64,000 nt of DNA, taken from sequence record NC_070993.1; one strand, given 5' to 3'. Both the position numbers and the translations under genes were made by a program. Positions 1-64,000 of this stretch are shown here, piece after piece. Below the pieces are notes generated by a model. That model was not told where the DNA came from, made no database searches, and was given only the letters and a program-made list of their open reading frames with translations. Source of the DNA: Escherichia phage vB_EcoP_IMEP8. How positions within the stretch are numbered: position 1 is the first letter of the stretch; the number at the start of each line of letters is the position of its first letter.

Positions 1-295
1 AGCCTTTCTCTCACTCTTTAAAGGGGAACTAAATAAACGGGTGGGTAATGAATAGGATGGTATACACGGGGAAAGAATAACGGGGAGTAAGCACGGGGAA
101 ACGCTGGAACGTGGAAGGAGGTGTAAAGGCATTGCCAATAACCCTTTTTTAAATGAGGACTCCCCCCTTTTAGGAATTCGTCGCGGAGCGCCTAGCCCCA
201 CTCGGTCAAATCAGAATTTTAAACTCTTATATATAAGGTTGAAAGAGAACTTATGTGGAAAATCAAGTTAATCATTAAGCAATTCAAATGCAATC

Positions 296-493
296 ATGAG
301 TACTATCGGATACGCAAAGCTTACGGGGATGAAAGAGTTCACACTCTTTATAAGTCCACTTGGAGATGTAGTGAATGTGGTAAGCTTAAGCACAGCACAT
401 GGATGGATAGGCCTTAATGGAAATAATCTTTTGGTTAGTAATAGTCTTCTGTTTATTCATCTGCTTCTCTATAGCAAGATGTATCAAGTATGA
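296..493 (+). CDS. hypothetical small protein (65 aa)
   Basis: ORF from track; co-directional with the plus-strand arm; no recognisable motif. Confidence 0.25.
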   Translation: MSTIGYAKLTGMKEFTLFISPLGDVVNVVSLSTAHGWIGLNGNNLLVSNSLLFIHLLLYSKMYQV

Positions 494-531
494 CTAATGA
501 CATGGCCTTAACATGAGGGTGCCTTTATGAC

Positions 532-903
532 ATGCCCTTTACTTCAGCGTACACGGGTTGTTGGTATGAGGTAGTCATCAAAGATGACGTGGCCTTTACG
601 GGTTGGATATGCCTAGCCCTTTATACTCTTATTCAGAGGAGAAGAATTATGAATTTAGTATTAGATTTTTTATCAGAGATGGTGCCTCGGTTTAGGACGG
701 AGACATACGCTTTCGTAGTCAATAGTGACTCTGAAGAAGGGATGGAAGCTACATGCTTAGGTCGTCTTGTTGATTTAGATGATGAAACAGATTTCGATAT
801 TACAATTGATGTGAGTAGCTTAGGTTGGCTCTTCTTCAGAGCATTCCGCACTTACAAAGTAGAAACATACAAAGATTACAGCAAGGGAGAGACAGATGAA
901 TAA
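532..903 (+). CDS. hypothetical protein (123 aa)
   Basis: ORF from track; same orientation as downstream packaging genes; 8-nt overlap with next ORF suggests coupling. Confidence 0.4.
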   Translation: MPFTSAYTGCWYEVVIKDDVAFTGWICLALYTLIQRRRIMNLVLDFLSEMVPRFRTETYAFVVNSDSEEGMEATCLGRLVDLDDETDFDITIDVSSLGWLFFRAFRTYKVETYKDYSKGETDE

Positions 904-1465
904 TTTAATCAAAGCGATGGACCTTAACGAGTATAATTCACAGCTGTGTCGCTCTGGTTGTAGCTTACAACATTTAGAAACTATGGGAAACATCTCAGGA
1001 CTGGCTGTACAAGATTTGTATAGTGGAAGTATTCTTAAACCAAATATTACGGAGAACAAAAACATGTTAGATTTGATTCACACTACTCGCCCTAACTCTA
1101 AAACTAAATCAGCACCATCTACTCTGGAAGTAGTTGAATACGAATCTACTAAACATGACCACCTCCCTGACTATGCTCGTGCAATGATTGAGATGATTGA
1201 AGAAGCTGAATATGAAATGCTCCATGATTACATTACCTCCAAAGATGAATGGCATCGTGATGTTCGAATCGAAGAAGATGGTACAGAAACAATTACGTGG
1301 ATTCACAAGAGTGAGCTAGTAGACGACGCACTGCGAGACTACGAAAAATTTTTGGTCGACGGCTCTATTCTTTTAGAGGAAGAGAAGGATGTAGAACTTC
1401 CGTGGGAGGGTGAGACGATTGCTTTAGGTAAGATGTTTAACCTGTCCGTTGGTGATTGTAAGTAA
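896..1465 (+). CDS. hypothetical protein (189 aa)
   Basis: ORF from track; followed by a hairpin plus T-run terminator. Confidence 0.45.
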   Translation: MNNLIKAMDLNEYNSQLCRSGCSLQHLETMGNISGLAVQDLYSGSILKPNITENKNMLDLIHTTRPNSKTKSAPSTLEVVEYESTKHDHLPDYARAMIEMIEEAEYEMLHDYITSKDEWHRDVRIEEDGTETITWIHKSELVDDALRDYEKFLVDGSILLEEEKDVELPWEGETIALGKMFNLSVGDCK

Positions 1466-1470
1466 TGTTT

Positions 1471-1491
1471 GCCTCCCTTGGGAGGCTTTTT
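1471..1491 (+). terminator. putative rho-independent terminator
   Basis: GCCTCCC-TTG-GGAGGC stem-loop followed by TTTTT directly after the stop at 1465. Confidence 0.55.
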
Positions 1492-1521
1492 GTGTTGTTG
1501 ATAATGTAGAAGGAGTATAAA

Positions 1522-1995
1522 ATGTTTGGAGAAAACGGAGAACTCACACCTGCACAGGTAGCTGAGATTACAGGAAGATTACCCGGAGTAACGGAAGAAC
1601 TTGAAGGCCGTGGTATGAACCCAAGCAATGGGAAGTTTCAAAAGGGAAATAAATTCGGACGACCCAGAGGTAGTAGAGGTAAACTGACACAATTAATGTT
1701 GGACCGTGTTGCTGCAAGTCATTTGTCTCCTGATGAAGTGTTAATTCAAATTTACGAAGATCCTAATATTCCACCTGATCTTAGATTCAAGGCTGCATCA
1801 AAAGTTGCAGATCTGGTATATCCTAAGGCGGCCTCTGTTGAAGTTAAGATTGAGGAAGAGAATGTAATCAACGAAGAATCATTGAATGCACAAATCAAGG
1901 ACTTCTTGACTGGAGCACTTGGTATCGACGTTATGCCTCCAGAAGAAGACAACTCTGAGGACGCTGAAAAGGGGGAGGAAGCGGACGAGAGTTAA
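1522..1995 (+). CDS. putative terminase small subunit (157 aa)
   Basis: Position immediately upstream of large terminase; HTH-like N-terminus (TPAQVAEITG), basic middle, acidic C-terminus; RBS AGGAG before the ATG. Confidence 0.45.
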   Translation: MFGENGELTPAQVAEITGRLPGVTEELEGRGMNPSNGKFQKGNKFGRPRGSRGKLTQLMLDRVAASHLSPDEVLIQIYEDPNIPPDLRFKAASKVADLVYPKAASVEVKIEEENVINEESLNAQIKDFLTGALGIDVMPPEEDNSEDAEKGEEADES

Positions 1996-2111
1996 TTAAA
2001 GGAAGCTGTATGGGTGCTGGATTTTAAGTTAACCAGACTACAGCGAATAAGAGAGGGGGAGGTTCTTTGACGAAGGGACTTTCCCTTTTCTATTTTTAAA
2101 CTGGAGGAAGT

Positions 2112-3653
2112 ATGTCATTAGATAAACAAATTTATGAAGCTCTAACTGGTAACAACCTTAGTGTAGATGAAAAGAAAGCACTATTGAATATGTTGAAAGA
2201 GCGTGACCAATGGAGGAAGTATAATAGGATTTTGTCTTTCAAGGCGTATGACTTCCAAAAGAAATTTTATGCAGCAGGATTGAAGCATCGCTTTAGATTC
2301 TTGTGTGCAGCGAACCGTGTTGGTAAATCTTATAGCGAGGCATACGAGTTTGCTTGTCATGTCACAGGTCGCTACCCAACTTGGTGGACAGGGTATAAAT
2401 TTAAAAGACCTATCTTAGCATGGGCAGTAGGTATTACAGGGGATTCCACAAGGAAGGTATTGCAAAAGGAATTGTTTGGTACACCTATCGGAAAGGATAC
2501 AAATTTATTAGGGACAGGTGTCATTCCTCGTGATGCTATCGTCATTGATACGATAGAACGAGATGGTAACAAACTTCAAATCGTACAAATCAAACATCAA
2601 AATGAGAGAGGAGAGTTTGACGGTTTAAGTACATTAGAATTCCGTTCAACCCAACAGGGTGAACACACATTGATGGGTGCAACAGTTGACTACATTTGGT
2701 TAGACGAAGAAGATCCATACGAGTCTATGGCTATATTCGCACAGTGCGTCACACGTACACTCACAACTAAAGGTCTAGTTACAATTACAGCTACACCAGA
2801 GAACGGTTTAACTGAACTGGTAGATAAATTTATGAAAGGTGAAGGGGATGAGAGCACAGGTTCTCTATATTTCCAGAATGCTTCTTGGTGGGATGCTCAT
2901 GCAGACCTAGGTGGACATATCACTGACCAAGATATAAAAGATATGACTGAAGGTATTCCAGCGTGGCAGTTAGAGATGCGTTCAAAAGGTATGCCATTGT
3001 TAGGAAGTGGTTTGATATATGATGTACCGGATGACACAATTAAATGTGAACCATTCGAAATTCCTGATACGTGGAAACGTGTCTGTGCAATTGATATTGG
3101 TATTGATCACCCAACTGCTGCTGTTTGGACAGCTTACGACGCAAACACGGATACTATCTATGTTTACGACTCATATAAAGAAGGTGGCTTTACTCCAGTG
3201 TATCATGCTCCAGCTATTAATGGTCGTGGTCAGTGGATTCCTGTCATCCTACCGCATGATGCGGACAATATTGAGAAAGGTAGTGGCTCATCTGTTGCTC
3301 AGTTCTATAAGAATGCAGGAGTTAACGTACAGAGTGAGACCTTCTACAACAAAATTGGAATGGATGGTAAAAAGAACTTCTTTGTAGAACCGGGAATCAC
3401 AGATATCCGAGAAAGAATGATGAGTGGACGCTTTAAAGTCTTTAACACAGCCGCTAACGCTAAGCTATTCGAAGAGAAAGCTAGATATCACCGTAAGGTT
3501 GGTAAGATTATTAAAGAACATGATGACTTAATGGATGCAATGCGCTATTCAGCGTGCTCTGTTACACATCGTGGTCGCTCTAAGCATGATGTTAGCTACG
3601 GAAGCGCTTCTTTGTATGAGGCAAACGTAAGCAGATGGAATCAGAGCTACTAA
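2112..3653 (+). CDS. terminase large subunit (513 aa)
   Basis: Walker A-like NRVGKS, Walker B-like IWLDEED, RNaseH-like nuclease region (AIDIGIDHPTAAVW); size and position typical of TerL. Confidence 0.9.
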   Translation: MSLDKQIYEALTGNNLSVDEKKALLNMLKERDQWRKYNRILSFKAYDFQKKFYAAGLKHRFRFLCAANRVGKSYSEAYEFACHVTGRYPTWWTGYKFKRPILAWAVGITGDSTRKVLQKELFGTPIGKDTNLLGTGVIPRDAIVIDTIERDGNKLQIVQIKHQNERGEFDGLSTLEFRSTQQGEHTLMGATVDYIWLDEEDPYESMAIFAQCVTRTLTTKGLVTITATPENGLTELVDKFMKGEGDESTGSLYFQNASWWDAHADLGGHITDQDIKDMTEGIPAWQLEMRSKGMPLLGSGLIYDVPDDTIKCEPFEIPDTWKRVCAIDIGIDHPTAAVWTAYDANTDTIYVYDSYKEGGFTPVYHAPAINGRGQWIPVILPHDADNIEKGSGSSVAQFYKNAGVNVQSETFYNKIGMDGKKNFFVEPGITDIRERMMSGRFKVFNTAANAKLFEEKARYHRKVGKIIKEHDDLMDAMRYSACSVTHRGRSKHDVSYGSASLYEANVSRWNQSY

Positions 3654-3658
3654 AGTAA

Positions 3659-3688
3659 GGGGGAGGTTTGTCCTCCCTTCTTTTATTT
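3659..3688 (+). terminator. putative terminator or attenuator
   Basis: GGGAGG-TTTGT-CCTCCC hairpin followed by a T-rich run after the TerL stop. Confidence 0.4.
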
Positions 3689-3714
3689 AAGCTATCAACC
3701 GAGGGAGAGAATAG

Positions 3715-5958
3715 ATGGCTAAGCAAAAATATAGTGAAGAGGTGTTGGACGAGTTACGTGTTGACCTTCAACGTCGTTTTAATTACGCTCAAGGTTACGT
3801 TGACATGGCTGTTAAGGGCTATGCTCGTGAAGCTTGGGAATATTTCTATGGTAACTTACCTGCACCAGTAACTGCTGGCAGCTCTAGTTGGGTAGATCGT
3901 ACTGTTTGGGAATCTGTTAACGGTACATTGCAAGATATTATTAACGTATTCTGTTCTGGTGATGAAGCAGTTACTTTTGTGGCTGACAACCAACAGGACT
4001 CTGATGCTGCTGATGTAGCAACTAAACTAGTTAACCAAATTCTTCTGCGTGATAATCCGGGATACAATATTATCTCTTCTGCTGCACAAGAATGTCTGGT
4101 TACTCGTAACTCTTTTATCAAATATTATTGGGATGAGCACACTTCTACTCAAACTGAAGAGGCTGAAGGTGTACCACCGGAAGCATTAGCTGCATATGTT
4201 CAGGGATTAGAAGCTGGTGGACTCAAGAATCTGGAAGTCTTCACTGAAGAAAATGAAGATGGTACAGTTGATGTTAAAGTTACTTACGAACAAACTGTTA
4301 AACGCGTGAAGGTTGAATATGTTCCTTCAGAGCAAATCTTTGTTGACGAACATGCTACCTCTTTTGCAGATGCACAATACTTCTGTCATCGTGTACGTCG
4401 TTCTAAAGAAGATCTGGTTGCTATGGGCTTCCCTAAAGATGAGATTGAAGCATTCAACGACTGGACAGATACGATGGATACTACTCAATCTACAGTTGCT
4501 TGGTCTCGTACTGACTGGCGTCAGGATATTGATGCTGATATTGGTACAGATACCGAAGATATCGCTTCTATGGTTTGGGTTTATGAGCACTACATTCGTA
4601 CTGGTGTTCTAAATAAGAATAAAGAGTCTAAACTCTATCAGGTTATTCAAGCTGGTGAGCATATCCTTCACACTGAAGAAGTAACTCACATTCCGTTTGT
4701 AACCTTCTGCCCATATCCTATTCCGGGTTCCTTCTATGGTCAATCAGTCTATGACATTACGAAAGATATTCAAGATTTACGTACCGCGTTAGTTCGTGGT
4801 TATATTGATAACGTCAACAATGCTAACTATGGTCGATACAAAGCTCTTGTTGGTGCATATGATCGTCGCTCTCTGCTTGATAACCGTCCCGGTGGAGTGG
4901 TTGAAATGGAACGTCAGGACGCTATTGACCTGTTCCCATATCATAACCTACCTCAAGGTATTGACGGCCTCCTAGGCATGTCTGAGGAGCTTAAAGAGAC
5001 ACGTACAGGTGTAACCAAACTAGGCATGGGTATCAACCCTGATGTGTTTAAGAATGATAACGCTTATGCAACCGTAGGCTTGATGATGAATGCTGCACAG
5101 AACCGTCTCCGTATGGTATGTCGTAACATTGCTCACAACGGTATGGTTGAATTGATGCGTGGTATTTACAACCTTATCAGAGAAAATGGTGAAGTTCCTA
5201 TCGAGGTACAAACCCCTCGTGGTATGATTCAGGTAAATCCGAAACAATTGCCAGCTCGCCACAATCTTCAAGTTGTTGTAGCTATCTCTCCTAACGAGAA
5301 AGCAGAACGTGCACAGAAACTGATTAGCTTGAAACAGCTGATTGCAGCAGATGCACAGTTAGCACCTCTCTTTGGTTTGGAGCAAGACCGTTACATGACT
5401 GCACAGATCTTTGAGTTGATGGGTATTAAAGATACTCATAAATACCTTCTGCCTCTGGAACAGTATCAGCCTCCTGAGCCGTCTCCGATGGAAATCCTCC
5501 AGCTCGAGATGACTAAAGCACAGGTTGAGAACGTACAGGCTTCTTCTCAGAAGATGATTGCTGATGCATTCGACCAACGTGAACGTACTACATTCGAACA
5601 GCAGAAAGCTGCGGATGAATTAAGTCTGCGTCAGGAAGAGTTGCAGTTCAAGCAAGAAAATGCAGCAGATGCAATGACTCTGGAAAACCGTAAAGAAGAT
5701 AACAATGCTACTCTGGAACAAGCTAAGCACAAGTTAGCTCTTATGCAACAGCAGGTCCGTCAGTATGAATCTGTACTGAAAGAATTGCAGATGGTTATGT
5801 CTCATCAGGTAGACCAAGAGAAGATTGTTCAGCAAGCTCGTGTTCAGGATAAAACTTTGGAACTCCAAAAGAAAGAGGCTAATGTAACTAAGAAAGAGCA
5901 ACAAGCTTCTCTCAAAGATTCACGGATTCCAGGCAAACGTCTTGGAAGTAAAAACTAA
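3715..5958 (+). CDS. portal protein (747 aa)
   Basis: Large protein between TerL and scaffold; C-terminal coiled-coil/charged tail; canonical gene order. Confidence 0.75.
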   Translation: MAKQKYSEEVLDELRVDLQRRFNYAQGYVDMAVKGYAREAWEYFYGNLPAPVTAGSSSWVDRTVWESVNGTLQDIINVFCSGDEAVTFVADNQQDSDAADVATKLVNQILLRDNPGYNIISSAAQECLVTRNSFIKYYWDEHTSTQTEEAEGVPPEALAAYVQGLEAGGLKNLEVFTEENEDGTVDVKVTYEQTVKRVKVEYVPSEQIFVDEHATSFADAQYFCHRVRRSKEDLVAMGFPKDEIEAFNDWTDTMDTTQSTVAWSRTDWRQDIDADIGTDTEDIASMVWVYEHYIRTGVLNKNKESKLYQVIQAGEHILHTEEVTHIPFVTFCPYPIPGSFYGQSVYDITKDIQDLRTALVRGYIDNVNNANYGRYKALVGAYDRRSLLDNRPGGVVEMERQDAIDLFPYHNLPQGIDGLLGMSEELKETRTGVTKLGMGINPDVFKNDNAYATVGLMMNAAQNRLRMVCRNIAHNGMVELMRGIYNLIRENGEVPIEVQTPRGMIQVNPKQLPARHNLQVVVAISPNEKAERAQKLISLKQLIAADAQLAPLFGLEQDRYMTAQIFELMGIKDTHKYLLPLEQYQPPEPSPMEILQLEMTKAQVENVQASSQKMIADAFDQRERTTFEQQKAADELSLRQEELQFKQENAADAMTLENRKEDNNATLEQAKHKLALMQQQVRQYESVLKELQMVMSHQVDQEKIVQQARVQDKTLELQKKEANVTKKEQQASLKDSRIPGKRLGSKN

Positions 5959-5967
5959 GGACGTCGA

Positions 5968-6204
5968 ATGAACATTAGACATCAATTTAATAAAGAGCAC
6001 GCCGCCGCTTTGGCGGCTCTCAACCTTAACGGCAGTCTTGACGCAGCATTAGAGGCATTGAAAGAAAGACTCATGACAGAGATAGTTCAAACAGAACCTC
6101 ATGAGAATAAGAAACGCGAAGATTGTTATCAAAAGTATAAAATGGTTGGTAGCTTAAAAGAGGTCATAAAAGCTGCTATCAATAGTGCAGGAGATGTTTC
6201 ATAA
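5968..6204 (+). CDS. hypothetical small head-module protein (78 aa)
   Basis: ORF between portal and scaffold; stop overlaps next start (TAATG). Confidence 0.4.
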   Translation: MNIRHQFNKEHAAALAALNLNGSLDAALEALKERLMTEIVQTEPHENKKREDCYQKYKMVGSLKEVIKAAINSAGDVS

Positions 6205-7289
6205 TGCCACAAGATAATTATATTGACCCGAACGATTTTAAATCTTTCCTCCAACTGGATGACCTGAAAGGTTCTTTCAAAGAAGAACTCGGTCGATTAG
6301 AATCTGAACAAGAACCAGAAGTGGACATTGACGATGAGTTCCCGGAAAAAGACGGTGATGATTTCGACTTTGATACCGACCTTCTCGGTGAAAGCGATGT
6401 GCTTAAGTTCGAAGATGAAGATGGTTGGGAAGATCATGATGAGGAAGGCGAAGTCGAAGAAGATGAGGACGACTCTGATGAAGGTGCTGAAGACACTGAA
6501 GTAGAAGAGGAAGACTCAAGCGATACAGGATATGAAGATGATTCTGCTGACGGTGATGGTGAAGTCTTTGATGTAGACTACGAAACCGTTATCACCCTTC
6601 CTGATGGACGTGAGATGACTATTGAAGAACTCTCCAATGGCTATCTTACTGGTGCTGACATGACAGAACGAGAATCAACTCTTCAGCGTCACATGGAAGC
6701 ATTTGAGGAACGTGTAGTAGGTTTGAAGGATGTATTAGAATTAGCGTCTTTAGAAGCAGACCGAGTAATTGAAGATTACAACGGATTTGATTGGGACAAG
6801 CTTGCAGTAGAAGATCCTCAAGCATATGTTGAAAACAAACGTTTCTTAGAGAAGTACACAGCTCGCCGTCAACAGCTTGAACAGGCTCAGGTCCGTATTA
6901 AGCAGGAAGCAGCAGCTAAAGAGCAGGAAGCTTTCCAAGCCAAGAGCATTGAATGTGTTAATATTCTGAAACGTGAGATTCCAAATTGGGATGAAAACTT
7001 ATATCAAAACTTAATGCAATACGCAATTGACTTAGGTGCTACTGAAGAAGAAGTACTGAAGGAAAACCGTCCGTCTATTTTCTTAGCTCTACATAAAGCA
7101 TACCAATTTGATAAAGGTAAGCAACAGGTGATGGCTAAGATTAAACGTCCCGGTGCTCCACGCAAGGTTGTGAAGTCTGATGCTGCAAAGTCTCGCACTT
7201 CCAATAAGCCCGACAACGCTAAGGTTGCCAAGGCATTCGCAGAGGGTCGCGTTAGTCACGAAGACGCATTCAAATTCCTCGTAGATTAA
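6204..7289 (+). CDS. putative scaffolding protein (361 aa)
   Basis: Extremely acidic N-terminal half (D/E runs), helical/coiled-coil C-terminal half, position directly upstream of the capsid gene. Confidence 0.6.
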   Translation: MPQDNYIDPNDFKSFLQLDDLKGSFKEELGRLESEQEPEVDIDDEFPEKDGDDFDFDTDLLGESDVLKFEDEDGWEDHDEEGEVEEDEDDSDEGAEDTEVEEEDSSDTGYEDDSADGDGEVFDVDYETVITLPDGREMTIEELSNGYLTGADMTERESTLQRHMEAFEERVVGLKDVLELASLEADRVIEDYNGFDWDKLAVEDPQAYVENKRFLEKYTARRQQLEQAQVRIKQEAAAKEQEAFQAKSIECVNILKREIPNWDENLYQNLMQYAIDLGATEEEVLKENRPSIFLALHKAYQFDKGKQQVMAKIKRPGAPRKVVKSDAAKSRTSNKPDNAKVAKAFAEGRVSHEDAFKFLVD

Positions 7290-7330
7290 TCGACAAATTA
7301 AATTATTAATAGTATAGGAGCTAACATAAC

Positions 7331-8389
7331 ATGGCTAATCCAACTTTATTTGTATCGTATGACCAGAATGGTAAAAAACTTTCTTTTGCTAACTGGATTT
7401 CTGTTCTGTCCCCTCAGGATACCCCGTTCGTATCTATGACCGGTAAAGAGTCTATCAACCAGACTATCTTTAGCTGGCAGACCGATGCACTGGCAAGCGT
7501 TGACGGTAATAACGCACACGTCGAAGGCTCTCGTGCTGAAGACGGCGAAATGAAACCGACTGTTATCAAATCTAACGTTACTCAGATTCTGCGTAAGGTT
7601 GTTCGTGTTTCTGATACTGCTAACACCACCGCTAACTACGGTCGTGGTCGTGAACTGATGTATCAGCTGGAGAAGAAAGGTAAAGAGATCAAGCGTGACC
7701 TCGAGAAAATCCTTCTGTCCGGTCAGGCTCGTACCGACGTTCTGGCTGACCAGTACCTGACTAACTCTGCAACTGATCCTGCAACTGTTGGTCTGAACGA
7801 CACTCATGCAGCTCGTAAGACTGGTGCATTCCAGTTCCTGTGTGCTCACGGTGGTCTGGCTGGTGGCGTTGTTGACAAGACCAAGAATGGTCCTGCTGAC
7901 CCGGATACTGGTGCAGTAACTGTTAAAGTTGCACAGAATGCTTCTAACCCGACCACTAACATTGGTTTCGACGAAGCTGATATCTTTGATATGACCCTGC
8001 AACTGTATACCGCTGGTTCTGAAGCAGATATCATCATGATTAACCCAGCTCATGCTAAGATCTTCGCTGGTCTGCAAGAAAATACTCAGGGTTCACGTAA
8101 GCGTATCTTTGAGAACACCAAGCAGTTCATCTACGAAGTTAACAGCATCACTGACCCGCTGGGCCAGAGCTACAAAATCATCGTTAACCGTTGGATGCCT
8201 ACCGATGCAGTTTACTTCTTCCGTAGCGCTGACTGGACCCAGATGGTTCTGCGTGCTCCGAAACGTACTGAACTGGCTAAAGATGGTTCTTACGAGAAGT
8301 GGATGATTGAAATGGAAGTTGGTCTGCGTCACCGCAACCCGTACGCTTCCGGCGTTCTGTTCACTGCTGCGGGAAAGGTGGCGGCGTAA
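7331..8389 (+). CDS. major capsid protein (352 aa)
   Basis: Position after scaffold; size and composition consistent with an HK97-fold coat protein; followed by an Ig-like ORF reachable by -1 shift. Confidence 0.75.
   Translation: MANPTLFVSYDQNGKKLSFANWISVLSPQDTPFVSMTGKESINQTIFSWQTDALASVDGNNAHVEGSRAEDGEMKPTVIKSNVTQILRKVVRVSDTANTTANYGRGRELMYQLEKKGKEIKRDLEKILLSGQARTDVLADQYLTNSATDPATVGLNDTHAARKTGAFQFLCAHGGLAGGVVDKTKNGPADPDTGAVTVKVAQNASNPTTNIGFDEADIFDMTLQLYTAGSEADIIMINPAHAKIFAGLQENTQGSRKRIFENTKQFIYEVNSITDPLGQSYKIIVNRWMPTDAVYFFRSADWTQMVLRAPKRTELAKDGSYEKWMIEMEVGLRHRNPYASGVLFTAAGKVAA
8371..8377 (+). promoter_or_regulatory. candidate -1 programmed ribosomal frameshift slippery heptamer G_GGA_AAG
   Basis: Heptamer GGGAAAG sits in the capsid zero frame (codons GGA AAG) 4 codons before the stop; the -1 frame is open from 8311 through 8913. 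Confidence 0.5.
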
Positions 8390-8400
8390 CAGTAGACAGT

Positions 8401-8913
8401 GTGACTGTTAGCCCTGCGTCTTTAGCAAGTCTAGAGACAGGGGCTACTCGGCAGTTCACTGCAAGCGCGGAGAAAAGTGATGGTTCTACCGAAACAACTG
8501 GCTTTACTTGGTCAGTGACAGGAGGTGGTTCTATCACTCAGTCGGGTTTGTATACTGCTCCGAGTGCGTCTCAATCCACTGATGTATCCATTACTGCAAC
8601 TTTAGAGGGTGTTTCTGGTACAGCAACCATTTCTGAAATTGTTGCTCCTGCTCCTACTATTGTAGCTAAGGGTCCAATTACGGGTAAAACTGGTGGTTCC
8701 TCCACTAATTTCACTACCATGTTTACTGTAACTAATTCTGCTGCTGCGGATTACACGTTTGTTGTAACTCCTACAGAAGCTGGTACAGTAAGCGCCGCTG
8801 GTGCGTTAACCTTAGATGCTGCTGCAAGTGGCGAAGTTACTGTTCAAGCAAGTTTGACAGCTGACCCGTCCATCAATGCAACATGCACTTTTACTGGTGT
8901 AACACCTGCTTAA
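8401..8913 (+). CDS. Ig-like (Big_2-type) domain ORF, probable C-terminal extension of capsid protein via -1 frameshift
   Basis: No RBS in the 11 nt between capsid stop and this ORF; Thr/Ser/Ala-rich beta-strand pattern typical of bacterial Ig-like domains; frame is -1 relative to the capsid gene. Confidence 0.55.
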   Translation: MTVSPASLASLETGATRQFTASAEKSDGSTETTGFTWSVTGGGSITQSGLYTAPSASQSTDVSITATLEGVSGTATISEIVAPAPTIVAKGPITGKTGGSSTNFTTMFTVTNSAAADYTFVVTPTEAGTVSAAGALTLDAAASGEVTVQASLTADPSINATCTFTGVTPA

Positions 8914-8920
8914 AACTAGA

Positions 8921-8946
8921 CCCTGCCTTCGGGCGGGGTTTTTTCG
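8921..8946 (+). terminator. rho-independent terminator
   Basis: CCCTGCC-TTCG-GGCGGGG hairpin followed by TTTTTT. Confidence 0.65.
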
Positions 8947-8972
8947 TTTTAAGACCTATACAAGCCAGTGTG

Positions 8973-8981
8973 TAATGTATA
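8973..8981 (+). promoter_or_regulatory. TAATGTATA promoter-like motif
   Basis: Exact TAATGTATA 34 nt upstream of the ATG at 9015; same motif recurs at similar spacing upstream of other genes on both strands. Confidence 0.4.
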
Positions 8982-9014
8982 TTCTTTGTCTACATATAAC
9001 AAGGAGGACAACCT

Positions 9015-9767
9015 ATGGCAATGCCAGATGTTCAATACCCCATCAATACCTATGGGTGGCTAAAGAAGGCCGTGGCCCTCTGGGCAGATAGGGACGATGA
9101 TGAATTTGTTAATCAAATTCCAAACTTTATTAACTTTGCAGAGAAAGAAATCTATCGTAACTTACGTATTCCTCCTCTGGAAAAAGAAGTCTATTTAGAT
9201 ATTAAAGATGGAGTAGCTTATATTCCTCCTGACTACCTAGAAGCTCAATGGATTATGAGAGCCAAAGATGGTACAATCTTCCAAGTAACATCTCCTGAAG
9301 AGATTAGCTATCGTAGACAGCATGGAACAATTAGCCCATCTCACTGGAACAACCAACCTGTTAACTTTGCTCGTTTCGGGAGTCGTTTCATTTTCTATCC
9401 TAGTATTGAAGCAGATACTCCGTACTACCCTGATGATGGAAGCCCTCTGATCCCAGCAGAAAACTCAGTGATTCTTAGTTATTATGCAGACCCACCGGAA
9501 TTCCACGAAGATACAGATACCAGTGCTATTCTTACTATCGCACCAGAACTTCTTCTGTATTTCACTCTACGTCACGCTTGCTTGTTTGTTCAAGATGATA
9601 ATGGAGTTCAGAAATGGTCAGCATTAGGAAAAGCTATCCTTGATGAAATGGTAGAGCAGAATAAGAAACAAGAGTACTCAGGTTCACCTATCGCAATTCC
9701 GAATAACATGACTCGACTTCAGAGCAGCTTGCCTGATATTTATGGTATTCGTACTTCTCGTGTATAA
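9015..9767 (+). CDS. virion structural protein (putative head-tail adaptor or tail tubular protein; 250 aa)
   Basis: Position between capsid and tail-fibre genes; own promoter-like motif and RBS AAGGAGG. Confidence 0.35.
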   Translation: MAMPDVQYPINTYGWLKKAVALWADRDDDEFVNQIPNFINFAEKEIYRNLRIPPLEKEVYLDIKDGVAYIPPDYLEAQWIMRAKDGTIFQVTSPEEISYRRQHGTISPSHWNNQPVNFARFGSRFIFYPSIEADTPYYPDDGSPLIPAENSVILSYYADPPEFHEDTDTSAILTIAPELLLYFTLRHACLFVQDDNGVQKWSALGKAILDEMVEQNKKQEYSGSPIAIPNNMTRLQSSLPDIYGIRTSRV

Positions 9768-9776
9768 GGAGATAAT

Positions 9777-12488
9777 ATGATCGTTTATAATAACCAAGCA
9801 CCTGATGCAGTGAATAACGTTGGGCAGTTTGGTGCTACGGAAGGCTCTATCGGAGCTTACAAGCAAGCAGCAGAATATGCAGCTGATGCTAAGTATTGGG
9901 CATTACTTGCTGAGTCTAAGTTTGGTACAATTGATGACCTGATCGCTGAGGTAGAGCGTCTATATCAACAAGGTGCTCTTTTACAGCAAGATATTGAAGC
10001 CTTGAAACAGGATTTTAGAGATCAAGATGCTCGTTTAATGCAACTTGTGGCACAAGCTACATCAGCTGTTGCTGACGCTAACAATGCGGTTGCATTGATT
10101 GACCAAAAGATTGTTGAAGTCCAGAAACAACTAGATATCCTGCTTGGTATGTCTGTTGATGTTACAACTCTTCCAGCAGGAAACCCAGCAACAGGTAACT
10201 TTGACCCTGAGACTGGTGTAATCTCTTTAGGTATTCCAGAAGGGGTTCCGGGTAAAGATGGCTCTGTTACCGACCTCAATTCTGCTCCTACTGGAACACC
10301 AGTTCTAGGTGATATCGGTTTCTATGTTGACAAAACAGACAACACTGTTCACAAAACTTCTCTTGAGAGCATTGCTAATCTAATCCCATCCGTTCGTTCT
10401 GTTAGTGTAAATGGTGGAGCACCTCTTGACGGTGAAGTGTCTCTTACAATAGATAAGAATACTGTAGGTCTTGGTAATGTTCTTAACGTATCCTCTTACA
10501 GCACTGCCATTGTTGATAACAAGCTCGACAATTTTGTTAAAACCTATTTGAGCAAAGCAGAAGCTGATGCTGATGCACCTAATCGAAAGATTGGAGAAGA
10601 GATTTTAGTTTGGGAAGATACGAAGTATGAGTTTTACACAATCGATGCTTCGGGTACATTATCTCCTTCTAAAACAGAGAATCGAATACTGACCGTTAAC
10701 TCTCGTGCTCCTGATTCCAGTGGTAATATTGATATTACAATCCCAACAGGAAACCCATCTTTGTATTTAGGTGAGATGGTTATGTTCCCTTATGACCCTT
10801 CAAAGAACGTTTCATATCCGGGAGTACTTCCTGCTGATGGTCGTTTAGTGTCTAAGGAAGCTGCTGGGGATTTAGGCCCATCGCTTATTTCTGGTCAGCT
10901 TCCAGTTGTCAGCGAGACTCAATGGCAGGCAGGTGCTAAAACATATTTTTCTTGGGGTAAACTTGCTGATGGGGTTACTGATGCGGATTCTACGAACTTT
11001 ATCAACATTCGTCTCCCAGATTGGACTGGAGGAGAAGCAGTTCGTGCTCCTAGCTCTGGTGCTGATGCAGATTATGCAGGTCAGAGTTTACAGCAAATTC
11101 CTTATATTGTCTCTGTTAATGGTATATCTCCGGATGAAGGTACAGGGAATGTCCAGATTACGAGAGCTACAATCGGGGCTGCTGCTTCTGGTGCTAACTC
11201 TGATATAACATCTCTGACGGGACTCACCACTGCCCTCTCTTTCTCTCAGGGTGGGACTGGAGGTAACTCTAAAGCAAGCGCAAGATCTAATTTAGAGATT
11301 GATCGAGTTGTCCAACTCACTGCACAAACTCGAACTTATGCGTCAGACGGTAAAACCTACTTCGAAGTTGGTAATGCTGCTACAAATGCATGGGGTGTTT
11401 ATGACGGTAACCAATCTACTTGGAAACCTTTAGACATACCTCAGGGTGGAACAGGGGCGAGTAGTGCAGCTAATGCTAGGACTAAGCTGGGGCTGAATAG
11501 GATTGACCAAGCATCACCAACTAGAACAGTCTTGAGATCAACCGATACTCCCGGAGAAGGTATTTACCTCCAAATGGATTCAACTGGTAGGTGGGGTTGT
11601 TTTAGTCCTGAGCTTGGAACTTGGGCTGCTCTGGGTATTGAGCAAGGTGGTACTGGCGCTACCTCTGCTACTGCTGCTAAAGCGAATTTGGGATTAGGGT
11701 CCTTCTCTCAAACAAGTGCTGAGGCAACTGTTACTTCTCCTAACAACACATACCACATATCTATAAACAATGACGGTTTATGGGGATGTTGGAATAAGTC
11801 AGGGAGTGCATGGAAACCATTAGGTTGGGCACAAGGTGGTACAGGTTCAAGCACAGTTGAAGGGGCTAGAACAAACTTAGGGTTAGGAACAGATAGTATT
11901 CCTCAGTTTAGTGGATTAAGAACAGAAACGTCCTCTTATACTGGAATCAGCATAAAGACTTCTGCTATTACAGAGTTAGGAGCCACTGCACTATTTGAAG
12001 TTACTCCTACTGGTGGGTTCTATCTTGCACGTCGTCCTTATTCTGGTTCTACTGGTGGTTATAATATTAACTTCCCGGTTTCTGGTGGTACTCTCGCTCT
12101 TGAGGGAACCTCTGATATCAACTACAAAAAAGATATTAAACCTTACGACGGTCAAATCTCTATTGACAACATTAAGAAAATGAACTTAGTCTCTTTTGTC
12201 TTCAAAGATGATGAAAAGGAAAGGGTTCGTAGAGGGGTTATTGCTCAGCAGATTGAAGAGATTGACCCTGAATATGTTAAGCACACTAAAGAGGTTTATG
12301 GTGAAGAGGTTTTTGATGAAGATGGAAATAAGGTAGGGTATGAAGGGGAAAGGGAGCGTATTGTATTAGACTCAAATGCTCTTATGTTAGATATCCTTTG
12401 TGCTACCAAAGTCTTGATTGAAGAGTCTGAGAAGAAAGATTTGAGAATCTCTCAACTGGAAGAGACCATTAAATCACTTACTAAATAA
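9777..12488 (+). CDS. tail fibre/spike protein with C-terminal intramolecular chaperone (S74-like) domain (903 aa)
   Basis: C-terminus has DINYKKDI...LVSFVFKDDE...GVIAQQIEEIDPEYV chaperone signature; repeated GGTG motifs in the body. Confidence 0.75.
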   Translation: MIVYNNQAPDAVNNVGQFGATEGSIGAYKQAAEYAADAKYWALLAESKFGTIDDLIAEVERLYQQGALLQQDIEALKQDFRDQDARLMQLVAQATSAVADANNAVALIDQKIVEVQKQLDILLGMSVDVTTLPAGNPATGNFDPETGVISLGIPEGVPGKDGSVTDLNSAPTGTPVLGDIGFYVDKTDNTVHKTSLESIANLIPSVRSVSVNGGAPLDGEVSLTIDKNTVGLGNVLNVSSYSTAIVDNKLDNFVKTYLSKAEADADAPNRKIGEEILVWEDTKYEFYTIDASGTLSPSKTENRILTVNSRAPDSSGNIDITIPTGNPSLYLGEMVMFPYDPSKNVSYPGVLPADGRLVSKEAAGDLGPSLISGQLPVVSETQWQAGAKTYFSWGKLADGVTDADSTNFINIRLPDWTGGEAVRAPSSGADADYAGQSLQQIPYIVSVNGISPDEGTGNVQITRATIGAAASGANSDITSLTGLTTALSFSQGGTGGNSKASARSNLEIDRVVQLTAQTRTYASDGKTYFEVGNAATNAWGVYDGNQSTWKPLDIPQGGTGASSAANARTKLGLNRIDQASPTRTVLRSTDTPGEGIYLQMDSTGRWGCFSPELGTWAALGIEQGGTGATSATAAKANLGLGSFSQTSAEATVTSPNNTYHISINNDGLWGCWNKSGSAWKPLGWAQGGTGSSTVEGARTNLGLGTDSIPQFSGLRTETSSYTGISIKTSAITELGATALFEVTPTGGFYLARRPYSGSTGGYNINFPVSGGTLALEGTSDINYKKDIKPYDGQISIDNIKKMNLVSFVFKDDEKERVRRGVIAQQIEEIDPEYVKHTKEVYGEEVFDEDGNKVGYEGERERIVLDSNALMLDILCATKVLIEESEKKDLRISQLEETIKSLTK

Positions 12489-12495
12489 TCTATAA

Positions 12496-12512
12496 CCCCT
12501 TCGGGGGTTTTT
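12496..12512 (+). terminator. rho-independent terminator
   Basis: CCCC-TTCG-GGGG hairpin followed by TTTTT. Confidence 0.55.
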
Positions 12513-12525
12513 AGGAGGAATATAA

Positions 12526-14739
12526 ATGGCTAGAGAGTTAATGCCCAAATCGGGCATAATGATGCCTTATGTGGTTATCAACCGAGATGCAGCTGTAGTT
12601 GGCGTCTCAACTGTAGATGGTCAAGCAGGAGCTATAAACCTTACTGGGAAATATTTACAGAAGACTGATGCTGCTGATACCTATCAAACAAAAACAGACG
12701 GAGCCTCTAAGACCTACGTCCTAGATTCAATTCAACCAATTATGGAAGGTGCTCTTTTTAAAGCAGACCCTTTCGTAGACAACAACGTACCTTTCAGATC
12801 TGCTGGGGCTAATGGTGTAGAATCTGTTGATATGATAAAAGTTACTCCAGAGAACACGATCAAGCTTGGAAGTTACGCTTCGTCCGTTCAAGGAGTAGAG
12901 ATTCACTCCGCAGGTCGATTACAAGTTGTAGACCAGAGTGATGCTGGAGTAGAAACAAAGTATCCGGTCTACTCTAAACGATACCGTCCTGAGATTGAAG
13001 ATTTGCCATTTGCAGCAATAGGTACTTATGTTAAAGATTCTAAAGGTCGTACTATTGGAGTAAACCGCACAGGGATTAACTCTGATATCAAGCAATTTAC
13101 TCAGAAGGTAACTTTCCAGCAACCCGTTACAGTAGCGGATGCTGTTGGGGATTATGATGCAGTAACTTTAAGACAGCTTCGTAACAGTGGTGGCGGTTCT
13201 GGTGGTCCAACGATGAGTGGAATCTCTAATTTCAACATTGGTGATTTCAGACTAGTAGACAGTCGTGCTTTTATCCAAGCAAATGATGTAGTGGCTGATG
13301 GTCAACTACTCAACAGAGCTGATTATCCTGAATTATGGGCATACGCTCAAATGCTTACCCCTATTTCAGATGCCGATTGGGTATCTACTCCAGAAAACAG
13401 GGGCAAATATTCTTTAGGTGATGGAACAACAACTTTCCGTGTTCCTGACCGAAACGGTGTACAGAAGCAAGGTGTTGGTGGCTTTACTGGACCTAATTCC
13501 ATTACAGCTCTTTATGCCAGAGGCGATGCTGGAGATTCTTCAATCAACGGTACTGTATCTCCTTCAGGTGTTCCAAACATCACAGGCTCTATTACTATTA
13601 ATACAGATGGTAACACTTTGGGCTTAATTGGTGGTGCTACTGGAGCTTTTGCTGTTGGTGAGCAATCTGCTAAAGCTGTTGCTTCAAACTCTACAACTAC
13701 AGGGGCTGCTAACAGAGCAAGAGTTGTTGATTTCAATGCTAGATTCCTAAGTGATATCTATGGAAGAACTACAACTGAAGTTAGAACTAACACTTTCTTC
13801 GGTGTATGGGTGATTCGTGCTAAGGGTGCATTCATTGCTGCTAACACTTCTTGGGCTGTGATAAATCAAGACACCACTCTTCCTGGTTCTGGTACAACTA
13901 TAAACGGTGGTGAATTACGCTCTCAGTATCTAGTAGGCGGGGAGGCTGAAGCTCAAGTTTCTCTTCGAGCTAATGGTGAGGTTGGCGGTACTTACGTAGG
14001 GCGTATGAACGTCTTTAATAAAACCAAGAATGTTACTCAGGTTTATGATTTTACCGATGGTGGAGCTTTCGTACTCCCAAGTGGTGGTTCTATTCGAAGC
14101 GGTAATATGAAGTTTGACTTCTCTAATAGCACAAACGAGATTTATGTATCCACAGGGAAACTTAGAATTTCAAGTACGGAACCCGGAACCCAGACTTTAG
14201 GTATGTCAGTAATATCTGGAACGAGCAGAGCTAAAGACCAAGCTTGGTTTGAACATTGGGGTAATAGCTTTGGTGGAGGTGCAGATAAAACTCGTGTAAG
14301 TGTTGTTGAGTTAAAGATTGGTAGTAGCTATGCTTCTTACTCCCAGCTCATGGCTGATGGAACCTATCAAACCCGTTTTGCTGGTTCTGTATATGCTACA
14401 GTAAACCCTTCTTCTGACATTCGAATTAAAGAGAACGTCCAGCGGATAGATAACCCTCTGGATAAGATGAAGCTGATTAAAGGCGTTTCTTGGAACCTCA
14501 AAACTACTGGCAACCCTGCTGGTTATGGTTTTGTTGCTCAGGATGTTGAAACTGTGTTCCCTGATGCAGTTAAGAATATTGGAGAGACGGAACTTGTTGA
14601 TGGTACAGTTGTAGAAGACACTAAAGCAGTTGATACTTATGGTGTTGCTGCCGCTCTCCATCACGAAGCTATCCTCGAACTTATGAAACAGATCGAAGAC
14701 CTTAAGAAAGAGGTAGCAGAACTGAAATCCGGTAAATAA
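12526..14739 (+). CDS. second tail fibre protein with C-terminal S74-like chaperone domain (737 aa)
   Basis: C-terminus SDIRIKENVQRIDNPLDKMKLIKGVSWNL...GFVAQDVETVFPDAV matches the self-cleaving chaperone family; coiled-coil at the extreme C-terminus. Confidence 0.75.
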   Translation: MARELMPKSGIMMPYVVINRDAAVVGVSTVDGQAGAINLTGKYLQKTDAADTYQTKTDGASKTYVLDSIQPIMEGALFKADPFVDNNVPFRSAGANGVESVDMIKVTPENTIKLGSYASSVQGVEIHSAGRLQVVDQSDAGVETKYPVYSKRYRPEIEDLPFAAIGTYVKDSKGRTIGVNRTGINSDIKQFTQKVTFQQPVTVADAVGDYDAVTLRQLRNSGGGSGGPTMSGISNFNIGDFRLVDSRAFIQANDVVADGQLLNRADYPELWAYAQMLTPISDADWVSTPENRGKYSLGDGTTTFRVPDRNGVQKQGVGGFTGPNSITALYARGDAGDSSINGTVSPSGVPNITGSITINTDGNTLGLIGGATGAFAVGEQSAKAVASNSTTTGAANRARVVDFNARFLSDIYGRTTTEVRTNTFFGVWVIRAKGAFIAANTSWAVINQDTTLPGSGTTINGGELRSQYLVGGEAEAQVSLRANGEVGGTYVGRMNVFNKTKNVTQVYDFTDGGAFVLPSGGSIRSGNMKFDFSNSTNEIYVSTGKLRISSTEPGTQTLGMSVISGTSRAKDQAWFEHWGNSFGGGADKTRVSVVELKIGSSYASYSQLMADGTYQTRFAGSVYATVNPSSDIRIKENVQRIDNPLDKMKLIKGVSWNLKTTGNPAGYGFVAQDVETVFPDAVKNIGETELVDGTVVEDTKAVDTYGVAAALHHEAILELMKQIEDLKKEVAELKSGK

Positions 14740-14832
14740 TCTATTGCCCCTTCGGGGGCTTTAGTAGTAACTAGAGCTAGTAGGTAATGAAACTAATATA
14801 TCCCAAGAGGTTAATACATAGGAGATACGTAA

Positions 14833-15051
14833 ATGAAAATGATGAAACAAGCTGTTTACGGTTTAGTCTGTTTAGGTGCAGGGGTTGTGGTTTCTACAGC
14901 AGTTCCTGTTAACGCAGTCCATCCATTAGCTACAGCACCAGCTCCTGTTGAGAAGCTTAGTTCTCAATGCAAGCAGCGAACTATTCAAAATAACTTGGTT
15001 GTTATTTGTCCTGATGCAGAATCTAACGCTCTGAGAAAGATACTACCTTAA
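14833..15051 (+). CDS. small secreted/membrane-anchored protein (72 aa)
   Basis: N-terminal signal-peptide-like hydrophobic segment ending VNA; two Cys; immediately upstream of the lysozyme gene. No evidence it is a holin. Confidence 0.45.
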   Translation: MKMMKQAVYGLVCLGAGVVVSTAVPVNAVHPLATAPAPVEKLSSQCKQRTIQNNLVVICPDAESNALRKILP

Positions 15052-15080
15052 TTTAAAGGGATCACAAAAGGAGGTTAGAA

Positions 15081-15572
15081 ATGGATAACGTCGCATTGCC
15101 ACCTGTACATTTAAACTTAAGCCCAGCTGGAATGGAATTCATCATGAAGCATGAGGGTATGAGAACTAAGGCTTATAAAGATTCCGCAGGTATCTGGACT
15201 ATATGTGTAGGGGCTACGCGCGATATGAATGGTTATCCGGTTAGGCAAGGATTAACATATTCTATAGAGGATTGTCTAGCTCTGCTAGATAGAGACACAC
15301 AAGACTCTGTTCGTGCTACTCAGAAAAACATAAAGGTTCCTTTGCTCGTTCATGAGTTCGATGCACTCACCTCTTTCAACTTCAATGTTGGTAGTGGGGC
15401 ACTGAGCACATCTAAGTTAAGGAAGGTTATCAATGGAGAAGTCAAAGGTGATGTATACTCAGAGTTTCTTCGTTGGGATAAAATTACGGTGAAGGGAGAG
15501 AAGCAGAGGAGTCAGGGTCTTCATAACAGAAGGGTTGCAGAAGCTGATCTTTATACCGAAGGTAAATATTAA
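15081..15572 (+). CDS. endolysin, GH24 (T4-lysozyme-like) muramidase (163 aa)
   Basis: EG...YKDSAGIWTICVGAT catalytic-region signature of phage lysozymes; RBS AGGAGG. Confidence 0.85.
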   Translation: MDNVALPPVHLNLSPAGMEFIMKHEGMRTKAYKDSAGIWTICVGATRDMNGYPVRQGLTYSIEDCLALLDRDTQDSVRATQKNIKVPLLVHEFDALTSFNFNVGSGALSTSKLRKVINGEVKGDVYSEFLRWDKITVKGEKQRSQGLHNRRVAEADLYTEGKY

Positions 15573-15584
15573 TGGAGGTGCCTT

Positions 15585-16388
15585 TTGGCTATCGAAACTA
15601 ATGCGGTAGTAGTTACCGACTTGAATCCACTCTATCCTCGTGATAGGGATTACATTTACGAAGGGGCGGCTCAAATCCGCCTCATCAAACAAACACTACA
15701 AAACACATTCCCTAACGTCACTGAACCTGTTAATGTTGATTCTGATACTTTTAAGATTATATCAGAGAAGCTCAAGTTTACTGGTGATTCAATGGATGTT
15801 GGTGGGCTTATGATTAAGAATGCTGCTCCGGGTACTGGTGATAAAGATGTTGTCACCAAAGGTCAGATGGAAGCATTCATGAAAAACTGGATGGAGAATA
15901 AGGTATTCCGTATTGGCTCTTATTACATCACTGAAGAAGATATTAATCCGGGTGATTCTATCTCTCTTGGGTTTGGCTCTTGGGCTAAAGTTACTGGTGT
16001 TATCATGGGTACTGGTGTAGTTAACCCTGATGGCTCTGTTCCTAACGCTCAGCGTGTTGAGTTCCAAGCAGGCGGTACAGGTGGTCGTGTATTTAATACT
16101 ATCCGTACTGAGAACGTACCACTGATGACAATCAATGGTTCTAGTTTTAAGGTGTCAAGTAATACTCACTCACATAACATGATCTTTGGTCGTGGTGATG
16201 CAAGCGGACACAACAGCTCTCCAAACTGGTACAACCCAGGAACTGGATACAGTAAGAGAACTGAAGCAGACACTCACACCCACACCATTTCTGGTTCTGT
16301 TAGTTTTGGTCGTGATGATATTTCGCGTCAACCTATTAACACTTTGCCACCATTCAGAGCGGCTCACATTTGGAGACGTATTAGCTAA
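15585..16388 (+). CDS. virion/tail-associated protein with TTG start (267 aa)
   Basis: TTG start 6 nt after a GGAGG RBS; Gly/Thr-rich; position in tail module. Confidence 0.45.
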   Translation: MAIETNAVVVTDLNPLYPRDRDYIYEGAAQIRLIKQTLQNTFPNVTEPVNVDSDTFKIISEKLKFTGDSMDVGGLMIKNAAPGTGDKDVVTKGQMEAFMKNWMENKVFRIGSYYITEEDINPGDSISLGFGSWAKVTGVIMGTGVVNPDGSVPNAQRVEFQAGGTGGRVFNTIRTENVPLMTINGSSFKVSSNTHSHNMIFGRGDASGHNSSPNWYNPGTGYSKRTEADTHTHTISGSVSFGRDDISRQPINTLPPFRAAHIWRRIS

Positions 16389-16397
16389 GGAGGAATT

Positions 16398-19397
16398 ATG
16401 GCGCTGTATCCAATCAAGTCTTTAGGTGCTGTAGGCGTAATCGCTGATCAGGCTCCAACAGACTTAGCTCCTAATGCTTTCACTAATGCTATAAACGCTC
16501 GCTTTGTTGAGCAGAGGGTTTTTAAGACGGGGGGCAATGCCCCTCTTTCTTACGTAGATGAAGATAAAGATTTAACACCTCTGTCTTTTGTATCTATGCC
16601 TTTTGATTACTATAGCGCAGGCAATAGCTTTCTTATTGTGGGAACTAATAAGAAGTTATATAAGCTGACAGATGAAAGCTTGACTGATATAAGCCGTAAG
16701 GTTGCTACAGTCACTAAGAGGGCTTCTGCCTCTATTAAGATTTATCCAGTTGTTTCTAGAATTGTTCCTAAAGAGACCACCATCTCTATGAACTTTAACC
16801 AGACTAAAGCTCTTGAAGTTTCGGTTCTTCCAGAGGATGCTAACAATGCCGAGTTAGTTTGGAGTTTGAGTAACTCTTCATACGGTCAGATAACAGTAGA
16901 CCCAACAGATTCTAAGAAGGCTTCTCTAAAATCTCTAAGTAAGGAAGGTAATCTAGTTGTTACTGTGAAGACTAAAGATGAAACAGTATCTGCTCAGATT
17001 GCTGTTAATATCATTGATGGTGATTCAGGTATCTTCTTAAGCCAAGACACAGTGACTGTTCGTAAAGGAAGTAACACTACGATCACAGCTGTTACTGGAA
17101 AAACGCCTGTAACGTGGTCTACTAACAACGGAGCCATTGTATCAGTTGTTCCTAACACAAATACCCTAACTGCTGTCATCACAGCTAATGGAGTAGGCAC
17201 TGCAACTATCACAGCAGATAACGGAACGAAGACTGCTACTTGTACTGTTAATGCAATACCTCAGATCGACAGTGTTTCTTTAAGTCAGACTGATGTAACT
17301 GTTAACAGAGGTACTCAGTATATTCTGACAGCTACAGTATCCCCAGCGAATGCCCCTAATAAGAATATCACTTGGACCTCTTCTAATCCGAATATTGCTA
17401 CGGTGTCTGGTACAGGAACAGAAGCTACCATCACTGCAATCACGGCTGGATTTACAGAGATTACTGCTACCACCGAAGAAGGTAGTAGGACTGCTGTTTG
17501 TACTGTTCGTGTTGATCTTGCTAGTAGGATGTTAAGATCTTCCTTTATGGCAGCACCAGAACCAGAGCCAGTTTCTGAAGAAGTTGTAGTTCCTGAATCA
17601 GAGGATGTTGTTTATTTTGCAGCACCTACATCTGGAATTGATACAACAGGGATGGCTGAAGGTAATAATTTCTACGACTATTCTAACGTAGATGATATGG
17701 AAGGTTTTGCAAGAGCCTCTCTCTATTCTACTCCTCTTGACTCTGTAACGTTGGATGTTGTTAGCGCTTCTCTCGATGTTGGAGAAGAGATAGTTATAAC
17801 AGCTACTGCTTCCCCTGAAGGAGAATATTCGTATCTTTGGTCTGTTGATAAAACTGGATATGTTTCTACTACATCAGTAACAGGGAGAACACTTAAACTT
17901 ACCGCTCTTCGTAAAGGTGAGATTAACGTGACCTGTACAGTAAGTCAGATGACTCAGAGAGATTACGATGCATTTGATGACTATCCTTGGTATCATGCAG
18001 TAATTTCCAACTGTGCAGTAGCAACCACCCACTATGAAACACCTCAGGTTAAAGAGTTTGAATCTGAATACTTTGTAGATCTTCCGGGATGGGGTGAACA
18101 GACAGTAGTGGATAATGATGGGAACCCTTCGGTTAAGAAATTCAACTGGAAGTGTGAGAGAGTAAGATCTTTCAACAACAGGTTGTTTGCTCTGAATATG
18201 CGGGAGTCCAATGCATCTGGTGTTACCACTAACTATCCGCTTCGTCTTCGTTGGTCTAACTTTGCTAACGAGAACAAAGCTCCTACGTTATGGGATGACT
18301 TCGCTTACGATCGAGTTGTGTCTTCGGACTTGGCTTCTAACATCGTAGGTCAGACTCAAGCACTAGAAAATGGATATGCTGGTTACATTGACTTAGCAGA
18401 CTCCAACGGAAGTTTGATTGATATCCTACCTCTTAAAGATTACTTGTTCGTTTATACAGAGTTTGAAACGTACATTGGTTCTCCAACTAATAACACATAT
18501 CAACCTCTGATGTTCAAGAAACTCTTTAACGATTCTGGCATCCTTGCCCCTGAGTGTGTGGTAGAGGTTGAAGGCAGTCACTTTGTTGTTACTCAGAATG
18601 ACGTGATCTTACATAACGGTGCAACCAAGAAGTCAATCGCTTCTAACCGTGTTAAGAACATGCTGATTAACGAGATATGTTTAGTTAACCCTTTAGCAAC
18701 TCGAGTGCATTTGCATCAGGACAAGAAAGAAGTTTGGGTTCTTTATGTAGGTCCGGGAGAACCAAAAGAAAGCTTCGCTTGTACTAAAGCTGCTGTATGG
18801 AACTACGAGTTTGATACTTGGTCTTTCCGTACTATCCCATACGCTCAGTGTATTGGTTTGGTTGACCCTCCTGTACTTGAAAGAGGTCCGATTTGGGCTG
18901 ACTTCCAAGAGATCACTTGGGATGACCCATCAATCAAAGAGCTTGTTTGGAGAAAGGATGCAACTAACTTCCGCCAGAGGGTTACGATAGTAGGTTCGTT
19001 CCTACGAGGTTTCTACCAAGTAGATGTTGGTGCTTTAGATTACTTCTATGATAGGCTTAATGATAAAGTTATAGAAAAACCGCTGGAGATGAGGTTAGAA
19101 AGAACTGGTATTGATTTTGATAACATCACTAATGAATGGAATCAGAAGCATATCAATAGATTCAGACCTCAAACAACAGGCTCTGGTACGTATACTTTCG
19201 AGGCAGGTGGTAGTCAATTCTCAAACGAATATGGTCATCCACATACATCCAAGACTTATACGATTGGTGTTGATAGGCATGTCTCGGTGAGACTGAACCA
19301 TCCATACCTTTTCTATAATGTTATAGATAATGATGTTAACAGTAATGCTGCTATCAATGGTTTAACGATAGAGTTTGCTGTTGGCGGGCGGAGATAA
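16398..19397 (+). CDS. large tail protein with tandem Ig-like (Big_2) domains (999 aa)
   Basis: Repeated ...ITA..G.A.ITA..G..TATCTV... Ig-like repeats in residues ~100-370; large size in tail module. Confidence 0.6.
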   Translation: MALYPIKSLGAVGVIADQAPTDLAPNAFTNAINARFVEQRVFKTGGNAPLSYVDEDKDLTPLSFVSMPFDYYSAGNSFLIVGTNKKLYKLTDESLTDISRKVATVTKRASASIKIYPVVSRIVPKETTISMNFNQTKALEVSVLPEDANNAELVWSLSNSSYGQITVDPTDSKKASLKSLSKEGNLVVTVKTKDETVSAQIAVNIIDGDSGIFLSQDTVTVRKGSNTTITAVTGKTPVTWSTNNGAIVSVVPNTNTLTAVITANGVGTATITADNGTKTATCTVNAIPQIDSVSLSQTDVTVNRGTQYILTATVSPANAPNKNITWTSSNPNIATVSGTGTEATITAITAGFTEITATTEEGSRTAVCTVRVDLASRMLRSSFMAAPEPEPVSEEVVVPESEDVVYFAAPTSGIDTTGMAEGNNFYDYSNVDDMEGFARASLYSTPLDSVTLDVVSASLDVGEEIVITATASPEGEYSYLWSVDKTGYVSTTSVTGRTLKLTALRKGEINVTCTVSQMTQRDYDAFDDYPWYHAVISNCAVATTHYETPQVKEFESEYFVDLPGWGEQTVVDNDGNPSVKKFNWKCERVRSFNNRLFALNMRESNASGVTTNYPLRLRWSNFANENKAPTLWDDFAYDRVVSSDLASNIVGQTQALENGYAGYIDLADSNGSLIDILPLKDYLFVYTEFETYIGSPTNNTYQPLMFKKLFNDSGILAPECVVEVEGSHFVVTQNDVILHNGATKKSIASNRVKNMLINEICLVNPLATRVHLHQDKKEVWVLYVGPGEPKESFACTKAAVWNYEFDTWSFRTIPYAQCIGLVDPPVLERGPIWADFQEITWDDPSIKELVWRKDATNFRQRVTIVGSFLRGFYQVDVGALDYFYDRLNDKVIEKPLEMRLERTGIDFDNITNEWNQKHINRFRPQTTGSGTYTFEAGGSQFSNEYGHPHTSKTYTIGVDRHVSVRLNHPYLFYNVIDNDVNSNAAINGLTIEFAVGGRR

Positions 19398-19401
19398 CAA
19401 C

Positions 19402-19430
19402 AAGGGGCTTCGTGCCCCTTTTATTGTTTT
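19402..19430 (+). terminator. rho-independent terminator
   Basis: AAGGGGC-TTCGT-GCCCCTT hairpin followed by T-rich run. Confidence 0.6.
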
Positions 19431-19440
19431 GGAGGAACTT

Positions 19441-20454
19441 ATGGGTGCAGGTGGTTTTCGTAAGAACACTGGTCGCAATAACACCACACTCCCGTACAAC
19501 GTTGGGTTTCTCAATAATGTACAGGACACAGAAACTTATAACGTAGCCGTGTATGATGAATTACAGAAAGTCAGCACAGCCACTAACCAAATGTTCCAAG
19601 CTATTGATGAGATTCACGATGAGATTGATGTTCGTATCAAAGCTCTAAATGCGATGAACTTACAATTTGATGAGCTTGAGAACAGGATTACTACAGAGAT
19701 TGAAACAGCTATTGCAGACATTCAAACTCAAATGGGTAATTTATCCACTGATGATATTTGGGATAATTCAGTACAACCTCCGGTTAAACTGGAAAGCTCT
19801 ATCTCTGGTATTAAAACGAGTATTGAAGGTAATGATTTAAAGATTCAAACTGTGCAAGGGATTGTTAATGACCAAGGTGAAGAGATTGCTTTGGTTCAAA
19901 CAGAGTTGACTTCTCAAGGTCAGCAAATCTCTGACGTAGATGGTAGAGTTACCACCGTCCAAAACTCACTGTCTCAGTATATGAAGCTTACCTCCTATGA
20001 AGCTACATGGGGTGTAAACTCTTCAGTCAACGGTCAATATGCCGGAGTTAAATTAACTAACAACGGAACTAATAGTCAATTCCAAGTAACAGCTAACAAG
20101 TTCATCGTAGGTAACGGTACGACAGGGAATACCCCTTTTGTATTTGAGAACGGAAGAGCTAGAATGGAGTTCGCTGATATAAAGAACGTCAACATCACAA
20201 CTGCCATGATTGCTAATGCTAGGATTCAGTGGGCACAGATTGATAACGTTTCAGTGAGTAATGCTCAGATTCAAAACTTGGCAGCCAACAAAATTACAGC
20301 TGGGGCTATGAGTGGTACGAACTGGAGACTTACTGTTGGTGGGGATTTCCAATTAGGTGCTGGTTCTGGTAGTAACCGGTTGTGGATGAATGGTAGCCGT
20401 ATCGACTTCTATGATGCAAGTGGTACGCTTCGTATTAGAATAGGGACTTGGTAA
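19441..20454 (+). CDS. virion structural protein (338 aa from ATG at 19441)
   Basis: Track ORF starts at 19375 inside the upstream gene and terminator; ATG at 19441 follows RBS GGAGGA and is the more plausible start. Confidence 0.45.
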   Translation: MGAGGFRKNTGRNNTTLPYNVGFLNNVQDTETYNVAVYDELQKVSTATNQMFQAIDEIHDEIDVRIKALNAMNLQFDELENRITTEIETAIADIQTQMGNLSTDDIWDNSVQPPVKLESSISGIKTSIEGNDLKIQTVQGIVNDQGEEIALVQTELTSQGQQISDVDGRVTTVQNSLSQYMKLTSYEATWGVNSSVNGQYAGVKLTNNGTNSQFQVTANKFIVGNGTTGNTPFVFENGRARMEFADIKNVNITTAMIANARIQWAQIDNVSVSNAQIQNLAANKITAGAMSGTNWRLTVGGDFQLGAGSGSNRLWMNGSRIDFYDASGTLRIRIGTW

Positions 20455-20455
20455 T

Positions 20456-21490
20456 ATGGCATATGGAATATGGACAACGCCAGTCGGACCGGGACCAGCT
20501 TCTCCGGCTGAGCTTTTTATCGACAGTGATACCACCTTCCCTCAATTTAAGAATAGGGTCAGTGGTAATTATAACTTTAATGGGGGCAGTAGAGATTTCC
20601 CTATTTCTGGATGGGATGGCTCAGGCCAAATCGTTGTAGTTCCAACCGGGTCTTTGTGTTGGCAATGGGAAGTCCCTCCTAACCTTGTCCCTGATGTGTA
20701 TGTTGTAAATAATATTAGTATTGTGAATAACTCAACTTTCAGAGTTAGCATAAATATGAATCCCGGAAGTAACCCATTGTTTGATGTAGCTTTTAATGTA
20801 TATCAAATATGGCCTAGGGCTAACAGAAACTACGGGATAACCTTTTCAAACACAGCTGATTACTTCTCTATATCAGATGCTGGAGTTGTTGGTCAATGTA
20901 TTTGGGCTTGGGAAGGAAATATTAATGGCTCTATGCAAATACCAGCAATCAGTGGTTTTGATATGTCTAGAGCTTCAGTGTTTGCTAACTGGTCTGGAGG
21001 ACAAGGTTTACTCTATGATGCTGGGAGTCGTAATATCAGGGTTTACCAAAACAGAACCTACGATAACGGAAACAACAACCAAACAGGAACAATCAATAAT
21101 GTGAAAGTTGCAGTGTTCTGTAATGGGGCTGGTGTTCCTACTCATAATGGTGGATTAAACATATATTCACCTAATGGTTCTCAGTGTGTATTTTCTACTT
21201 ACAGAACACCTTTTATGGTTGATCGTTTTATGGCTATGAGTGGAGGGAATACTGGACTTACATATCCTATGATACCTCTGACAAACGGAGCAGGTTCTAT
21301 TAGAGGTCAGGCGGGAAGTTGGTATTTCCAACATGCTAGATCTCATACGATGAATGGCTCTTCTTTTGGTACAGGGTATGGTCGATATATGTTCCAGTGG
21401 GATAGAAACTACGATATGGGTGGTGGTGGGGCTATCTCCCTTCAGGTTCCAGTCCTAGATGCTAGGAAAATTTTTAGAAGCATACAATAA
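20456..21490 (+). CDS. virion structural protein (344 aa)
   Basis: ORF from track; tightly packed after previous gene; Gly/Asn-rich beta-type composition. Confidence 0.45.
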   Translation: MAYGIWTTPVGPGPASPAELFIDSDTTFPQFKNRVSGNYNFNGGSRDFPISGWDGSGQIVVVPTGSLCWQWEVPPNLVPDVYVVNNISIVNNSTFRVSINMNPGSNPLFDVAFNVYQIWPRANRNYGITFSNTADYFSISDAGVVGQCIWAWEGNINGSMQIPAISGFDMSRASVFANWSGGQGLLYDAGSRNIRVYQNRTYDNGNNNQTGTINNVKVAVFCNGAGVPTHNGGLNIYSPNGSQCVFSTYRTPFMVDRFMAMSGGNTGLTYPMIPLTNGAGSIRGQAGSWYFQHARSHTMNGSSFGTGYGRYMFQWDRNYDMGGGGAISLQVPVLDARKIFRSIQ

Positions 21491-21499
21491 GGAGAACTT

Positions 21500-22282
21500 A
21501 TGGCAATTAGAATGGGTATAGAAGAACTAGACCCGATGGTTCAACAGGCTTCAAAGAAGTATGGTATACCAGCTGCTTTGATTCATGCTGTAATTCAAAG
21601 GGAGTCTAGTGGTCGTCCTAAGGTAGCTTCCGGAACTGGTCCTGTTGGTTTGATGCAGATCAGTAAAGGGTTAGCTAAAGATTATGGTTATAAACTAGAA
21701 GATAGGCTTGACCCAGCCAAGAATATCGACATGGGTGCTCGCTATATCAGAGACAATCTTAAAGCTTTTAATGGTGATGTTAAGAAAGCAATGGTTGGCT
21801 ATTCAGAAGGTATTGGTGGAGCTAAGCAGATGTTCGCTGGTAAAAGAGGGTTTACCCCTCAGGCTCTTGACTCTATGAACAACAAACACTTCCTTCCTTT
21901 CTATGGTGATGCAGCTTCTCAGATTGCTAATCCTATTGGGGCTTTACAAGCTGTTCAACCAGTCAACCAGTTTAGTCCTGACACTCTAGACAGAGAGAAG
22001 GCTGCACAAGCTCCAACTCAGGCAGAGATTGCTGCTTCTAAGACAGGAGCTTTAGGAGGTAATCCGGTAGAGTTTTACTCTGATGAAGTGCAGGAAGGGG
22101 AAGACCAGAAGCCTCAACAGAACTTTGGTAATGCAGTATTAGGAGTAGCTGCTATGCTTGCTGGTAAACCCCCTACTTCTCAAACAGTTCAGAGGGCAAG
22201 TGCACCACATGCAGCAGGTTCTCAGTACAGTCCACAAACACAAGCAGTGCTCAGGCGTTTGGCTAGCATTGGTGTAAAGTAA
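21500..22282 (+). CDS. virion-associated lytic transglycosylase (SLT domain; 260 aa)
   Basis: Motif IQRESSGRP...GLMQI characteristic of the SLT/goose-lysozyme-like fold; located among internal virion genes. Confidence 0.8.
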   Translation: MAIRMGIEELDPMVQQASKKYGIPAALIHAVIQRESSGRPKVASGTGPVGLMQISKGLAKDYGYKLEDRLDPAKNIDMGARYIRDNLKAFNGDVKKAMVGYSEGIGGAKQMFAGKRGFTPQALDSMNNKHFLPFYGDAASQIANPIGALQAVQPVNQFSPDTLDREKAAQAPTQAEIAASKTGALGGNPVEFYSDEVQEGEDQKPQQNFGNAVLGVAAMLAGKPPTSQTVQRASAPHAAGSQYSPQTQAVLRRLASIGVK

Positions 22283-22301
22283 TAATCTTTAAGGAGGACT
22301 T

Positions 22302-23354
22302 ATGTCTTTATTTGGAAAATCAGCTTCTAGCAAAACCACAGTGGCTCCTTCCTCTCAGGTTGATGCCCTGCTGAAGCAGATTGTTGCTAATGCTCAGAAT
22401 ATGCAGAACAACGATCCGGGATTCATCTCCCAACAGCTGGCTGGGTTTAATGGCAACCAACAGGGTGCTCTGAATAACTTAGCAGCTTCTACAACTCAGA
22501 AGCAATTGGCTGATATGTACACACCTCGTACACAGCAAGGACTGGACCAACTAAACGCTCTTGCTCAACAGTATCAGAATATTGTCAATGGTGGTGGTCT
22601 AACTGCTGATGGTGTTAATAACTTTAGTAAAGGGTTGAATAACTCAGCTCTTGCTCAAGCTACTAGTAAGGCAGCTTCCAATGTATCTCTCGGAAATGGC
22701 TCCGACTCTGGCTCTCTTCGTAGAGCTGCTGCTCAAGGTGCTGCCCTGAACGGTGCTAATACAAACTTAGCTCGTACTATCAGTGGTAAGAACATGGGAA
22801 TCAGTGCTCTTCAACAAGACCAAAACTTCCAGAGAGGCTTACTTGGTGCTCAGTCAGGGTTGGCTGGACAGAATCTCAATCTTGGTGCTCAGGGTGTTCA
22901 AGCAACTCAACAAGCCATCCAGAATCAACTTATGGCTGGTAATCTACAACAGCAGCAAGCTCAGGCTCAAGCTGATATCAATTGGCAGAACGCTATTGGC
23001 TCTCAGCAGTATGGATGGAATCAGCTTAACAACCAACTTAATGTATTAAACAGTGTAAGTCCAATGGCTGGGTATACAATTAAGAATGCCGCTCCGGGTG
23101 TTAATGTAGGACAACAGATTCTTGGTGCTGGTATTACTGGATTAGGTATTGCAGGTCGTATGGGCGCTTTCTCTCCTAACCAACAGACTCAGAATGCTTG
23201 GAGTTCCTATAACAACTCAGGTGGGCAATCTGGAATGGCTGGTCCTATGATTGGAGGTTCTAATCTTTCTCAACAGAAGGGTCAGTCTAACTGGTTATCC
23301 ACAGCAGGTAGTAATATCTTAGGTGGTGTCTTAGGGGCATTTGGAGCAAACTAA
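22302..23354 (+). CDS. Gln/Asn/Gly-rich internal virion protein (350 aa)
   Basis: Low-complexity Q/N/G/A/S composition; position between transglycosylase and large internal protein. Confidence 0.5.
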   Translation: MSLFGKSASSKTTVAPSSQVDALLKQIVANAQNMQNNDPGFISQQLAGFNGNQQGALNNLAASTTQKQLADMYTPRTQQGLDQLNALAQQYQNIVNGGGLTADGVNNFSKGLNNSALAQATSKAASNVSLGNGSDSGSLRRAAAQGAALNGANTNLARTISGKNMGISALQQDQNFQRGLLGAQSGLAGQNLNLGAQGVQATQQAIQNQLMAGNLQQQQAQAQADINWQNAIGSQQYGWNQLNNQLNVLNSVSPMAGYTIKNAAPGVNVGQQILGAGITGLGIAGRMGAFSPNQQTQNAWSSYNNSGGQSGMAGPMIGGSNLSQQKGQSNWLSTAGSNILGGVLGAFGAN

Positions 23355-23366
23355 AGGAGATTTGAT

Positions 23367-24335
23367 ATGGGACTTTTCGGAGGAGGGGGTAGTAAAACTA
23401 CTTCCCAAATGATTCGCCCTGAATACATTCAACAGTATATTGACCAACTTAATAAGCAGATTGGTAATACCAGTTCAGGGGATTATGTTTATCGAGATAA
23501 TGTAGGGTTTAATAACAACCAAACAGAGGCACTTAACAATTTAGCACAATCTGGCGCTCTAGGCACTCTCTCACAGCAATACATGGATGCAGCAGGTCAA
23601 GGCTTGGGTTATCTAGATAATGCCTATAAAGGCTATCAGAGCCTCTCTGGGCAAGGTGGAATTACTGGAGAACAGATTGGTGCTCTCGCTGGTCAACTGT
23701 ATGATGATGACGCTGTGCAAGCAGCCATTACAGCTAATAACGAACAGGTTCAACAGAACTTAGCACGTAATGCTCTTCCTCAGTTAGCTCAACAGTTTGC
23801 TGGTCAACAAGGTTCAGGTGCTCGTATGGCTAAATCTTTTGCCCAAGGTGATGCTCTGAATCAGATGCAAGGTCAAGCAACAGATATCACCAACAGTGCC
23901 TATAACTCGGCTATTAGCCAAGCTGAAAGTATCCTCTCTGGTAATAGACAGAATCAGGCAGCTGCTCTCTCAGGTCTTTCTAATATTGGTTCTAACCTTT
24001 CTAACCTAGGTCAGCAGGGTGCTAATTTGTCTCAACAGCAAATGATGAATCAATGGAATGCAGGGTTGCAGCAACAACAGCAACAACAGAATGAATATGA
24101 TAATGCCTACCAGAATGCTCAGAACGCAGCTAATTGGGGATGGCAGGATATCAACAACCAACTCGGTGCAGCAGGTGTACTTAACGGTGCTCTCGGACAA
24201 ACTACAACTACAAAACAATCCGGTGGTAGTGGTGGCTTCTTAGGTGGGGCTATGAGTGGTGCAGCAGCAGGCTCTGCGTTTGGGCCTTGGGGTGCATTAG
24301 CTGGGGGTGTAATCGGTGGGTTGGCTAGTACTTAA
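23367..24335 (+). CDS. Gln/Asn/Gly-rich internal virion protein, paralog-like of previous gene (322 aa)
   Basis: Similar composition and motifs (NNLAQSG, NQLG/NQLN) to the 22302 gene; Gly-rich hydrophobic C-terminus. Confidence 0.5.
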   Translation: MGLFGGGGSKTTSQMIRPEYIQQYIDQLNKQIGNTSSGDYVYRDNVGFNNNQTEALNNLAQSGALGTLSQQYMDAAGQGLGYLDNAYKGYQSLSGQGGITGEQIGALAGQLYDDDAVQAAITANNEQVQQNLARNALPQLAQQFAGQQGSGARMAKSFAQGDALNQMQGQATDITNSAYNSAISQAESILSGNRQNQAAALSGLSNIGSNLSNLGQQGANLSQQQMMNQWNAGLQQQQQQQNEYDNAYQNAQNAANWGWQDINNQLGAAGVLNGALGQTTTTKQSGGSGGFLGGAMSGAAAGSAFGPWGALAGGVIGGLAST

Positions 24336-24348
24336 TTAGGAGACAAAT

Positions 24349-26004
24349 ATGCAACAGACAACTTACGCTCAGGTCAGAAGTCGTGACCCGAGAAATACTT
24401 TCTATGGTGTTAATCCGGGAGCGGCTTCGGCCTCTCCTTATATGGCTAGACCAACTCAGACAGCAGATATTTCTATGTATCAACGTCCTGCTATACCTTC
24501 ATCTCTTGCAGGTCTTGTCTCTCAGGCAGAAGAAGATCAGAATGCTATGATTAATCCGGGATTCCAGCAACGTCTCATGGAACAGCAGAATCAAGGAACC
24601 CCTACCAGTCTTCAGGGTATTGATATTGGAGCACCAGCTCCTGTAGCGGCTAATCCTAACCTATCCACTGATCAAGGTTTACAGGATGCTGGGCTTATGC
24701 CTAGTGACCCTCTTCCGGTAACACCTCCTCCTAAACCACTAGAAGCTGGTCCTATGGAGTTTACTCCTTCTCAGGTGGAACAGGCACAAGGTGTGATTAA
24801 CACTCTTGCTCAAGGACAAGACACGGGTGATGGGATGACTGCTGCTACTCGTGCTAAAGATCGGGAACGTGTTAACAATGATATCTTGCAAGTTGCGAAA
24901 GCTAAAGACCCTTCAGAAGCTTGGAACAAACTACAGAAAGAGCCGTTCTATCAGAACTCTAGTTTCTACACAGGCTTGATGGGTGTAGGTCTTTCCATTA
25001 TGTCAGGTAAGTCTCCTATCGAAGCTTTCCAGATTGGTCAGGGAATGGCTAATCAAGATGAGACTAAGAAGCAACTGGAAGCTAACCGTGATGCTCTGAT
25101 TGAACAAGGATTCTCTCAAGACTCAATTGCAGCTGCTATTGCTAATGGAGACCCATCCCTGCTTAAGATGAAAGCTGTAGACCCTGCTCAGAAAGAAGCG
25201 TTGTATGCTGCTCGTGAAGAACGACAGAATGCTGAATGGGATAGACGTCAACAGATTCAAGAGCAGACTATGCGTGAGCGTGCTGACGAAACTCGTCGTG
25301 CTGCTGAAGAAAGAGCTAATATGAACTTTGAACGTCAGAAAGAACTTATTGGCTATCGTGATCAAGTTAAAGCTGAACGTGCTGAACAAGCTGCTCAGAG
25401 TTTTAACTTCAACCCGAAAGAAGTTCGTCTTGCTCAGAACACAGCTGAAGGTACAGTTGCTAAGCAGTGGGCAGAGAAAGGTGGTCTGTTTAACCAGTCC
25501 AACAAAGACTTGGATTTGGCTGACAAAGCGGTTAAAGATAAAGACTATCAGACAGCTCGTTCTGCTTACATGCAGGCTATTATGAACTCCGCAAGGGCTG
25601 AAATCGGTGCTACTCGTTCTCTTACCGAAGAAGACTTGGGGCACTTTGCAGAAGACCCGTCAATCTTCGTTCGTGTTGGCAACAAGTTTGCACTGAAATC
25701 TGGATGGCGTCCTACTGATTCTGCTCTTGCTTATGCTCGTAAGCAGGCTAACGTTGGTCACACCTCTGCAATGAAAGGTGTTGCTGATGCTAAGAGAGCT
25801 ACGATTGAAGCTTATATTGGTTCTGGTATGGATAAGAAGAGGGCTACTGCATTGGTCAACCGTGCAATCCCTTCTGGTGGTTTCTATGATCCTCTAGGTG
25901 TTTTCTCTGAACAAGCGGAAGAAGCAGTTGGTGGTGCAGCAACCAATCCTAAGCTTAATGGTGCTTTATCAGCTGTCGAAGACACTAGCTGGTTCACTCA
26001 ATAA
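24349..26004 (+). CDS. internal virion/ejection protein (551 aa)
   Basis: Pro-rich N-terminus, helical charged C-terminal half; position in internal-protein cluster. Confidence 0.5.
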   Translation: MQQTTYAQVRSRDPRNTFYGVNPGAASASPYMARPTQTADISMYQRPAIPSSLAGLVSQAEEDQNAMINPGFQQRLMEQQNQGTPTSLQGIDIGAPAPVAANPNLSTDQGLQDAGLMPSDPLPVTPPPKPLEAGPMEFTPSQVEQAQGVINTLAQGQDTGDGMTAATRAKDRERVNNDILQVAKAKDPSEAWNKLQKEPFYQNSSFYTGLMGVGLSIMSGKSPIEAFQIGQGMANQDETKKQLEANRDALIEQGFSQDSIAAAIANGDPSLLKMKAVDPAQKEALYAAREERQNAEWDRRQQIQEQTMRERADETRRAAEERANMNFERQKELIGYRDQVKAERAEQAAQSFNFNPKEVRLAQNTAEGTVAKQWAEKGGLFNQSNKDLDLADKAVKDKDYQTARSAYMQAIMNSARAEIGATRSLTEEDLGHFAEDPSIFVRVGNKFALKSGWRPTDSALAYARKQANVGHTSAMKGVADAKRATIEAYIGSGMDKKRATALVNRAIPSGGFYDPLGVFSEQAEEAVGGAATNPKLNGALSAVEDTSWFTQ

Positions 26005-26024
26005 GACCTAAGTCCTGCCTTCTA

Positions 26025-26033
26025 TAATGTATA
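26025..26033 (+). promoter_or_regulatory. TAATGTATA promoter-like motif
   Basis: Exact TAATGTATA 39 nt upstream of the ATG at 26072. Confidence 0.4.
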
Positions 26034-26071
26034 TAGGGGGTAGGACATTTTTATTTATAAAAGGAGACGTT

Positions 26072-29000
26072 ATGGCTAACATTAAACCGTGGGAAGAAGC
26101 TTCCAAAGCTCCTGCGTATCTGAATGCCTCTCCGGAGCGACAAGCTCAAATGAGAGAACAATATAAGGCAGCAGGTGGCTCTATTCCTGAGGAACAACCA
26201 GTAGCACAACCACAACAAGAAGAACGTGGTGCTATAGGCGAGTTTGCTCAAGGTGTGTCAAATGCTCTTCAATCTGGTGGTGCAAATATTGCAGCTAGTG
26301 CTGCTAAAGGTATTGGTGGTTTAGTTGAGATTGGTGAGAATCTAGCTGGAGCACAAACTAGTTACGGTAAGCGTATCCAAGAAAACTCTCAGAACCTTCT
26401 GAAAGAACGTATGGATAAGATTGAGGATGGGATTGGTAAAACTGTTGGTCAGTATGCTGGCGTTGCTGGTGACATTGGTATGACTGTTGCTAACCCATTG
26501 GCTGCTGCTGCTATCATCGCAGGTCGTGAGACAGGTCGTGCATATGCAGACCAAACCCCTGAAGAGGGAGAAGATAAGTCTATTCTAGATGCAGCCTTAG
26601 TTGGTGGTGCTAACTATGCGGCTCAGAGAATCCTTCCGGGTGCTGTTGGTACAGCTGAATCCACACTTGGACGTATTGGTCAGAACGTTGCTAGTAACGC
26701 AGTGGCTGGTGCTAAAGGTGGTGCTCTTGTAGGTGCTGCTGAAGCTCAGAACAAGCATGGCGATGACACAACCTTTGCTAATGTATTAGAGGGTGCTATC
26801 GAAGAAGGTGCTATGGGTGCTGCATTCGGTGGTGCAGTTGGTGGGGTTCATGGTTTGATTAGCCGTCCGGATTCTGCTGTCTTCAAGAATACTCCAGAGT
26901 ATGCGAAGACTGATATTGCTGCTGATGATGAACTGATTCGTAGTGCTAAGAATATTGATGAACTGAAAGAGGCTTATTCTAAAGCTGAAACTGCTAACGC
27001 TGCTTCTGCTCTGAATCTTCTGGATGAGAATGGATTCCGTATTACAGATGCTGTTGCTGTAGATTCTCCTGCTGCTCAGCGTATTCTTAATACCGACCAA
27101 GCTCGTGCTGAGAAAGCTGCTTCCGTTCAGAAAGAACATTCCAATATTCCGGGCCTTAATCCTTTAGCTTCTCCTGCTAAGACTCGTGGTAAAGCATTCG
27201 CTGATAACGAGCACAACCAGAAGCAGGCTGTTGCTATGAAGGATGCAATGGCTGACTACACCAAAGACAACACGAAAGCTCTTACAGATGTTCTAGATAA
27301 CCTAGACCGTGAATTAACTTCTCTCCGAGCTTCTGGTGATTTTACTGGTAGTCCAATTGATATTAAGAATCGTACACAAGCTGACCGTGACTTCATTGAT
27401 GCTTACAAGACTTTCTACAACGAAGCAAATCGATTCAAAGCTCGTGAAGGTGAAGATTTTAATAACTTTGTAGAGAAAGCTACTGAACTACAAAAGATGG
27501 CTGATAATGTTTCTCCAGAGATGAAGAAAGCTATCGGTGGGTTGAAGAAACTGAAAGGTATGCCTGAAGGTTTTAATCCTATTCAAGATGCTTACACTCT
27601 GAACAATACAGCTAAATTTATGAGCAACCAAGATCGTGGTTGGACTTCCCTGTCGGATGATGGATTCCGTGAAGCTTCTTCACCTAGTCTGGTAATGAAC
27701 ACTCTCGGTGCTGCTAAGTATGCTCTGAATCGCTTCTCTTCTCAGCGTGCTCGTTCTCAACGTGTTAAGCAACAAGAATCTAACAGTGAAGCTATCCGCT
27801 CTCTGGCTCGTGGTGATTTGGAAGTTGCTCGTGCTAAATCTACTGCTGATGAAGCTCGTGCTAAGATGGAAGAAGAACCAGTTGTTGATGACATTAAATT
27901 TAAGACGCAAAATGACGTGGAAACCGAACCGGTTCGGGAGCCTCCTTCTAGTACTGTGACGGAAGAAAATCTTCCTTCTTCTGCTCCTCAAGAAACTCCT
28001 CTTACAGCTCGTGATTTAGTTGCGCAAAGACGTGCTATCCGTCAGGCTGAACAGCGTCGCGCTGAAGAAGAGGCAGCTGCTGCTCAAGAAGCTCCGGTCG
28101 AACAAGCTCCACAGGCTGAACCTCTCCCTGCTCGTAATCCTTTAGAGGAGCGTCGTGCAATGGAACAGCAACGTGCTCAAGAAGAGGCCGCACAGGCTCC
28201 AGAACCCACTTTAGAGGAACCAACAGTTAAAGCTGAGCCATTACCTGCCCGTGCTCCTAAAGCTCCTAAGGAAGCTGTACAGGACGTTAAACCGGCAAGT
28301 GGTGTAGAACGTTTAGCTGCTATGTCTAGTGCTGCTCGTCAGGCTACCAAAGATCGTGCAGAACGCTTTGCTCGTTCTCTGTACTCTAAGGCTGCTAAAG
28401 CTAAAGCTACTGCTGAAAACTTCTTGGCTTATAAAGGTGATCCTAAGGAATTGATGCGTCGTATTCGTCAGGAAGATAATGCTATCAACACTGAACGTCA
28501 TGAAGAAATGGCTCGTAATCAGCTAGCTTCTCAGCAAGGTATTGCTACTGCTAAGAACAACACTGTACGAACTAATTTTGCTGAATGGGTTAAAGAACGT
28601 GGTCTGCCAGAAGACATTGCTACTAAGGCATTACGTGCTGAAGAGAAAGGTTTAGGTGGGAACGTTACTAACTTGGATAGTCTGAAACGTCGTGCTGAAA
28701 GGTTGTATCAGAAGCAGCGTGAGGATGAATTTGATAGATTGTATCAACAAGCTCTAGAAGAGAACAAAGCTTTCGATAAGAAAGATGCTCCTAAACTGGT
28801 TGACCAGAAGAAAGAGCTTCAGTCTGAGATTGATACTTTGATTGATTCAGAACCTTTACGTCCTGCTCAGAAAGATGCTATGCGTAAGCTGATGAATGAC
28901 TTTGTAGATGGGAAGTTTAAATCTTCAGAGAAGGCTGGTAGGGAAGAGGCTTTGGAAGTTGGTCAGATGAAGGATATTTGGGATGGGTTTATTAACACCT

Positions 29001-30493
29001 ATAACAGAGAAGTGAATGCCTTCAACAAAGCTAACAAGAACTCTCAATACGAAGCTGCTGCTAAACACTTGCAGGCTCGTGAAGAACGTCTTGCTACTCT
29101 GAGAAATAAAGCTCAGGCTCGTTCAGATGCTAAAGCTGCTGTTGAAAATGAACGTAAAACTCTAGAGGCTATTGCAGCTCAGAAGAGTGAGATTGAGAAG
29201 ATGATGGAAGGTTTACCTAAACCTGTTCGTGAAGCTCAGGAATCTCGTACATTGAAACAGTTGGCTGCTCACCATGATAAGAACTCTCCAGTTCCTCCAG
29301 AGAAGTTCCGTAGTTACATTGAACGTATCCATAACGCCGAGTCAGATTACCTTGATCGTCAGCGTCGTTTAACTGATGCAGAGGAAGATGCTCGTCAGGC
29401 TAAGTGGAATAAGATGTATGAGCAAGCGGAAGAGATGGACCGTAAATTTGATATAGACAAAAGAGTTAAACGCAGTGAAGAGCTTAAAGCGGCTCAGAAG
29501 CGTGAGAATGATCTCATGGCAGTACAACGTCAACGTGACGACATTCATCGTCGCCTGATGCATACTTTGGAAGATAAAGGCATATCTAAAGAGGATGCTG
29601 AAGCATTTGCTGGTTCCTACATGGATAACCGTTATGCACTTCTTGATAAGCCTATGACTCCTACTGAACATCAGAATGCTCGTTCTCGTATCGAAGCTGA
29701 TGTTGAGAAGTTTGCTAAGAAGTACGAATCAATGACCCCTATCGAGAAAGAGATTGTTAAGATTACTGGAGATACTGAAGGTAAGCTTGATAACTTGGAT
29801 GCGGATACTAGGAAGGCTGTTGAGGAGGCTCAGAAGGTTGACTCTGATATTAAGAAACTGCAAGAGGAAGAGTTGGAGATGGAGAAGATTCGTTCTGCTC
29901 TGCCTGACGATGAAAAATCTCAAGCAAATTCTGATATCTTGGAAAGTATTAAACAGCAGGAAGAAGTCTTTGCTGATAAAGTAGAGAAAGCTTTCTTGAG
30001 TGGGAAGAGCTTGGATGAGTTGGCTAGTGTGGCTGAAGTTTTAGACAGGGTTCATGGTGCAGACAAGGCTGGTAACAACCGTCGCTTTGTACGTGCATTG
30101 CAGACTGCTGCTGAAAACAAGAAGAAGTATGGTGATAATCCGGTAGCTTGGTTTAGTGCTGATGATTATTCTGCTATTGCTAAACTTGGTGCTTCTTCCG
30201 CAGGTGGTAACAAATCTAGAGCACTGGAGAAAATCTTTGGTTCTACAGCTGAACAGGCTAAGAGTAAGTTGCTTGGCAGGGATGATGTAGCGAAGATGAG
30301 ACGCGTGATTGAAGAGAACCCTGATGTTAAGATTCCTTCTTACAAGACAACGAATCGTACTGAGTACTTGCAGTTCTTGGAGAAGTTTAATGACGAAGGG
30401 AAGCCGAAGATTAAACGTGGCTCATTGTCAGAGAAGCTTGAACGCAGTAAGCGTCAATCGAGACTCCGTGTAAGAGTTCGACCTAAGGAGTGA
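26072..30493 (+). CDS. large internal virion/ejection protein, coiled-coil rich (about 1473 aa)
   Basis: ATG at 26072 preceded by AAGGAG; long A/E/K/R-rich helical regions; last gene of plus arm. Confidence 0.55.
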   Translation: MANIKPWEEASKAPAYLNASPERQAQMREQYKAAGGSIPEEQPVAQPQQEERGAIGEFAQGVSNALQSGGANIAASAAKGIGGLVEIGENLAGAQTSYGKRIQENSQNLLKERMDKIEDGIGKTVGQYAGVAGDIGMTVANPLAAAAIIAGRETGRAYADQTPEEGEDKSILDAALVGGANYAAQRILPGAVGTAESTLGRIGQNVASNAVAGAKGGALVGAAEAQNKHGDDTTFANVLEGAIEEGAMGAAFGGAVGGVHGLISRPDSAVFKNTPEYAKTDIAADDELIRSAKNIDELKEAYSKAETANAASALNLLDENGFRITDAVAVDSPAAQRILNTDQARAEKAASVQKEHSNIPGLNPLASPAKTRGKAFADNEHNQKQAVAMKDAMADYTKDNTKALTDVLDNLDRELTSLRASGDFTGSPIDIKNRTQADRDFIDAYKTFYNEANRFKAREGEDFNNFVEKATELQKMADNVSPEMKKAIGGLKKLKGMPEGFNPIQDAYTLNNTAKFMSNQDRGWTSLSDDGFREASSPSLVMNTLGAAKYALNRFSSQRARSQRVKQQESNSEAIRSLARGDLEVARAKSTADEARAKMEEEPVVDDIKFKTQNDVETEPVREPPSSTVTEENLPSSAPQETPLTARDLVAQRRAIRQAEQRRAEEEAAAAQEAPVEQAPQAEPLPARNPLEERRAMEQQRAQEEAAQAPEPTLEEPTVKAEPLPARAPKAPKEAVQDVKPASGVERLAAMSSAARQATKDRAERFARSLYSKAAKAKATAENFLAYKGDPKELMRRIRQEDNAINTERHEEMARNQLASQQGIATAKNNTVRTNFAEWVKERGLPEDIATKALRAEEKGLGGNVTNLDSLKRRAERLYQKQREDEFDRLYQQALEENKAFDKKDAPKLVDQKKELQSEIDTLIDSEPLRPAQKDAMRKLMNDFVDGKFKSSEKAGREEALEVGQMKDIWDGFINTYNREVNAFNKANKNSQYEAAAKHLQAREERLATLRNKAQARSDAKAAVENERKTLEAIAAQKSEIEKMMEGLPKPVREAQESRTLKQLAAHHDKNSPVPPEKFRSYIERIHNAESDYLDRQRRLTDAEEDARQAKWNKMYEQAEEMDRKFDIDKRVKRSEELKAAQKRENDLMAVQRQRDDIHRRLMHTLEDKGISKEDAEAFAGSYMDNRYALLDKPMTPTEHQNARSRIEADVEKFAKKYESMTPIEKEIVKITGDTEGKLDNLDADTRKAVEEAQKVDSDIKKLQEEELEMEKIRSALPDDEKSQANSDILESIKQQEEVFADKVEKAFLSGKSLDELASVAEVLDRVHGADKAGNNRRFVRALQTAAENKKKYGDNPVAWFSADDYSAIAKLGASSAGGNKSRALEKIFGSTAEQAKSKLLGRDDVAKMRRVIEENPDVKIPSYKTTNRTEYLQFLEKFNDEGKPKIKRGSLSEKLERSKRQSRLRVRVRPKE

Positions 30494-30500
30494 TAAAAGA

Positions 30501-30532
30501 AAAGCCCTCAAGGAGAAATCCAAGAGGGCTTT
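30501..30532. terminator. bidirectional terminator hairpin at the convergence of the two arms
   Basis: AAAGCCCTC...GAGGGCTTT inverted repeat flanked by A/T runs on both sides, between convergent stops at 30493 (+) and 30538 (-). Confidence 0.55.
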
Positions 30533-30537
30533 ATTAT

Positions 30538-30903
30538 TTAACGTCCCCAATCTTTATTGGTAAACGTTTTCAATCTGTGACAGTTCGCACAAAGTGTTTG
30601 AAGGTTTTCTTCTCTGTTATCTTTGTGGTTACCGTTTATGTGATCTACATCTAATTGGCAAGTGTGCTTAGGGATGAAACCGCACATCTCGCACACTTCT
30701 TTCTTAAAGTCTACATATGGTGATTTGTATCTTCTAGTACGCTCTCTGTGTGCATCCATATTCTCATACTCTCTTTTATTACAAGGAGAGCACAATGGTG
30801 CAAACTTTCCACCACCCTTTGATTTCTGAGGGTTCTTGTTGCACAAAACACAAAGACCACGAACATTAGATGGCTCTGTTTTTCTAAACCTCCATGTTCC
30901 CAT
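30538..30903 (-). CDS. HNH endonuclease (121 aa)
   Basis: Cys-rich zinc-finger region plus DVDHINGNHKDN...LCANCH HNH motif. Confidence 0.8.
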   Translation of the reverse strand: MGTWRFRKTEPSNVRGLCVLCNKNPQKSKGGGKFAPLCSPCNKREYENMDAHRERTRRYKSPYVDFKKEVCEMCGFIPKHTCQLDVDHINGNHKDNREENLQTLCANCHRLKTFTNKDWGR

Positions 30904-31343
30904 TAATCCTCCTTGGAAGGGGCTTTATTTATTTCTAGATTTTCTTGTAAGTGATAGTTCCTTCTTTAACAGCTTTATCATAAGCCGCTTTGAACTTTTT
31001 CATCATATCAATTTTGCTCTGTTTTATCTTTTCAAAATCCATCAAATTCATCCTCATACATCCCAATTCTCTTCAGAAATCTGGATGTTCATCTTAAAAG
31101 CATCCTGAGATGCCTCCATAGAACCAATCTGATTTACTGCCAAGGATAACAACTTCTTCATTCATATACCCTCCTAGATTGTGTTTATAAAATTAGTAAG
31201 TTTCTCTTCGCTTTCATCAAAAGCTTTTCCAGCTGCTTCCATCTCCCAAGTCTCGGCATTGTCAATAAAGCTCTGAGCTTCTAATAGATCGTGGATTAAG
31301 TCGAAGAGTTTATTTTTATCTGCTTGTGTGATCATGTCAGTTC

Positions 31344-31571
31344 CTAGATTAAATCGTAATACTGAATAATGTCAGAGAGTTTGAACTCTCGAATCTCATC
31401 TTTCTCTATATCTATCGCTGTCATAATCCAACAAGGTTTGCCACCGTTATGAAAACGGGAGCTAGCAACGGAGGTTCGGAGTGGAATAACGGACCGGTCA
31501 GCAACCTCGCCTCTCCAATTGCGATAGCGAAAGCGAAGCACTTGTTGCGTAGATTTTTGATCATCACTCAT
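31344..31571 (-). CDS. hypothetical protein (about 75 aa from internal Met)
   Basis: Track ORF (31344-31712) overlaps the upstream HNH gene by 149 nt; start at internal ATG 31571 gives a short overlap. Confidence 0.35.
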   Translation of the reverse strand: MSDDQKSTQQVLRFRYRNWRGEVADRSVIPLRTSVASSRFHNGGKPCWIMTAIDIEKDEIREFKLSDIIQYYDLI

Positions 31572-32016
31572 TTCCTTTTTTGAATTGTTTTCTTGCATCA
31601 TTCTCTTCTTTTGTTTTAATCTTATGACAAGGGTCTTTACATAGAACCTGAAAACCCTCTTTCTCACACAGAGCACGAGAGATGATTTCATCCCAAGTTG
31701 CTTCATGGTCAAGAGGAACTATAGGCTCTATGTGGTCAATAGCCATATCCTTTACAGGGTGGTCAGAACCACACATGGCACACTTAAAGTGCATTGCCAG
31801 TCTGCCTGTCTTTGGATTAATCTTCTGCTCTGTCTTGGCGTCTGCTAGTGCATCGAACATGGGCTTCCACTTTCTAGTCAGAGAACGAATCCCTGACTTG
31901 ATGAAAGAATTATAACGAGCTTCAGTCCACATGCCGGAGCATCTAGTTTTCTCAGACTTCGCCATAATCAGCTTCTTCCCATACGCGCTTACCCACTCGA
32001 TGTGATACTTTTTCAC
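31564..32016 (-). CDS. HNH endonuclease (150 aa)
   Basis: AIDHIEPIVP...CKDPCH HNH motif with CxxC pair. Confidence 0.75.
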   Translation of the reverse strand: MKKYHIEWVSAYGKKLIMAKSEKTRCSGMWTEARYNSFIKSGIRSLTRKWKPMFDALADAKTEQKINPKTGRLAMHFKCAMCGSDHPVKDMAIDHIEPIVPLDHEATWDEIISRALCEKEGFQVLCKDPCHKIKTKEENDARKQFKKGNE

Positions 32017-32144
32017 GCTTTTCTTTAATATAGCGACTTCCTAATTCATGGCTATACTTAATGCGCTGCTCCTTACGAGATTCACGATTGGAGGAGTTTT
32101 CATCATATGAACGATAATCAAATTTACCCATTATAATATCCTTA

Positions 32145-32963
32145 TTACCAAGATTTGTCTAACCATGTCCAGTCGAACAGGTCTTCCGGAGTCTGACCAA
32201 CAAAGAGCAGCCGAGCATTCTCAAGCATCTTCTCTTCATCTTCAGTATCGAACTTCTTATAATACTCCATTCGTACTATATGATACATGGTCCATTTGTC
32301 TGTAACACCAGCCAACAACTTAGCTGCTGCTTTCTTCCCTACTCCTTGGCGTCGAAGCTGAAGCTTACCGCCCCACATAACTTCTTTACGTTCTCCACAT
32401 CCGGGGATATTATCTGTTCCATCTCCAATCAACATCTGATAGAAGAAGTTTTGCCATGAAACTAAATCAGATACATAGTGAGGAGGAACTTCTTTCTGCC
32501 TTTCTCCACAAGCCCAACGGTAGTGCCATCCGGGAGTTATCAACAAATCTTTGTCTCTAGTACAGATGATAGTGTTCTTATCTCTACGTTGCCTTTCAGC
32601 TAGTGCATCATCAGCCTCTCTCCCAAATACATCTATGTATTCATATTTACCTTTAATATAATCACCAACATTTTGCCAGTGAAAAGGTCTTTCTCCGGGA
32701 GGTCTATTTGCCTTGTAGTCTTGCTGCTTAGCAACATCGAAACGGAAGTTACCACCTTCGCTAAAGTAGAACACAACCTTACTGCAACCTGAGCGAGCAA
32801 TGATAGTATCTATCTTGTACTGAAGTCGTTCAATCATGAAATTGTAATCAACTGGAACACGTCCTGTGTCAAGGAAGGGATGCTCCTGAGTAAGAGCACC
32901 CACTTCGTATCGAAGAACGTCAGCATCCACTATAGCTACTTCAGGGAGCTTAACGTCTTCCAT
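32145..32963 (-). CDS. 5'-3' exonuclease / flap endonuclease (FEN/RNaseH-like; 272 aa)
   Basis: N-terminal acidic PIN-like segment (IVDADVL) and H3TH-like GDGTDNIPGCGERK...GKKAAAKLL motif. Confidence 0.7.
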   Translation of the reverse strand: MEDVKLPEVAIVDADVLRYEVGALTQEHPFLDTGRVPVDYNFMIERLQYKIDTIIARSGCSKVVFYFSEGGNFRFDVAKQQDYKANRPPGERPFHWQNVGDYIKGKYEYIDVFGREADDALAERQRRDKNTIICTRDKDLLITPGWHYRWACGERQKEVPPHYVSDLVSWQNFFYQMLIGDGTDNIPGCGERKEVMWGGKLQLRRQGVGKKAAAKLLAGVTDKWTMYHIVRMEYYKKFDTEDEEKMLENARLLFVGQTPEDLFDWTWLDKSW

Positions 32964-32964
32964 A

Positions 32965-33491
32965 TTATTCTCCTAACAGCTTACGAATTTCATTGCGGAA
33001 GTTATCATACTCTTCAGGGTATTCAAACCCACATTCGAGAAGAGCGTAGTGAACAACCTTCAATAAATCCTGAGTCTTATTCTTATCTTTGTGTCGATAA
33101 GCATATTTGATCATGTTAGTTTGTTGAAAGTTCAACTGGGGGTTTGCATGGTAGAACTCAATAGGTTGAATGATTTTAGATTCAGGGTTATAGTGTGCAC
33201 CACCAACCATAGTGTCTAAAGCTGGACTTCTTTTGCTGGTTTGTTCAGTTGGAGACTTAAAGCTGACTACAGGGACAGAGGAATAAATTGGATACTCTTC
33301 ACCTACTGGCGGCTTTACCATCAACTTTTTCATTGCATACTGAATTTCTGTATCAGCAGAACACGAAGAGATTTCTTCAATAGATTTACGATAACTGTCA
33401 AGAACTGCACGTAGCATAGAGACTGTCCCGTTCTTCTCTTTTGATTTCTCTGCTAGTACAATAACTTCTGCTTTTTTGGATTCAAACTCTG

Positions 33492-33501
<10 letters not shown>
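32965..33501 (-). CDS. conserved phage protein, DUF3310-like C-terminal motif (178 aa)
   Basis: C-terminal GGAHYN...IQPIEF...NMIKYAYRHKDK...DLLKVVHY resembles a conserved phage family; function unknown. Confidence 0.35.
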
Positions 33502-34785
<1,284 letters not shown>

Positions 34786-35032
34786 AATGCATCTCTTTAT
34801 AAATAGTTTCTGTGTTCTTCTTCCAGTTAGATAGACCGGTAAGAACTCTCTGAGCAACTCCATCAGCTGCTTTACTTCTTTCTATTTCTAACTCTTGTTG
34901 ATGCTTTTCTTTATCTAGATTGTTACTATCTGTCCGATACTCATTAAACTTCATACCACCAAAGAATACAAGAGCTGAGAAGATAACAAATCCTAGATTA
35001 TCACTTAACGTGTTTTGCATGTTGTCTCCAAC

Positions 35033-35056
35033 GAAAAAAGCCACCCGAAGGTGGCT
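35033..35056 (-). terminator. rho-independent terminator after the SSB-like gene
   Basis: AGCCACC-TTCG-GGTGGCT hairpin followed by TTTTTT on the minus strand, 20 nt after the stop at 35078. Confidence 0.6.
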
Positions 35057-35077
35057 AAGCTATAACAAGGAGAGTTA

Positions 35078-35824
35078 TTAGAATGGGCTAGAGTCGTCAT
35101 CTTCATAAGTAGAAGCAGGTTCTTTATCAATCGTAGGGATTGAAGGAGTAGCTTCTTTCTGTTCTGTTTCAGAAGCACGAGTGATTTCACGACCAGCCAG
35201 AGGCATGTTCTTAGCGTCATTAGCTTGAGTAAGCAGGTTGCGCTGGAACGGGAACATCAGTTGATAGGATGCTACGTTCTCATCGGTTTCTGCATACGGT
35301 TCGAAGAATACCAGAGGACTGCGAGCTTCACCAACTGCTGCACGATATTTGGTTGGGATTGGAGAAATGGTTTTGATGGAGTTTTTAACTTCACCAGCTT
35401 TGTTAGTGTAAGAGTTAACCAGAATGTTAACAGGCTGACCTAACAGCACATCCTTAAACCAAGACAGATCACCTTTCAGTGCTTGAATGCTTGGGTCAAT
35501 CATCTTGCAGAGATCAAGGATACCAGAGTTCTTAGCTCGTGGGTTTACATCATAACTCTTGAACTGGCAAGCCGGACGTGGTTCTAATGCCTTACCATCG
35601 GAATCTTTACCAGTAGCATCAACACCAATCAGCTCGAAAGCCAAATCCATACGGAAAGCTGGATTCTTAGGAGTTACTGCTTTGGTCTTCGGGTCAACCC
35701 AAGGGTCACGATTGTGAACACCCAAACCTACTACACGAACGATACGTGCTTCATATTCACCATCAGGGATAATGTCGTAGTTGGATTTACGGGAAGAAGT
35801 TGCGATAGTTGGAATCATAGACAT
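35078..35824 (-). CDS. putative single-stranded DNA-binding protein (248 aa)
   Basis: Acidic C-terminal tail ending ...YEDDDSSPF as in SSB/T7 gp2.5-type proteins; position beside replication genes. Confidence 0.5.
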   Translation of the reverse strand: MSMIPTIATSSRKSNYDIIPDGEYEARIVRVVGLGVHNRDPWVDPKTKAVTPKNPAFRMDLAFELIGVDATGKDSDGKALEPRPACQFKSYDVNPRAKNSGILDLCKMIDPSIQALKGDLSWFKDVLLGQPVNILVNSYTNKAGEVKNSIKTISPIPTKYRAAVGEARSPLVFFEPYAETDENVASYQLMFPFQRNLLTQANDAKNMPLAGREITRASETEQKEATPSIPTIDKEPASTYEDDDSSPF

Positions 35825-35883
35825 ATTTTAATTTCCTTATTTAATTTGAAAGATTGTTGCTCTCTTTGAGCGGTTATGTATAG

Positions 35884-35892
35884 TATACATTA
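35884..35892 (-). promoter_or_regulatory. TAATGTATA promoter-like motif (minus strand)
   Basis: Plus strand reads TATACATTA; on the minus strand this is TAATGTATA, 60 nt upstream of the SSB-like start. Confidence 0.4.
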
Positions 35893-35955
35893 CGCTTATA
35901 CCGATAAGAGTACTATATAATATAAGTATCTTTGGTAGTAGATATAACACACTAG

Positions 35956-35964
35956 TAATGTATA
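35956..35964 (+). promoter_or_regulatory. orphan TAATGTATA promoter-like motif (plus strand) in a non-coding region
   Basis: Exact motif on the plus strand pointing into 270 bp with no ATG on the plus strand and antisense to downstream minus-strand genes. Confidence 0.3.
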
Positions 35965-36240
35965 TATTGTATAGCTGATAAAGTTATTGCAGGCTTGTAC
36001 ATTGGGCAATTCACAGAATCCCTTGCAAGTACCGAAGGGCAGGAGCCACCTGCGAGATAAAAATAGAGAATTAAGGAATCCTTGATTTAGGTTGTAGGGA
36101 CTCCTAGGGACTTTGATTCTCTATTTAAAAGAATATTAATTACTTACTACCTAAATAATTAACTAACTTACTTAAACCAAATTCAAGAATAATAGATAAA
36201 AAGATTATTCCTAAGAAAGCTAAAAAGTAAAGTATATAAG

Positions 36241-36438
36241 TTACCATTCAAGTAAACCTTTAAAGTTAGACTGTTCTACTACCCTCTGATAACGAAGATT
36301 AGAATCAGCTTGTTTCTTTAACATCTCATTATATTGATCTCTGATAGAGTCTTTATAGACTACAGGTTCTTTAAATAATGAGATATTGTTCTTTTCTTCA
36401 GAGTTAGATAGTACATCCATCACAAATGAAATCCCCAC
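36241..36438 (-). CDS. hypothetical small protein (65 aa)
   Basis: ORF from track; may start at internal ATG 36420 to limit overlap with upstream ORF. Confidence 0.35.
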   Translation of the reverse strand: MGISFVMDVLSNSEEKNNISLFKEPVVYKDSIRDQYNEMLKKQADSNLRYQRVVEQSNFKGLLEW

Positions 36439-36598
36439 TAAGTGATTCTTGTAACAAGCGACTCTGTTCGTCAGAGACTAATTGATTCACCACTTTCTGT
36501 AGTTCTAATAAATCATCAAAATCGATCATCATGCCTTCATCAAGTTTATCTGTATCAACCGACCAGAAGGGGTTATCTCCTAGTATTTTACTAATCAT
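36404..36598 (-). CDS. hypothetical small acidic protein (64 aa)
   Basis: ORF from track; ATG overlaps stop of an upstream 46-aa ORF (ATGA). Confidence 0.4.
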   Translation of the reverse strand: MISKILGDNPFWSVDTDKLDEGMMIDFDDLLELQKVVNQLVSDEQSRLLQESLSGDFICDGCTI

Positions 36599-36735
36599 TC
36601 TACATCTCCTTCTACTTCAGCGTACACCTTAACCTCACCTTTCAATACTTCCTGAGAAGCATTTGCACTTTCTTCAGAGTGATGTACAGCGGTGATCTCT
36701 TTCTTTCCAATCTTATAGGTGTGAATCCAAATCAT
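36595..36735 (-). CDS. hypothetical small protein (46 aa), not in ORF track
   Basis: Hand translation gives MIWIHTYKIGKKEITAVHHSEESANASQEVLKGEVKVYAEVEGDVE; RBS AAGGAA before the ATG at 36735. Confidence 0.35.
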   Translation of the reverse strand: MIWIHTYKIGKKEITAVHHSEESANASQEVLKGEVKVYAEVEGDVE

Positions 36736-36747
36736 TTAATTTCCTTA

Positions 36748-37146
36748 TTAACGTATAACCAGAGGCTCTTCAGAGTACACAGGAGCGGCTATTTCTACGG
36801 GAGGTGCTGCCCTAAGGTCATTAAGTCTTACACCCTTCAGCATCCCATCTAGGTGGTCTTTCTTAGGGATTCCAACAGGGAAGTCGTCAATCCAGACATC
36901 TACAAAGAAACCTAGCTGACGACATACATCATCCTTCTGAACACCATTACAAAAGATGATAGGAATCTGCAAACACTCTGCATCAATCTTAATGTCGTGA
37001 TTATCGTACCCATTAGGCTCTGCAAAGCGATAAGTTACAAAACGTACATCATAACCTTTGGCTTGCATTAATGCCACCACAGAGCGCCACAGCTTCTTAT
37101 CTGAGGTGTAAGTATCATCGTAATCTAAACCAATATTCATATCCAA
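36748..37146 (-). CDS. HAD-superfamily phosphatase-like protein, putative nucleotidase (132 aa)
   Basis: N-terminal DYDDT (DxDxT motif I) and C-terminal WIDD (motif IV-like). Confidence 0.45.
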   Translation of the reverse strand: MDMNIGLDYDDTYTSDKKLWRSVVALMQAKGYDVRFVTYRFAEPNGYDNHDIKIDAECLQIPIIFCNGVQKDDVCRQLGFFVDVWIDDFPVGIPKKDHLDGMLKGVRLNDLRAAPPVEIAAPVYSEEPLVIR

Positions 37147-37187
37147 ATCCTTTAGACAAGAAAAGCCGCCCTAAGGCAGCTTCTTAT

Positions 37188-37364
37188 TTAACTATTCACT
37201 TTAGCTTCAAGTGTTTCATTTTCAATACTCAAGTCAATCACTACGCCAGTAAGCTCAACGACTGCTTGGCGAAGGGCATCTTTACCCATAGAATGTACTT
37301 GAGATAAGAAGAAAGCTTTACCTTCTTCAGTGGATAGGGTTTCTTTTAATTCAGAAGCAGTCAT
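37188..37364 (-). CDS. hypothetical small protein (58 aa), not in ORF track
   Basis: Hand translation gives MTASELKETLSTEEGKAFFLSQVHSMGKDALRQAVVELTGVVIDLSIENETLEAKVNS; RBS AAGGAA; hairpin terminator-like element downstream. Confidence 0.4.
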   Translation of the reverse strand: MTASELKETLSTEEGKAFFLSQVHSMGKDALRQAVVELTGVVIDLSIENETLEAKVNS

Positions 37365-37378
37365 TGATATTCCTTATT

Positions 37379-37570
37379 TTACATTGTATAAATTCGCATG
37401 ATTGTACCACCATCAGCCTCGATAGCAGAAACAACTTCATCTCGTTCTTCATCCGTGTACACTAATACGCTTTTAAACGAACCAGTCACATCTGTGTACA
37501 AAATATTGTACTTGGGAGGTGGCTTACGGTAAATACCTTCCATCACTCTTTCTCCTCTCGTTCTTTCCAC
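37379..37570 (-). CDS. hypothetical small protein (63 aa)
   Basis: ORF from track, co-directional and tightly packed. Confidence 0.4.
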   Translation of the reverse strand: MERTRGERVMEGIYRKPPPKYNILYTDVTGSFKSVLVYTDEERDEVVSAIEADGGTIMRIYTM

Positions 37571-37726
37571 AGTTCAGCAAGTTCTAAATAAAACTCAGCT
37601 TCATCAGGACGTCCTTGTTCATTACAGATGGCGCTTTGACGATAACACCAATCCGATGGCATCTCTTCCACTTCAATCTCCTTGTTACGAACTAATCAAT
37701 AAGAGTAGTTCATTCGTCTTATTTAT

Positions 37727-37921
37727 TCACTCTACCAATGCAGGTAATTCTATCCTTTTAACTGTGAATGTTTTGTTTGGAAACTTTCGAACTAACTCTG
37801 CTGCTTTGGTTATTGCTAAGTTCTCTGTCTCAAAGATACACAGTTGACCATTTAATGCTACGAGAGTGGAGCCACCGCTGAAGACGGCCCAAGATTCATA
37901 ATAGCCTTTAATACTCATCAC
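37727..37921 (-). CDS. hypothetical small protein (64 aa)
   Basis: ORF from track; stop overlaps upstream gene. Confidence 0.4.
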   Translation of the reverse strand: MMSIKGYYESWAVFSGGSTLVALNGQLCIFETENLAITKAAELVRKFPNKTFTVKRIELPALVE

Positions 37922-38286
37922 TCAACCTCAATACTATATAGAGTTTTCAGTGTATTTTTAATCCAAGCCCGTCGTTTTGGATTCTTATGATGTACCCCAT
38001 TGTCTCTATCTCTAAAATATTGATCACATCCAAAGGGATATGTTGGGTCCAAGAATCCTTCTCGATTAAACATATTCTTCATGTCGTCAATATCTAAATG
38101 CTTTGTGAAATAGTAATATCTCTTATAACAGAGGAAGTTGAAGCATAATCCGTGATCTTCACTAAACCATTTTGGATAAATTCCAGTCTTAGCTATTTCA
38201 TAATATTGGAGGAGGAAATCCTCCATCCCCCTCTCTTTAGCTAAACATCTCAATGTTCTGTAGATGATATTGGTTTCTTTCATCAC
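37918..38286 (-). CDS. hypothetical protein (122 aa)
   Basis: ORF from track immediately downstream of the DNA polymerase gene. Confidence 0.45.
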   Translation of the reverse strand: MMKETNIIYRTLRCLAKERGMEDFLLQYYEIAKTGIYPKWFSEDHGLCFNFLCYKRYYYFTKHLDIDDMKNMFNREGFLDPTYPFGCDQYFRDRDNGVHHKNPKRRAWIKNTLKTLYSIEVE

Positions 38287-38291
38287 TCACC

Positions 38292-40136
38292 TTAGTGTGT
38301 ATGCATCCAGTTAAGTCCAATCTGACAATCAGATGCCAGAGGACATTCCATGTTCAAATACTCACCAGCTTTCTTAACACAAAGCTCAGTGTGTTCTTTG
38401 AGTTTCTGTACATCATTACGGTTCACTGAGAACTGACCCTCGTCGTGCATGTCAATTACTTTAGCACAACGAACCCCATCTTTCTCAATCCACTTGTTAA
38501 GGAACATCATAGCATATTTCATAACAACAGCACCAGCACATTGCAGGAGTGTGTTAAGTGCTTTATGAACCATAACTTTGCCAGTGGCATCTCGTCTCAT
38601 TGTAATCTTACGGCCATCAACGCCAATCAAGTATCCTTGAGCAGCTTTCTCTGTCATACGATCAATGAGGATTGCAATACATGGGTTCTCTGCTAAGAAA
38701 CGTGCTCGCATCACTGAACCTTCGTCAGCCCCACCACCTACAATTGAACCGAGCTTAGCATCACCAGCACCATAGTTGAATGCGTAGATAAACGTCTTAG
38801 CGTTGTCACGAGTAGGAAGACCAGCAAGTTTCTGGTTGTGGGAGTGGATATCACCTTCAAGGAGAATATCACGATACATAATAGCAGAAGCTAAACCACG
38901 CTCTGCCAGAGCTTTCTTAGCTGGATTATTCTCTTCGATTGCTTCAGCAAGCATATCCCTACACTCTTTAATGAGGTAGTGTGCAAGCATACGCAACTCT
39001 AATCCAGAACCATCATACCCTAAGAATACTTCTTTACCAGCGGGTATGTAATATTTGTAAGCACCTACAGGTTTATCTTTCTTCCCCGGCTTACCTTTCT
39101 CATAAATTACGTTAGTACCTTTTCGTATATAACAACCATCAGGAACAACGTTAGTAATAATGAAAGGACGAGAGTGATCATCATCTGAGTTATAGTCAGA
39201 CTCAAACAAACCGCGACACTCATGACCAAACAAACCACGGGAGGGAATATTAACCACGATACGATGTTTGAATCGAAAAGTCGGCGTAGCGCAGCTGTTA
39301 GCTTCTGCCGAAAGTTTACCATCTTCGCGTTCCTTTGCTATGAGTCCACTGATAAGACCTAGCCTGTGAGCCGCTACAACGCGTCTCTTAAGCAAACTCC
39401 CGACACTCCCTAGCTCACCCCCTAACCCTTCTTCAAGAGTCTCCTCGAGGTTTGTAGGAGCTGTAGGCCACTTGTTTGAAGTAGCTAGTGCTATCTTAAT
39501 CTCATCAAAAGTGATAGGCCTGCGTCGGTTAGGATTTAAACCTAAACCAAATACATAAGCCTTCATGTAGTTCTTAGTTTTAAACCTAAAATGCTTCTCT
39601 AAGAACTTCCTAATGTCAGCGTCAACCATCTCGGCTGTCTGTTTCTGTTTAGCATTACCTCGCATCCAAGCTGAATACCATGCTTGGTATGTTCCATACT
39701 TTCGCATATCTTTCTTGATTTCAAAAGTATTCCAAGGTTTCTTTGATACGTTAAACTCTGGAGGAAGAAAACCCTCATCCATAAGGGCTTCTTTAACTCG
39801 TGCATCTTTCGATGGGTCAAAGTCTACGTATTCAACACAGGTGAATGCTCCACCAATGTCTTCTCTCTTAAGACCAACTCTATCGCAATAGACTTGAGGC
39901 CACTTCTGTAAAGCTCCAGACTTCTTAAATGGCTTCATATAAGTAGAGCCATCTAATCTCATCTTAGGTAAGAGAGGAATCAGTTCTTTGTCAATATTAA
40001 CAATAATCTCTTTAAGGAGGTGAACATACCACCGAGCATTTCTTCGGTTGAAACTCACTCCGTGCTTCGCTTGCTTAGAGATTATATCAGCGACAGTCAT
40101 CTCTGTCAAAAATGGGAGAGCGTCCGGGTTGCTCAC
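38292..40136 (-). CDS. DNA polymerase, family A, polymerase domain only (614 aa)
   Basis: Motif A LGYDGSGLELRMLAHY, motif B RDNAKTFIYAFNYGAG, motif C VIDMHDEG; no 3'-5' exonuclease motifs in this polypeptide. Confidence 0.9.
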   Translation of the reverse strand: MSNPDALPFLTEMTVADIISKQAKHGVSFNRRNARWYVHLLKEIIVNIDKELIPLLPKMRLDGSTYMKPFKKSGALQKWPQVYCDRVGLKREDIGGAFTCVEYVDFDPSKDARVKEALMDEGFLPPEFNVSKKPWNTFEIKKDMRKYGTYQAWYSAWMRGNAKQKQTAEMVDADIRKFLEKHFRFKTKNYMKAYVFGLGLNPNRRRPITFDEIKIALATSNKWPTAPTNLEETLEEGLGGELGSVGSLLKRRVVAAHRLGLISGLIAKEREDGKLSAEANSCATPTFRFKHRIVVNIPSRGLFGHECRGLFESDYNSDDDHSRPFIITNVVPDGCYIRKGTNVIYEKGKPGKKDKPVGAYKYYIPAGKEVFLGYDGSGLELRMLAHYLIKECRDMLAEAIEENNPAKKALAERGLASAIMYRDILLEGDIHSHNQKLAGLPTRDNAKTFIYAFNYGAGDAKLGSIVGGGADEGSVMRARFLAENPCIAILIDRMTEKAAQGYLIGVDGRKITMRRDATGKVMVHKALNTLLQCAGAVVMKYAMMFLNKWIEKDGVRCAKVIDMHDEGQFSVNRNDVQKLKEHTELCVKKAGEYLNMECPLASDCQIGLNWMHTH

Positions 40137-40152
40137 TTTATACTCCTTTAAA

Positions 40153-40575
40153 TTATTGGTAAATCAAATCCGTAAATGCTTGATTATCTTCTACTACATT
40201 CAACATGGTAGCTTCATCGCTGTAAGCCCTAACCGTCCCGTTAACAACTGTCCAAGGAGGAGGTGGAGGTGGTGCATGGTTAGCCCTAGCTTCACGAGGT
40301 TGATCTCGTACTAGATGAGCCACAACCCTTTGGTTGGCGACCTCTTCTCTTTCTCGGATAGCTCTCTGGATGTAAGCCAACTTCATACCCCAAGCTTCTT
40401 CAAACTCTTGAGGATGTTTGTCACTGATAACCACATACTGACGATCAGGGATACCAGATCGAATCTCTGACAATAGTTCATGGAACAAATCCAGCTCATG
40501 TTCAGTGAGATTCATTTCGATATCATCCCACTTGAGAACTAGGAAACGGTTTTGATGTCTAGTCGGTAATGGCAT
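40153..40575 (-). CDS. hypothetical protein with poly-Pro segment (140 aa)
   Basis: ORF from track directly upstream of the polymerase gene; PPPPPP run. Confidence 0.45.
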   Translation of the reverse strand: MPLPTRHQNRFLVLKWDDIEMNLTEHELDLFHELLSEIRSGIPDRQYVVISDKHPQEFEEAWGMKLAYIQRAIREREEVANQRVVAHLVRDQPREARANHAPPPPPPWTVVNGTVRAYSDEATMLNVVEDNQAFTDLIYQ

Positions 40576-40578
40576 AGC

Positions 40579-40863
40579 TTAACCTTTTGGGAATGGCATT
40601 AAAGATTCCATAGCAGTCTTAGTTTCACTATTGATTCGTAGGTCTCGATAAGAGATAAACTTACCTTTGCTATCTCGTAACATTACATGAGTTCTAGCTG
40701 TTTTATGAGGAAGTAAAGTAATACTGGTTGGGATAGTATCAATCTCTACAGAGAAGTCATCAATAGTCTTACTATCCGCTAATAAGTAGGACCAAGTACG
40801 TGGTTTCTGCTCTGGGCGATTGGGGTATGTGTCTCGAATCTGAACCATAGCTAACTTATTCAT
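40579..40863 (-). CDS. small protein, paralog pair member A (94 aa)
   Basis: C-terminal ...TARTHVMLRDSKGKFISYRDL...AMESLMPFPKG similar to the adjacent ORF. Confidence 0.45.
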   Translation of the reverse strand: MNKLAMVQIRDTYPNRPEQKPRTWSYLLADSKTIDDFSVEIDTIPTSITLLPHKTARTHVMLRDSKGKFISYRDLRINSETKTAMESLMPFPKG

Positions 40864-40864
40864 A

Positions 40865-41116
40865 TTAAACTCCTTTAGGGAATGGGATGAGGTTTTCTAC
40901 TGCAACACGGAATTCTTTCTCTACATCTTTATTCTTATAAGAAATGAACTTCCCGTCAGCTCCACGTAGGATTACGTTAGTACGAGCTGTTTTTGGGTTA
41001 TGACTAATCTGGTTTGCAATAATATTAGCAATGCCGTGGTTATTGGTAAATTTCCATTTAACCATACGATTGTTAGACATTACATCAATGATATTTACAG
41101 ATTTTACAATAGACAT
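40865..41116 (-). CDS. small protein, paralog pair member B (83 aa)
   Basis: C-terminal ...TARTNVILRGADGKFISYKNK...AVENLIPFPKG similar to the adjacent ORF. Confidence 0.45.
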   Translation of the reverse strand: MSIVKSVNIIDVMSNNRMVKWKFTNNHGIANIIANQISHNPKTARTNVILRGADGKFISYKNKDVEKEFRVAVENLIPFPKGV

Positions 41117-41184
41117 ATTTATTACCTAAGAAGTTTAATTTGGTTTATATAAAAGAAAAGGCCACCCATTTGGGTAGCCTCATA

Positions 41185-41508
41185 TTACGATGAGCTTAAA
41201 GCTCCTTTTCGCTTAGCAGCACCAGCTGCTTTTCCAGCTCGATCACCACTTTTGCCGCCGTTTGAACGGTTTGAGCTGACTGATTCAACACGTAAGTTGC
41301 TTGACGCATTAGAGCCTCCAGACTTGACAGCTCGTTTGTGTCCAACATCTTTACCTCTGACAGCAGCTTTTCCATCGCGCTTTTCAACGATGCGACGTGC
41401 ACGGTGGCGCTGAGCATCTCCGCTCTTGCTCCCAACGCCTGTCTCACCACGGGCAATTGCGGTACGTCTTTCTTGTGCATAATCTCTCTTTCCTACATGA
41501 TCTGCCAT
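41185..41508 (-). CDS. basic Gly/Lys/Arg/Ser-rich protein (107 aa)
   Basis: Strong RBS AAGGAG 6 nt before the ATG; promoter-like motif upstream; highly basic low-complexity sequence. A nucleic-acid-binding role is a guess from composition. Confidence 0.5.
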   Translation of the reverse strand: MADHVGKRDYAQERRTAIARGETGVGSKSGDAQRHRARRIVEKRDGKAAVRGKDVGHKRAVKSGGSNASSNLRVESVSSNRSNGGKSGDRAGKAAGAAKRKGALSSS

Positions 41509-41544
41509 TTAGAACTCCTTAATATATCAGTGTACACTAAGGAG

Positions 41545-41553
41545 TATACATTA
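41545..41553 (-). promoter_or_regulatory. TAATGTATA promoter-like motif (minus strand)
   Basis: Plus strand TATACATTA; 37 nt upstream of the ATG at 41508. Confidence 0.4.
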
Positions 41554-41562
41554 TGGATGCTA

Positions 41563-41751
41563 TTAAAACTCTGCTAAGTATTTAATATCAGAGGCATATA
41601 CCTCATCAAAGGAAATAACTTCTCCATTGTAAAGAAGTTCTATTTTCAGTATACCAGAGCATTTAGTGTCTTTAGAATCAACCCTGATAGAGAGCTTATC
41701 AACTATCTGAGCTTTAATCTCTTCTATCACTAACTCTTGAGTGTTATTCAC
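41563..41751 (-). CDS. hypothetical small protein, probable GTG start (62 aa)
   Basis: Track ORF (to 41811) overlaps the upstream gene; GTG at 41751 follows GGAGGG RBS. Confidence 0.35.
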   Translation of the reverse strand: MNNTQELVIEEIKAQIVDKLSIRVDSKDTKCSGILKIELLYNGEVISFDEVYASDIKYLAEF

Positions 41752-41929
41752 TCCACCCTCCCGGTGGTACAAAATCATCAGGAACATCAATGATAGTAGG
41801 TTCTCCATCATTCATGCAGGTGTCTTCATTGAACTCTTCACACTCAAAGCACGCTCGTTCGATATTTTTGTAGAAGTCAATGGTTGCTGAACCATCACCA
41901 CAATCTCGGATAACTAGAGCTACTTTCAC
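41744..41929 (-). CDS. hypothetical small Cys-containing protein (61 aa)
   Basis: ORF from track; start overlaps PhoH stop. Confidence 0.4.
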   Translation of the reverse strand: MKVALVIRDCGDGSATIDFYKNIERACFECEEFNEDTCMNDGEPTIIDVPDDFVPPGGWSE

Positions 41930-42669
41930 TTCTCTTGTCCTTTTTCCATTGCTTTAACAATAGCTTTACAGAAACCAGAACGAACAATGTCATCTGATTC
42001 GCCATCTACTATCTCAGCGAACTCATACAGATCATGTTCATCAATAAAGTTAGTAGCCCAAGTAAGACCACTCTCACGACCACGCATATCATGCTGGTTA
42101 GTATCACCCATGCAGAACAGCTGAGAGGTCTCTCCCAATCGAGTCATGATTGAGAAGGCTTCATCTTTAGTGGTGTTCTGGAACTCATCTACGATAACAA
42201 TAGCATCGTTGAAAGAACGACCACGGAGATACTCCAGAGGTACGAACTCAATATTACTGTTACCGAGCTGGCATTCATAGAACCCTTTACCATATCGCTG
42301 AGTAATAACATCAATGATAGGCATCAGGTAAGGTTCAAACTTCTCACGCATCCCTCCCGGAAGTAACCCAAGAGAGTTTCCCATACCAACTGAAGGTCGA
42401 CTCAGAATGATCTTCTGAATCTTACCACTCTTCAGTGCATCAATAACCGTGGAAGTGATTACAAAGGTCTTACCACAGCCCGCAGGAGCGTCTGTGAACA
42501 CAACTTGTTTAGTCTTGATAGCATTGAGCAGTTCAGACTGGAACTGGTTCTGAGGGACTACAGGTTTTGCTAAAACCACCTCTTCAAACTCTCGCTTACC
42601 CTTACGAGTGACAAGTGCTTCCCTACGAAGGTCTTTCCGTGATTCTTTCCGTGATTGACGACGACTCAT
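41926..42669 (-). CDS. phoH: PhoH-like ATPase (247 aa)
   Basis: P-loop DAPAGCGKT and PhoH signature PSVGMGNSLGLLPGGMREKFEPYLMPIIDV. Confidence 0.85.
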   Translation of the reverse strand: MSRRQSRKESRKDLRREALVTRKGKREFEEVVLAKPVVPQNQFQSELLNAIKTKQVVFTDAPAGCGKTFVITSTVIDALKSGKIQKIILSRPSVGMGNSLGLLPGGMREKFEPYLMPIIDVITQRYGKGFYECQLGNSNIEFVPLEYLRGRSFNDAIVIVDEFQNTTKDEAFSIMTRLGETSQLFCMGDTNQHDMRGRESGLTWATNFIDEHDLYEFAEIVDGESDDIVRSGFCKAIVKAMEKGQEK

Positions 42670-42851
42670 TTACGCTCTCCAATTTCTTCGTAATGACATT
42701 CAGTAGTTAAACAATCTTTACAGATTGCTGTATAAACCCTGACGTTAGTAAATCGTTTGTTCTTCCCTTTGGTTGGAGAGCCTTTAGCAAGCTCTCTGAT
42801 AACCTTGTTACTTAAGTGAAGGTTTGTCCCTTCACATCTAGAGCACTTCAT
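42666..42851 (-). CDS. small zinc-ribbon protein (61 aa)
   Basis: CSRC...CKDC...C pattern; overlaps neighbours by 4 nt. Confidence 0.45.
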   Translation of the reverse strand: MKCSRCEGTNLHLSNKVIRELAKGSPTKGKNKRFTNVRVYTAICKDCLTTECHYEEIGERK

Positions 42852-43090
42852 GATTTAAAAGGGTCATAATCTAGAGAATCCCACCCATAGTCTGAACCAT
42901 TGAGGTACTCACGTTTTAATCCAAAGTTTTCGTAATAGGGTTCACTAGGAATAGTGCTCCCTTTGGTTACATCCTTAACTTGACTGGAGGAGAAAAGATG
43001 AATCCCTTCAGTAGTTCTAGCAGAAGATTTCTCTCCTTTCTTAACCACTTTCCCCTTTTTAGCCCACTCTTTAAATGTTCTATATTGCAT
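42848..43090 (-). CDS. hypothetical protein (80 aa)
   Basis: ORF from track; operon-like packing. Confidence 0.4.
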   Translation of the reverse strand: MQYRTFKEWAKKGKVVKKGEKSSARTTEGIHLFSSSQVKDVTKGSTIPSEPYYENFGLKREYLNGSDYGWDSLDYDPFKS

Positions 43091-43099
43091 TAAATCTCC

Positions 43100-43300
43100 T
43101 TACCACAATGTCCATTCAGTAAGAGACCACAGAGAGTCGCCTATGTTGGCATTGTCCTTCATGATGAGGTCTTTGATTTTATCAACATCAGTTAAGTGAG
43201 TCACATTCAAAATATCCTCAACATCTGGGGCATATTTAAATATGGCAACAATACTGTTGTGATCTTCAGCATATCTTTCTAGAACATAAACTACACTCAC
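43100..43300 (-). CDS. hypothetical protein (66 aa)
   Basis: ORF from track. Confidence 0.4.
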   Translation of the reverse strand: MSVVYVLERYAEDHNSIVAIFKYAPDVEDILNVTHLTDVDKIKDLIMKDNANIGDSLWSLTEWTLW

Positions 43301-43503
43301 AAGGCATCAACCTCTTCCAGATACCACCACTTATACTCAATACCTTTACGACCACCACCATTCATAACCCAATGCATCATCTCATCAGGTATTCCAAAAG
43401 GTTTAAGTTTTTCGTAGTTAGGCTTTTCTAAGAACACAGCTTCAAAATACTCACCATCTTGATTATACTGGTTGATCGCTCTTGTTAGTACCCATACTTT
43501 CAT
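43297..43503 (-). CDS. hypothetical protein (68 aa from internal Met)
   Basis: Track ORF (43297-43704) overlaps upstream gene; ATG at 43503 gives a plausible product MKVWVLTRAINQYNQDGEYFEAVF... Confidence 0.35.
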   Translation of the reverse strand: MKVWVLTRAINQYNQDGEYFEAVFLEKPNYEKLKPFGIPDEMMHWVMNGGGRKGIEYKWWYLEEVDAL

Positions 43504-43819
43504 GATTCTTCTCTTTATGAAGCCTATAAACAGCTGTCGCCATACAAGCAACAGCTTCGTTGTGTGGGAGATGCATCCCTGTAGAACCATCCCAATCTTT
43601 AAACTCATTGTCAAAGACTCCAGTAGGCTCTGGATACAGAGTTTGCAACTCAACCAAATCGTTAGCAACTTGTTGCCATTTATCATCAGACCAGATAGGG
43701 TCATCCAACCAGTAATACAAATAGGAATGGATGATCAATTGCCTTCTGTGCCGATTAATTACTTCAGCGGGACTTATCTCACTTCCATTTGAAGTCCTAA
43801 ATGTATTACTGTCAATCAT
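43463..43819 (-). CDS. small protein with NAD-ligase domain-Ia-like motif (118 aa)
   Basis: HSYLYYWLDDPIWSDDKWQQVANDLVELQTLYPE resembles the N-terminal Ia helical domain of NAD-dependent DNA ligases, but the protein is far too short to be a ligase. Confidence 0.35.
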   Translation of the reverse strand: MIDSNTFRTSNGSEISPAEVINRHRRQLIIHSYLYYWLDDPIWSDDKWQQVANDLVELQTLYPEPTGVFDNEFKDWDGSTGMHLPHNEAVACMATAVYRLHKEKNHESMGTNKSDQPV

Positions 43820-44040
43820 TTCACAACCTTAGATTTGAACGTTGTTGGGTGATAGTAGTGCAACCTGTTGATGGTGTGCTTGGTTTCAAGATATATCCTA
43901 CAAGAGTGACACATGACATGAGACAGACCAGTCACAGGGTTGGGTTTGAAGTTGGCGATAGGCTTCTCTTTCTTACAGAAGCTACACATTTTCTTATCCA
44001 TCTTTTCTCCTGCTAATCCTCTGAGTTGTGGGAACAGCAA
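43816..44040 (-). CDS. small zinc-finger protein (74 aa)
   Basis: CSFC...CHSC motif pair. Confidence 0.4.
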   Translation of the reverse strand: MLFPQLRGLAGEKMDKKMCSFCKKEKPIANFKPNPVTGLSHVMCHSCRIYLETKHTINRLHYYHPTTFKSKVVK

Positions 44041-44146
44041 TATTCACATACTCCACAACAAGGGCAAATTTCTACACTTGGGTCATATGCATCATCAACC
44101 GTCATCCCACACTTAGTGCAGAACACATCGTCATCTTCTTCCAACA

Positions 44147-44803
44147 TTAATTCTCCAAAGTTTTCTTCAGAGCTGCCCACGAGATTGGGTAGAGTTTAGC
44201 CATCTCTTCATCCAGAGATTGAGCAAACACTCGAACTTCGTATTGAGCGTGAGAGGAGAGTCGCTGACGACATAACTCAAACCAGCCATATAAAGAACCA
44301 GTCCACACCCACTCAGTGATCATTCCCTGAGGAAGAACAAATCGAGCTTGCTCTGGTGCAATAAATTCAATCAACTTGTCATATGCTGCTAGAGAAGCTT
44401 CATATGCATTGTTAATCAGCATTAATGCTTCAGCTCGTTCTCCATCGATGAGTTGAACCCCTGAACCTGCATGGAGGTCCGAAGGTCTCGCAAAAATCTC
44501 TTTAGGGATGAAGACTTCAACTGCTCCATCTTTATACCGCCGGGACATTTCGTTCCACGAGAATCCAACCTGATGCTTGCCCAGCTGTCTCGCAATTGCG
44601 ATAGGTGCTTTGCATCGGAAACTGACTTGTGGGTGTCGGAATGGAGTAACATGCTTCTCTCTTGCGAGGAAGTTGATGAGACGTTCATCACGTTCATTTA
44701 AATCACCTTCACGGGTTACGCCAAAGGAAACTCGAGCTGCGTTTACTACGCTATGATCACTTCCCATAGCTTCGATTAATGTTGCTTGTAATTGTTCATT
44801 CAT
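44147..44803 (-). CDS. thyX: flavin-dependent thymidylate synthase ThyX-like (218 aa)
   Basis: HVTPFRH...KAPIAIARQ...NEMSRRY aligns with the ThyX core, but the canonical RHR triad position reads KHQ. Confidence 0.7.
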   Translation of the reverse strand: MNEQLQATLIEAMGSDHSVVNAARVSFGVTREGDLNERDERLINFLAREKHVTPFRHPQVSFRCKAPIAIARQLGKHQVGFSWNEMSRRYKDGAVEVFIPKEIFARPSDLHAGSGVQLIDGERAEALMLINNAYEASLAAYDKLIEFIAPEQARFVLPQGMITEWVWTGSLYGWFELCRQRLSSHAQYEVRVFAQSLDEEMAKLYPISWAALKKTLEN

Positions 44804-44818
44804 CCGTGAATATCCTTA

Positions 44819-45094
44819 TTATTTATTGCCCAGAGCTGTATCCAAAAACGCTTTCAGGTTTGCTTCAGTCTGCATACCAGAGAGGCTATAGTGTGCACCA
44901 CTATTACGGTCAGGTACCACGAAAGCAGGAATGCTTCGTACACCATACTTAACAGCTTGTTCACGACCATCACCCTCAAGGATGTTAATCTCTTCTACTT
45001 CTACATCAAACCCCTTAACAACCTTTTCAAAGGTAGGAGCCATTGCTTTACATGGAGCACACTGATCGCTATAGAACTTAATTACTTTAGACAT
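44819..45094 (-). CDS. thioredoxin (91 aa)
   Basis: CAPC active site in thioredoxin-fold context (FYSDQCAPCKAMAP). Confidence 0.8.
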   Translation of the reverse strand: MSKVIKFYSDQCAPCKAMAPTFEKVVKGFDVEVEEINILEGDGREQAVKYGVRSIPAFVVPDRNSGAHYSLSGMQTEANLKAFLDTALGNK

Positions 45095-45102
45095 GTAAAT
45101 CC

Positions 45103-45282
45103 TTATGCAGTCAGGAGGTGAAGTAGGAATGGGATAACAACAGCTACGACAACCATGATGGTTGATGCTGTTTGAATCTCACCTTTCTTATCAGGTGTTT
45201 CTTCAATAAGCTTACCAGAAGCCCAATAAATACCACCACCGATAAAGATAGCCCAAATACCCCATACGATTGCTGATAACAT
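45103..45282 (-). CDS. small two-TM membrane protein (59 aa), not in ORF track
   Basis: Hand translation MLSAIVWGIWAIFIGGGIYWASGKLIEETPDKKGEIQTASTIMVVVAVVIPFLLHLLTA; RBS AAGGA upstream. Confidence 0.45.
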   Translation of the reverse strand: MLSAIVWGIWAIFIGGGIYWASGKLIEETPDKKGEIQTASTIMVVVAVVIPFLLHLLTA

Positions 45283-45342
45283 ATATCTATATCCTTATAA
45301 ATAAGTTCGCCCCACCTCGGGTTAGGAGACAGGGCGGAGGTT

Positions 45343-45906
45343 TTAGTAAGACACATCACCACTTGAGTGGGACATGTTGCTCTTGACAAAGTAGCAATAC
45401 TTGCCAAGACCTTCATTAATTTCTTGAAGCATACTCTGATCAACTGGATAAGTGGCTAAATCACCATCAAACTCATCCATCTTCTCAATAATACACATCA
45501 AGGTCATGCACATATCAGAGAGCATACCGTCCATGTCTAGGTCAGCATTACCCTCTGAGAACCAAGCATGAGAAAGATAATTGGCTGCTGTAGCGTCCAC
45601 TTTAACACAGTGGTAACGCATACGTTCAGCAATACGATCTCCTACTTGTCGTGCGTAATCTTCCAGCTCATCAAACATACCATGAACACCCTGAAATCCT
45701 GCACCAGAGACGTTCCAGTGGTAGTTTTTAGCTTTGATATGCAAGAGTTCCATGTTAGCTTGTAAGCAGCTCAGGATGTGTTCTAGGCTGTTTCCACTAA
45801 TCATACCCTGCATCGTTTCGAGGCGAGAGATTGAAAGCTCAGACCGGTCTAACATATTATAGTCGGCACGACCAATCTCAGGTAAGTCAAAGACATTCTT
45901 ATGCAT
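45343..45906 (-). CDS. Dps-like ferritin-fold protein (about 187 aa)
   Basis: KNYHWNVSGAGFQGVHGMFDELEDYARQVGDRIAERM matches the Dps ferroxidase helix pair (compare E. coli Dps [20 protein letters not shown]...TMAERA). Confidence 0.65.
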   Translation of the reverse strand: MHKNVFDLPEIGRADYNMLDRSELSISRLETMQGMISGNSLEHILSCLQANMELLHIKAKNYHWNVSGAGFQGVHGMFDELEDYARQVGDRIAERMRYHCVKVDATAANYLSHAWFSEGNADLDMDGMLSDMCMTLMCIIEKMDEFDGDLATYPVDQSMLQEINEGLGKYCYFVKSNMSHSSGDVSY

Positions 45907-46228
45907 TTGGGTTATCTCCATCAAGTTCAACTGAATTAGCAACGTTACGTTCGATGTTTGCCATCACCTGCTGGGTAATTACGATGCAGTTCTGTGGGTC
46001 TACTGACTTAGAACGTCCCATTTCAGGGTCATACACCTTAACTCGCTTAGCAGTTGAACCTGTGACCTGAAGAACCTTCAACAGATACCCCTGATTACCA
46101 ATAGACCAAGCAACAACATCACGATTCTTGATAAAGCGACCAAGCATATCACGATGATAAAACTGTTGCATCACCTTGGATTTTGTAATCTCTTCAGTGG
46201 GCGGGGCCACTTTACTCAAATCTAACAT
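45899..46228 (-). CDS. hypothetical protein (109 aa)
   Basis: ORF from track; variant promoter-like motif AAATGTATA 40 nt upstream. Confidence 0.45.
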   Translation of the reverse strand: MLDLSKVAPPTEEITKSKVMQQFYHRDMLGRFIKNRDVVAWSIGNQGYLLKVLQVTGSTAKRVKVYDPEMGRSKSVDPQNCIVITQQVMANIERNVANSVELDGDNPNA

Positions 46229-46300
46229 AACTCTCTCCTGTAAAATACAAATTCTTATTGTACTCTATATACATTTGAGAGTTACCATATCTACTACCAA

Positions 46301-46510
46301 TCAGTAGTAAACATTCCGAGATAGCATACAAGTACCTTCTGAGAATTCAATCCAACGATGTATGCTAACATGTTCAACTGTACCGACCAGAGCTTTCATA
46401 TTCTTTTTAGCAATACGAGCATCTTTACGGGTGTCAAATAATTTGATATTATCTTTACCTAGATGGTGTCCATCTTCCCAAACAATACGAATAGCCCACA
46501 TCTTTTTCAT
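46301..46510 (-). CDS. small protein, member 3 of tandem paralog triplet (69 aa)
   Basis: Shares ...TR..AR...K...V...SIH...S.G...VYY pattern with two upstream ORFs. Confidence 0.45.
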   Translation of the reverse strand: MKKMWAIRIVWEDGHHLGKDNIKLFDTRKDARIAKKNMKALVGTVEHVSIHRWIEFSEGTCMLSRNVYY

Positions 46511-46719
46511 CAGTAATGTACCTTTCCGCTGACATAAACACGACCAGAGGAATACTCTCTGGCCTTATGGATGCTGATACTATTGACCACGTCACCAGTA
46601 AGCATAGTCTTTTTAAAATCTCGAGCTTGTTGGCGAGTTGGTAGTGCAGTCATAGTCATACCACCTGATGCCCACTTAATCTTTGCTAACCAAAACTGTC
46701 TCATAGTGATTGGTCTCAT
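46510..46719 (-). CDS. small protein, member 2 of tandem paralog triplet (69 aa)
   Basis: Same conserved pattern, ends ...VHY; 1-nt start/stop overlaps with neighbours. Confidence 0.45.
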   Translation of the reverse strand: MRPITMRQFWLAKIKWASGGMTMTALPTRQQARDFKKTMLTGDVVNSISIHKAREYSSGRVYVSGKVHY

Positions 46720-46916
46720 TAATAATAAACCTTGCTGTTGGCAAAAAGAGCACCTTCGTTATTCACAATAGCTTTTCCTATTGTAACCTTGTTAAGTCTA
46801 AAAGTAGACTTGTATTGATTTTTGACCCTACGTGCGTGATCTCGAGTCTTAACAAAATCTACAGCTACCAAGTCTCCAGTCATGTTATCATGTACACGAA
46901 CAATCCACTTTTTCAT
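46719..46916 (-). CDS. small protein, member 1 of tandem paralog triplet (65 aa)
   Basis: Same conserved pattern, ends ...VYY. Confidence 0.45.
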   Translation of the reverse strand: MKKWIVRVHDNMTGDLVAVDFVKTRDHARRVKNQYKSTFRLNKVTIGKAIVNNEGALFANSKVYY

Positions 46917-47119
46917 TTTACTAAACCCTTCATGTAGTCATAAAGATCAATCGAAGCTTTACCCCATTCAAAGTGCTTCTTATCCATATAGCTCTTACAA
47001 GCTTCTTTACTGCTTTCGACGCATGTATCAAATTGATGACATGCTCGACCAAATGTAATAGCTTTTAATTGAACCTCGGTAGTCAAACCTTTCAGTTCTT
47101 GGAACTCTTCTTCAGTCAT
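46913..47119 (-). CDS. hypothetical Cys-containing small protein (68 aa)
   Basis: ORF from track; 4-nt overlap with the triplet. Confidence 0.4.
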   Translation of the reverse strand: MTEEEFQELKGLTTEVQLKAITFGRACHQFDTCVESSKEACKSYMDKKHFEWGKASIDLYDYMKGLVK

Positions 47120-47653
47120 TTACACACCTTTAGATGCAACTACACCTTCAGAGTTATTATAACGACCCTTCACTGCATAAGAATGTTCCCCTGCATGAGA
47201 GTGCTCAAACATCACCATCTGACCAACACGCATACCAGCACGAACTCGTAAGCTATGGTGCTTTGTTACGTTATGGAACTCAAATGTCAGCTTACTGCTG
47301 TTAAATCCAGCGTCTGCCCATCCAGCATGTAGGTGGTTCAAACCACAACGAGCCATGGACGAACGCAAAACAAACAGACTTGAGATGTTATCTGGAAGAT
47401 TAAACTCCTCCATAGAGTGAGCCAAGAAGAACTGACCCGGAGTAATAACCAAACCCTCTTCAGGAATTTTTACTTCCTTCCACTGAAGATTCTCTTTCGC
47501 ATCAATATCAACGATGCCATCAGCCTGTTCTTCAACAAGGATAGTATCACCAATACGGATATCCACACTAGCAGCGTTAACATACTTATGCTCCGCATCC
47601 AGATAGCCATTGTCAATTACATCGTGTAGTTCAACACTTCCTAGTAAACTCAT
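47120..47653 (-). CDS. dCTP deaminase / dUTPase-superfamily enzyme (177 aa)
   Basis: SVDIRIGDTILV and GQFFLAHS...SSMARCGL segments typical of the dCTP deaminase/dUTPase beta-jellyroll family. Confidence 0.65.
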   Translation of the reverse strand: MSLLGSVELHDVIDNGYLDAEHKYVNAASVDIRIGDTILVEEQADGIVDIDAKENLQWKEVKIPEEGLVITPGQFFLAHSMEEFNLPDNISSLFVLRSSMARCGLNHLHAGWADAGFNSSKLTFEFHNVTKHHSLRVRAGMRVGQMVMFEHSHAGEHSYAVKGRYNNSEGVVASKGV

Positions 47654-47662
47654 TCTTATTCC

Positions 47663-49012
47663 TTAGTTATTTGTTTCCATGTCAAAAGAAATTCCACGAC
47701 CCGCTTCATCGGCAAACCGAACTGTACGGGTTTGAGGCTGCAATACTTCAGGGTTATCAGCAACAAAACGATCAGCGAGACTGCGACTGACAGTCTCAGC
47801 TAATTCACCATGAGAAGGGATATCAAGATCACCAACAGTGGAACTCTGAGCAGAGGCTTCATCAGTCCATACAGCCCTAACAGGTGCGTTGAAACTCTGA
47901 CCAGAGAACTGGTGACGGTTAACAGTCAAACCATTTGATTGATCATTAGAACGTCTAGACAACCACCGCTCAAATGAATCGCTAGTAACACCAAGAGCTT
48001 CTTCAAAAGATGTTCTACGAGTAGAGCTTAGGTTTCGTGCCTCTTGTGCTCGACGTCTTGCAGGTACTGCAAACACCCCTTCAATTGCATTGTGTCGGTT
48101 AGGTTCATCTTCCCGACCAAGCAGATCACCACCTGTGTTAGTTGTTAAGTTTGTCAATCCTTCAGACCAATACGCATGAATCTGGCTAGAGCCGTGAAGA
48201 TTTGACATAACCTGAATCTCTTCATAAGGTATACCAAAGAATCGACTCATATCTCGGTTAACACAATACTGAGCACTTGTTGTATCTTCAAGAAGAGCAA
48301 CCTGACCTAGTTCGTTGACCAGATGACTAACCGATTGAGGTGTGGGAAGATATCGAGTTTGGGCCATGTATTGATGTGCAACTGCTGGAGAGGAAAATCT
48401 CAACACTTGCGAGTTAGGCCACTTCTTGTGAACGTATCTGATTTCACGACTAGAAACAACCACCGGGCAAGGGGCGGTCATCGCCAAGTATCCATGAGAA
48501 GTCATGAATAGGCTGTCAAGAGTCATCGCACCACGGCACATCATAGGGAAATTGTCCATTACTTCTTCAATAGAAGTAGGATAGTTAAACATGAATTGAA
48601 TTCGGGTTCCGTTCCACTGGAACTCAATAATATCAGTGAAAGTTAATTGGGAACCTTCGGCATAAGTCTCATTCGTAGCTTCAGCCAGAAGGGAAGCATA
48701 CTCGATACCTTGTGATTCAAGCCACTCTTTCACATTACTTTCAATTTCTCTTCCAAGATCTTGCCAACGATCAGTTGGGATGAAATAGTTTTGGGTTCTT
48801 GGTGCCTGTCCTCTGACAATAAAGATATCAATGTCATGTGGAGCTGTGTTATTAAGTACAGCATCACGAACAGCCCCACCAGTAATGATGGGACAAATAC
48901 CGTCTGGAATCAAGTTGTTGTCAATTAATTGTTCAATGAAGTGACGACCAACAGTGATATCAGGTTGTTGAGCAACCTTATCTTCAATTCGGTTAATCGG
49001 GATAACAATCAT
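47663..49012 (-). CDS. tRNA nucleotidyltransferase / poly(A) polymerase-family (Pol-beta-like) enzyme (about 449 aa)
   Basis: Head-domain signature ITGGAVRDAVL...HDIDIFI (GGxVRD...DxD); ATG at 49012 immediately after the upstream stop. Confidence 0.65.
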   Translation of the reverse strand: MIVIPINRIEDKVAQQPDITVGRHFIEQLIDNNLIPDGICPIITGGAVRDAVLNNTAPHDIDIFIVRGQAPRTQNYFIPTDRWQDLGREIESNVKEWLESQGIEYASLLAEATNETYAEGSQLTFTDIIEFQWNGTRIQFMFNYPTSIEEVMDNFPMMCRGAMTLDSLFMTSHGYLAMTAPCPVVVSSREIRYVHKKWPNSQVLRFSSPAVAHQYMAQTRYLPTPQSVSHLVNELGQVALLEDTTSAQYCVNRDMSRFFGIPYEEIQVMSNLHGSSQIHAYWSEGLTNLTTNTGGDLLGREDEPNRHNAIEGVFAVPARRRAQEARNLSSTRRTSFEEALGVTSDSFERWLSRRSNDQSNGLTVNRHQFSGQSFNAPVRAVWTDEASAQSSTVGDLDIPSHGELAETVSRSLADRFVADNPEVLQPQTRTVRFADEAGRGISFDMETNN

Positions 49013-49013
49013 T

Positions 49014-49568
49014 TTACATTTTCCAATATAATGAAGGTGGGTCGTAAGGGTCAAATCCTGTGAGTTCACACAAGAAAAGATAAACCTTAACAGTTAAGTT
49101 AACGTCCTGTTCACAGTAAGTAAACATATCTTCAGTGAAAGCATCCCATGCTTCCTCTTGCTCACCGTAATCTCCTTTAAGTTCCTCTAAGAACTCACCC
49201 CATTGCTTCAAACCATGACCTCTTGGGCCATGTCTAGGGTCGCCTTTCGGATACTCAGGACTATCACCAATACGGTCAGGTTTAAGATATCGACTAAGAC
49301 ACAGAGTGTCAAAGACGTTAAAATGATATTTAATCAAAGATGGATACATCTTCTTCAGAGCACAAAGGTCGAAGTCAATGATGTTATGACCCACGAGCAC
49401 ATCAGCTTCTGTAAGTTTACGAATCCCATCTTCAATTTGGTGAGGCCGATAGCCCCACCTTTCACCAGTTTCAACATCGAATATGTAAATACACCACACT
49501 TTAGTTATGTCATCGTACAGTGCATTACTCTCGATATCAAATGCAAACACTTTCTTTTTCTTTACCAC
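49014..49568 (-). CDS. stand-alone 3'-5' exonuclease (DnaQ/DEDD-like; 184 aa)
   Basis: Exo I-like FAFDIESN and downstream acidic motifs ([18 protein letters not shown]). Confidence 0.65.
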
Positions 49569-59956: not shown

Positions 59957-61153
59957 TTATTTTCCTAAAAATAATCCGCTCATAACACCATCCCACTCAG
60001 AGGAAGGAATCACTGAATACTCCGAACTTTGGTCCAGAGTCCCACTACTAAATCGCTGAACAATGTTGTAGATATTGAACAGGTCTTTAGCCTCGGCACG
60101 AATGCCGTAGATTAGCCTGTTAGCTGTTTTCTCATTTTTAGACACGCGACGGGTAAAGTTAACCAAAAGGTTGTCACCTTTAAGTATCTCTGACCCATCT
60201 TTTACTAGATCGGGGTGCATCACTGGCAAGAACATTGAGTTGTTAACTCGCAATTCTGCTGTTTCATCATTCTCATAATGAATCCACTTAAAGTCTTCAT
60301 CACGGAAGTGACCACATCCATCTCTGTACGACTGCTGACGCCAAGGCACTTGAAATGCTTCAGCATATTTATCAGCCATGCCGACTGTAAACAGCGACGC
60401 TGGGAAGATACAAGCATCCCAATCGTTACCAACCAGAGTTGCTTTCGTTTCCCCCAAGAGATTGGTGTAAGTACTAACCATTCGGGAATAAACGTAAGCC
60501 TGAAGGATTGTCCACCCCTCAACCAACCATTTATGAAGGAAGATTTCAACCTGACTCTCTTCATCTTCGCAATAGAAGGTTCGATCTAACATCAAATAGA
60601 ACAGACAACGATCAGCAGGAACATTCTCAGTTGCTACACCCATAAAACCTTTTTCGTGCCAGCGTAAACAGGAGGGACGATCTTTGTCCACAAATGCTTC
60701 CATAGCTTCCAGTACAGCACGAGGTGTGGTTCGATGCTCAGGGTTTTTGTCGTTCCAACGTTCGATGTTATTTTTAAGCTCGCCTTCGTAATCAATAGCA
60801 CCCCAACCTAAAGCTGCGGATACAGGTTTTTCATCACGCCAACGTCTAAAACCTAACATCTTCATGTGAGTTCCGGAGTTCCAGATATGCTTGATTTTAC
60901 ACATATCCATCTCTCGGCTTAACAGGAACTCTTCCCCATCAGCACTACGAACGTTAGCTTCTTCATGCCACACTCGAACGTGCATATTCCACCCATGAGT
61001 TGCCTCATACATGTTCGGGTCGAAGTAGTCATCATATTCGTCATCGTCTTCATCAACGCCACCGTTATAGTTGCGAAGCTGAAGGAACCCATAACAAGGA
61101 GGGTGGACCGTTAAAACATTACCTTCAGTATCTTCTAATGTTACTGGAAACAT
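59957..61153 (-). CDS. hypothetical protein of the amidoligase module (398 aa)
   Basis: ORF from track; acidic N-terminal segment, several conserved-looking Cys/His/Asp. Confidence 0.5.
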   Translation of the reverse strand: MFPVTLEDTEGNVLTVHPPCYGFLQLRNYNGGVDEDDDEYDDYFDPNMYEATHGWNMHVRVWHEEANVRSADGEEFLLSREMDMCKIKHIWNSGTHMKMLGFRRWRDEKPVSAALGWGAIDYEGELKNNIERWNDKNPEHRTTPRAVLEAMEAFVDKDRPSCLRWHEKGFMGVATENVPADRCLFYLMLDRTFYCEDEESQVEIFLHKWLVEGWTILQAYVYSRMVSTYTNLLGETKATLVGNDWDACIFPASLFTVGMADKYAEAFQVPWRQQSYRDGCGHFRDEDFKWIHYENDETAELRVNNSMFLPVMHPDLVKDGSEILKGDNLLVNFTRRVSKNEKTANRLIYGIRAEAKDLFNIYNIVQRFSSGTLDQSSEYSVIPSSEWDGVMSGLFLGK

Positions 61154-61164
61154 TATACCAACCT

Positions 61165-61527
61165 CTATTGGTTTTTAATCAACTCAATCGACTTACGGAT
61201 ATAAAGAATATCTCGGAAGTTTCGGTAGTTGTTCATAAATTGGTGCTTCTGGAAAGTAGCTTCTTCCAGAGCTTTCTTTGCTTCTGCGTAGTTTTTACGG
61301 GCAAGATGTACAACCCGCTCTGGTAACACATTTGCACGACGGATGAGATACTTGTGAGCTTTCATGTTGCTTTGCTCACGAGAAATCTTACCTTTAGCAA
61401 CTTTGATACCATTTGCAATCCAAGCAAGTTCTTGCTCAAGCTCATCGTTGGACATTCCACCGAGATTTGATGCAACCTTGTTCAGAGTTTCAATATTAAC
61501 GTTGCCCTTGATGGGACGTGTATTCAT
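61165..61527 (-). CDS. hypothetical helical protein (120 aa)
   Basis: ORF from track; RBS overlaps the stop of an upstream 50-aa ORF. Confidence 0.45.
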   Translation of the reverse strand: MNTRPIKGNVNIETLNKVASNLGGMSNDELEQELAWIANGIKVAKGKISREQSNMKAHKYLIRRANVLPERVVHLARKNYAEAKKALEEATFQKHQFMNNYRNFRDILYIRKSIELIKNQ

Positions 61528-61529
61528 AC

Positions 61530-61682
61530 TTACTCCTGTTGTTTACACTCGTCAATAACCCACTGATAAGTGGATTGCCCAGAAAAGAAACACTGAATAA
61601 ATCCAGATGTTCTCTGCGTTACCAGTGCTAGTGCACAAATCACTACCGCCGCTGCTAGCAGTTTTAAATCTAATTTAGACAT
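61530..61682 (-). CDS. small signal-peptide/TM protein (50 aa), not in ORF track
   Basis: Hand translation MSKLDLKLLAAAVVICALALVTQRTSGFIQCFFSGQSTYQWVIDECKQQE; RBS GAGG 5 nt upstream. Confidence 0.4.
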   Translation of the reverse strand: MSKLDLKLLAAAVVICALALVTQRTSGFIQCFFSGQSTYQWVIDECKQQE

Positions 61683-61911
61683 ATTTCCTCTCATTGAATT
61701 TAAAAAAAGACTCTCCGAAAAGAGCCAAGCTTTAAATCCAAAAAAAAGATATTACCCAATATCTGTGGATAACCTGCTCTTAAAATATCTATCCGACGGA
61801 TGTTTGAGGAACACTCCTCGCCCTAGCATCGGCCCCATACGGGAAATATATTAAGATTAGGTTAGTTGAGTTAGAATAACTCACATAGCCCTCCGAAGAA
61901 GGCTATAGGTG

Positions 61912-62379
61912 TCACTCTACCTTAACTGAAGGACAGTATTTCTCTTTCTTGCTGCGATACATCACAACAATCCAATTTGAATCACGACGCTCCTTCTTGA
62001 GCCGCTTCTTCTCAGCACGGAGTTCATATGTACTGTTTCGCCTGTCTCGGAGTTTGTCACGCGCCTTAGTTAAAAGCCACGTTGTACCAATCACGAAACC
62101 TACTAGACTTCCAGCAGCACCTAAACCAACCATGGGAGCAGCAAACCAAGTCCACCATACAAACGTACCTGCCGTATCGTGCCCCATTAGTGAGCCTCCG
62201 ATAAGACATAACGCTACATATAACATAGCAGAGAGCGCTATCAGTACGGCAAAGTTTTGAACTGTTCGCCAGAAGTATTCACAGAAGTTGGTCATGTTGT
62301 CCCAATGATAATAGGGTAGGCTTGACATGGCTTTGTTGAATTTGTGCAACCAGCCGTTCTTGTTAATCTTGATCATCAC
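61912..62379 (-). CDS. membrane protein with basic C-terminal tail (155 aa)
   Basis: At least two predicted TM helices then KR-rich tail. Could be a holin-like or superinfection-exclusion protein; not established. Confidence 0.45.
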   Translation of the reverse strand: MMIKINKNGWLHKFNKAMSSLPYYHWDNMTNFCEYFWRTVQNFAVLIALSAMLYVALCLIGGSLMGHDTAGTFVWWTWFAAPMVGLGAAGSLVGFVIGTTWLLTKARDKLRDRRNSTYELRAEKKRLKKERRDSNWIVVMYRSKKEKYCPSVKVE

Positions 62380-62609
62380 TCACCTTTCTTGGCACGATCT
62401 TTGGCAGTTTTACCAGTGCGGATGCGATGGGAAACGTTAACCAGAGTGCCACCATCAACTACGGTAACGCTCTTATTTTTAGCCAGATCGAACACAGTCT
62501 TCTCTGTGCCACCCAAGCGAATTTGCTTAGGTTCACTGAAGGTTTGGGTTGATTTGGATTGGAACTGGAACGGTTGACGGATTGCATCGATTGCGCTTAC
62601 TTTAGACAT
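62376..62609 (-). CDS. hypothetical small basic protein (77 aa)
   Basis: ORF from track; 4-nt overlap with the downstream membrane-protein gene. Confidence 0.4.
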   Translation of the reverse strand: MSKVSAIDAIRQPFQFQSKSTQTFSEPKQIRLGGTEKTVFDLAKNKSVTVVDGGTLVNVSHRIRTGKTAKDRAKKGE

Positions 62610-62840
62610 AGGGGAAATTCCTTAAAAAGTTATGGCTGCGTAGAGGGAATTCCCTACGCAAATTGGGCCGCCCACAGAGAGGCGTCATAGTACTAAAAGG
62701 AGGAGAGAAGAGGGCTTATTTAGCTACCTTTTTCTGTCCGTTTACGAACCAGATAATTGAACCATCAGGCTGTCGTTGACCGAAGCCTTTCTGATTAATC
62801 ATATCGTCATAAGAATATGCTTTACGTCTCATTTATTTTC

Positions 62841-63083
62841 CTATGGAGTTAAGATAATTTCAGCCTTACTAAACTTCTCACCAACTTCAAGAGTATCAGC
62901 AACAGGACGGGGCACACCTGTACCCAAACAAACAGCCCTTCGATACCCTCCAGTCACAGGCATCATCAAATAGATGATCTGATTATCATCTTCTTTTAAA
63001 GTGAAGATATCAGAGATCGATAGATCTTTAACAAAGAGTTTCTTTTCTTCTTCATGATGAACTTTGATATGTATTGTGCTCAT
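62841..63083 (-). CDS. small protein, tandem paralog array member 4 (80 aa)
   Basis: Shares L..L..G..F / V.PV pattern with three upstream ORFs. Confidence 0.45.
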   Translation of the reverse strand: MSTIHIKVHHEEEKKLFVKDLSISDIFTLKEDDNQIIYLMMPVTGGYRRAVCLGTGVPRPVADTLEVGEKFSKAEIILTP

Positions 63084-63085
63084 AC

Positions 63086-63331
63086 CTACTCCTGAACCAC
63101 TGACATACGAATCATTTCTACCTGATCATCAAGACCTTTAACAGATAATACACCTGTGAAAAGGTTTACCACAGGAACCCAACCACTGGCTATACGGATG
63201 TTACCAGAAGCATTTTCAACCCTCATGTAATACTGAGGAGAGGCGCTTCCGTTCTGAACCATAAAAGGGTTTCCGGGAATGATTGTTTCCAATCGTACCG
63301 TATTATCCTTTTTCTTTGGGATGATTTTCAT
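63086..63331 (-). CDS. small protein, tandem paralog array member 3 (81 aa)
   Basis: Same family pattern (VRLETIIPGNPFMV...VPVVNLF). Confidence 0.45.
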   Translation of the reverse strand: MKIIPKKKDNTVRLETIIPGNPFMVQNGSASPQYYMRVENASGNIRIASGWVPVVNLFTGVLSVKGLDDQVEMIRMSVVQE

Positions 63332-63570
63332 TAGACATTACTCACTAAAAGTTCGGCTGATACAGGGACAACTTGGCACGTAGAATCTGGTGCTGTTACA
63401 AGTCCGTCATGTAGACGAAGGGCTAGAGTACGTCCACTATTTACGGATACATTGGGTGTGCCGTGAACAAAACCTTTAACATAAAGTGTATCACTATCTG
63501 GATGCTTAAACACGGCCCCATTTTCTAAGGACTCAAGTGGGACACGATCCACTCTCTTTGTAATTTTCAT
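63331..63570 (-). CDS. small protein, tandem paralog array member 2 (79 aa)
   Basis: Same family pattern (VPLESLENGAVFKH...LRLHDG...VVPVSAELLV). Confidence 0.45.
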   Translation of the reverse strand: MKITKRVDRVPLESLENGAVFKHPDSDTLYVKGFVHGTPNVSVNSGRTLALRLHDGLVTAPDSTCQVVPVSAELLVSNV

Positions 63571-63821
63571 TTAGAACCCTTAATAACGTTGGCTTCGACT
63601 TTAACAGGGATAACAGTAATACCATCAACCGGACCACTCAGATTACCATCTTCCAGCCTGACACACACGACTCGATCTCGTGCAACTTCTACCCAATTAG
63701 TAGATGCCGCAGTACAAACCATATGGATTGGACCATTCTCTTCCAGCCGGAAGGTATCGCCCTTCTTCAGAGTGCGGAGCTTTGCTGTCTTGATGGTTTT
63801 GTTCAACTCGTTAACTTTCAT
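63567..63821 (-). CDS. small protein, tandem paralog array member 1 (84 aa)
   Basis: Same family pattern (AKLRTLKKGDTFRL...VRLEDG...VIPVKVEANV). Confidence 0.45.
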   Translation of the reverse strand: MKVNELNKTIKTAKLRTLKKGDTFRLEENGPIHMVCTAASTNWVEVARDRVVCVRLEDGNLSGPVDGITVIPVKVEANVIKGSK

Positions 63822-64000
63822 ATTGATTCCTATTTAAGTTTGAGGCTAATATTCAGGTGCATACATGCCCTGTTCTGTACAGCAGCATAACTTCTACCGA
63901 GCATGTCAGCCATTCTCTGAATAGACATGAACCCAGCATTACGGATAAGGAACTGGTCTTCTTCTTTAGACCACTTAACTCGGATTACAGCTCTAGAGAT

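Follow-up and report, generated by a model that had tools for sequence, protein, structure and literature searches.

A predicted -1 ribosomal frameshift that would join an Ig-like extension to a minority of major capsid subunits in Escherichia phage vB_EcoP_IMEP8

The window analyzed in this study is the whole 64,000-nucleotide stretch of DNA from Escherichia phage vB_EcoP_IMEP8 (sequence record NC_070993.1). By sequence comparison, the window is that of a Kuravirus (phiEco32-like) coliphage. The region considered here is 98.4% identical to phiEco32 and 99.2% identical to PGN6866, and the part of it that contains the proposed frameshift is one base apart from phiEco32. The features of this region are listed below.

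7316-7320, + strand: Shine-Dalgarno sequence (AGGAG) of the major capsid gene, read from the sequence, 10 nt 5' of the ATG
7331-8389, + strand: major capsid protein gene (zero frame), from the ORF list; 352 aa, 38.7 kDa, stop codon TAA at 8387-8389
8371-8377, + strand: slippery heptamer G_GGA_AAG, checked for the X_XXY_YYZ register; zero-frame codons GCG GGA AAG
8377-8913, + strand: -1 frame extension after the slip; 178 codons and the stop codon TAA at 8911-8913
8387-8410, + strand: candidate stimulatory hairpin, starting 9 nt past the heptamer; stem of 7 bp (UAACAGU/ACUGUUA), loop of 10 nt
8392-8625, + strand: first Ig-like domain (Big_2, Pfam PF02368), residues 28-105 of the frame opened at 8311
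8401-8403, + strand: GTG, 11 nt past the capsid stop, from which annotations begin a separate "Ig domain protein"; ORF to 8913
8641-8910, + strand: second beta-sandwich domain (PHROG 33551/13745); all-beta model, pLDDT 52-80
8918-8951, + strand: Rho-independent terminator, a 10-bp GC-rich stem followed by a T run

The Shine-Dalgarno sequence of the capsid gene has an anti-Shine-Dalgarno pairing energy of -6.5 kcal/mol. The capsid protein matches the Pfam family PF17236 (SU10_MCP) over its full length (E 6e-77; 259 bits against a cut-off of 24.1), its residues 1-350 align to the SU10 capsid protein chain 7z45_A (E 1e-233), and it is 100% identical to the capsid protein of PGN6866. Judged by its sequence matches, the protein has the HK97 fold and belongs to the SU10_MCP family, as in Kuravirus. 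The terminator is a strong one and closes the capsid unit just after the extension ORF, and the SU10 record annotates a terminator at the corresponding place. No terminator was found between the capsid stop codon and the Ig ORF.

The first-pass annotation of this DNA, made from the sequence alone, had placed the end of the capsid frame at 8389 and a GTG codon 11 nt further on, and both are in the ORF list. The Ig-like frame was said to be open from 8311 and to overlap the capsid gene by 26 codons. This was borne out, as the frame lies at -1 relative to the capsid frame, is closed upstream by the TGA at 8308-8310, and shares 79 nt (26 codons) with the capsid gene. From the end of GGGAAAG to the last base of the capsid stop codon there are 12 nt, and the exact X_XXY_YYZ register of the heptamer, also claimed earlier, was confirmed by the zero-frame codons GGA AAG. 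The conceptual -1 product has the junction ...FTAAGK/GGGVTVDSVTVSPASL, and the residues on either side of the junction read AAGK/GGGVTVDS. Its length is 527 aa, as had been stated, and its computed mass is 55.6 kDa and not the approximately 57 kDa given before. The +1 frame at the end of the capsid gene is open for only 34 codons (8307-8411), and therefore no +1 product is possible.

The bare heptamer GGGAAAG is not rare in the window. It is present in 7 copies on the two strands, which is about the random expectation (approximately 8 in 128 kb at a frequency of 1/16384). Only the copy at 8371 combines the slip register with a 355-codon ORF and a 178-codon continuation in the -1 frame. The other six copies were considered as frameshift sites and rejected, as they lie in frames of only 13-41 codons. 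An in-register GGGAAAG within the last 30 codons, followed by a -1 extension of more than 100 codons, was found for the capsid gene only among the 21 long frames of the + strand. In addition, the last 150 nt of the capsid gene contain no in-register heptamer besides GGGAAAG at 8371-8377.

The -1 extension matches PHROG 13745, "Ig domain containing protein" (E 1e-80). Its first domain passes the Big_2 gathering threshold narrowly (24.1 bits against 22.8), and the AlphaFold model of this domain has a pLDDT of about 97 over residues 10-90. In Foldseek, the Ig model has its top matches in the tandem Big_2 domains of LigA (E 1e-8) and in the phi29 capsid Ig domain, and the matches of the extension model also include a Hoc structure. 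The second domain scores below the threshold for Big_2 (about 17.2 bits), and it is called a probable Ig-like domain solely from its PHROG families and its all-beta model. The extension as a whole models as two tandem Ig-like beta-sandwiches, so that the earlier description of an Ig-like extension stands and that of a single domain does not. A module homologous to the second domain is found in frame on the capsid protein in the metagenomic sequence P0020, and it is repeated in the YF01 product P0001 and in the longer extensions of relatives. For example, the extension is 372-541 codons long in EP335, Bas87 and Bas88, with 541 codons in YF01 and Bas88.

All 13 sequences of the Kuravirus group have GGGAAAG unchanged and in register, while the codons that flank it vary and a 3-nt indel occurs directly after it. 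Privateervirus (57% capsid identity) also has GGGAAAG in register, although its C-terminal tail differs and only 3 nt separate the heptamer from the stop codon. Conservation of the heptamer and the overlap had been proposed as a check on the frameshift, and both are kept in relatives. More distant relatives have other slip sites. PJNS034 (42% identity) has C_CCA_AAA, which leads into a 132-codon Ig ORF, and metagenomic and Aeromonas relatives have G_GTA_AAG, followed after 6 nt by a strong GC hairpin (z -4). A_AAA_AAG is another canonical ribosomal heptamer that replaces the slip site in relatives. All shifts in the clades compared are -1. The -1 ORF is conserved as a protein across genera, with many amino acid substitutions and no stops, and the type of Ig domain differs by clade, with Big_2, I-set and Ig_3 domains swapped.

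Other relatives encode the joined protein directly. The 7-11-like phages SE131 and GAP52 have a second, paralogous capsid gene that includes Ig domains in frame, and the metagenomic sequences P0020, P0061, P0063 and P0067 are in-frame capsid-Ig fusions, of which P0020 has the second domain of the window. Given these in-frame fusions and paralogues, the sequence comparison indicates that the covalent capsid-Ig fusion is the selected product. In GenBank, the slippage product of YF01 (P0001) is 86% identical to the conceptual fusion over 99% of its length, and the junction of P0001, AAGK/GSGGVTVD, is at the same point as the junction predicted here. The deposited SU10 sequence has a 1-nt insertion, and its -1 frame stops after 11 codons. 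Across the relatives, the routes to an Ig-tagged subunit comprise GGGAAAG, CCCAAAA, the non-canonical G_GTA_AAG with a GC hairpin, an in-frame paralogue and an in-frame fusion.

The reading that we favor, with a probability of about 0.88, is that a minority of ribosomes slips by -1 on G_GGA_AAG and makes a predicted capsid isoform with a C-terminal Ig extension. Most ribosomes on the late capsid mRNA would stop at the TAA at 8387-8389 and release the 352-aa major capsid protein. A minority would slip back one base with GGA and AAG in the P and A sites. The slipped tRNAs would re-pair, from GGA to GGG and from AAG to AAA, and reading would go on in the -1 frame to 8913. In the long product, the last three capsid residues (VAA) would be swapped for a GGG linker and two tandem Ig-like domains. 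This isoform would co-assemble with the normal subunit, and its Ig domains would presumably be shown on the outside of the prolate head because the HK97-fold body of the long isoform is unchanged. Slipping may be made more frequent by the conserved 7-bp hairpin that lies 9 nt past the heptamer. The Ig domains are probably weak carbohydrate or surface adhesins. This analysis established how the site is built, that it is conserved, that the Ig frame lacks a start of its own and that its product has an Ig-like fold. The frameshift interpretation of the first-pass annotation agrees with the literature on this phage group and with all comparative tests that were run.

Three other explanations of the locus were weighed. 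The Ig ORF could be translated alone from the GTG at 8401, giving a separate protein of 16.6 kDa that would attach to the head non-covalently, as a decoration or minor capsid protein, and we regard this as improbable. The GTG does sit 11 nt past the capsid stop, nearly all of the inspected GenBank records give the capsid and the Ig ORF as two separate CDSs, the SU10 cryo-EM paper treats gp10 in the same way, and separate Ig decoration proteins occur elsewhere, for example Hoc of T4. However, the best anti-Shine-Dalgarno pairing upstream of the GTG is only -4.8 kcal/mol, where 22 long ORFs in the window have a median of -8.45 kcal/mol. Pairing as good as this is found at 16% of random positions, so that the earlier statement that the GTG has no ribosome-binding site is approximately right, a weak pairing being present. 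In NJ01, KBNP1711, Bas87, Bas88 and EP335, GTA or ATA stands in place of the GTG, and the earliest codon at which translation could begin comes 33-126 nt into the ORF, already inside the Big_2 domain. Even so, the -1 frame of each of these sequences has no stop codon as far back as the heptamer. The first start codon after the capsid stop is 177 nt away in Privateervirus and 75 nt away in PJNS034, and in the window the GTG lies 9 nt inside the Pfam Big_2 match. From these comparisons, translation probably does not begin at the GTG at 8401, and the in-frame fusions and capsid-Ig paralogues of relatives favor the covalent form over an independent Ig protein. The first-pass annotation had itself named translation from this GTG among the outcomes that would count against a frameshift, and the sequence check found that the GTG is not conserved and lacks a good Shine-Dalgarno sequence in front of it.

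It is less probable still, and we consider it very unlikely, that the heptamer and the downstream ORF stand together by chance or as a decaying remnant, with no frameshifting and the Ig ORF unexpressed. This reading would fit the count of GGGAAAG in the window, the statistically ordinary folding energy of the hairpin, and SU10, which forms normal virions without an open -1 frame. Against it, the -1 ORF is kept as a protein across genera and has been expanded to 372-541 codons in some relatives, the heptamer is invariant while adjacent synonymous sites vary, and in other clades the slip signal and the Ig type have been replaced and the -1 architecture stays. The longer capsid band reported for Privateer, with its mass spectrometry, also speaks against this reading (PMC7881722). 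The last explanation, to which we give almost no credence, is transcriptional slippage at the G3A3 run, by which RNA polymerase would lose or gain a base. Known transcriptional slippage needs long homopolymer runs, typically of 7 or more A or T, and it was rejected here because the runs, of only 3 G and 3 A, are too short. Moreover, the X_XXY_YYZ register is fixed relative to the capsid frame in 13 of 13 sequences, and the site is replaced in relatives by the canonical ribosomal heptamers C_CCA_AAA and A_AAA_AAG. Both observations are hallmarks of tandem tRNA re-pairing. These points stand against this explanation, although bacteria and phages are known to make trans-frame products by transcriptional slippage as well (reviewed in PMC5009743).

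For the proposed ribosomal -1 slip, the candidate stimulator is the hairpin at 8387-8410. An extended form of this hairpin, with two bulges, spans 8378-8417 and has a folding energy of -15.5 kcal/mol. Compared with shuffled sequences, the folding is not significant in the window (z -1.25 to -1.5). In an alignment of 11 sequences, all 14 columns of the stem are invariant, compared with 19 variable columns among the 40 around it (Fisher p 0.0009), and of the third codon positions of the -1 frame, 0 of 4 are variable within the stem, compared with 12 of 14 outside. In the same 11 sequences, 97.9% of the cells are paired and the covariation test found no compensatory changes. It is suppressed variation alone that argues for the hairpin. 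The stem takes in the capsid stop codon. No Shine-Dalgarno-like element was found in the sequence upstream of the heptamer.

In SU10, the signal proposed was a stem-loop whose loop contains the slip site (PMC4281155). The structure of this type in the window (8360-8400) has a folding energy of -9.1 kcal/mol and a z of -0.23, no better than shuffled sequences. It was rejected as a stimulator on this score and also because a ribosome that occupies the heptamer would melt the stem. The hairpin as a stimulator, together with the series of routes by which this capsid family arrives at a sub-stoichiometric Ig-tagged subunit, may be undescribed, although we would put this at somewhat less than an even chance.

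The capsid -1 frameshift with an Ig extension in phiEco32-like phages is already published and is not new. The same capsid frameshift signal was published for SU10 in 2014, citing phiEco32 in 2008 (PMC4281155). For Privateer (2021), the same heptamer was reported, SDS-PAGE showed two bands of capsid protein, and mass spectrometry detected the minor form (PMC7881722). According to a passage in the Privateer paper, the frameshifted product of phiEco32 was also observed (PMC7881722). The YF01 paper (2023) described the slippage for the whole phage group (PMC9965538). A longer capsid form in the virions of the present phage would be expected by analogy with this literature on close relatives.

Mass spectrometry of SU10 gave 22 peptides and 50.3% coverage for "9+10", and 23 peptides and 78.1% coverage for gp9 alone (PMC4281155). 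By arithmetic on these published figures, the coverage is nearly equal in residues, approximately 265 for "9+10" and 275 for gp9. Because the covered residues are about equal, the "9+10" match could consist of shared capsid peptides only, and the SU10 figures are weak as proof of the extension. The cryo-EM capsid of SU10 has no Ig density, and its authors suggested that gp10 is perhaps a minor capsid protein lost in purification (PMC9509320). With its -1 frame lost, SU10 still forms normal virions. The extension appears dispensable because the SU10 frame is cut short and the SU10 capsid lacks Ig density. Two further reports were set aside. A role of the capsid Ig domain of ES17 in mucin binding was rejected, as the authors credit the tail fiber instead (PMC7885116), and the mention of a "frameshift" in PMC10386132 is unrelated.

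The closest known systems are phiEco32 gp11/gp12, SU10 CDS9/10, YF01 gp8, Paul and Privateer, which have the same gene, the heptamer GGGAAAG, the -1 direction and a Big_2-type extension. Compared with the 541 codons of YF01 and Bas88, the extension here is short (178 codons), as in phiEco32, and unlike SU10 the -1 frame is intact. Ig-like domains on phage structural proteins were reportedly described by Fraser et al. in 2006. The lambda G/GT system has the identical heptamer G_GGA_AAG, which Levin, Hendrix and Casjens are said to have identified in 1993, as well as the -1 direction and a low shift percentage. However, its product is a tail assembly chaperone outside the virion, with no Ig domain. 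A shift of approximately 3.5% in lambda is quoted in a passage of PMC9965538.

Recoding of Ig-like domains onto phage structural proteins has been described by Atkins et al. 2016 (PMC5009743). The 10A/10B system of T3 and T7 is likewise a -1 frameshift at the 3' end of a podophage capsid gene, with a minor longer subunit that co-assembles (PMC5009743). The T3 10B extension is Ig-like, as is the one here (PMC5009743; PMC9965538). The capsid family of T3 and T7 is unrelated in sequence and uses another slip site. T7 had been cited earlier as an example of an Ig-like domain added by frameshifting. It serves as an example of a capsid frameshift, but it is imperfect for the Ig domain because the T7 extension is short and not Ig-like, and T3 is the phage that fits (PMC5009743).

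The gp8 protein of phi29 and the second capsid paralogues of Salmonella phage 7-11/SE131 and Cronobacter phage GAP52 are HK97-fold capsid proteins with C-terminal Big_2-type domains. The capsid family of SE131 and GAP52 is that of the window, and the two phages are its relatives. In contrast to the present locus, phi29 gp8 involves no recoding and carries the domain on every subunit, and in the 7-11-like phages (7-11/SE131, GAP52) the ratio is set by two genes and not by slip frequency. Hoc of T4 also has tandem Ig-like domains on the head, is dispensable in the laboratory and has been proposed to adhere weakly to glycans or mucus. The BAM model of mucus adherence is discussed in PMC7885116. 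Hoc differs in that it is a separate polypeptide at the centers of capsomers, whereas here the domains would be covalently attached to a subset of capsid subunits.

For science at large, the locus carries little weight, as it adds a further case to a kind of recoding that is already published. Its consequence for annotation is more direct. The capsid isoform is absent from most protein sets because the inspected GenBank records all leave the two CDSs unjoined, and several of them label the second ORF a "hypothetical protein" or begin it at an arbitrary internal codon. In the engineering or therapeutic use of Kuravirus phages, Ig-tagged subunits, as presumed surface features, could affect adherence, pharmacokinetics or immunogenicity. 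SU10 has lost the Ig extension without loss of viability, and the slip site would be a natural spot for sub-stoichiometric display on the capsid.

The 3' end of the major capsid protein gene carries a -1 frameshift signal predicted to extend the capsid protein with Ig-like domains. This capsid frameshift is already known, and the window is one more phiEco32-group isolate in which the signal is intact. The features concerned are the following.

7331-8389, + strand: major capsid protein gene of Kuravirus type, 352 aa (ORF listing)
8371-8377, + strand: slippery heptamer GGGAAAG, zero-frame codons GGA AAG
8387-8410, + strand: candidate hairpin, 9 nt past the heptamer, with a 7-bp stem (UAACAGU 8387-8393, ACUGUUA 8404-8410)
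8401 (GTG) to 8913, + strand: ORF usually annotated "Ig domain containing protein", 11 bases past the capsid stop
8918-8951, + strand: strong rho-independent terminator, 5 nt past the end of the extension ORF

The Ig ORF lies in the -1 frame of the capsid gene; that frame opens at 8311. A slip at the heptamer would yield a conceptual product of 527 aa and 55.6 kDa with the junction FTAAGK/GGGVTVDS. The positions given in the first-pass annotation for the capsid ORF, the -1 frame, the heptamer and the 527-aa product all agreed with the sequence. GGGAAAG occurs seven times on both strands of the window, close to random expectation. Of these, the copy at 8371 alone combines slip register within a long ORF with 178 open codons downstream; the other six lie inside frames of only 13-41 codons. 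The final 150 nt of the capsid gene contain no further in-register X_XXY_YYZ heptamer, and a stop ends the +1 frame after 34 codons.

The capsid protein matched the Pfam SU10_MCP profile (259 bits), and its residues 1-350 aligned with the phage SU10 cryo-EM chain 7z45_A (E 1e-233). The gene neighbours a portal, a scaffold and an SU10-type adaptor. Nucleotide identity over the 1.6-kb region was 99.2% with PGN6866 and 98.4% with phiEco32.

Privateer uses the same heptamer, and its two capsid bands were seen on SDS-PAGE, with the minor form detected by mass spectrometry (PMC7881722). According to the same paper, phiEco32 and SU10 had also yielded the frameshifted product, and slippage throughout the Kuravirus-like group is described in the YF01 paper (PMC9965538). 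In GenBank, the YF01 capsid protein (P0001, 892 aa) aligns with 99% of the conceptual fusion (86% identity) and has the junction AAGK/GSGGVTVD. Addition of Ig-like domains to phage structural proteins by frameshifting has been reviewed as a general phenomenon (PMC5009743). The first-pass annotation had offered T7 10A/10B as an Ig-like example; T7 does have the capsid frameshift, but the Ig-like extension belongs to T3, not T7 (PMC5009743). Among the GenBank entries inspected, the fused product was present only for YF01. None of the inspected records (L001, L002, L003, L004, L011 and L023-L027) annotates a joined or slippage CDS. Their second ORF goes by "major head protein", "Ig domain protein" or hypothetical protein, its start is chosen arbitrarily, and the PGN6866 record does not annotate it at all. 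Three points add modestly to the accessible literature: the downstream hairpin with its suppressed synonymous variation, the survey of slip sites and in-frame arrangements in this capsid family, and the weak proteomic case for SU10.

All 13 Kuravirus-group sequences compared retain GGGAAAG unchanged and in register, at 12 or 15 nt from the stop (the window, phiEco32, SU10, ShigP1, NJ01, KBNP1711, MN05, IME267, EP335, Bas87, Bas88 and two IMG/VR contigs). Directly past it, the codons differ (GTG GCG, GCG GGA or GCA GTG GCG), with a 3-nt indel among the differences. Together with Privateervirus, these sequences bear out the proposed conservation of the heptamer and the -1 overlap.

Slip sites and extensions in more distant relatives (percentages are capsid identity).
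Privateervirus (Proteus P59, Cronobacter 009), 57%: GGGAAAG, 3 nt before the stop; different C-terminal tail; 169-aa extension past the slip, I-set and Big_2
E. coli phage PJNS034, 42%: C_CCA_AAA at 3885-3891; 132 codons, Ig_2/I-set
Three metagenomic IMG/VR contigs (L017-L019), about 65%: non-canonical G_GTA_AAG; two Big_2
Aeromonas phage LAh_6 (L007/L020), 57%: non-canonical G_GTA_AAG; Ig_3/I-set
IMG/VR contig L022, 55%: A_AAA_AAG at 3921-3927; 42 codons, without a recognisable domain

No canonical heptamer was found in L017-L019 or in LAh_6 (3912-3940), yet the long -1 Ig ORF is kept, and G_GTA_AAG is likely the slip site in both, as an A_AAG slip. The sequence downstream of it differs between LAh_6 and the contigs. 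In L017, the one contig of the three that was folded, a strong GC hairpin lies 6 nt downstream (z -4.0). The PJNS034 and L022 heptamers are placed within the capsid gene just as GGGAAAG is. Vibrio phage Vp_R1 (2992-3921, 3984-5081) has no -1 extension behind its capsid gene, and the gene that follows encodes a protein of 366 aa, not a capsid paralogue (20% identity).

The Ig ORF could instead be initiated independently at GTG 8401, the start usually annotated, but this is very improbable. The best anti-Shine-Dalgarno pairing of this codon is -4.8 kcal/mol, against a median of -8.45 for the long ORFs of the window and -11.4 for the next gene, and is equalled by 16% of random positions. The GTG is replaced by GTA or ATA in NJ01, KBNP1711, EP335, Bas87 and Bas88; in these five, a start codon first becomes available 33-126 nt further on, within Big_2, whereas the frame is open back to the heptamer. 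In the window, the Pfam Big_2 match itself starts at 8392, upstream of the GTG. The interval from the capsid stop to the Ig ORF contains no terminator, the strong one lying only at 8918-8951, so the capsid gene and its extension form the end of a transcription unit. Transcriptional slippage as the source of the frame change is implausible, since the runs here are just three bases long. The -1 ribosomal frameshift proposed in the first-pass annotation is thus supported by its publication in relatives, the conserved heptamer and frame, and the weak GTG start.

The 5' arm of the candidate hairpin includes the capsid stop codon. Among 11 Kuravirus-group sequences, all 14 stem columns were invariant, whereas 19 of 40 neighbouring columns were variable (Fisher p 0.0009). 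In the -1 frame, variation at third-codon positions was seen at none of 4 stem sites, one of which also lies in the stop codon, versus 12 of 14 outside. Pairing was kept in 97.9% of cells in these 11 sequences, which held no compensatory pairs; the few stem changes are of GC/GU type and confined to the lower, extended part. The extended hairpin (8378-8417) has an unremarkable energy of -15.5 kcal/mol (z -1.5). This pattern of variation is suggestive, but not proof, of RNA-level constraint on the hairpin, which is distinct from the stem-loop of the SU10 authors, who placed the heptamer in the loop (PMC4281155). In the window, the SU10-type stem-loop was no better than shuffles (z -0.23) and would be disrupted by a ribosome occupying the slip site.

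SU10 as deposited (KM044272, about 1566-1582, aligning with window 8396-8412) has a 1-nt insertion in the hairpin loop, 25-26 nt past the heptamer by alignment. Its -1 frame stops after 11 codons, a premature stop remarked on by the YF01 authors (PMC9965538), and the Ig ORF is put into the capsid frame behind two stop codons, TAA and TAG. Ig density is absent from the SU10 cryo-EM head (PMC9509320). Thus, the extension is dispensable for virion production. In the SU10 mass-spectrometry data, gp9 was matched by 23 peptides (78.1% coverage) and "9+10" by 22 (50.3%) (PMC4281155). Computed from the published table, both coverages convert to about 265-275 residues, so the "alternative form" may rest on shared capsid peptides alone.

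The first extension domain is Big_2, a narrow Pfam pass (24.1 bits against a threshold of 22.8), modelled at pLDDT of about 97. The second (about 90 aa, window 8641-8910) is all-beta with moderate model confidence and matched only phage "Ig domain" PHROGs and, below threshold, Big_2. Foldseek matches of the extension model were the LigA tandem Big_2 domains (E 1e-8), the phi29 capsid protein Ig domain and Hoc. The extension comprises 178 codons in the window, 372 in EP335, 455 in Bas87 and 541 in Bas88 and YF01, the added length coming from repeated copies of the second beta-sandwich module of the window. The Ig family switches between clades among Big_2, I-set, Ig_2 and Ig_3. By analogy with T3/T7 10B and phi29, the capsid C-terminus is assumed to be surface-exposed. 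For the related phage ES17, binding to mucin and heparan sulfate was attributed to a tail fibre rather than to capsid Ig domains (PMC7885116).

No frameshift was found in Salmonella phage SE131 (7-11-like) or Cronobacter phage GAP52. Each has a second, adjacent capsid paralogue to which Ig domains are joined in frame (SE131, 1985-2923 and 3001-4761, the second of 586 aa; GAP52, 2992-3948 and 4029-5129), and in the 7-11-like phages gene duplication stands in for frameshifting. Because such paralogues and in-frame fusions occur in relatives, the covalent capsid-Ig protein is the selected product, reached by several routes. The in-frame capsid-Ig fusions include the metagenomic proteins P0020, P0061, P0063 and P0067, and P0020 contains the second domain of the window's extension.

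Follow-up and report, generated by a model that had tools for sequence, protein, structure and literature searches.

A predicted gp36-type promoter that faces no gene, and a conserved candidate structured RNA, in the gap between genes 40 and 41 of phiEco32-like phages

The gap between genes 40 and 41 of phiEco32-like phages probably contains, on its plus strand, a conserved promoter of the P68 class that is read with the phage sigma factor gp36 and faces no gene. Sequence comparisons suggest that this orphan promoter would direct the synthesis of a conserved, structured non-coding RNA that is antisense to the gene cluster, and our estimate applies to predicted promoter and RNA jointly. From the middle phase onward, E. 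coli RNA polymerase with gp36, aided by gp79, would initiate at about position 35971. The resulting non-coding RNA would be antisense to the entire leftward gene cluster, and its conserved part, ~156 nucleotides long (35971-36126), would comprise a 5'-terminal hairpin (H1), an exchangeable domain (H2), a small hairpin (H3), and, at its 3' end, a long hairpin (H4). Read from the opposite strand, H4 has a U-run behind it and is likely to end leftward transcription arriving from gene 41, just before promoter P40. We infer both the firing of the plus-strand promoter and the 3' end of its RNA. Plus-strand RNA may be cut back to H4, may extend across genes 41-57 as antisense RNA, or may finish as an RNA-DNA hybrid, and its candidate roles are those of an antisense or regulatory RNA and of a replication primer.

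The window, i.e., the whole 64-kb stretch of DNA that was analysed, belongs to a Kuravirus, a phiEco32-like podophage of E. coli. In a nucleotide search, 2.2 kb around the gap matches 97 phage records, nearly all of them Escherichia, and the identity of this region to the listed phiEco32-like phages is ~93-97%. The gap corresponds to that between phi32_40 and phi32_41 in the annotated phiEco32 record, and the surrounding leftward cluster of middle genes also carries sigma factor gp36, exonuclease, and DNA polymerase according to the phiEco32 annotation. All annotated genes to the right of ~30.5 kb are on the minus strand, and the plus strand has no ORF of at least 60 amino acids for ~7.5 kb downstream of the plus-strand promoter. 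The gap adjoins a stretch with variable gene content, namely gene 41, a phosphoesterase gene, and HNH insertions. The following features flank it:

35078..35824, minus strand: gene 40 homologue (homologue of phi32_40), SSB-like, an ORF of 248 amino acids
35056-35039, minus strand: strong leftward terminator after gene 40, found by terminator scan
36140..36247, minus strand: gene 41 homologue (phi32_41), a hydrophobic peptide of 35 amino acids (PHROG 24970, E = 4e-23)

An earlier note on this DNA had described 35825-36240 as a 415-bp non-coding region. That description fits positions 35825-36139 (315 nucleotides), but the right quarter of the interval belongs to the phi32_41 homologue at 36140-36247. 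The ORF listing agrees with the claim that neither strand of 35825-36240 has an ORF of 60 or more amino acids, and a check of the sequence likewise bears out that plus-strand positions 35965-36240 contain no ATG. Repeated TTACTTA-like units did not hold up as a feature of the gap, as they lie inside or beside gene 41 and are not kept in relatives that lack this gene.

The term "SSB-like" for the left-hand neighbour comes from annotation and from a resemblance of its C-terminal tail. The gene 40 product ends in ...EDDDSSPF, an acidic C-terminus with a final Phe that we take to resemble the tail of SSB, and depositors labelled the homologue an ssDNA-binding protein in the Ptacy1532 and SeKF_80 records. 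However, sequence searches of Pfam, PHROGs, and PDB assigned the product no function, there being no Pfam, PHROG-function, or PDB match. On the other side, the start of gene 41 overlaps the stop of the upstream ORF, and the gene is 25 or 35 amino acids long in most relatives and 40 in one contig. Gene 41 is outside the conserved unit described below; it is cut to 3-10 codons in Paul/ECBP2-type phages, where the unit is still present, and the unit is also found in phages without gene 41.

Promoters read by E. coli RNA polymerase with gp36 have a single conserved element, tAATGTAtA. The published gp36 promoter element is TAATGTATA, and transcription starts 6-8 nucleotides downstream of it. Six such promoters have been published, before genes 6, 13, 26, 40, 58, and 68 (Lavysh 2022 Table S3; SU10 Table S2), all of them sense-oriented and upstream of a gene; for phiEco32 they go back to Pavlova 2012, as related in papers that cite it. 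In the 64 kb there are six exact copies of TAATGTATA, compared with 0.72 expected, and none of 100 shuffled sequences had six or more. Two of the copies had been pointed out as divergent promoter-like motifs, at 35884-35892 on the minus strand and at 35956-35964 on the plus strand. Both are present at these positions, where P40 on the minus strand and a gp36-type site on the plus strand stand back to back. The homologues of the published promoters and the two parts of the plus-strand promoter are located as follows:

1502, plus strand: P6 homologue, TAATGTAgA
8973, plus strand: P13 homologue, TAATGTATA
26025, plus strand: P26 homologue, TAATGTATA
35884..35892, minus strand: -10-like element of the P40 homologue, TAATGTATA, with a predicted start near 35877
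35934..35945, plus strand: -35 box of the predicted plus-strand promoter, GGTAGTAGATAT, with GGTA at -37 to -34
35956..35964, plus strand: -10-like element of the predicted plus-strand promoter, TAATGTATA, with predicted start A35971
41553, minus strand: P58 homologue, TAATGTATA
46276, minus strand: P68 homologue, aAATGTATA

The published gp36 promoters include a middle promoter in front of gene 40, P40, and the minus-strand copy is this promoter; P40 is present in both Lavysh 2022 Table S3 and SU10 Table S2. Its element is invariant among 18 aligned relatives. Cryo-EM of the P68 open complex shows contacts of the gp36 CTD with -37G and -34A, and transcription is abolished when these two positions of P68 are mutated (NAR 2025, PMC12276001). 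An A at -34 is found in all six homologues of the published promoters, and an intragenic exact copy of TAATGTATA at 20794, inside a late ORF, has C at -34. The late promoters P13 and P26 share a AAGACCTA box.

The plus-strand element matches over an extended sequence, TAATGTATATA, and its upstream box closely links the site to P68. The 12-mer GGTAGTAGATAT occurs twice in the 64 kb, at 35934-35945 on the plus strand and at 46287-46298 on the minus strand, in P68, each time 10 nucleotides upstream of the -10-like element. The two sites thus have in common GGTAGTAGATAT-N10-(T/A)AATGTATA, with the same element, an identical box, and identical spacing, and the G and A of GGTA in the plus-strand box fall at -37 and -34, the contact positions of P68. 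The predicted start is 7 nucleotides downstream of the element, and a hairpin would stand at the 5' end of the transcript, as also seems to be the case for P68 and P58. Unlike P68 and the other published promoters, the plus-strand site, whose activity is a prediction, is directed away from every gene and lacks the sense-oriented downstream gene that is common to published gp36 promoters.

We assessed conservation of the promoter in 31 distinct sequences from 40 loci, which represent Kuravirus, Suseptimavirus, Nieuwekanaalvirus, and metagenomes. The GGTA of the box is conserved in all 31, and TAATGTATA in 30 of them; the exception is one metagenomic contig with TAATaTATA, a change that alters the contacted -11G. 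The 11 nucleotides that separate GGTAGTAGATA, the core of the box, from the element occur in 12 sequence variants of constant length. A working promoter typically leaves such a pattern in comparisons, its -35 and -10 sequences being conserved while the spacer drifts in sequence but not in length. Where relatives carry an insertion of ~140 nucleotides between the two promoters, the plus-strand promoter remains joined to the block on its right.

The plus-strand promoter does not appear in the promoter lists for phiEco32, NJ01, ECBP2, KBNP1711, SU10, and 172-1, as these are restated in later papers. It may have been missed, because at least one earlier search covered only the gene-sense strand of intergenic regions. 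A literature search returned no RNA-seq or primer-extension result for the plus strand of the gap.

Beginning at the predicted +1, A35971, a non-coding unit of ~156 nucleotides (35971-36126) is more conserved than the flanking genes. In comparison with ECBP2, identity reaches 92% in the 100-nucleotide window from 36050, whereas the surrounding coding DNA is at ~70-86%; in comparison with KBNP1711 it is 96-97% in windows from 36000-36100, as against ~73-90% for the SSB-like gene. The unit stops at the 3' end of H4, and Paul-type phages diverge from the next base.

The unit is single-copy in the window and is not a dispersed repeat there. Exact-pattern scans of IMG/VR and a metagenome collection yielded only 11 more loci, all in near-complete Kuravirus-like genomes. 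By contrast, the unit is missing from relatives in IMG/VR with 67-69% identity in the SSB-like protein, where the gap, of ~150 nucleotides, is unrelated, and 7-11-like phages, whose SSB-like protein is 41-44% identical, have either a gap of 75-100 nucleotides with a sense promoter only or an HNH gene. Given its absence from these more distant relatives, the unit seems to occur only within the phiEco32-like group (Kuravirus, Suseptimavirus, Nieuwekanaalvirus). A search of 5,426 E. coli genomes and of PLSDB found no homologue or mimic of the unit. Among the phages that carry it the region is mosaic, in that H1 type, middle domain A or B, repeat type, and downstream genes occur in differing combinations.

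Applied to 13 distinct sequences with the type-A middle domain, RNAalifold predicts four structures, H1 to H4. They are listed here with the tract that follows H4 on the minus strand:

35971..35987, plus strand: H1, 5' hairpin AUAGCU-GAUAA-AGUUAU, starting at the predicted first transcribed base
35990..36032, plus strand: variable middle domain (H2), in type A with GCUUGUA/UGCAAGU and GGG/CCC helices
36039..36053, plus strand: H3, hairpin GCAGG-AGCCA-CCTGC, with invariant stems and one loop position that is C or A
36061..36126, not assigned to one strand: H4, a 66-nucleotide hairpin with a perfect 11-bp inverted repeat at its base
36054..36063, minus strand: U-rich tract UUUUUAUCU, directly after H4 on this strand

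Among the 13 type-A sequences, the H1 stem covaries at two pairs (UA/GC; CG/UA/AU) and has one GC/GU change. Compensatory changes are seen in several lineages, and the stem is found in the independent versions AUAGCU/AGUUAU, AUAGCU/AGCUAU, AUAGUU/AACUAU, AUAGA/UCUAU, and AGAGUU/AACUCU. The type-A H2 helix pairs 35993-35999 with 36024-36030, in addition to the GGG/CCC helix, and some relatives instead have a longer type-B middle domain with a UCUCUCA/UGAGAGA hairpin. Covariation lends no support to H2, H3, or H4, since their helices never vary. The H3 hairpin exists as the earlier note reported, but at 36039-36053 rather than 36035-36049.

Two further elements of the earlier description, the perfect 11-nucleotide inverted repeat 36061-36071/36116-36126 and the tandem TAGGGACT at 36095-36102 and 36105-36112, are both correct and both belong to H4. 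The inverted repeat reaches 14 nucleotides at 93% complementarity, and on the plus strand the base of H4 is extended by 5 further pairs through G.U pairing. H4 folds better than shuffled sequences on either strand, with z of -3.0 and -4.1 for the plus strand and -3.9 for the minus strand (dG = -17.8 kcal/mol). Only the plus strand accommodates four invariant G.U pairs and, in XT18, a change from A-U to G.U. The TAGGGACT copies are 10 bp apart, and in Paul-type phages both lose one G together to give AGGACT twice; the window has 3 occurrences of TAGGGACT where 1.9 are expected, a count that alone is not significant.

Folding of the region had been proposed as a check. H1 shows covariation and H4 is more stable than shuffled sequences, but for the predicted RNA as a whole the gain over shuffling is weak (z ~-1.8 on either strand). 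The proposed covariance-model search gave no family: with the Rfam 15 models there was no match at the gathering threshold in the window, and the best E-value in the region, in a search at E <= 10, was 0.74, well short of the cut-offs. The window also has no tRNA or tmRNA.

We considered other functions for the unit. It is not protein-coding on the plus strand, which lacks an ATG and whose sole ORF (32 amino acids, TTG start) is broken by the type-B domain. Short minus-strand ORFs within the unit are not conserved either, and an ATG at 36001-35999 is peculiar to the variant found in this window. We also rejected a type I toxin-antitoxin-like pair, in which the RNA would be antisense to a convergent gene for a small hydrophobic peptide (here gene 41), as the unit does not extend into gene 41 and is retained in phages where this gene is reduced or lost. 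A search of the predicted RNA for trans targets in the window found only 9-12-mers at chance level.

On the plus strand H4 is followed by UUUAAAAG, and no convincing intrinsic terminator was found on this strand between 36.1 and 42 kb. A discrete RNA of 156 nucleotides is an assumption, because no plus-strand intrinsic terminator follows H4. The proposal in the earlier note that the plus-strand motif drives a structured or antisense RNA is supported by comparative evidence: the published element, the -35 box and spacing of P68, the conservation of the promoter and of the sequence downstream, and the compensatory changes in H1. The other alternative of that note, an origin of replication, is possible but less likely, and its interpretation as a whole is supported in part.

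If the orphan promoter does drive this RNA, the transcript may have a further role, although we regard this as doubtful: promoter, structured RNA, and AT-rich tract could, by analogy with known systems, constitute a phage replication origin in which the RNA folds as a pre-primer. Transcription from the orphan gp36 promoter would supply the pre-primer RNA, an RNA-DNA hybrid would form in the AT-rich tract, and synthesis would proceed rightward, with the conserved structured segment acting as a pre-primer of the ColE1 RNA II type. ColE1 RNA II and the mitochondrial LSP/CSB transcript are the pre-primer models to which the predicted RNA is likened. Such an origin would extend, rather than exclude, the reading of the gap as a promoter with a non-coding RNA. 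The primary origin of T7 consists of the phage promoters phi1.1A/B and an AT-rich region, and T4 ori(uvsY) and ori(34) consist of a middle-mode promoter and a DNA unwinding element. The T7 origin, the T7 orphan promoters phiOL/phiOR, and the T4 origins resemble the gap in having a phage-specific promoter without a coding target in or near replication genes. However, in the gap ~150 nucleotides of conserved structured sequence separate promoter and AT-rich tract, and the predicted transcript runs against the local gene direction, unlike in the T7 and T4 origins. The gap would also use host polymerase with a phage sigma factor, whereas a T7-type origin uses a phage RNA polymerase.

Base composition would fit a transcription-primed origin of the T7 or T4 type. 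The interval had been called AT-rich, and indeed no other part of the 64 kb is as rich in AT as positions 36122-36240, just downstream of the conserved unit, which come first at lengths of 60, 80, and 120 nucleotides (83.8% AT over 80 nucleotides); among 80-nucleotide windows, the spacer that separates the two promoters comes third. In three unrelated downstream contexts of relatives, the first 60 nucleotides past H4 are kept at 78-85% AT. The site has replication genes around it, namely those for the SSB-like protein, DNA polymerase, sigma factor, and exonuclease, and the absence of both a plus-strand terminator and a coding target suits a primer. As a member of the P68 (middle) class, the orphan promoter would fire during expression of the replication genes.

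Several observations argue against an origin. The cumulative GC skew peaks at ~30-31 kb, turning at ~30.5 kb with the switch in gene orientation, and has no inflection at 36 kb; this result carries little weight, since the skew here mainly follows the direction of transcription. The AT-rich tract begins ~150 nucleotides from the predicted start, and in this window it is largely coding sequence of gene 41, an AT-rich gene for a hydrophobic peptide. Nothing in the gap is iteron-like, since the only direct repeats are the two 8-bp copies of TAGGGACT (iteron-type arrays have at least 3 initiator-binding repeats of ~17-22 bp). Finally, the 7-11-like cousins share the replication module yet have no counterpart of the unit. 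Our literature search found no account of a Kuravirus replication origin.

H4 might instead matter on the minus strand. There, H4 starts 14 nucleotides past the stop codon of gene 41, UUUUUAUCU comes immediately after it, and the two together are a plausible candidate, judged from sequence, for a leftward intrinsic terminator ahead of P40. The terminator scan made no call on H4, as its stem is AT-rich and long, with a 44-nucleotide interior, features that a scan for consensus terminators misses. P40 and P58 each serve one gene and then a strong terminator, so that short insulated units seem to be the rule in this cluster. In the preferred reading, H4 would have this role in addition to its place in the plus-strand RNA.

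We think it unlikely, by contrast, that function on the minus strand accounts for the whole unit, i.e., that H4 and the U-tract, with H3 and H2 as back-ups, act as a terminator, insulator, or site of RNA processing or stability, and that the promoter-like site on the plus strand is silent or unimportant. The position of H4 and its U-tract, the minus-strand folding score, the short closed units of P40 and P58, and the one natural genome with a mutated plus-strand element are all in keeping with such a function. However, a terminator needs structure and not sequence, and ~110 near-invariant nucleotides, including loops, would be left unexplained, as would the conservation at fixed spacing of both halves of a P68-type promoter. 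Moreover, the four invariant plus-strand G.U pairs become A.C mismatches on the minus strand, and the AT-rich stem, the 44-nucleotide interior, and the silence of the consensus scan also count against this reading.

T4-type PeSL cassettes, which are promoter and stem-loop units at module junctions, offer a partial parallel to the minus strand of the gap. There too a stem-loop, here the candidate terminator, is followed by a promoter (P40) at the edge of variable gene content, with mosaic exchange. The gap unit differs from PeSL cassettes in that it is single-copy, far longer, and more conserved, and is accompanied by an additional divergent promoter.

Least probable, in our judgment remotely so, is an element that acts as DNA, be it the target of a phage DNA-binding protein, in which the TAGGGACT copies lie one helical turn apart, or a recombination junction of exchangeable modules that frequent exchange keeps uniform: the joint change of the two copies in Paul-type phages, the mosaicism of the region, and its border with variable gene content would suit it, but there is no known candidate binding protein, TAGGGACT does not recur in a regulated manner elsewhere in the window, and neither the promoter architecture nor the covariation in H1 is accounted for.

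The preferred reading, a P68-class promoter with a structured non-coding RNA, has some precedent among phage cis-antisense RNAs, of which lambda OOP RNA and P22 sar are examples. As with OOP and sar, a short non-coding RNA is predicted that has its own promoter, opposes neighbouring genes, and lies in a region of replication or regulation, and in this window it would converge on the 3' end of gene 41. Unlike OOP and sar, the gap unit has no intrinsic terminator on its own strand, stops 14 nucleotides before gene 41, and persists in phages without this gene. It is also far more conserved in sequence than a simple antisense RNA requires. What is new here is one more member of the gp36 promoter class and a candidate phage non-coding RNA, and not a new kind of system.

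phiEco32 is a model for the takeover of E. coli RNA polymerase by a phage sigma factor (gp36) and a co-factor (gp79), and members of Kuravirus are under development as therapeutic phages. The GGTAGTAGATAT box shared by P68 and the plus-strand site, set against the AAGACCTA box of P13 and P26, hints at a difference between middle and late promoter classes. With a seventh, equally well-formed and conserved gp36 promoter directed against every gene, the map of six promoters would gain a non-coding or antisense layer. This promoter could mark a regulatory RNA or the Kuravirus replication origin, and in the latter case the start of DNA replication would be coupled directly to the change from sigma-70 to gp36/gp79.

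Among the compared loci of relatives and metagenomic genomes, changes were found at or beside the predicted orphan promoter for gp36, the phage sigma factor, that lies on the plus strand back to back with the published promoter P40. One metagenomic genome (L029, ERZ1034915 NODE_75) has its -10-like element as TAATaTATA, a change equivalent to position 35960 of the window that hits the gp36-contacted -11G. In another metagenomic genome (L030), a T-to-C change lies directly past the element. Either loss of the promoter is tolerated, or these changes are errors of assembly. In some relatives, P40 and the plus-strand promoter are separated by an insertion of ~140 nucleotides:

686-829 of locus L021 (EcM-vB1): the insertion in this relative; it also occurs in L004/L026 and L029-L033

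The minus strand of this insertion encodes a basic ORF of 47 amino acids, and the same genomes carry the type-B form of the middle domain of the conserved non-coding unit downstream of the promoter.

Within that unit, both copies of the tandem repeat (36095-36112) are altered jointly in Paul-type relatives (L016-L019, L023, L034 and L040), from (T)AGGGACT to AGGACT, and their spacing is reduced from 10 to 9 nucleotides. This joint alteration suggests that the repeat is a recognition unit present twice, or that one copy has been converted to match the other. Gene 41 (36140-36247, minus strand) and its counterparts in relatives encode a very hydrophobic peptide that falls into two main length classes, of 35 and 25 amino acids, with a single 40-amino-acid variant. 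In Paul/ECBP2-type phages the gene has shrunk to 3-10 codons; gene 41 is dispensable.

Downstream of P40, and likewise of P58, another published gp36 promoter, one gene precedes a strong GC-rich terminator (35039-35056 for P40 and 41158-41181 for P58, both on the minus strand), so each promoter seems to serve a transcription unit of one gene. The terminator of the P58 unit is adjoined by the second most AT-rich stretch in the window (41040-41180).

Promoter-like sequences also occur inside ORFs:

20794-20802, plus strand: exact TAATGTATA within the late ORF 20456-21490
55315-55323, minus strand: TAATGTAGA, a variant identical to that of P6, within the ORF 54339-56030 (minus strand)
40081-40109, minus strand: perfect sigma-70 consensus promoter sequence (TTGACA, 17 nucleotides, TATAAT, with an upstream TG)

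In the first, ACCC occupies positions -37 to -34, and it thus lacks the A at -34 that is present in all published promoters; it is probably not a promoter. The second, which has the tetramer of P40, AGTA, at these positions, may act as a gp36 promoter within its ORF. The sigma-70 sequence, the only 12/12 consensus match in 18 kb, falls within the first ~55 nucleotides of the DNA polymerase ORF (38292-40136, minus strand).

Upstream of the -10-like elements, the late promoters P13 and P26 have AAGACCTA in common at -37 to -30 (8951-8958 and 26003-26010, plus strand). The middle promoter P68 (46287-46298, minus strand) and the orphan plus-strand site (35934-35945) share GGTAGTAGATAT at -37 to -26. 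Each of these two shared sequences may be an upstream box specific to its promoter class, contributing to the distinction between middle and late gp36 promoters.

Follow-up and report, generated by a model that had tools for sequence, protein, structure and literature searches.

The copying and proofreading parts of a T7-type DNA polymerase are encoded by two separate genes in a Kuravirus genome

The stretch of DNA analysed here (the window) comprises 64,000 nucleotides of Escherichia phage vB_EcoP_IMEP8 (sequence record NC_070993.1), a phiEco32-like member of Kuravirus, and is 92-95% identical to the DNA of phages 172-1, NJ01 and PE006. The region under study is common to 119 phage records, 59 of which contain at least 80% of it. 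Two ORFs on the minus strand of the window, listed below with their motifs, are the copying and the proofreading parts of a T7-type DNA polymerase, carried in two genes. The initial annotation had placed them about 9 kb apart, and 8,877 nt do in fact separate the stop codon of the exonuclease from the start codon of the polymerase.

38292..40136, minus strand: DNA polymerase subunit of 614 aa; T7 gp5-type, family A, comprising the polymerase domain alone (thumb, palm, fingers)
38991-39014, minus strand: polymerase motif A
38769-38810, minus strand: polymerase motif B
38439-38447, minus strand: polymerase motif C
49014..49568, minus strand: 3'-5' exonuclease subunit, 184 aa, PolA-type DEDDy, PF01612
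49530-49538, minus strand: Exo I
49368-49388, minus strand: Exo II
49104-49118, minus strand: Exo III

The polymerase ORF starts at a GTG (position 40136) that is preceded at six bases by an AAGGAG ribosome-binding site, and its product is 100% identical to the polymerase of Shigella phage SGF2. Its sole Pfam match is PF00476 (E-value 8.8e-23; 81.3 bits, cut-off 34.3), the best match among PDB sequences using phmmer is T7 gp5 (E-value 1.3e-32, as compared with 4e-6 for Klenow), and the AlphaFold2 model, with a pLDDT of 90.9, retrieves T7 gp5 at all of ranks 1-27 in Foldseek. Motifs A, B and C, as proposed in the initial annotation, map onto their T7 counterparts (D375/E380 on D475/E480, R443/K447/Y451 on R518/K522/Y526 and H564-D565-E566 on H653-D654-E655, respectively), and the C-terminal H614 corresponds to T7 H704. 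By Pfam match, motifs and closest solved relative, the protein is thus a T7 gp5-like family A polymerase, though one that lacks the covalent N-terminal 3'-5' exonuclease domain usual for this group. In BLASTP its residues 12-134 align with gp5 217-362 and residues 271-614 with gp5 412-704; with residue 12 already at the position of gp5 residue 217, nothing is left to accommodate an exonuclease domain. A Pfam search of the 614 residues gave no match to PF01612, and an HMM built from 23 stand-alone exonucleases scored -0.6 bits against the polymerase with all filters off, while recognizing T7 gp5 residues 2-189 as a positive control with 109.5 bits (E-value 8e-36). We also considered a remnant of the exonuclease within the approximately 100 extra residues of the polymerase, but the extra length consists of three insertions inside the polymerase domain (residues 135-240, 328-369 and 389-419) and the HMM finds no match. 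A perfect predicted sigma-70 promoter lies inside the polymerase ORF (40081-40109).

The exonuclease ORF likewise starts with GTG (position 49568), preceded by GGAG. Its product matches PF01612 with 33.8 bits (cut-off 23.6), the only other Pfam match being a sub-threshold one to RNase_H_2, and is assigned to phrog_403 and phrog_38876, both labelled 'DNA polymerase exonuclease subunit'. It aligns with T7 gp5 residues 5-196 at 32% identity (E-value 2e-16), with correspondence of D11/E13 to T7 D5/E7 (Exo I), N62/D67 to N60/D65 (Exo II), H118 to H123, and Y151/D155 to Y170/D174 (Exo III). These catalytic residues are invariant in 23 homologues with identities down to 35%, and the active site of the 184-residue protein is intact. 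The AlphaFold2 model (pLDDT 91.2) displays an RNase H-like fold with the order beta1-3/alphaA/beta4/alphaB/beta5; its top 27 Foldseek matches are the exonuclease domain of T7 gp5 with E-values of about 1e-11, and the next best fold follows at 1e-5. A stand-alone 3'-5' exonuclease at this position had thus been recognized correctly, though its earlier description as DnaQ-like is imprecise. The protein does belong to the DEDD superfamily of proofreaders and, like DnaQ/epsilon of Pol III, is a separate small polypeptide that probably proofreads for a replicative polymerase. However, it carries the PolA-type DEDDy pattern (D-x-E in Exo I, N-x4-D in Exo II and Y-x3-D in Exo III, on an RNase H-like fold), and its structural matches are PolA exonuclease domains. 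Membership in the DnaQ/epsilon (DEDDh) family was rejected, as Exo III reads YCEQD, of the Tyr type, rather than H-x4-D, and the Pfam family is PF01612 rather than that of epsilon. The protein is an orthologue of the proofreading domain in gp5 rather than some generic nuclease.

Between them, the two proteins possess every catalytic residue of gp5, and they represent, in collinear order, the two halves of a single T7 gp5-type enzyme. The one profile phrog_17 accommodates both, the exonuclease at positions 668-826 and the polymerase at 836-1233. Joined end to end, they align in their entirety with single-chain polymerases of 597-618 aa (P0162, P0163, P0167 and P0168) with 45-47% identity, that of the exonuclease part being 41-44% and that of the polymerase part 46-48%. 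A profile search with the exonuclease retrieved 4,920 relatives, and among the best 150 of these, 80 exceed 520 aa (fused) and 38 do not exceed 230 aa (stand-alone). Purifying selection acts on both genes, dN/dS being 0.04-0.12 in the exonuclease and 0.03 in the polymerase. The two halves have a common origin, intact active sites and a conserved gene order, the last of which is described below along with the following neighbours.

40137..49013, minus strand: cargo block of 8.9 kb between the halves, 26 annotated genes in phage 172-1, with PHROG matches
47663-49012, minus strand: nucleotidyltransferase (cargo block; PHROG matches/phage 172-1 annotation)
47120-47653, minus strand: dCTP deaminase (cargo block; PHROG matches/phage 172-1 annotation)
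45343-45942, minus strand: DNA-binding protein (cargo block; PHROG matches/phage 172-1 annotation)
44819-45094, minus strand: phage thioredoxin, 91 aa, CAPC active site (PF00085, E-value 1.2e-12)
44147-44803, minus strand: ThyX (cargo block; PHROG matches/phage 172-1 annotation)
41926-42669, minus strand: PhoH (cargo block; PHROG matches/phage 172-1 annotation)
49562..51352, minus strand: primase/helicase, T7 gp4-type, 596 aa (DnaB_C and a weak Toprim_2 match)
32145..32963, minus strand: 5'-3' exonuclease (FEN-like), stand-alone, 272 aa (phrog_107 'exonuclease', E-value 2e-64)

The stop codon of the primase/helicase gene overlaps the start codon of the exonuclease gene (GTGGTAA), and the annotations of phages 172-1, Rembedalsseter and LAh_9 place these two genes side by side as well. 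In three phage lineages distant from one another, the exonuclease gene is translationally coupled to its primase/helicase neighbour. From primase/helicase through exonuclease and variable cargo to polymerase, the gene order is kept in Kuravirus, in the LUZ24-like Pseudomonas phage Rembedalsseter and in Aeromonas phage LAh_9, with intervals between exonuclease and polymerase of 2.1 kb in Rembedalsseter and 9.8 kb in LAh_9. The cargo genes differ between these lineages while the primase/helicase remains the neighbour of the exonuclease, and the order common to Kuravirus, LUZ24-like phages and LAh_9 implies that the split is old. The FEN-like 5'-3' exonuclease is a third Pol I-type activity that likewise has its own gene; it matches 5_3_exonuc_N and 5_3_exonuc only weakly, with scores that fall short of the Pfam cut-offs, and its counterpart in phage YF01 is gp27 (PMC9965538). 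The 5'-3' exonuclease of T7 is also encoded by a separate gene (gene 6).

The separation of polymerase and exonuclease is not a discovery of the present study, having been annotated and published already for phiEco32-like (Kuravirus) and LUZ24-like phages. The RefSeq record of phage 172-1 annotates both ORFs, as 'DNA polymerase' and 'DNA polymerase exonuclease subunit'. The separation in phiEco32 is stated in a passage of PMC3517423 that cites Savalia et al. 2008, the same paper describes it for every LUZ24-group phage, and PMC9965538 does so for all Kuravirus-like phages. The window has the arrangement, annotation and gene order of these phages, with the exonuclease gene directly following that of the primase/helicase and, at some distance downstream on the same strand, a polymerase lacking the exonuclease, and differs from them in nothing essential. 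LUZ24-like polymerases are shorter (about 545 aa), lack the third insertion of the window polymerase and are encoded after a gap of 2 kb. We found no biochemistry on phiEco32-type or LUZ24-type polymerases in the searchable literature.

T7 gp5, which acts with E. coli thioredoxin, is the best solved relative of both ORFs in sequence and fold, and shares with them the exonuclease and polymerase catalytic residues, including the Tyr at the Y526 position and the C-terminal His; the primase/helicase of the window is in turn similar to T7 gp4. In contrast to the two genes of the window, gp5 is one chain of 704 aa, and it lacks the three insertions of the window polymerase, in which the equivalent of the thioredoxin-binding loop is shortened by about 26 residues. 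Also unlike T7, the window phage encodes its own thioredoxin, possibly a processivity partner of the polymerase, a role that has been hypothesized for the thioredoxin of the related phage Privateer (PMC7881722). The first insertion, a helical one in the thumb (residues 135-240), measures 68-111 aa in 11 compared exonuclease-less polymerases of the distantly split clade, as against 12-18 aa at the same site in the closest fused relatives, and searched alone against Pfam and PDB sequences it gave no match. As a clade-specific feature, it indicates that the architecture may differ from that of gp5. It might conceivably be a docking module acquired for the detached exonuclease, the phage thioredoxin or the primase/helicase, although we regard this as rather unlikely; if true, the replicase would be a multi-subunit variant of the T7 enzyme and not simply a gp5 cut in two.

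Fission of a T7-like PolA gene has a precedent in S-SBP1-like phages, where the halves lie in adjacent genes by way of a +1 frameshift and were concluded to form a split enzyme with a detached subunit (Czernecki et al. 2023, PMC10201439). The cut at the boundary of exonuclease and polymerase and the retention of both halves are the same in the window. The genes, however, are adjacent or overlapping in S-SBP1-like phages, whereas about 26 genes intervene here. In a survey of 80 loci from IMG/VR, 12 were of the adjacent type, where the polymerase match begins 350-870 nt beyond the exonuclease ORF. In one more of the 80 the ORFs overlapped at the break, the N-terminal region of the polymerase being too short for the first insertion.

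Based on these comparisons, we consider it most likely that the two ORFs are halves of an ancestral T7 gp5-type family A replicase that was split at the linker, and that the exonuclease probably re-associates non-covalently as a proofreading subunit. The ancestral gene would have been cut at the linker between exonuclease and polymerase in the ancestor of phiEco32-like, LAh_9-like and LUZ24-like phages, its N-terminal half giving rise to the proofreading exonuclease and its C-terminal half to the polymerizing subunit, with their 5'-to-3' order retained. The interval would later have been filled with nucleotide-metabolism and small genes, to 2 kb in the 45-kb phages and 9-10 kb in the 77-98-kb phages. 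The 184-residue exonuclease would bind the polymerase again and, like the N-terminal domain of gp5, use the two-metal DEDDy mechanism to excise 3' nucleotides that had been misincorporated. We infer its physical association and proofreading activity with the polymerase; for another split T7-like PolA, AlphaFold2 is reported to predict a preserved complex of exonuclease and polymerase (PMC10201439). Genes that lie 8.9 kb apart may differ in the level or timing of their expression, which is a caveat to the subunit model.

The initial annotation had offered two options, proofreading supplied in trans by the separate exonuclease, or a role in recombination or degradation, and the orthology to gp5, the retained catalytic residues, the purifying selection and the position beside the primase/helicase gene speak for the former. 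The phrase 'in trans' should, however, probably be understood to mean a detached subunit of a split enzyme, by analogy with the S-SBP1-like halves. In its literal sense, a free-standing exonuclease would edit 3' ends at primer ends freed after misincorporation, with no stable complex with the polymerase. The distance between the genes is compatible with such editing, as are the confident fold of the polymerase modelled alone and the compact, complete domain of the exonuclease model. Nevertheless, PolA enzymes are said to depend on their exonuclease domain to be structurally stable and the complex is predicted to be kept in the other split enzyme (both PMC10201439), and the strict co-occurrence and order of the genes across lineages, with exonucleases 34-42% identical, fit a shared complex; we consider free-standing editing a minor possibility. 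The option of recombination or degradation, in which the exonuclease would have taken on a new role in recombination, in the processing of ends or in degrading host DNA to salvage nucleotides, and the polymerase would work without proofreading, could draw on the nucleotidyltransferase, dCTP deaminase, ThyX and other nucleotide-metabolism genes that follow the exonuclease in the same gene string. Yet in sequence and fold the exonuclease is closest to the proofreading domains that fused T7-like polymerases carry, residues specific to gp5 such as H118 are kept, its constant neighbour is the primase/helicase while the cargo varies by lineage, and for processing roles the phage already has the separate 5'-3' exonuclease, all of which makes repurposing improbable.

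That the split is an artefact of assembly error, frameshift or pseudogene formation, or is mended after translation by a split intein, is hardly credible. Nothing was found in its favour, the region recurs in the 119 phage records noted above, and each gene is under purifying selection and has its own ribosome-binding site. Alignment to the linker of gp5 and of the fused relatives reveals, at the C-terminus of the exonuclease and the N-terminus of the polymerase, none of the surplus residues that the halves of a split intein would require. Intein trans-splicing and a gap-spanning intron were rejected on the same absence of surplus sequence at the termini and on the gap, which consists of about 26 ordinary genes.

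As a finding, the split carries small weight, being annotated in RefSeq and treated in three papers or more. What value is left is that of a natural test case: PolA enzymes are said to depend on the exonuclease domain for stability (PMC10201439), and here a whole phage lineage has long been running on a detached one. With its own thioredoxin, a clade-specific thumb insertion and the detached exonuclease domain, this lineage is a good system in which to ask how synthesis and proofreading stay coupled when each domain is a polypeptide of its own, and whether the ratio in which the exonuclease and polymerase genes are expressed may tune fidelity.

Two minus-strand open reading frames (ORFs), which the initial annotation had described as a polymerase without an exonuclease domain and a stand-alone 3'-5' exonuclease encoded about 9 kb away, stand as called, with a gap of 8,877 nt between them:

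38292-40136, minus strand: DNA polymerase, 614 aa, with PF00476 as its sole Pfam match
49014-49568, minus strand: exonuclease, 184 aa, matching PF01612 (PolA-type 3'-5' exonuclease) with a score above the cut-off

An AAGGAG ribosome-binding site lies six bases ahead of the GTG at which the polymerase starts. The exonuclease also starts at a GTG, which has a GGAG ahead of it and shares bases with the stop codon that ends the preceding primase/helicase gene (GTGGTAA); the nucleotidyltransferase gene that comes next begins with an ATG one base past the exonuclease stop codon. RefSeq names the same two ORFs of phage 172-1 "DNA polymerase" and "DNA polymerase exonuclease subunit". With all filters off, an HMM derived from 23 stand-alone exonucleases scored -0.6 bits on the polymerase, against 109.5 bits (E 8e-36) on residues 2-189 of the phage T7 gene 5 DNA polymerase (gp5). 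At the DNA level, the 11.3-kb stretch holding both genes shows 92-95% identity to Escherichia phages PE006, 172-1, NJ01, Paul and others; it matches 119 phage records, with at least 80% of it covered in 59 of these. Phage 172-1 is placed in Kuravirus (subfamily Gordonclarkvirinae, the phiEco32-like podophages), and the polymerase of Shigella phage SGF2 is 100% identical to that of the window.

The two ORFs are the halves of one gp5-type enzyme and share a common origin. The best solved relative of both is T7 gp5, a single 704-aa chain (polymerase, E 1.3e-32; exonuclease, E 2e-10). In BLASTP, exonuclease residues 11-180 align with gp5 5-196, and polymerase residues 12-134 and 271-614 with gp5 217-362 and 412-704, respectively; since the exonuclease block runs to gp5 196 and the polymerase blocks start from 217, the break falls in the gp5 interdomain linker. 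Both also match a single PHROG profile (phrog_17), the exonuclease on positions 668-826 and the polymerase on 836-1233. When joined, they align over their full length with four polymerases that are naturally one chain (P0162, P0163, P0167, P0168; 597-618 aa), with identities of 41-44% in the exonuclease part and 46-48% in the polymerase part; thus, the fused proteins closest to one half are also those closest to the other.

Every catalytic position of both halves agrees with T7. Exonuclease D11/E13/D67/Y151/D155 correspond to T7 D5/E7/D65/Y170/D174, and H118 to H123; none of the catalytic residues varies among the 23 stand-alone homologues, whose identity goes down to 35%. The residues of polymerase motifs A, B and C, reported as present, each pair with a gp5 position: D375/E380 with D475/E480, R443/K447/Y451 with R518/K522/Y526 and H564-D565-E566 with H653-D654-E655, besides H614 with H704. 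AlphaFold2 models of the polymerase (pLDDT 90.9) and of the exonuclease (pLDDT 91.2; RNase H-like strand order) both retrieve T7 gp5 at ranks 1-27 in Foldseek searches against the PDB. The fold class that follows in the exonuclease search is worse by six orders of magnitude, and the Exo III motif is of the Tyr type; the exonuclease is therefore a PolA DEDDy domain, and the earlier term "DnaQ-like" holds at superfamily level only.

Both genes are maintained by selection, with dN/dS of 0.12 (against phage 172-1) and 0.04 (against phage PE006) for the exonuclease and 0.03 (against phage 172-1) for the polymerase. Readings of the split as an artefact, an intron or an intein are excluded by the phage records sharing the region, the alignment to fused relatives and dN/dS. 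The two-metal active sites are intact, the genes are under constraint and the linkage to the primase/helicase gene is conserved. We infer that the exonuclease would bind the polymerase non-covalently and, by analogy with the N-terminal domain of gp5, would proofread for it. For the split T7-like PolA of S-SBP1, Czernecki et al. (PMC10201439) report an AlphaFold2 complex that superposes on a fused relative, and remark that PolA stability depends on the exonuclease domain. An exonuclease that edits in trans while diffusing freely is less likely than such a bound subunit, and so is a nuclease repurposed for another role.

About 100 residues of the polymerase lie beyond the gp5 polymerase domain. 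Their reading as a degenerate exonuclease was rejected; they form three insertions instead:

39417-39734, minus strand: insertion 1, residues 135-240, helical, in the thumb
39030-39155, minus strand: insertion 2, residues 328-369, beta strands directly before motif A
38880-38972, minus strand: insertion 3, residues 389-419, helical, directly after motif A

In each of the 11 polymerases lacking an exonuclease that were compared (the distantly split clade), insertion 1 measures 68-111 aa; the same region has 41 aa in T7 and 12-18 aa in the most closely related fused proteins. Insertion 1 matched nothing among Pfam and PDB sequences, and may be where the detached exonuclease, thioredoxin or primase/helicase docks. 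Insertions 2 and 3 are sub-lineage-specific, the former common to most, not all, LUZ24-like polymerases and the latter confined to polymerases of about 606-618 aa.

Mobile endonucleases or introns often target the polymerase gene as well. In PE006 (L002:2997-5412) a homing endonuclease gene cuts it near the 3' end into ORFs of 561 and 51 aa, several metagenomic relatives are likewise interrupted by a homing endonuclease, and many metagenomic relatives consist of a polymerase piece about 450 aa long that covers 72-74% of the query (P0064-P0067, P0131-P0158). Codons 9-19 contain a sigma-70 promoter that agrees with the consensus at 12 of 12 positions and has an extended -10 (40081-40109, minus strand; TTGACA, 17 nt, TGaTATAAT), a match very unlikely to occur by chance in 15 kb; the predicted transcript would start about 60 nt inside the ORF. 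The promoter TGATATAAT and its surrounding bases are unchanged in relatives only about 77% identical there. In Bas87, KBNP1711 and PAS59, a stretch of 14 nt (GTCGCTGATATAAT) is invariant, including an ATA Ile codon, which is rare in E. coli, and the -35 decays to ATAACG or TTAACG. The element might act as a promoter internal to the gene, serve the expression of downstream genes or prime replication.

Other genes in and near the interval between the halves are:

32145-32963: FEN-like 5'-3' exonuclease, a separate gene
44819-45094, minus strand: thioredoxin, 91 aa, with a CAPC active site, between the exonuclease and polymerase genes
45343-45942, minus strand: PHROG family 3636 ("DNA binding protein"), 199 aa
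47663-49012, minus strand: nucleotidyltransferase, about 449 aa

Phage thioredoxin has been proposed as a processivity partner (PMC7881722); compared with T7 gp5, the equivalent of the thioredoxin-binding loop in the polymerase is about 26 residues shorter. The 199-aa protein has a Pfam ferritin-like domain (E 2.7e-7, above the cut-off), and its "integrase" label in some records looks wrong. The nucleotidyltransferase matches, weakly, only the poly(A) polymerase/CCA-adding head domain, and its long C-terminal region gave no family match.

The split arrangement was correctly observed and is already described. Polymerase and proofreading exonuclease are separate genes in all LUZ24-group phages according to PMC3517423 (2012), which cites Savalia et al. 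2008 for the same separation in phiEco32, and the polymerase is separate from 5'-3' and 3'-5' exonuclease subunits in all Kuravirus-like phages and relatives (PMC9965538, 2023); PHROG families 403 and 38876 are both named "DNA polymerase exonuclease subunit". S-SBP1-like phages show fission into adjacent genes (PMC10201439, 2023), from which the present case differs only in the distance between the halves.

Comparison with related genomes, as had been proposed, revealed both fused and split forms. The 50 homologues closest to the exonuclease (35-98% identity) are without exception stand-alone or partial (105-212 aa), and the nearest polymerase homologues, among them LUZ24-like "DNA polymerase part II" proteins (about 40% identity), all lack an exonuclease (490-620 aa). 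Used as a profile in an exhaustive search, the exonuclease alignment retrieved 4,920 relatives; among the best 150, 80 exceed 520 aa with an N-terminal match (fused) and 38 have at most 230 aa. In 59 of the 80 IMG/VR loci with the closest exonuclease relatives, both domains share one ORF. The polymerase match starts 350-870 nt past the exonuclease ORF on the same strand in 12 (L015, L041, L047, L049, L056, L057, L060, L061, L065, L079, L082, L083), which, judging from sequence, look like the adjacent genes of the S-SBP1-like split. In one locus (L050) a 478-aa exonuclease ORF and the polymerase match overlap in different frames, in a second the polymerase lies 9.6 kb downstream, in a third the 4.6 kb of downstream sequence hold none, and six stop at or near a contig end. 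The order primase/helicase, exonuclease, intervening genes, polymerase recurs in annotated phage genomes: Pseudomonas phage Rembedalsseter (LUZ24-like, 45 kb) has it with a gap of 2.1 kb, and Aeromonas phage LAh_9 (98 kb) with one of 9.8 kb, which, as in the window, holds genes for dCTP deaminase, PhoH and thymidylate synthase. Upstream of the primase/helicase gene, a block of amidoligase, glutamine amidotransferase (GFAT-like), ribosomal protein S6 glutaminyl transferase and gamma-glutamyl cyclotransferase genes (52693-57552, minus strand) is syntenic across Kuravirus, LUZ24-like and LAh_9-like phages (L004:1386-7019; L005:1-6169). The fused and split distribution and the recurring gene order thus indicate that the split is old and common to these lineages. 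The interval between the halves is a site of gene accumulation, and the whole early/middle module is common to Kuravirus, LUZ24-like and LAh_9-like phages, the replicase being only one part of it.

Follow-up and report, generated by a model that had tools for sequence, protein, structure and literature searches.

The window analysed here is a 64,000-nucleotide stretch of Escherichia phage vB_EcoP_IMEP8 (NC_070993.1), a Kuravirus (phiEco32-like, C3 prolate podophage) that infects E. coli and shares ~95% identity with phage 172-1. An earlier note, made from the sequence, had described three open reading frames in a nucleotide-metabolism region, encoding a thioredoxin, a 59-aa membrane protein and a Dps-like ferritin. 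All three were present, on the minus strand, and the nucleotide-metabolism setting was evident from the flanking genes for ThyX and dCTP deaminase (Table 1). The three are conserved middle genes of a Kuravirus phage. The single functional set that had been proposed is not supported, since the 59-aa protein is confined to Kuravirus and Suseptimavirus, and the conserved neighbor of Dps is instead an upstream 109-aa ORF, here called P109, which was absent from the earlier note.

Table 1. Features of the dps region and context genes (positions in the window)
Feature	Position	Strand	Evidence and remarks
T7-like family-A DNA polymerase (polymerase domain only)	38292..40136	-	Best PDB match T7 gp5, 1.3e-32
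ThyX, flavin-dependent thymidylate synthase	44147..44803	-	Pfam Thy1, 3.1e-43; context gene
N-terminally truncated thioredoxin, 91 aa	44819..45094	-	Pfam PF00085; CxxC C12-A-P-C15, cis-Pro56
59-aa two-TM protein (phrog_9296)	45103..45282	-	PHROG, 3.7e-34; hydropathy profile
Terminator-like hairpin	45308..45336	-	Terminator scan; directly 3' of the Dps stop codon, 11-bp stem followed by T-rich tail
Dps-family mini-ferritin, 187 aa	45343..45906	-	Pfam Ferritin, PHROG 3636, PDB matches, AF2/Foldseek
P109, conserved basic 109-aa protein (SU10 CDS68; phrog_10984)	45899..46228	-	PHROG, 1.4e-64
Middle-promoter motif AAATGTATATA	46266..46276	-	10/11 match to the phiEco32 gp36-sigma motif tAATGTATAtA
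dCTP deaminase	47120..47653		Context gene, flanking

The 59-aa protein is lineage specific

The hydropathy profile of the 59-aa protein showed hydrophobic segments at residues ~1-22 and ~36-59, in agreement with the two transmembrane segments claimed for it, and its omission from the ORF track is explained by its length, one residue under the usual 60-aa threshold. The protein is labeled hypothetical in GenBank relatives. The counterpart in Suseptimavirus SU7 has the same length and retains the topology despite 62% nucleotide identity. No homolog was found near Dps in Privateer, LAh_8, or SE131, which rules the membrane protein out as a member of a conserved trio. Its gene is specific to this lineage and is not known to be linked to Dps or thioredoxin.

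The phage protein has a Dps fold and an intact set of ferroxidase ligands

The motif quoted in the earlier note, KNYHWNVSGAGF..HGMFDE..RIAERM, was located in the 187-aa product, whose gene starts at an ATG with a GGAG RBS; a TTG at 45942 is merely the mechanical start of the ORF. The protein matched Pfam Ferritin PF00210 (2.5e-7, 31.1 bits against a cutoff of 24.5) with coverage of the N-terminal half only, and phrog_3636 with 2.6e-55. Its best PDB sequence matches (phmmer) were all Dps, down to 2.6e-9, while its scores against the NCBIfam Dps equivalog models were far under the cutoffs. These matches point to a divergent member of the Dps family and not to an equivalog of E. coli Dps.

The AF2 model (pLDDT 79.9; 81-97 in the core) contains helices A, B, BC, C, and D at residues 41-65, 71-98, 107-112, 125-150, and 154-176, respectively, i.e., a four-helix bundle whose long loop holds a short BC helix, and the top 50 Foldseek hits were Dps without exception, with TM scores of up to 0.92. 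The ferroxidase ligands H63, H75, D79, D90, and E94, together with W64, align exactly to H51, H63, D67, D78, E82, and W52 of E. coli Dps. They are unchanged across 14 phage homologs, and the H/H/D/E columns are the same in 147 of the 148 Dps family representatives. Comparison with HMMs and structures thus bore out the Dps-family assignment, the fold being that of Dps and all ferroxidase ligands being intact.

Set against bacterial Dps proteins (E. coli, Listeria innocua, M. smegmatis Dps2, B. anthracis Dlp-1/2, and S. aureus), the phage protein shares the four-helix bundle with the BC helix, and its ligands and the neighboring Trp have the identical spacing H-12-H-4-D-11-D-4-E. It differs from them in sequence (~20-27% identity), in carrying an extra acidic N-terminal extension of ~40 aa, which is conserved and clade specific, in lacking Lys-rich tails, and in being a phage-encoded middle gene coupled to a 109-aa partner. 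Recent capture of the gene from the host was ruled out, as E. coli Dps shares just a 41-aa HSP with it.

A Lys/Arg-rich DNA-binding tail is a trait of some Dps members only, such as E. coli Dps, and does not define the family. We looked for such a tail at both termini of the phage protein and found none: the protein is acidic (pI 4.72), its N-terminal 45 residues contain 4 K/R versus 7 D/E, and the tail at the C terminus, SNMSHSSGDVSY, is non-basic. Direct binding to DNA is therefore unlikely, and for an acidic protein with no Lys-rich tail, the labels "DNA binding protein" and "integrase" attached to this gene in GenBank are unsupported.

The Dps-domain proteins of other C3 podophages (SU10 gp67, phiEco32, Privateer gp068, GAP52_062, SE131 gp090, and LAh_8 gp125) are products of the same gene, 31-100% identical, encoded in a replication/nucleotide-metabolism block shared with the window, and have already been described as DPS-domain or Dps-family proteins (PMC4281155, PMC7881722). 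Kuravirus-like Dps is distinguished from other C3 Dps by the extra N-terminal segment, an inverted order relative to thioredoxin, and the absence of NrdD. The notion that a Dps is unusual in a lytic phage did not hold, as the gene is conserved throughout the C3-podophage lineage and has been known in the genus since 2014 (PMC4281155); Dps is also known from Gratiaviridae and Lactobacillus phages (PMC8008677).

P109 is translationally coupled to Dps

The P109 stop codon overlaps the Dps start (ATGCATAA), and the two genes are translationally coupled, with P109 as the first gene in a middle transcription unit. The pair is bracketed by the promoter motif, which sits upstream of P109, and by the conserved hairpin. 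Since the phiEco32 sigma motif was not enriched across the window, the promoter assignment is based on its position and on the SU10 paper, in which a sigma70/phage-sigma middle promoter was placed upstream of CDS68 (PMC4281155). A sigma70 promoter scan of the region returned fewer sites than in shuffled sequence. The folding energy of the hairpin (-15.9 kcal/mol, z -1.6) was barely better than that of shuffles, and support for it comes from conservation rather than energy, the stem being invariant and the loop different between Kuravirus and Suseptimavirus SU7.

Homologs of P109 lie directly upstream of Dps in Privateer, LAh_8, and GAP52, and the distribution of P109 mirrors that of Dps among C3 phages. 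The pairing is not universal, as Vibrio phage SJSY21 has a weak P109-like ORF (E 4e-3) with no Dps after it. P109 is basic (pI 8.8). The homologs retrieved for it were all close (72-99%). Its AF2 model was of low confidence (pLDDT 61.7), showing five strands and then a C-terminal helix, and Foldseek gave weak matches of this model to SH3-like, PWWP, and KOW folds, all with E>0.01.

The phage thioredoxin is a minimal thioredoxin-fold protein

The thioredoxin with a CAPC site reported in the earlier note was correctly recognized (PF00085 E 1.2e-12, 48.2 bits against a cutoff of 23.5). The phage protein aligns to residues 24-107 of E. coli TrxA, so that ~21 N-terminal residues, corresponding to beta1-alpha1, are missing. 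In six aligned sequences, and across the C3-phage thioredoxins, both cysteines of C12-A-P-C15 and the cis-Pro of I55-P56 are invariant. From beta2 onward, the fold, the CxPC site, and the cis-Pro are common to the phage protein and E. coli TrxA; the phage protein differs in its overall sequence (33% identity), in the absence of beta1-alpha1, in its QCAPC rather than WCGPC active site, and in the Lys that replaces the buried Asp26 in all C3-phage homologs. The Lys and the missing beta1-alpha1 suggest that its redox properties may differ from those of TrxA. Scores were far under the NCBIfam TrxA and TrxC equivalog cutoffs, and the protein is, by its sequence, best described as a minimal thioredoxin-fold protein and not a TrxA equivalog. 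Short thioredoxins of T5-like phages (phrog_22) are of similar length and 34-42% identical to it; in those phages and in LAh_8 the thioredoxin accompanies phage RNR genes, whereas Kuravirus has none.

Proposed roles of Dps and thioredoxin

On balance, the account we regard as somewhat more likely than not is one in which Dps acts as a detoxifier and thioredoxin as a reductase, with or without a second function as a polymerase processivity subunit, the membrane protein being a lineage-specific addition. The most likely role of Dps would be the scavenging of Fe2+ and H2O2 during phage replication. Going by Dps proteins of solved structure, it would most probably assemble into a 12-subunit cage, in which di-iron sites between subunits would oxidize Fe2+ with H2O2 and the iron would be stored. 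Both Fenton reagents would thereby be removed while phage DNA replicates, at a time when the host may be unable to induce its own OxyR/Dps response. We infer dodecamer assembly, iron binding, and H2O2 use from residue conservation alone. The same oxidative-stress role was suggested by Benler et al. for gut-phage Dps (PMC8008677). The detoxification model does not predict that Dps should be present in virions purified on CsCl, as was seen for two divergent C3 phages, and it leaves the clade-specific N-terminal extension and the coupled P109 without explanation.

Thioredoxin would most likely serve as disulfide reductase for dNTP synthesis by the host ribonucleotide reductase, because the phage encodes none of its own. 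A second use put forward in the earlier note, as thiol reductant for ThyX, is not supported by established enzymology, since flavin-dependent thymidylate synthase receives its electrons from NAD(P)H via FAD and not from thiols. The third, that thioredoxin may also be a T7-style processivity subunit, is plausible.

In T7-type pairs, a family-A polymerase binds thioredoxin through an extended loop of its thumb, which lies between helices H and H1. The polymerase of the window is indeed of family A, as had been claimed, and T7 gp5 is its closest solved relative (BLASTP HSP of residues 12-134 with T7 217-362). Three-way MAFFT alignments with T7 gp5 and E. coli Pol I revealed a ~46-aa thumb insertion exactly where the thioredoxin-binding domain (TBD) lies in T7 gp5. 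The insertion resembles the TBD flanks; Pol I has no insertion there. It is this T7-like polymerase with an insertion at the TBD site that makes a processivity function plausible, and the idea has been put forward before for phage Privateer (PMC7881722). A stronger form of it, in which thioredoxin is mainly structural, like host TrxA for T7 gp5, and its linkage to Dps is incidental, we consider possible, though somewhat doubtful. It fits with the absence of a phage RNR for thioredoxin to serve in Kuravirus and with the co-occurrence of thioredoxin and insertion in Kuravirus and Lahexavirus. However, the phage insertion is ~20-30 residues shorter than the T7 TBD and lacks ~20 of its central residues and the central basic loop, and TrxA is already supplied by the host. 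Furthermore, the CxxC is strictly conserved, although it is dispensable for T7-type function, and a reductase role is suggested both by LAh_8, whose thioredoxin adjoins class I RNR genes, and by T5-like phages, which hold the nearest thioredoxin relatives outside the C3 phages. As a negative control, we searched for a C3 phage without thioredoxin or without the polymerase insertion and found none; LAh_8 has both, and with both features in every C3 phage examined, the comparison has no discriminating power.

Ancestral gene order and the loss of NrdD

Dps was found in all C3-podophage lineages, always within the nucleotide-metabolism/replication block. In GAP52, dCTP deaminase, Trx, P109, Dps, and NrdD are contiguous in this order with overlapping stops and starts, and the genes adjoining Dps in Privateer and LAh_8 are NrdD or ATP-cone genes. 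The Privateer Dps is followed by an ATP-cone piece of NrdD with 52% identity to residues 1-90 of GAP52 NrdD, and LAh_8 has the order NrdD, PhoH, DprA-like, NrdG, one small ORF, P109, Dps, ATP-cone. Neither NrdD nor NrdG was found in the window or in SU10, and SU10 has no RNR annotation. We conclude that dCTP deaminase-Trx-P109-Dps-NrdD is the ancestral order and that NrdD was lost in Kuraviruses.

This order raises the alternative that in ancestral C3 phages Dps and thioredoxin worked for the anaerobic ribonucleotide reductase NrdD/NrdG, which is sensitive to oxygen, by scavenging O2/H2O2 and iron and supplying reducing power, and that Kuraviruses retain remnants of this module with a reduced or shifted role. 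The contiguous genes of GAP52, the ATP-cone piece in Privateer, the gene order of LAh_8, and the lack of both in Kuravirus are all consistent with it. Nevertheless, we find it unlikely. In SE131, Dps comes after ThyX and not NrdD, and Dps, P109, and thioredoxin are highly conserved in ~90 Kuravirus-like genomes without NrdD, with mostly synonymous codon differences between the window and SU7 (41 synonymous and 10 non-synonymous for P109; 33 and 18 for thioredoxin). Such conservation implies that their function cannot depend on NrdD.

Association of Dps with virions

Shotgun MS of purified SU10 particles detected Dps (35.8% coverage, 6 peptides) as well as CDS68 and thioredoxin, which shows that these proteins are expressed (PMC4281155), and Privateer virions purified on CsCl also yielded Dps, among other proteins (PMC7881722). 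Dps could therefore be virion- or DNA-associated, entering the capsid along with the genome or binding to it, and possibly tethered by a basic, SH3-like P109. Instead of detoxifying the cytoplasm, it would then protect or organize the DNA, either inside the long prolate head or during entry. The opposite charges of P109 and Dps, their coupled and co-distributed genes, and the nature of the weak P109 fold matches, which are nucleic-acid-binding small barrels, would agree with this. However, the SU10 MS also caught DNA polymerase, sigma factor, and PhoH, which indicates carry-over of abundant non-structural proteins, and the cryo-EM and band-MS study of SU10 gives gp20-24 as internal/ejection proteins with no mention of Dps. 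An iron-loaded cage could also band together with the phage in CsCl, a basic tail is absent from Dps, and the P109 fold matches come from a low-confidence model with E-values above 0.01. We therefore judge an association of this kind to be quite improbable. Still less probable, in our view, is its most specific form, in which prolate C3 podophages have a dedicated module of two proteins, P109 tethering the tail-less acidic Dps cage to phage DNA or the capsid interior. The genome would then be accompanied, inside the virion or at entry, by an active ferroxidase nanocage. If true, the virus would bring its own shield against iron and peroxide, which is undescribed for any phage.

Implications for C3 podophages

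As a discovery the finding is modest. Conservation of Dps and thioredoxin in all C3 phages and detection of both by MS were reported for SU10 in 2014 (PMC4281155) and Privateer in 2021 (PMC7881722). The two genes and both functional hypotheses are thus already in the literature, and the window holds one more near-identical copy. What is added here is the P109-Dps coupling, the ancestral gene order with the loss of NrdD, and the shorter polymerase insertion at the TBD site. We know of no phage-encoded Dps that has been characterized so far, and this one is the product of a middle gene that is highly expressed and conserved across an entire lineage of phages used in therapy-oriented collections. 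If its ferroxidase role were confirmed, the labels "integrase" and "DNA binding protein", a widespread misannotation, would be corrected, and control of iron and peroxide would emerge as a requirement for productive infection.

Gene order around the Dps-like gene

Some 60 genomes of Kuravirus-like phages (Gordonclarkvirinae; phiEco32-like podophages of E. coli that have C3 prolate heads) match window positions 44000-47700 at 91-96% identity, with phage 172-1 the closest (95.6%). All genes in the part of the window around the Dps-like and thioredoxin genes are on the minus strand, and they are transcribed in the order dCTP deaminase, four small ORFs, P109 (a conserved 109-aa ORF), Dps, a 59-aa ORF, thioredoxin and ThyX. 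The earlier note had singled out the Dps-like protein, the thioredoxin and the 59-aa two-TM protein; the three ORFs, their coordinates and motifs were all right, as was the annotation of Dps and thioredoxin. Immediately upstream, the block also contains the nucleotidyltransferase, which carries a weak PolyA_pol head/class II CCA-adding enzyme domain.

Genes of the Dps-thioredoxin region and further genes of the window
Feature	Position	Strand	Remarks
dCTP deaminase	47120-47653	-	
P109	45899-46228	-	basic 109-aa ORF; phrog_10984; SU10 CDS68
Dps-like gene	45343-45906	-	
59-aa ORF	45103-45282	-	two hydrophobic segments; phrog_9296
Thioredoxin	44819-45094	-	Pfam PF00085
ThyX	44147-44803	-	
T7-like DNA polymerase	38292-40136	-	
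3'-5' exonuclease	49014-49568		gene separate from polymerase
Nucleotidyltransferase	47663-49069	-	468 aa; phrog_12715

The phage protein is a Dps with a conserved ferroxidase site

The start codon of the Dps gene is the ATG at 45906 and not the TTG at 45942; this ATG comes with a GGAG RBS and, in ATGCATAA, overlaps the stop codon of the upstream ORF. PDB sequence searches returned Dps matches only, with M. smegmatis Dps2 on top (2.6e-9). An AlphaFold model built with 14 homologs as input (pLDDT 79.9) has predicted helices A (41-65), B (71-98), a short BC (107-112), C (125-150) and D (154-176). The earlier note had proposed a structural comparison with Dps, and all 50 of the 50 best Foldseek matches of this model in the PDB were Dps, with target TM-scores of up to 0.92. 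Residues H63, W64, H75, D79, D90 and E94 align exactly with H51, W52, H63, D67, D78 and E82 of E. coli Dps (from MG1655), the ferroxidase-centre residues of that protein. None of these six positions varies among 14 phage homologs, which reach down to 48% identity, and when 148 family representatives obtained by exhaustive profile search were aligned, the H/H/D/E columns matched in 147 of them. The ferroxidase residues, on whose retention the earlier note had made its Dps reading depend, are therefore conserved.

E. coli Dps has a Lys-rich tail used for DNA binding, whereas the phage protein lacks such a tail, being acidic (pI 4.72), with 4 K/R against 7 D/E in its N-terminal 45 residues and a C-terminal tail that is not basic. 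As the phage protein and host Dps share a mere 41-residue HSP, recent capture from the host was ruled out, and the gene is an old phage gene.

Database labels for the gene vary among relatives (records such as KP308307.1 ORF86, NC_070986.1 and MZ398243.1). RefSeq gives "DNA binding protein", many Kuravirus records give "integrase", and "ferric iron binding protein" appears in only a few. Neither of the first two labels is supported, and "integrase" is a propagated misannotation.

Dps and P109 belong to a conserved dNTP-supply block

By tblastn, Dps is present in all C3-podophage lineages (Kuravirus and relatives, Privateervirus, Moazamivirus SE131, Crifsvirus GAP52, and Lahexavirus) and, outside these, in Streptomyces phages of ~130 kb and one cyanophage. 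P109 has the same distribution among C3 phages, and in Kuravirus, Privateer, LAh_8 and GAP52 it lies directly upstream of Dps, its stop codon overlapping or adjoining the Dps start. The order in Cronobacter phage GAP52 is dCTP deaminase-Trx-P109-Dps-NrdD, with consecutive genes abutting. What comes after Dps in C3 phages other than Kuravirus is either NrdD of the anaerobic RNR, as in GAP52 (L012 1877-5589; coordinates here are those of each phage's own locus), or a stand-alone ATP-cone ORF. A 98-aa protein follows Dps in Privateer (L003 3898-4194) and is 52% identical to residues 1-90 of GAP52 NrdD, the ATP-cone region; in LAh_8, the P109-Dps pair lies between NrdG and a gene annotated as ATP-cone family (L004 3929-4201). 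SE131 has P109 after thioredoxin and Dps after ThyX. Neither NrdD nor NrdG was detected in the window or SU10 by tblastn, and the SU10 annotation contains no RNR; both genes have been lost from Kuraviruses altogether. Judged from these neighbourhoods, the conserved association is Trx-P109-Dps within the dNTP-supply block, ancestrally beside the anaerobic RNR.

The P109 model is weak (pLDDT 61.7), with five strands and a helix, and its structural matches were SH3-like barrels at E>0.01; the fold is possibly SH3-like.

The 59-aa ORF matches phrog_9296 (3.7e-34), and the annotations of SU10 and SU7 list it as hypothetical. Since its length, frame and two-TM layout are kept between the window and Suseptimavirus SU7 at just 62% nucleotide identity, it is a real gene, and it is a Kuravirus/Suseptimavirus addition. 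Compared with the window and SU10, phage 172-1 has extra small ORFs (ORF81, ORF83, and ORF84) around thioredoxin ORF82 (L002 1812-2666), which marks the Dps-to-ThyX segment as a hotspot of small-gene gain and loss.

A promoter motif and a terminator-like hairpin bracket P109 and Dps

A sigma70/phage-sigma middle promoter has been reported upstream of CDS68 (P109) in SU10 (PMC4281155). The sequence AAATGTATATA at 46276-46266 (-), within the 72-bp gap preceding P109, matches the phiEco32 motif at 10 of 11 positions. The neighbourhood's only sizeable intergenic gap comes directly after the Dps stop codon and holds a terminator-like hairpin (45308-45336, -) with an 11-bp stem and a T-rich tail, whose stem is invariant and whose loop has diverged between Kuravirus and Suseptimavirus SU7. 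Motif and hairpin together bracket a P109-Dps unit. P109 and Dps are thus the first genes of the middle unit, and probably the ones expressed most strongly.

The thioredoxin and its possible partners

The thioredoxin (PF00085 match, 1.2e-12) aligns with residues 24-107 of E. coli TrxA, without β1-α1, and the truncation is identical in all C3-phage thioredoxins. The six sequences aligned all share the two cysteines and the cis-proline; the buried Asp26 of TrxA is Lys in all C3-phage thioredoxins. The protein scores far under the NCBIfam TrxA and TrxC equivalog cutoffs, and its nearest resemblance outside C3 phages is to the short thioredoxins of T5-like phages. ThyX receives its electrons from NAD(P)H by way of FAD, so a thioredoxin role in ThyX chemistry, raised in the earlier note, is not expected.

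The closest solved relative of the phage polymerase is T7 gp5 (1.3e-32). Three-way alignments revealed an insertion of ~46 residues exactly at the site of the T7 thioredoxin-binding loop, which has 76 residues in T7, while Pol I has nothing there; the flanks resemble those of the T7 loop, but the central basic segment is missing. LAh_8 shares the insertion and also has its thioredoxin beside class I RNR genes. The phage thioredoxin may be a reductant for host RNR and/or a polymerase processivity subunit. Besides the one at the thioredoxin-binding site, other large insertions set the polymerase apart from both T7 gp5 and Pol I, at roughly residues 135-260 and 320-370.

Relation to earlier work and proposed role

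The presence of Dps and thioredoxin in the genus, and hypotheses on both, have already been published. CDS65 (thioredoxin), CDS67 (DPS-domain protein) and CDS68 were among the eight middle CDSs common to the five C3 phages then known, and peptides of all three were detected in purified SU10 (Mirzaei et al. 2014; PMC4281155). A Dps-family protein was likewise found in CsCl-purified Privateer virions, and the thioredoxin was suggested as processivity factor of the T7-like polymerase (Corban and Ramsey 2021; PMC7881722). Dps is not mentioned in the SU10 cryo-EM study, which lists gp20-24 as the internal proteins. Dps genes have also been described in Gratiaviridae, other gut phages and Lactobacillus phages, with a suggested oxidative-stress role (Benler et al. 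2021; PMC8008677); our literature search turned up no work on the function of any phage Dps.

Residue conservation and gene context lead us to favour, as the most likely mechanism and with slightly better than even confidence, one in which Dps would form a dodecameric cage that scavenges Fe2+ and H2O2, protecting replication and the supply of dNTPs once the host has been shut off, and in which thioredoxin would act as reductant, polymerase cofactor, or both. Hints at something less ordinary come solely from the virion mass spectrometry signal and from P109 as a conserved partner.

Follow-up and report, generated by a model that had tools for sequence, protein, structure and literature searches.

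The complete coding sequence at 47663..49012 (minus strand; 449 aa and a stop codon in the ORF list) encodes a nucleotidyltransferase, here called NTase, whose likeness to tRNA CCA-adding and poly(A) enzymes is limited to the catalytic head. Positions are those of the window, i.e. the whole stretch of 64,000 nucleotides of Escherichia phage vB_EcoP_IMEP8 (NC_070993.1) that was analysed, and all features located below lie on its minus strand. A Pol-beta fold and an intact set of GGxxRD...DxD and D/E127 residues were shown for NTase, and the specificity and tRNA-measuring apparatus of class II enzymes is missing from it. Our preferred reading, put forward tentatively and with somewhat less than even confidence, is that NTase is a catalytically competent, metal-dependent Pol-beta nucleotidyltransferase which tails 3′ ends template-independently, most probably those of RNA, and which is PAP-like rather than CCA-specific.

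The gene, its neighbours and its family

The window derives from a Kuravirus (phiEco32-like) coliphage, and the gene is the orthologue of the "nucleotidyltransferase" gene phiEco32 gp73/SU10 gp74 (phiEco32 annotation; PHROG). It is already known: GenBank, RefSeq and PHROGs carry the annotation, and the gene is treated in PMC4281155 and PMC11990801. NTase matched PHROG 12715 over aa 1-449 (E 7.8e-251; profile of 457 positions), and full-length Kuravirus orthologues showed 77-90% protein identity to it in tblastn. The SU10 orthologue protein has been seen by mass spectrometry in lysate, among early gene products (PMC4281155); no biochemical study or assay of any member of the phiEco32 gp73 family was found in the literature. 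The ORF list also offered a GTG start upstream at 49069, which would extend the protein to 468 aa. This start was rejected because the longer frame overlaps the exonuclease gene and because MIVIP is the N-terminus of every homologue, which identifies the ATG at 49012 as the start codon.

Upstream of NTase, at 49014..49568, lies the gene for the 3′-5′ exonuclease subunit of a split family-A DNA polymerase (Pfam DNA_pol_A_exo1, E 3.8e-08; PHROG 38876/403 'DNA polymerase exonuclease subunit'), whose stop codon ends one base before the NTase start (TAA-A-ATG in the junction sequence). The dCTP deaminase gene dcd (47120..47653; Pfam DCD, E 3.5e-34; PHROG 1663) begins 9 nt past the NTase stop codon. 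The matches of both neighbours confirmed the location between dCTP deaminase and exonuclease given in the preliminary description. The order primase/helicase, exonuclease, NTase, dcd was the same in all relatives examined, down to 25-30% identity (phiEco32, Bas89, ECBP2, SU10, MN05, 172-1, O18-011 and four metagenomic relatives). Promoter or terminator signals above chance level were not found near the gene.

The family is small: a HMMER scan of 1.84 billion representative proteins yielded 31 clusters, a profile run against 5.8 billion proteins 58 matches, and a scan of IMG/VR four loci with a family member. Neither more distant relatives nor other genomic contexts appeared in any of these three scans. 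All finds belong to one phage lineage in which the gene order is fixed, so that genomic context offers no independent clue. Within the phage collection, 96 records of phiEco32-like (C3-morphotype) podophages encode NTase, to which metagenomic relatives are to be added, and the length of family members varies between 274 and 482 aa. A PF26128 label precomputed for homologues was not reproduced by a Pfam search of these homologues.

Catalytic head and its relation to class II enzymes

The protein begins with a family-specific extension (aa 1-37; 48902..49012), which places a short strand and two helices ahead of the catalytic sheet and in which M1 never varies and G22 hardly does. The Pol-beta-type catalytic head (aa 38-170; 48503..48901) is the portion resembling class II CCA-adding and poly(A) enzymes. 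It carries motif A, read from the translation as ITGGAVRDAVLNNTAPHDIDIFI (aa 43-65; 48818..48886), with the GG-x-x-RD helix cap and the metal-binding aspartates D60 and D62. The GGAVRD...HDIDIF signature, noted earlier near the N-terminus of an ORF of about 449 aa, was verified at residues 45-64, and G45, G46, R49, D50, D60, D62 and F64 were invariant in 25 diverse family members. The class II pattern GGxVRDxxLG...DxD is present as GGAVRDAVLNNTAPHDID (aa 45-62), a segment that phmmer, hmmsearch and hhalign all aligned to CCA enzymes. The strand FTDIIEFQW (aa 125-133; 48614..48640; strand predicted over 125-133) holds a candidate third carboxylate in an h[DE]h arrangement: position 127 is D in 16 and E in 9 of 25 sequences, I128 is invariant and E130 variable. 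Judging by the Pol-beta superfamily pattern, D127 is likely the third catalytic carboxylate. That pattern, hG[GS]...[DE]h[DE]h...h[DE]h on a minimal alpha-beta-alpha-beta-alpha-beta core, was found in NTase. The preliminary description had named absence of the catalytic carboxylates on alignment as a ground for refutation; D60, D62 and D/E127 were present in all aligned members, and the description was not refuted on this count. In 25 sequences with identities as low as 22%, the conserved set comprised G45, G46, R49, D50, D60, D62, the acid at 127, Q139, Y193 and K197, and the core evolved with a dN/dS of 0.06-0.12 (about 0.1). Conservation, selection and the finding of the SU10 protein among early products together make it likely that NTases of the phiEco32 gp73 type are catalytically active.

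As judged from sequence and predicted structure, the nearest relatives of NTase are the class II tRNA nucleotidyltransferases and poly(A) enzymes. The assignment to this family made earlier held for the Pol-beta superfamily, with class II nearest, and failed for the family proper. With Pfam PolyA_pol (PF01743), NTase reached 18.8 bits and four homologues 20.2-21.9 bits, all below the 23-bit gathering threshold, and none of the NCBIfam models matched; the HMM search that had been proposed as a check thus did not bear the assignment out. Significant sequence links were confined to motif A of PolyA_pol/CCA enzymes, and the NTase family profile aligned with class II enzymes over 63 columns only, which correspond to this motif.

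In class II enzymes, motif B recognises the ribose and NTP, and motif D templates the base, being an amino-acid template that selects CTP or ATP. In a class II reference alignment of 7 sequences, R90, R91, D92, T94 and N96 of motif B (RRD(F)TxNA) and D131 and R134 of motif D (EDxxR) were invariant. Neither motif had an aligned counterpart in the NTase family: the stretch corresponding to motif B reads DNFPMMCRG, with P156 as its only invariant residue, and an R[DE]xxYxx[KR]K motif is present instead of motif D. Since both motifs are missing, the preference for rNTPs or dNTPs and for particular bases cannot be predicted. The structure prediction that had been proposed gave a divided answer, in that only about 145-165 residues of NTase superposed on class II structures, while the class II neck, body and tail domains were unmatched. 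As only the catalytic head is common to it and CCA/poly(A) enzymes, NTase is not what is usually understood by a tRNA-repair enzyme; motifs B and D, the domain content and the Pfam and NCBIfam thresholds all led to rejection of a canonical CCA-adding enzyme. The class-II-like head would reflect either descent from the head domain of class II CCA/poly(A) enzymes or convergence on it.

C-terminal subdomain and tail

The head is followed by a folded helical subdomain (aa 171-285; 48158..48502; pLDDT 80-94) for which no class II neck or body counterpart was detected. It contains the family motif R-[DE]-x-x-Y-x-x-[KR]-K-x-P (REIRYVHKKWP; aa 189-199; 48416..48448) on a helix predicted over 188-197. 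Y193 and K197 of this motif are invariant, and an acid at 190 (25/25), R189 (20/25) and a basic residue at 196 (22/25) are likewise conserved. The motif did not align with class II motif D in profile alignment; it is a candidate NTP- or substrate-binding element.

The rest of the protein (aa 286-449; 47666..48157) is predicted to be disordered (pLDDT 30-55), is rich in indels, varies in length, and is missing or unrelated in many family members. The C-terminal 200 residues had been described as an atypical Ser/Arg/Gln-rich tail unlike the usual tRNA-binding body. The latter point was supported by the structure model and the structure comparison. The extent was wrong, as residues 171-285 fold and the unstructured tail comprises about 164 aa; the composition was right for Ser (11%) and Arg (10%, with zero Lys) and wrong for Gln, which makes up 4.5% there against 6.4% in the N-terminal part. 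Values of dN/dS in the tail were mostly 0.15-0.5, indicating that it is still coding, and no paralogues of it were found elsewhere within the window. An Arg-rich segment, PARRRAQEARNLSSTRRTSFEEA (aa 317-339; 47996..48064), appears in the model as a helix over 321-339 at low pLDDT and might make non-specific contacts to nucleic acid. As many family members do without it, the Arg-rich tail cannot be the central means of binding the substrate.

A C-terminal peptide, ADRFVADNPEVLQPQTRTVRFADEAGRGISF (aa 413-443; 47684..47776), is conserved in most Kuravirus, and in 13 Kuravirus sequences F416, N420-L424, P426, Q427, R429, T430, R432-A434, E436 and G438-G440 were invariant; it is a candidate short linear interaction motif. 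In the subgroup of O18-011 and pEC-N1203-2Af.1, VGGELDQLLNSQNIR substitutes for all residues beyond ...EPQ, so that the last 22 aa are dispensable. Sequence comparison excluded the alternative C-terminus as a frameshift of the NTase sequence. Along with the swapped end, the dcd/HNH module that follows downstream is a different one.

A lower dS was also observed in the 3′ half of the gene. An overlapping gene or an RNA element was rejected as its cause, since the ORF list contained no alternative-frame ORF of at least 50 aa in 47663-48157 and the window gave no Rfam matches. Recombination mosaicism is the likelier cause, because the alternative C-terminus travels with the swapped dcd/HNH module.

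Substrate, rival explanations and known systems

If NTase is a PAP-like tailing enzyme, it would pass NMPs from NTPs to the 3′-OH of a nucleic acid with no template. The acceptor would most probably be RNA: at an early stage of infection, transcripts of the host or the phage, or else short RNAs. The substrate would be held by the family-specific helical subdomain with its R[DE]xxYxx[KR]K motif, the Kuravirus Arg-rich disordered tail would add to this contact, and the short conserved tail peptides may tether NTase to a partner. Kinship with RNA-tailing enzymes is indicated by the restriction of significant sequence links to PolyA_pol/CCA motif A and by a tail that recalls PAP I, and the toxic minimal phage NTase fHe-Kpn01 Gp22, described below, also counts in favour of this reading; the missing motifs B and D, the missing neck, body and tail domains and a phage tRNA that encodes its own CCA argue against CCA specificity. 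What speaks against RNA tailing is the lack of motifs B and D, the absence of the Arg-rich tail from many family members, and that the gene always lies in a block of DNA replication and nucleotide metabolism, beside the exonuclease subunit and dcd. In phiKMV-like phages, too, the genes of structurally related small NTases are located between helicase and DNA ligase.

The leading idea of the preliminary description, which also named polyadenylation and nucleotide addition to another RNA or DNA substrate as candidate roles, was repair or maturation of tRNA 3′ ends (CCA-, CC- or A-adding) after damage by host nucleases, and GGxVRD...DxD is indeed a hallmark of class II tRNA nucleotidyltransferases. 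It is distinctly unlikely, given that alignment gave no counterpart of the motifs which select CTP/ATP and ribose, that no domain is available for the tRNA elbow, that the Pfam and NCBIfam results were negative, and that the E. coli host has its own Cca. The canonical CCA enzymes of phages are readily detected as a family of their own (422 phage records); those among the matches listed came from large phages of about 85-385 kb and included no Kuravirus. The single tRNA of phiEco32, a tRNA-Arg, has a genome-encoded CCA, and no tRNA genes were found in the window, so that NTase is not needed for tRNA maturation. A host-takeover toxin of the MenT/AbiEii kind, adding nucleotides to host tRNA acceptor ends or other essential RNAs and shutting down translation or metabolism early, is quite improbable. 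The gene product is early in SU10 (PMC4281155), and according to PMC10435456 MenT enzymes act without a tRNA-measuring body. Furthermore, fHe-Kpn01 Gp22, a class-II-like phage NTase of only 182 aa, is toxic to E. coli when expressed (PMC7291057), which shows that such minimal NTases can act on a host component. Over-expression toxicity of a distant relative is, however, weak evidence; Gp22 itself was not compared, and hhalign of NTase with another minimal NTase, LKD16 gp16, covered motif A only (26 columns, probability 33%). Moreover, no MenT/AbiEii or CD-NTase family was the HMM match or best structural match of NTase, the MenT structural match being much weaker than that to class II, no antitoxin-like partner is evident, and phage translation depends on host tRNAs. 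PADLOC gave no defence, anti-defence or toxin-family match, by which a defence or anti-defence family identity was excluded. Transfer to a non-polynucleotide acceptor, i.e. nucleotidylylation of a protein or small molecule or the making or capping of a signalling nucleotide, for example in counter-defence, would be compatible with the specificity left unconstrained by the missing motifs B and D. This is very doubtful, as such enzyme classes scored lower than RNA-tailing enzymes, GGxVRD is specific to class II RNA enzymes, neighbouring genes give no hint of a signalling pathway, and the PADLOC result again stands against it.

A role linked to DNA is rather unlikely, although the contexts of NTase and of the phiKMV-like NTase genes fit it equally well. 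NTase would here be associated with the replisome or modify DNA, tailing or capping 3′ ends of DNA or primers, or making a covalent modification together with dCTP deaminase, and would aid the broad restriction resistance of Gordonclarkvirinae. The invariant gene order and the abutment of the NTase start on the exonuclease stop are consistent with such a role, as is the position of the gene for LKD16 gp16, which is structurally related to NTase (Foldseek E 3.3e-05), between a helicase-like ATPase and DNA ligase. The authors of the BASEL collection report strong resistance to restriction-modification with no known modification pathway, and suspect dcd and NTase (PMC11990801); 33 EcoRV and 10 EcoKI sites are retained in the window, so that site avoidance alone would not suffice for this resistance. 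Synteny counts only as a single observation, since the whole family belongs to one lineage with a frozen order. In addition, Dcd, ThyX and thioredoxin are fully accounted for by the established pathway of dTTP supply in a genome of 42% GC, ThyX speaks against dU-DNA, and strong avoidance of CCWGG (3 vs 87 expected), GATC, BamHI, PstI and SacI sites argues against protection of the DNA as a whole. Pol X enzymes, which are DNA-specific, also scored lower than RNA-specific class II enzymes, and a literature search found no DNA modification reported for these phages. The specific version, in which a replisome-tethered, template-independent NTase, recruited via its tail motifs, would act on 3′ ends of phage DNA or primers or nucleotidylate DNA as part of the mechanism behind the broad resistance of Gordonclarkvirinae, is very unlikely. 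A catalytically dead scaffold, kept for structural or regulatory reasons within the replication complex, is extremely improbable: the long disordered tail with its short conserved peptides does suggest protein-protein interaction, but all three carboxylates and the GG-RD cap are kept family-wide under strong purifying selection, which is unexpected for a pseudo-enzyme.

The phiEco32-like podophages are in development for therapy against pathogenic E. coli and are tractable on K-12 through the BASEL collection, and NTase is one of the few predicted enzymes of their replication block without an assigned substrate. Related head-only NTases, one of them toxic to E. coli, are widespread in T7-supergroup podophages and equally unstudied. 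The substrate of NTase would reveal what a class II head does without specificity motifs and tRNA-binding domains, and would probe the published suggestion that the gene is connected with the as yet unexplained resistance of these phages to restriction. NTase could possibly also provide a compact terminal transferase that acts on RNA or DNA. A merely poly(A)-like tailing enzyme would be useful and unsurprising; the replisome-tethered reading, if true, would mean a new use of a class-II-type head and a new anti-restriction strategy.

Among known systems, phiEco32 gp73, SU10 gp74 and PHROG 12715 (Gordonclarkvirinae) represent the same gene in identical synteny, with allelic differences only, i.e. 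tail indels and the one subgroup with swapped last 22 aa. The 'PolyA_pol head' NTases of T7-supergroup podophages (PHROG 1614: LKD16 gp16, LIMEzero, phiAS7, PP2, Cd1 and probably fHe-Kpn01 Gp22) share with NTase a class-II-like head and a location inside DNA-replication modules. The PHROG 1614 match covered only aa 34-155 (E 1.1e-07), and Foldseek searches of BFVD gave E values of 6e-08 to 1e-03 against small podophage NTases. These proteins differ from NTase in phage lineage and immediate neighbours, and are head-only, with 145-254 aa, whereas the 449-aa NTase adds the helical subdomain and the tail. MenT/AbiEii (DUF1814) toxins have an unlike motif set and a far weaker structural match than class II. 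The class II enzymes themselves (CCA-, A- and CC-adding, and E. coli PAP I/PcnB) agree with NTase in motif A, GGxVRD...DxD, and differ in that NTase has its own N-terminal extension, helical subdomain with R[DE]xxYxx[KR]K and disordered tail. In the reference alignment, E. coli PAP I has an Arg-rich C-terminal tail, which resembles the Arg-rich, Lys-free tail of Kuravirus NTase.

Gene order and lineage

The 3-kb segment around the nucleotidyltransferase (NTase) gene matched 97 phage records, all but three with Escherichia or Shigella phage names, and phages 172-1 and NJ01 were the best matches (93% identical). Matched phages with retrieved taxonomy belonged to the Gordonclarkvirinae, mostly Kuravirus. 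Because of these matches and their taxonomy, the window is assigned by sequence to a phiEco32-like, C3-morphotype podophage of E. coli. ORF and neighbour annotation confirmed that the NTase CDS (47663-49012, minus strand; 449 aa plus stop) lies, as stated in the preliminary description, between the dCTP deaminase gene dcd downstream (47120-47653, minus strand) and a 3'-5' exonuclease gene upstream (49014-49568, minus strand), the latter annotated in relatives as a DNA polymerase exonuclease subunit; the primase/helicase gene is located farther upstream. The family-A DNA polymerase is split, this exonuclease being a separate 184-aa protein. In the phiEco32 locus L001, exonuclease gp74 (8442-8999) is about 8 kb from polymerase gp53 (16991-18835), annotated as 'lacks exonuclease domains'.

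The ATG of the N-terminal MIVIP is one base past the stop codon of the upstream gene (TAA-A-ATG); a longer start at GTG 49069 was disfavoured, since MIVIP begins all homologues. A sigma-70-like site (TTGACC-18 nt-TATATT, 10/12 matches; 49025-49054, minus strand) inside the exonuclease gene end, some 13 nt before the start codon of the NTase, may be a chance occurrence, because the regional count of such sites equalled the shuffled expectation. Two minus-strand genes directly precede the replication block: one is gamma-glutamylcyclotransferase-like (51572-51991), the other encodes an ATP-grasp ligase (52693-53895); in phiEco32 (L001 1-6438) the same cluster extends with glutamine amidotransferase, amidoligase and COOH-NH2 ligase (gp77-86). 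Three tandem back-to-back ORFs of 69, 69 and 65 aa (46301-46916, minus strand) are mutual paralogues (first pair: BLASTP E 1e-9, 34% identity) with a common TR..AR..K core and V-[YH]-Y C-terminus; their phiEco32 counterparts, gp69-71, are 'hypothetical proteins'.

PHROG 12715 ('nucleotidyltransferase') covered the NTase end to end (E 7.8e-251), and its orthologues are phiEco32 gp73 and SU10 gp74, which mass spectrometry detected as one of the early gene products (PMC4281155). The gene is thus no new discovery, having been annotated before, and placing it in its superfamily is routine; no study of its biochemistry or genetics turned up in the literature searches. When residues 1-265 were scanned in full with HMMER against 1.84 billion representative proteins, 31 clusters only were found, and profile searching across 5.8 billion proteins yielded nothing further beyond the phiEco32-type group. 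Most homologues (P0002, P0003 and others) carried the precomputed Pfam label PF26128.2, which was absent from a local Pfam-A scan of homologues even at E<=10. Wherever the flanking DNA of a relative sufficed (phiEco32, Bas89, ECBP2, O18-011, two IMG/VR contigs of 82-88 kb and two Logan contigs), the order primase/helicase, exonuclease, NTase, dcd was kept. The family is one phage lineage with frozen gene order and, because all relatives belong to it, the synteny, striking as it is, counts as a single evolutionary observation.

Catalytic core and relation to class II enzymes

Residues 1-210 were the sole part alignable across 25 members, which are 22-35% identical to the window protein. The described signature GGAVRD...DIDIF near the N-terminus was recovered at residues 43-65 (ITGGAVRDAVLNNTAPHDIDIFI). 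M1, G45, G46, R49, D50, D60, D62, F64, Y117, I128, Q139, P156, Y193 and K197 were invariant, and positions 127 and 190 were D or E in all 25 members. Because of this conservation, D60, D62 and D/E127 are taken as the three carboxylates of a predicted Pol-beta-type active site; catalytic carboxylates are thus present on alignment. At 189-199 the family has a motif of its own, R-[DE]-x-x-Y-x-x-[KR]-K-x-P. AlphaFold models were confident over residues 1-285 (1-290 model: mean pLDDT 89.6, pTM 0.86). Pairwise dN/dS of five Kuravirus alleles was 0.06-0.12 for residues 1-210, indicating that the core is under strong constraint, and 0.10-0.39 for residues 211-285.

By alignment, the likeness to class II tRNA nucleotidyltransferases and poly(A) polymerases (PAP) is real and limited to motif A (GGxVRD...DxD). 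Pfam PolyA_pol scored 18.8 bits (cut-off 23), phmmer against the PDB gave E 0.12 with the CCA enzyme 6ibp, and the family profile, also against the PDB, gave E 0.002 over the same short stretch. For hhalign, a class II reference alignment was built from E. coli Cca, PcnB and five phage CCA enzymes; the match had a probability of 75% and E 2.5e-5 over 63 columns, and motifs B (RRD.T.N) and D (D..R), invariant in the reference, were not aligned to the NTase family. NCBIfam and PADLOC scans of the NTase gave no match. Clean superpositions of the modelled structure extended over 143-151 residues only (about 3.5 A), approximately the size of the head, the Pol-beta-type catalytic domain. The next structural matches were TENT5 and TUT4 (7.3-7.8), CdnE (7.3), Pol beta/X (6.6-6.9) and MenT1 (5.8-6.2), and the nearest structural and sequence relatives were RNA 3'-end enzymes throughout.

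Foldseek searches against viral models returned many 'Poly A polymerase head' or 'nucleotidyltransferase' proteins of 145-254 aa (E 6e-08 to 1e-03). Named matches were mostly from phiKMV-like or other T7-type podophages (LKD16, LIMEzero, phiAS7, PP2 and Cd1 among others), in agreement with the partial PHROG 1614 match of the NTase. The LKD16 NTase gene is flanked by a helicase-like ATPase and a DNA ligase, and profile alignment with LKD16 gp16 covered motif A alone. Gp22 of fHe-Kpn01 (182 aa), of the same small type, is toxic in E. coli (PMC7291057).

The most fitting description of the NTase is a class-II-like head between lineage-specific elements, outside the CCA/PAP family proper; it defines a small branch of class-II-like NTases, confined to one lineage and distinct in architecture. 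Contrary to several database labels, it is judged from sequence not to be a CCA-adding enzyme. The proposed tRNA-NT/PAP membership accordingly stands for motif A and the head and falls for the sub-threshold PolyA_pol score and unaligned motifs B and D.

The C-terminal tail

In the full-length AlphaFold model disorder began at about residue 290 (pLDDT 30-55); the unstructured part measures about 164 aa, compared with the 200 C-terminal residues of the preliminary description. The tail is Ser- and Arg-rich, as had been claimed, but not Gln-rich; the last 200 residues of the protein (47663-48262) contain 10% Arg and zero Lys. Its pairwise dN/dS in the five Kuravirus alleles, mostly 0.15-0.5, indicates real coding sequence under relaxed constraint. 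Many in-frame indels occurred, and in other family members (proteins of 274 to 482 aa) the tail was highly variable in length or missing. The near-terminal peptide ADRFxxNNPEVLEPQ(TRTVRFADEAGRG) was kept in most Kuravirus. In distant members whose tails are otherwise unrelated, the family alignment showed a recurring Trp near the C-terminus.

In a subgroup of Kuravirus (O18-011 and others; locus L023, 1501-3895), the last 22 aa and dcd both differ, and one more ORF follows downstream; at the same position in Bas89 an HNH endonuclease is annotated. Sequence comparison rejected the alternative C-terminus as a frameshift of the window sequence. Within the NTase gene, dS was 0.04-0.46 over the 3' half (47663-48157, minus strand), versus 0.47-0.80 over the 5' half, with the exception of aa 356-415 (up to 0.62 in one pair). 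Recombination with a breakpoint inside the tail probably lies behind the low values, because the swapped last 22 aa come with the different dcd/HNH module. The 3' half contained no overlapping ORF reaching 50 aa, and an Rfam search of the window gave no match.

Predicted function

The NTase is tentatively predicted to be an active enzyme that would add nucleotides to nucleic-acid 3' ends without a template; the acceptor would most probably be RNA, and tailing PAP-like, not CCA-specific. This reading is suggested because its nearest relatives all act on RNA 3' ends and because minimal enzymes of this kind from other phages can be harmful to the host. Maturation or CCA repair of tRNA is unlikely: class II specificity motifs are missing, as are the tRNA-binding domains, in line with the earlier remark that the C-terminus does not resemble a tRNA-binding body. 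Moreover, the window contains no tRNA, and CCA is genome-encoded in the single tRNA-Arg(UCU) of phiEco32. Canonical phage CCA enzymes form a separate family (422 phage records), whose phages among the records listed were all large and included no Kuravirus.

A DNA- or replisome-linked role is a lesser possibility. These phages are reported to be strongly resistant to restriction-modification (RM), and dcd together with the NTase was put forward as a candidate pathway for modifying DNA, for example to dU-DNA (PMC11990801). Uneven site usage in the window bears on this reported resistance of the group. Compared with first-order Markov simulations of the whole window (1-64000), CCWGG (3 vs 87 expected), GATC (131 vs 256) and GCGC (37 vs 82) were depleted, and BamHI, PstI and SacI sites numbered 0 each (11-19 expected), while EcoRV (33 vs 15) and EcoKI (10 vs 7) showed no avoidance. 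Because these EcoRV and EcoKI sites are retained, avoidance alone is insufficient to explain RM resistance. The case for DNA modification is nevertheless weak: strong avoidance of some sites does not indicate blanket modification, ThyX speaks against dU-DNA, and dcd, ThyX and thioredoxin together make up a common route of dTTP supply for a genome with 42% GC. That a replisome-tethered transferase of DNA or primer ends underlies the restriction resistance is improbable; a MenT-like takeover toxin and an enzyme with a non-polynucleotide acceptor are just as doubtful, and a dead scaffold is very improbable. RNA tailing is further suggested because the Arg-rich disordered segment of the Kuravirus NTase is reminiscent of E. 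coli PAP I.
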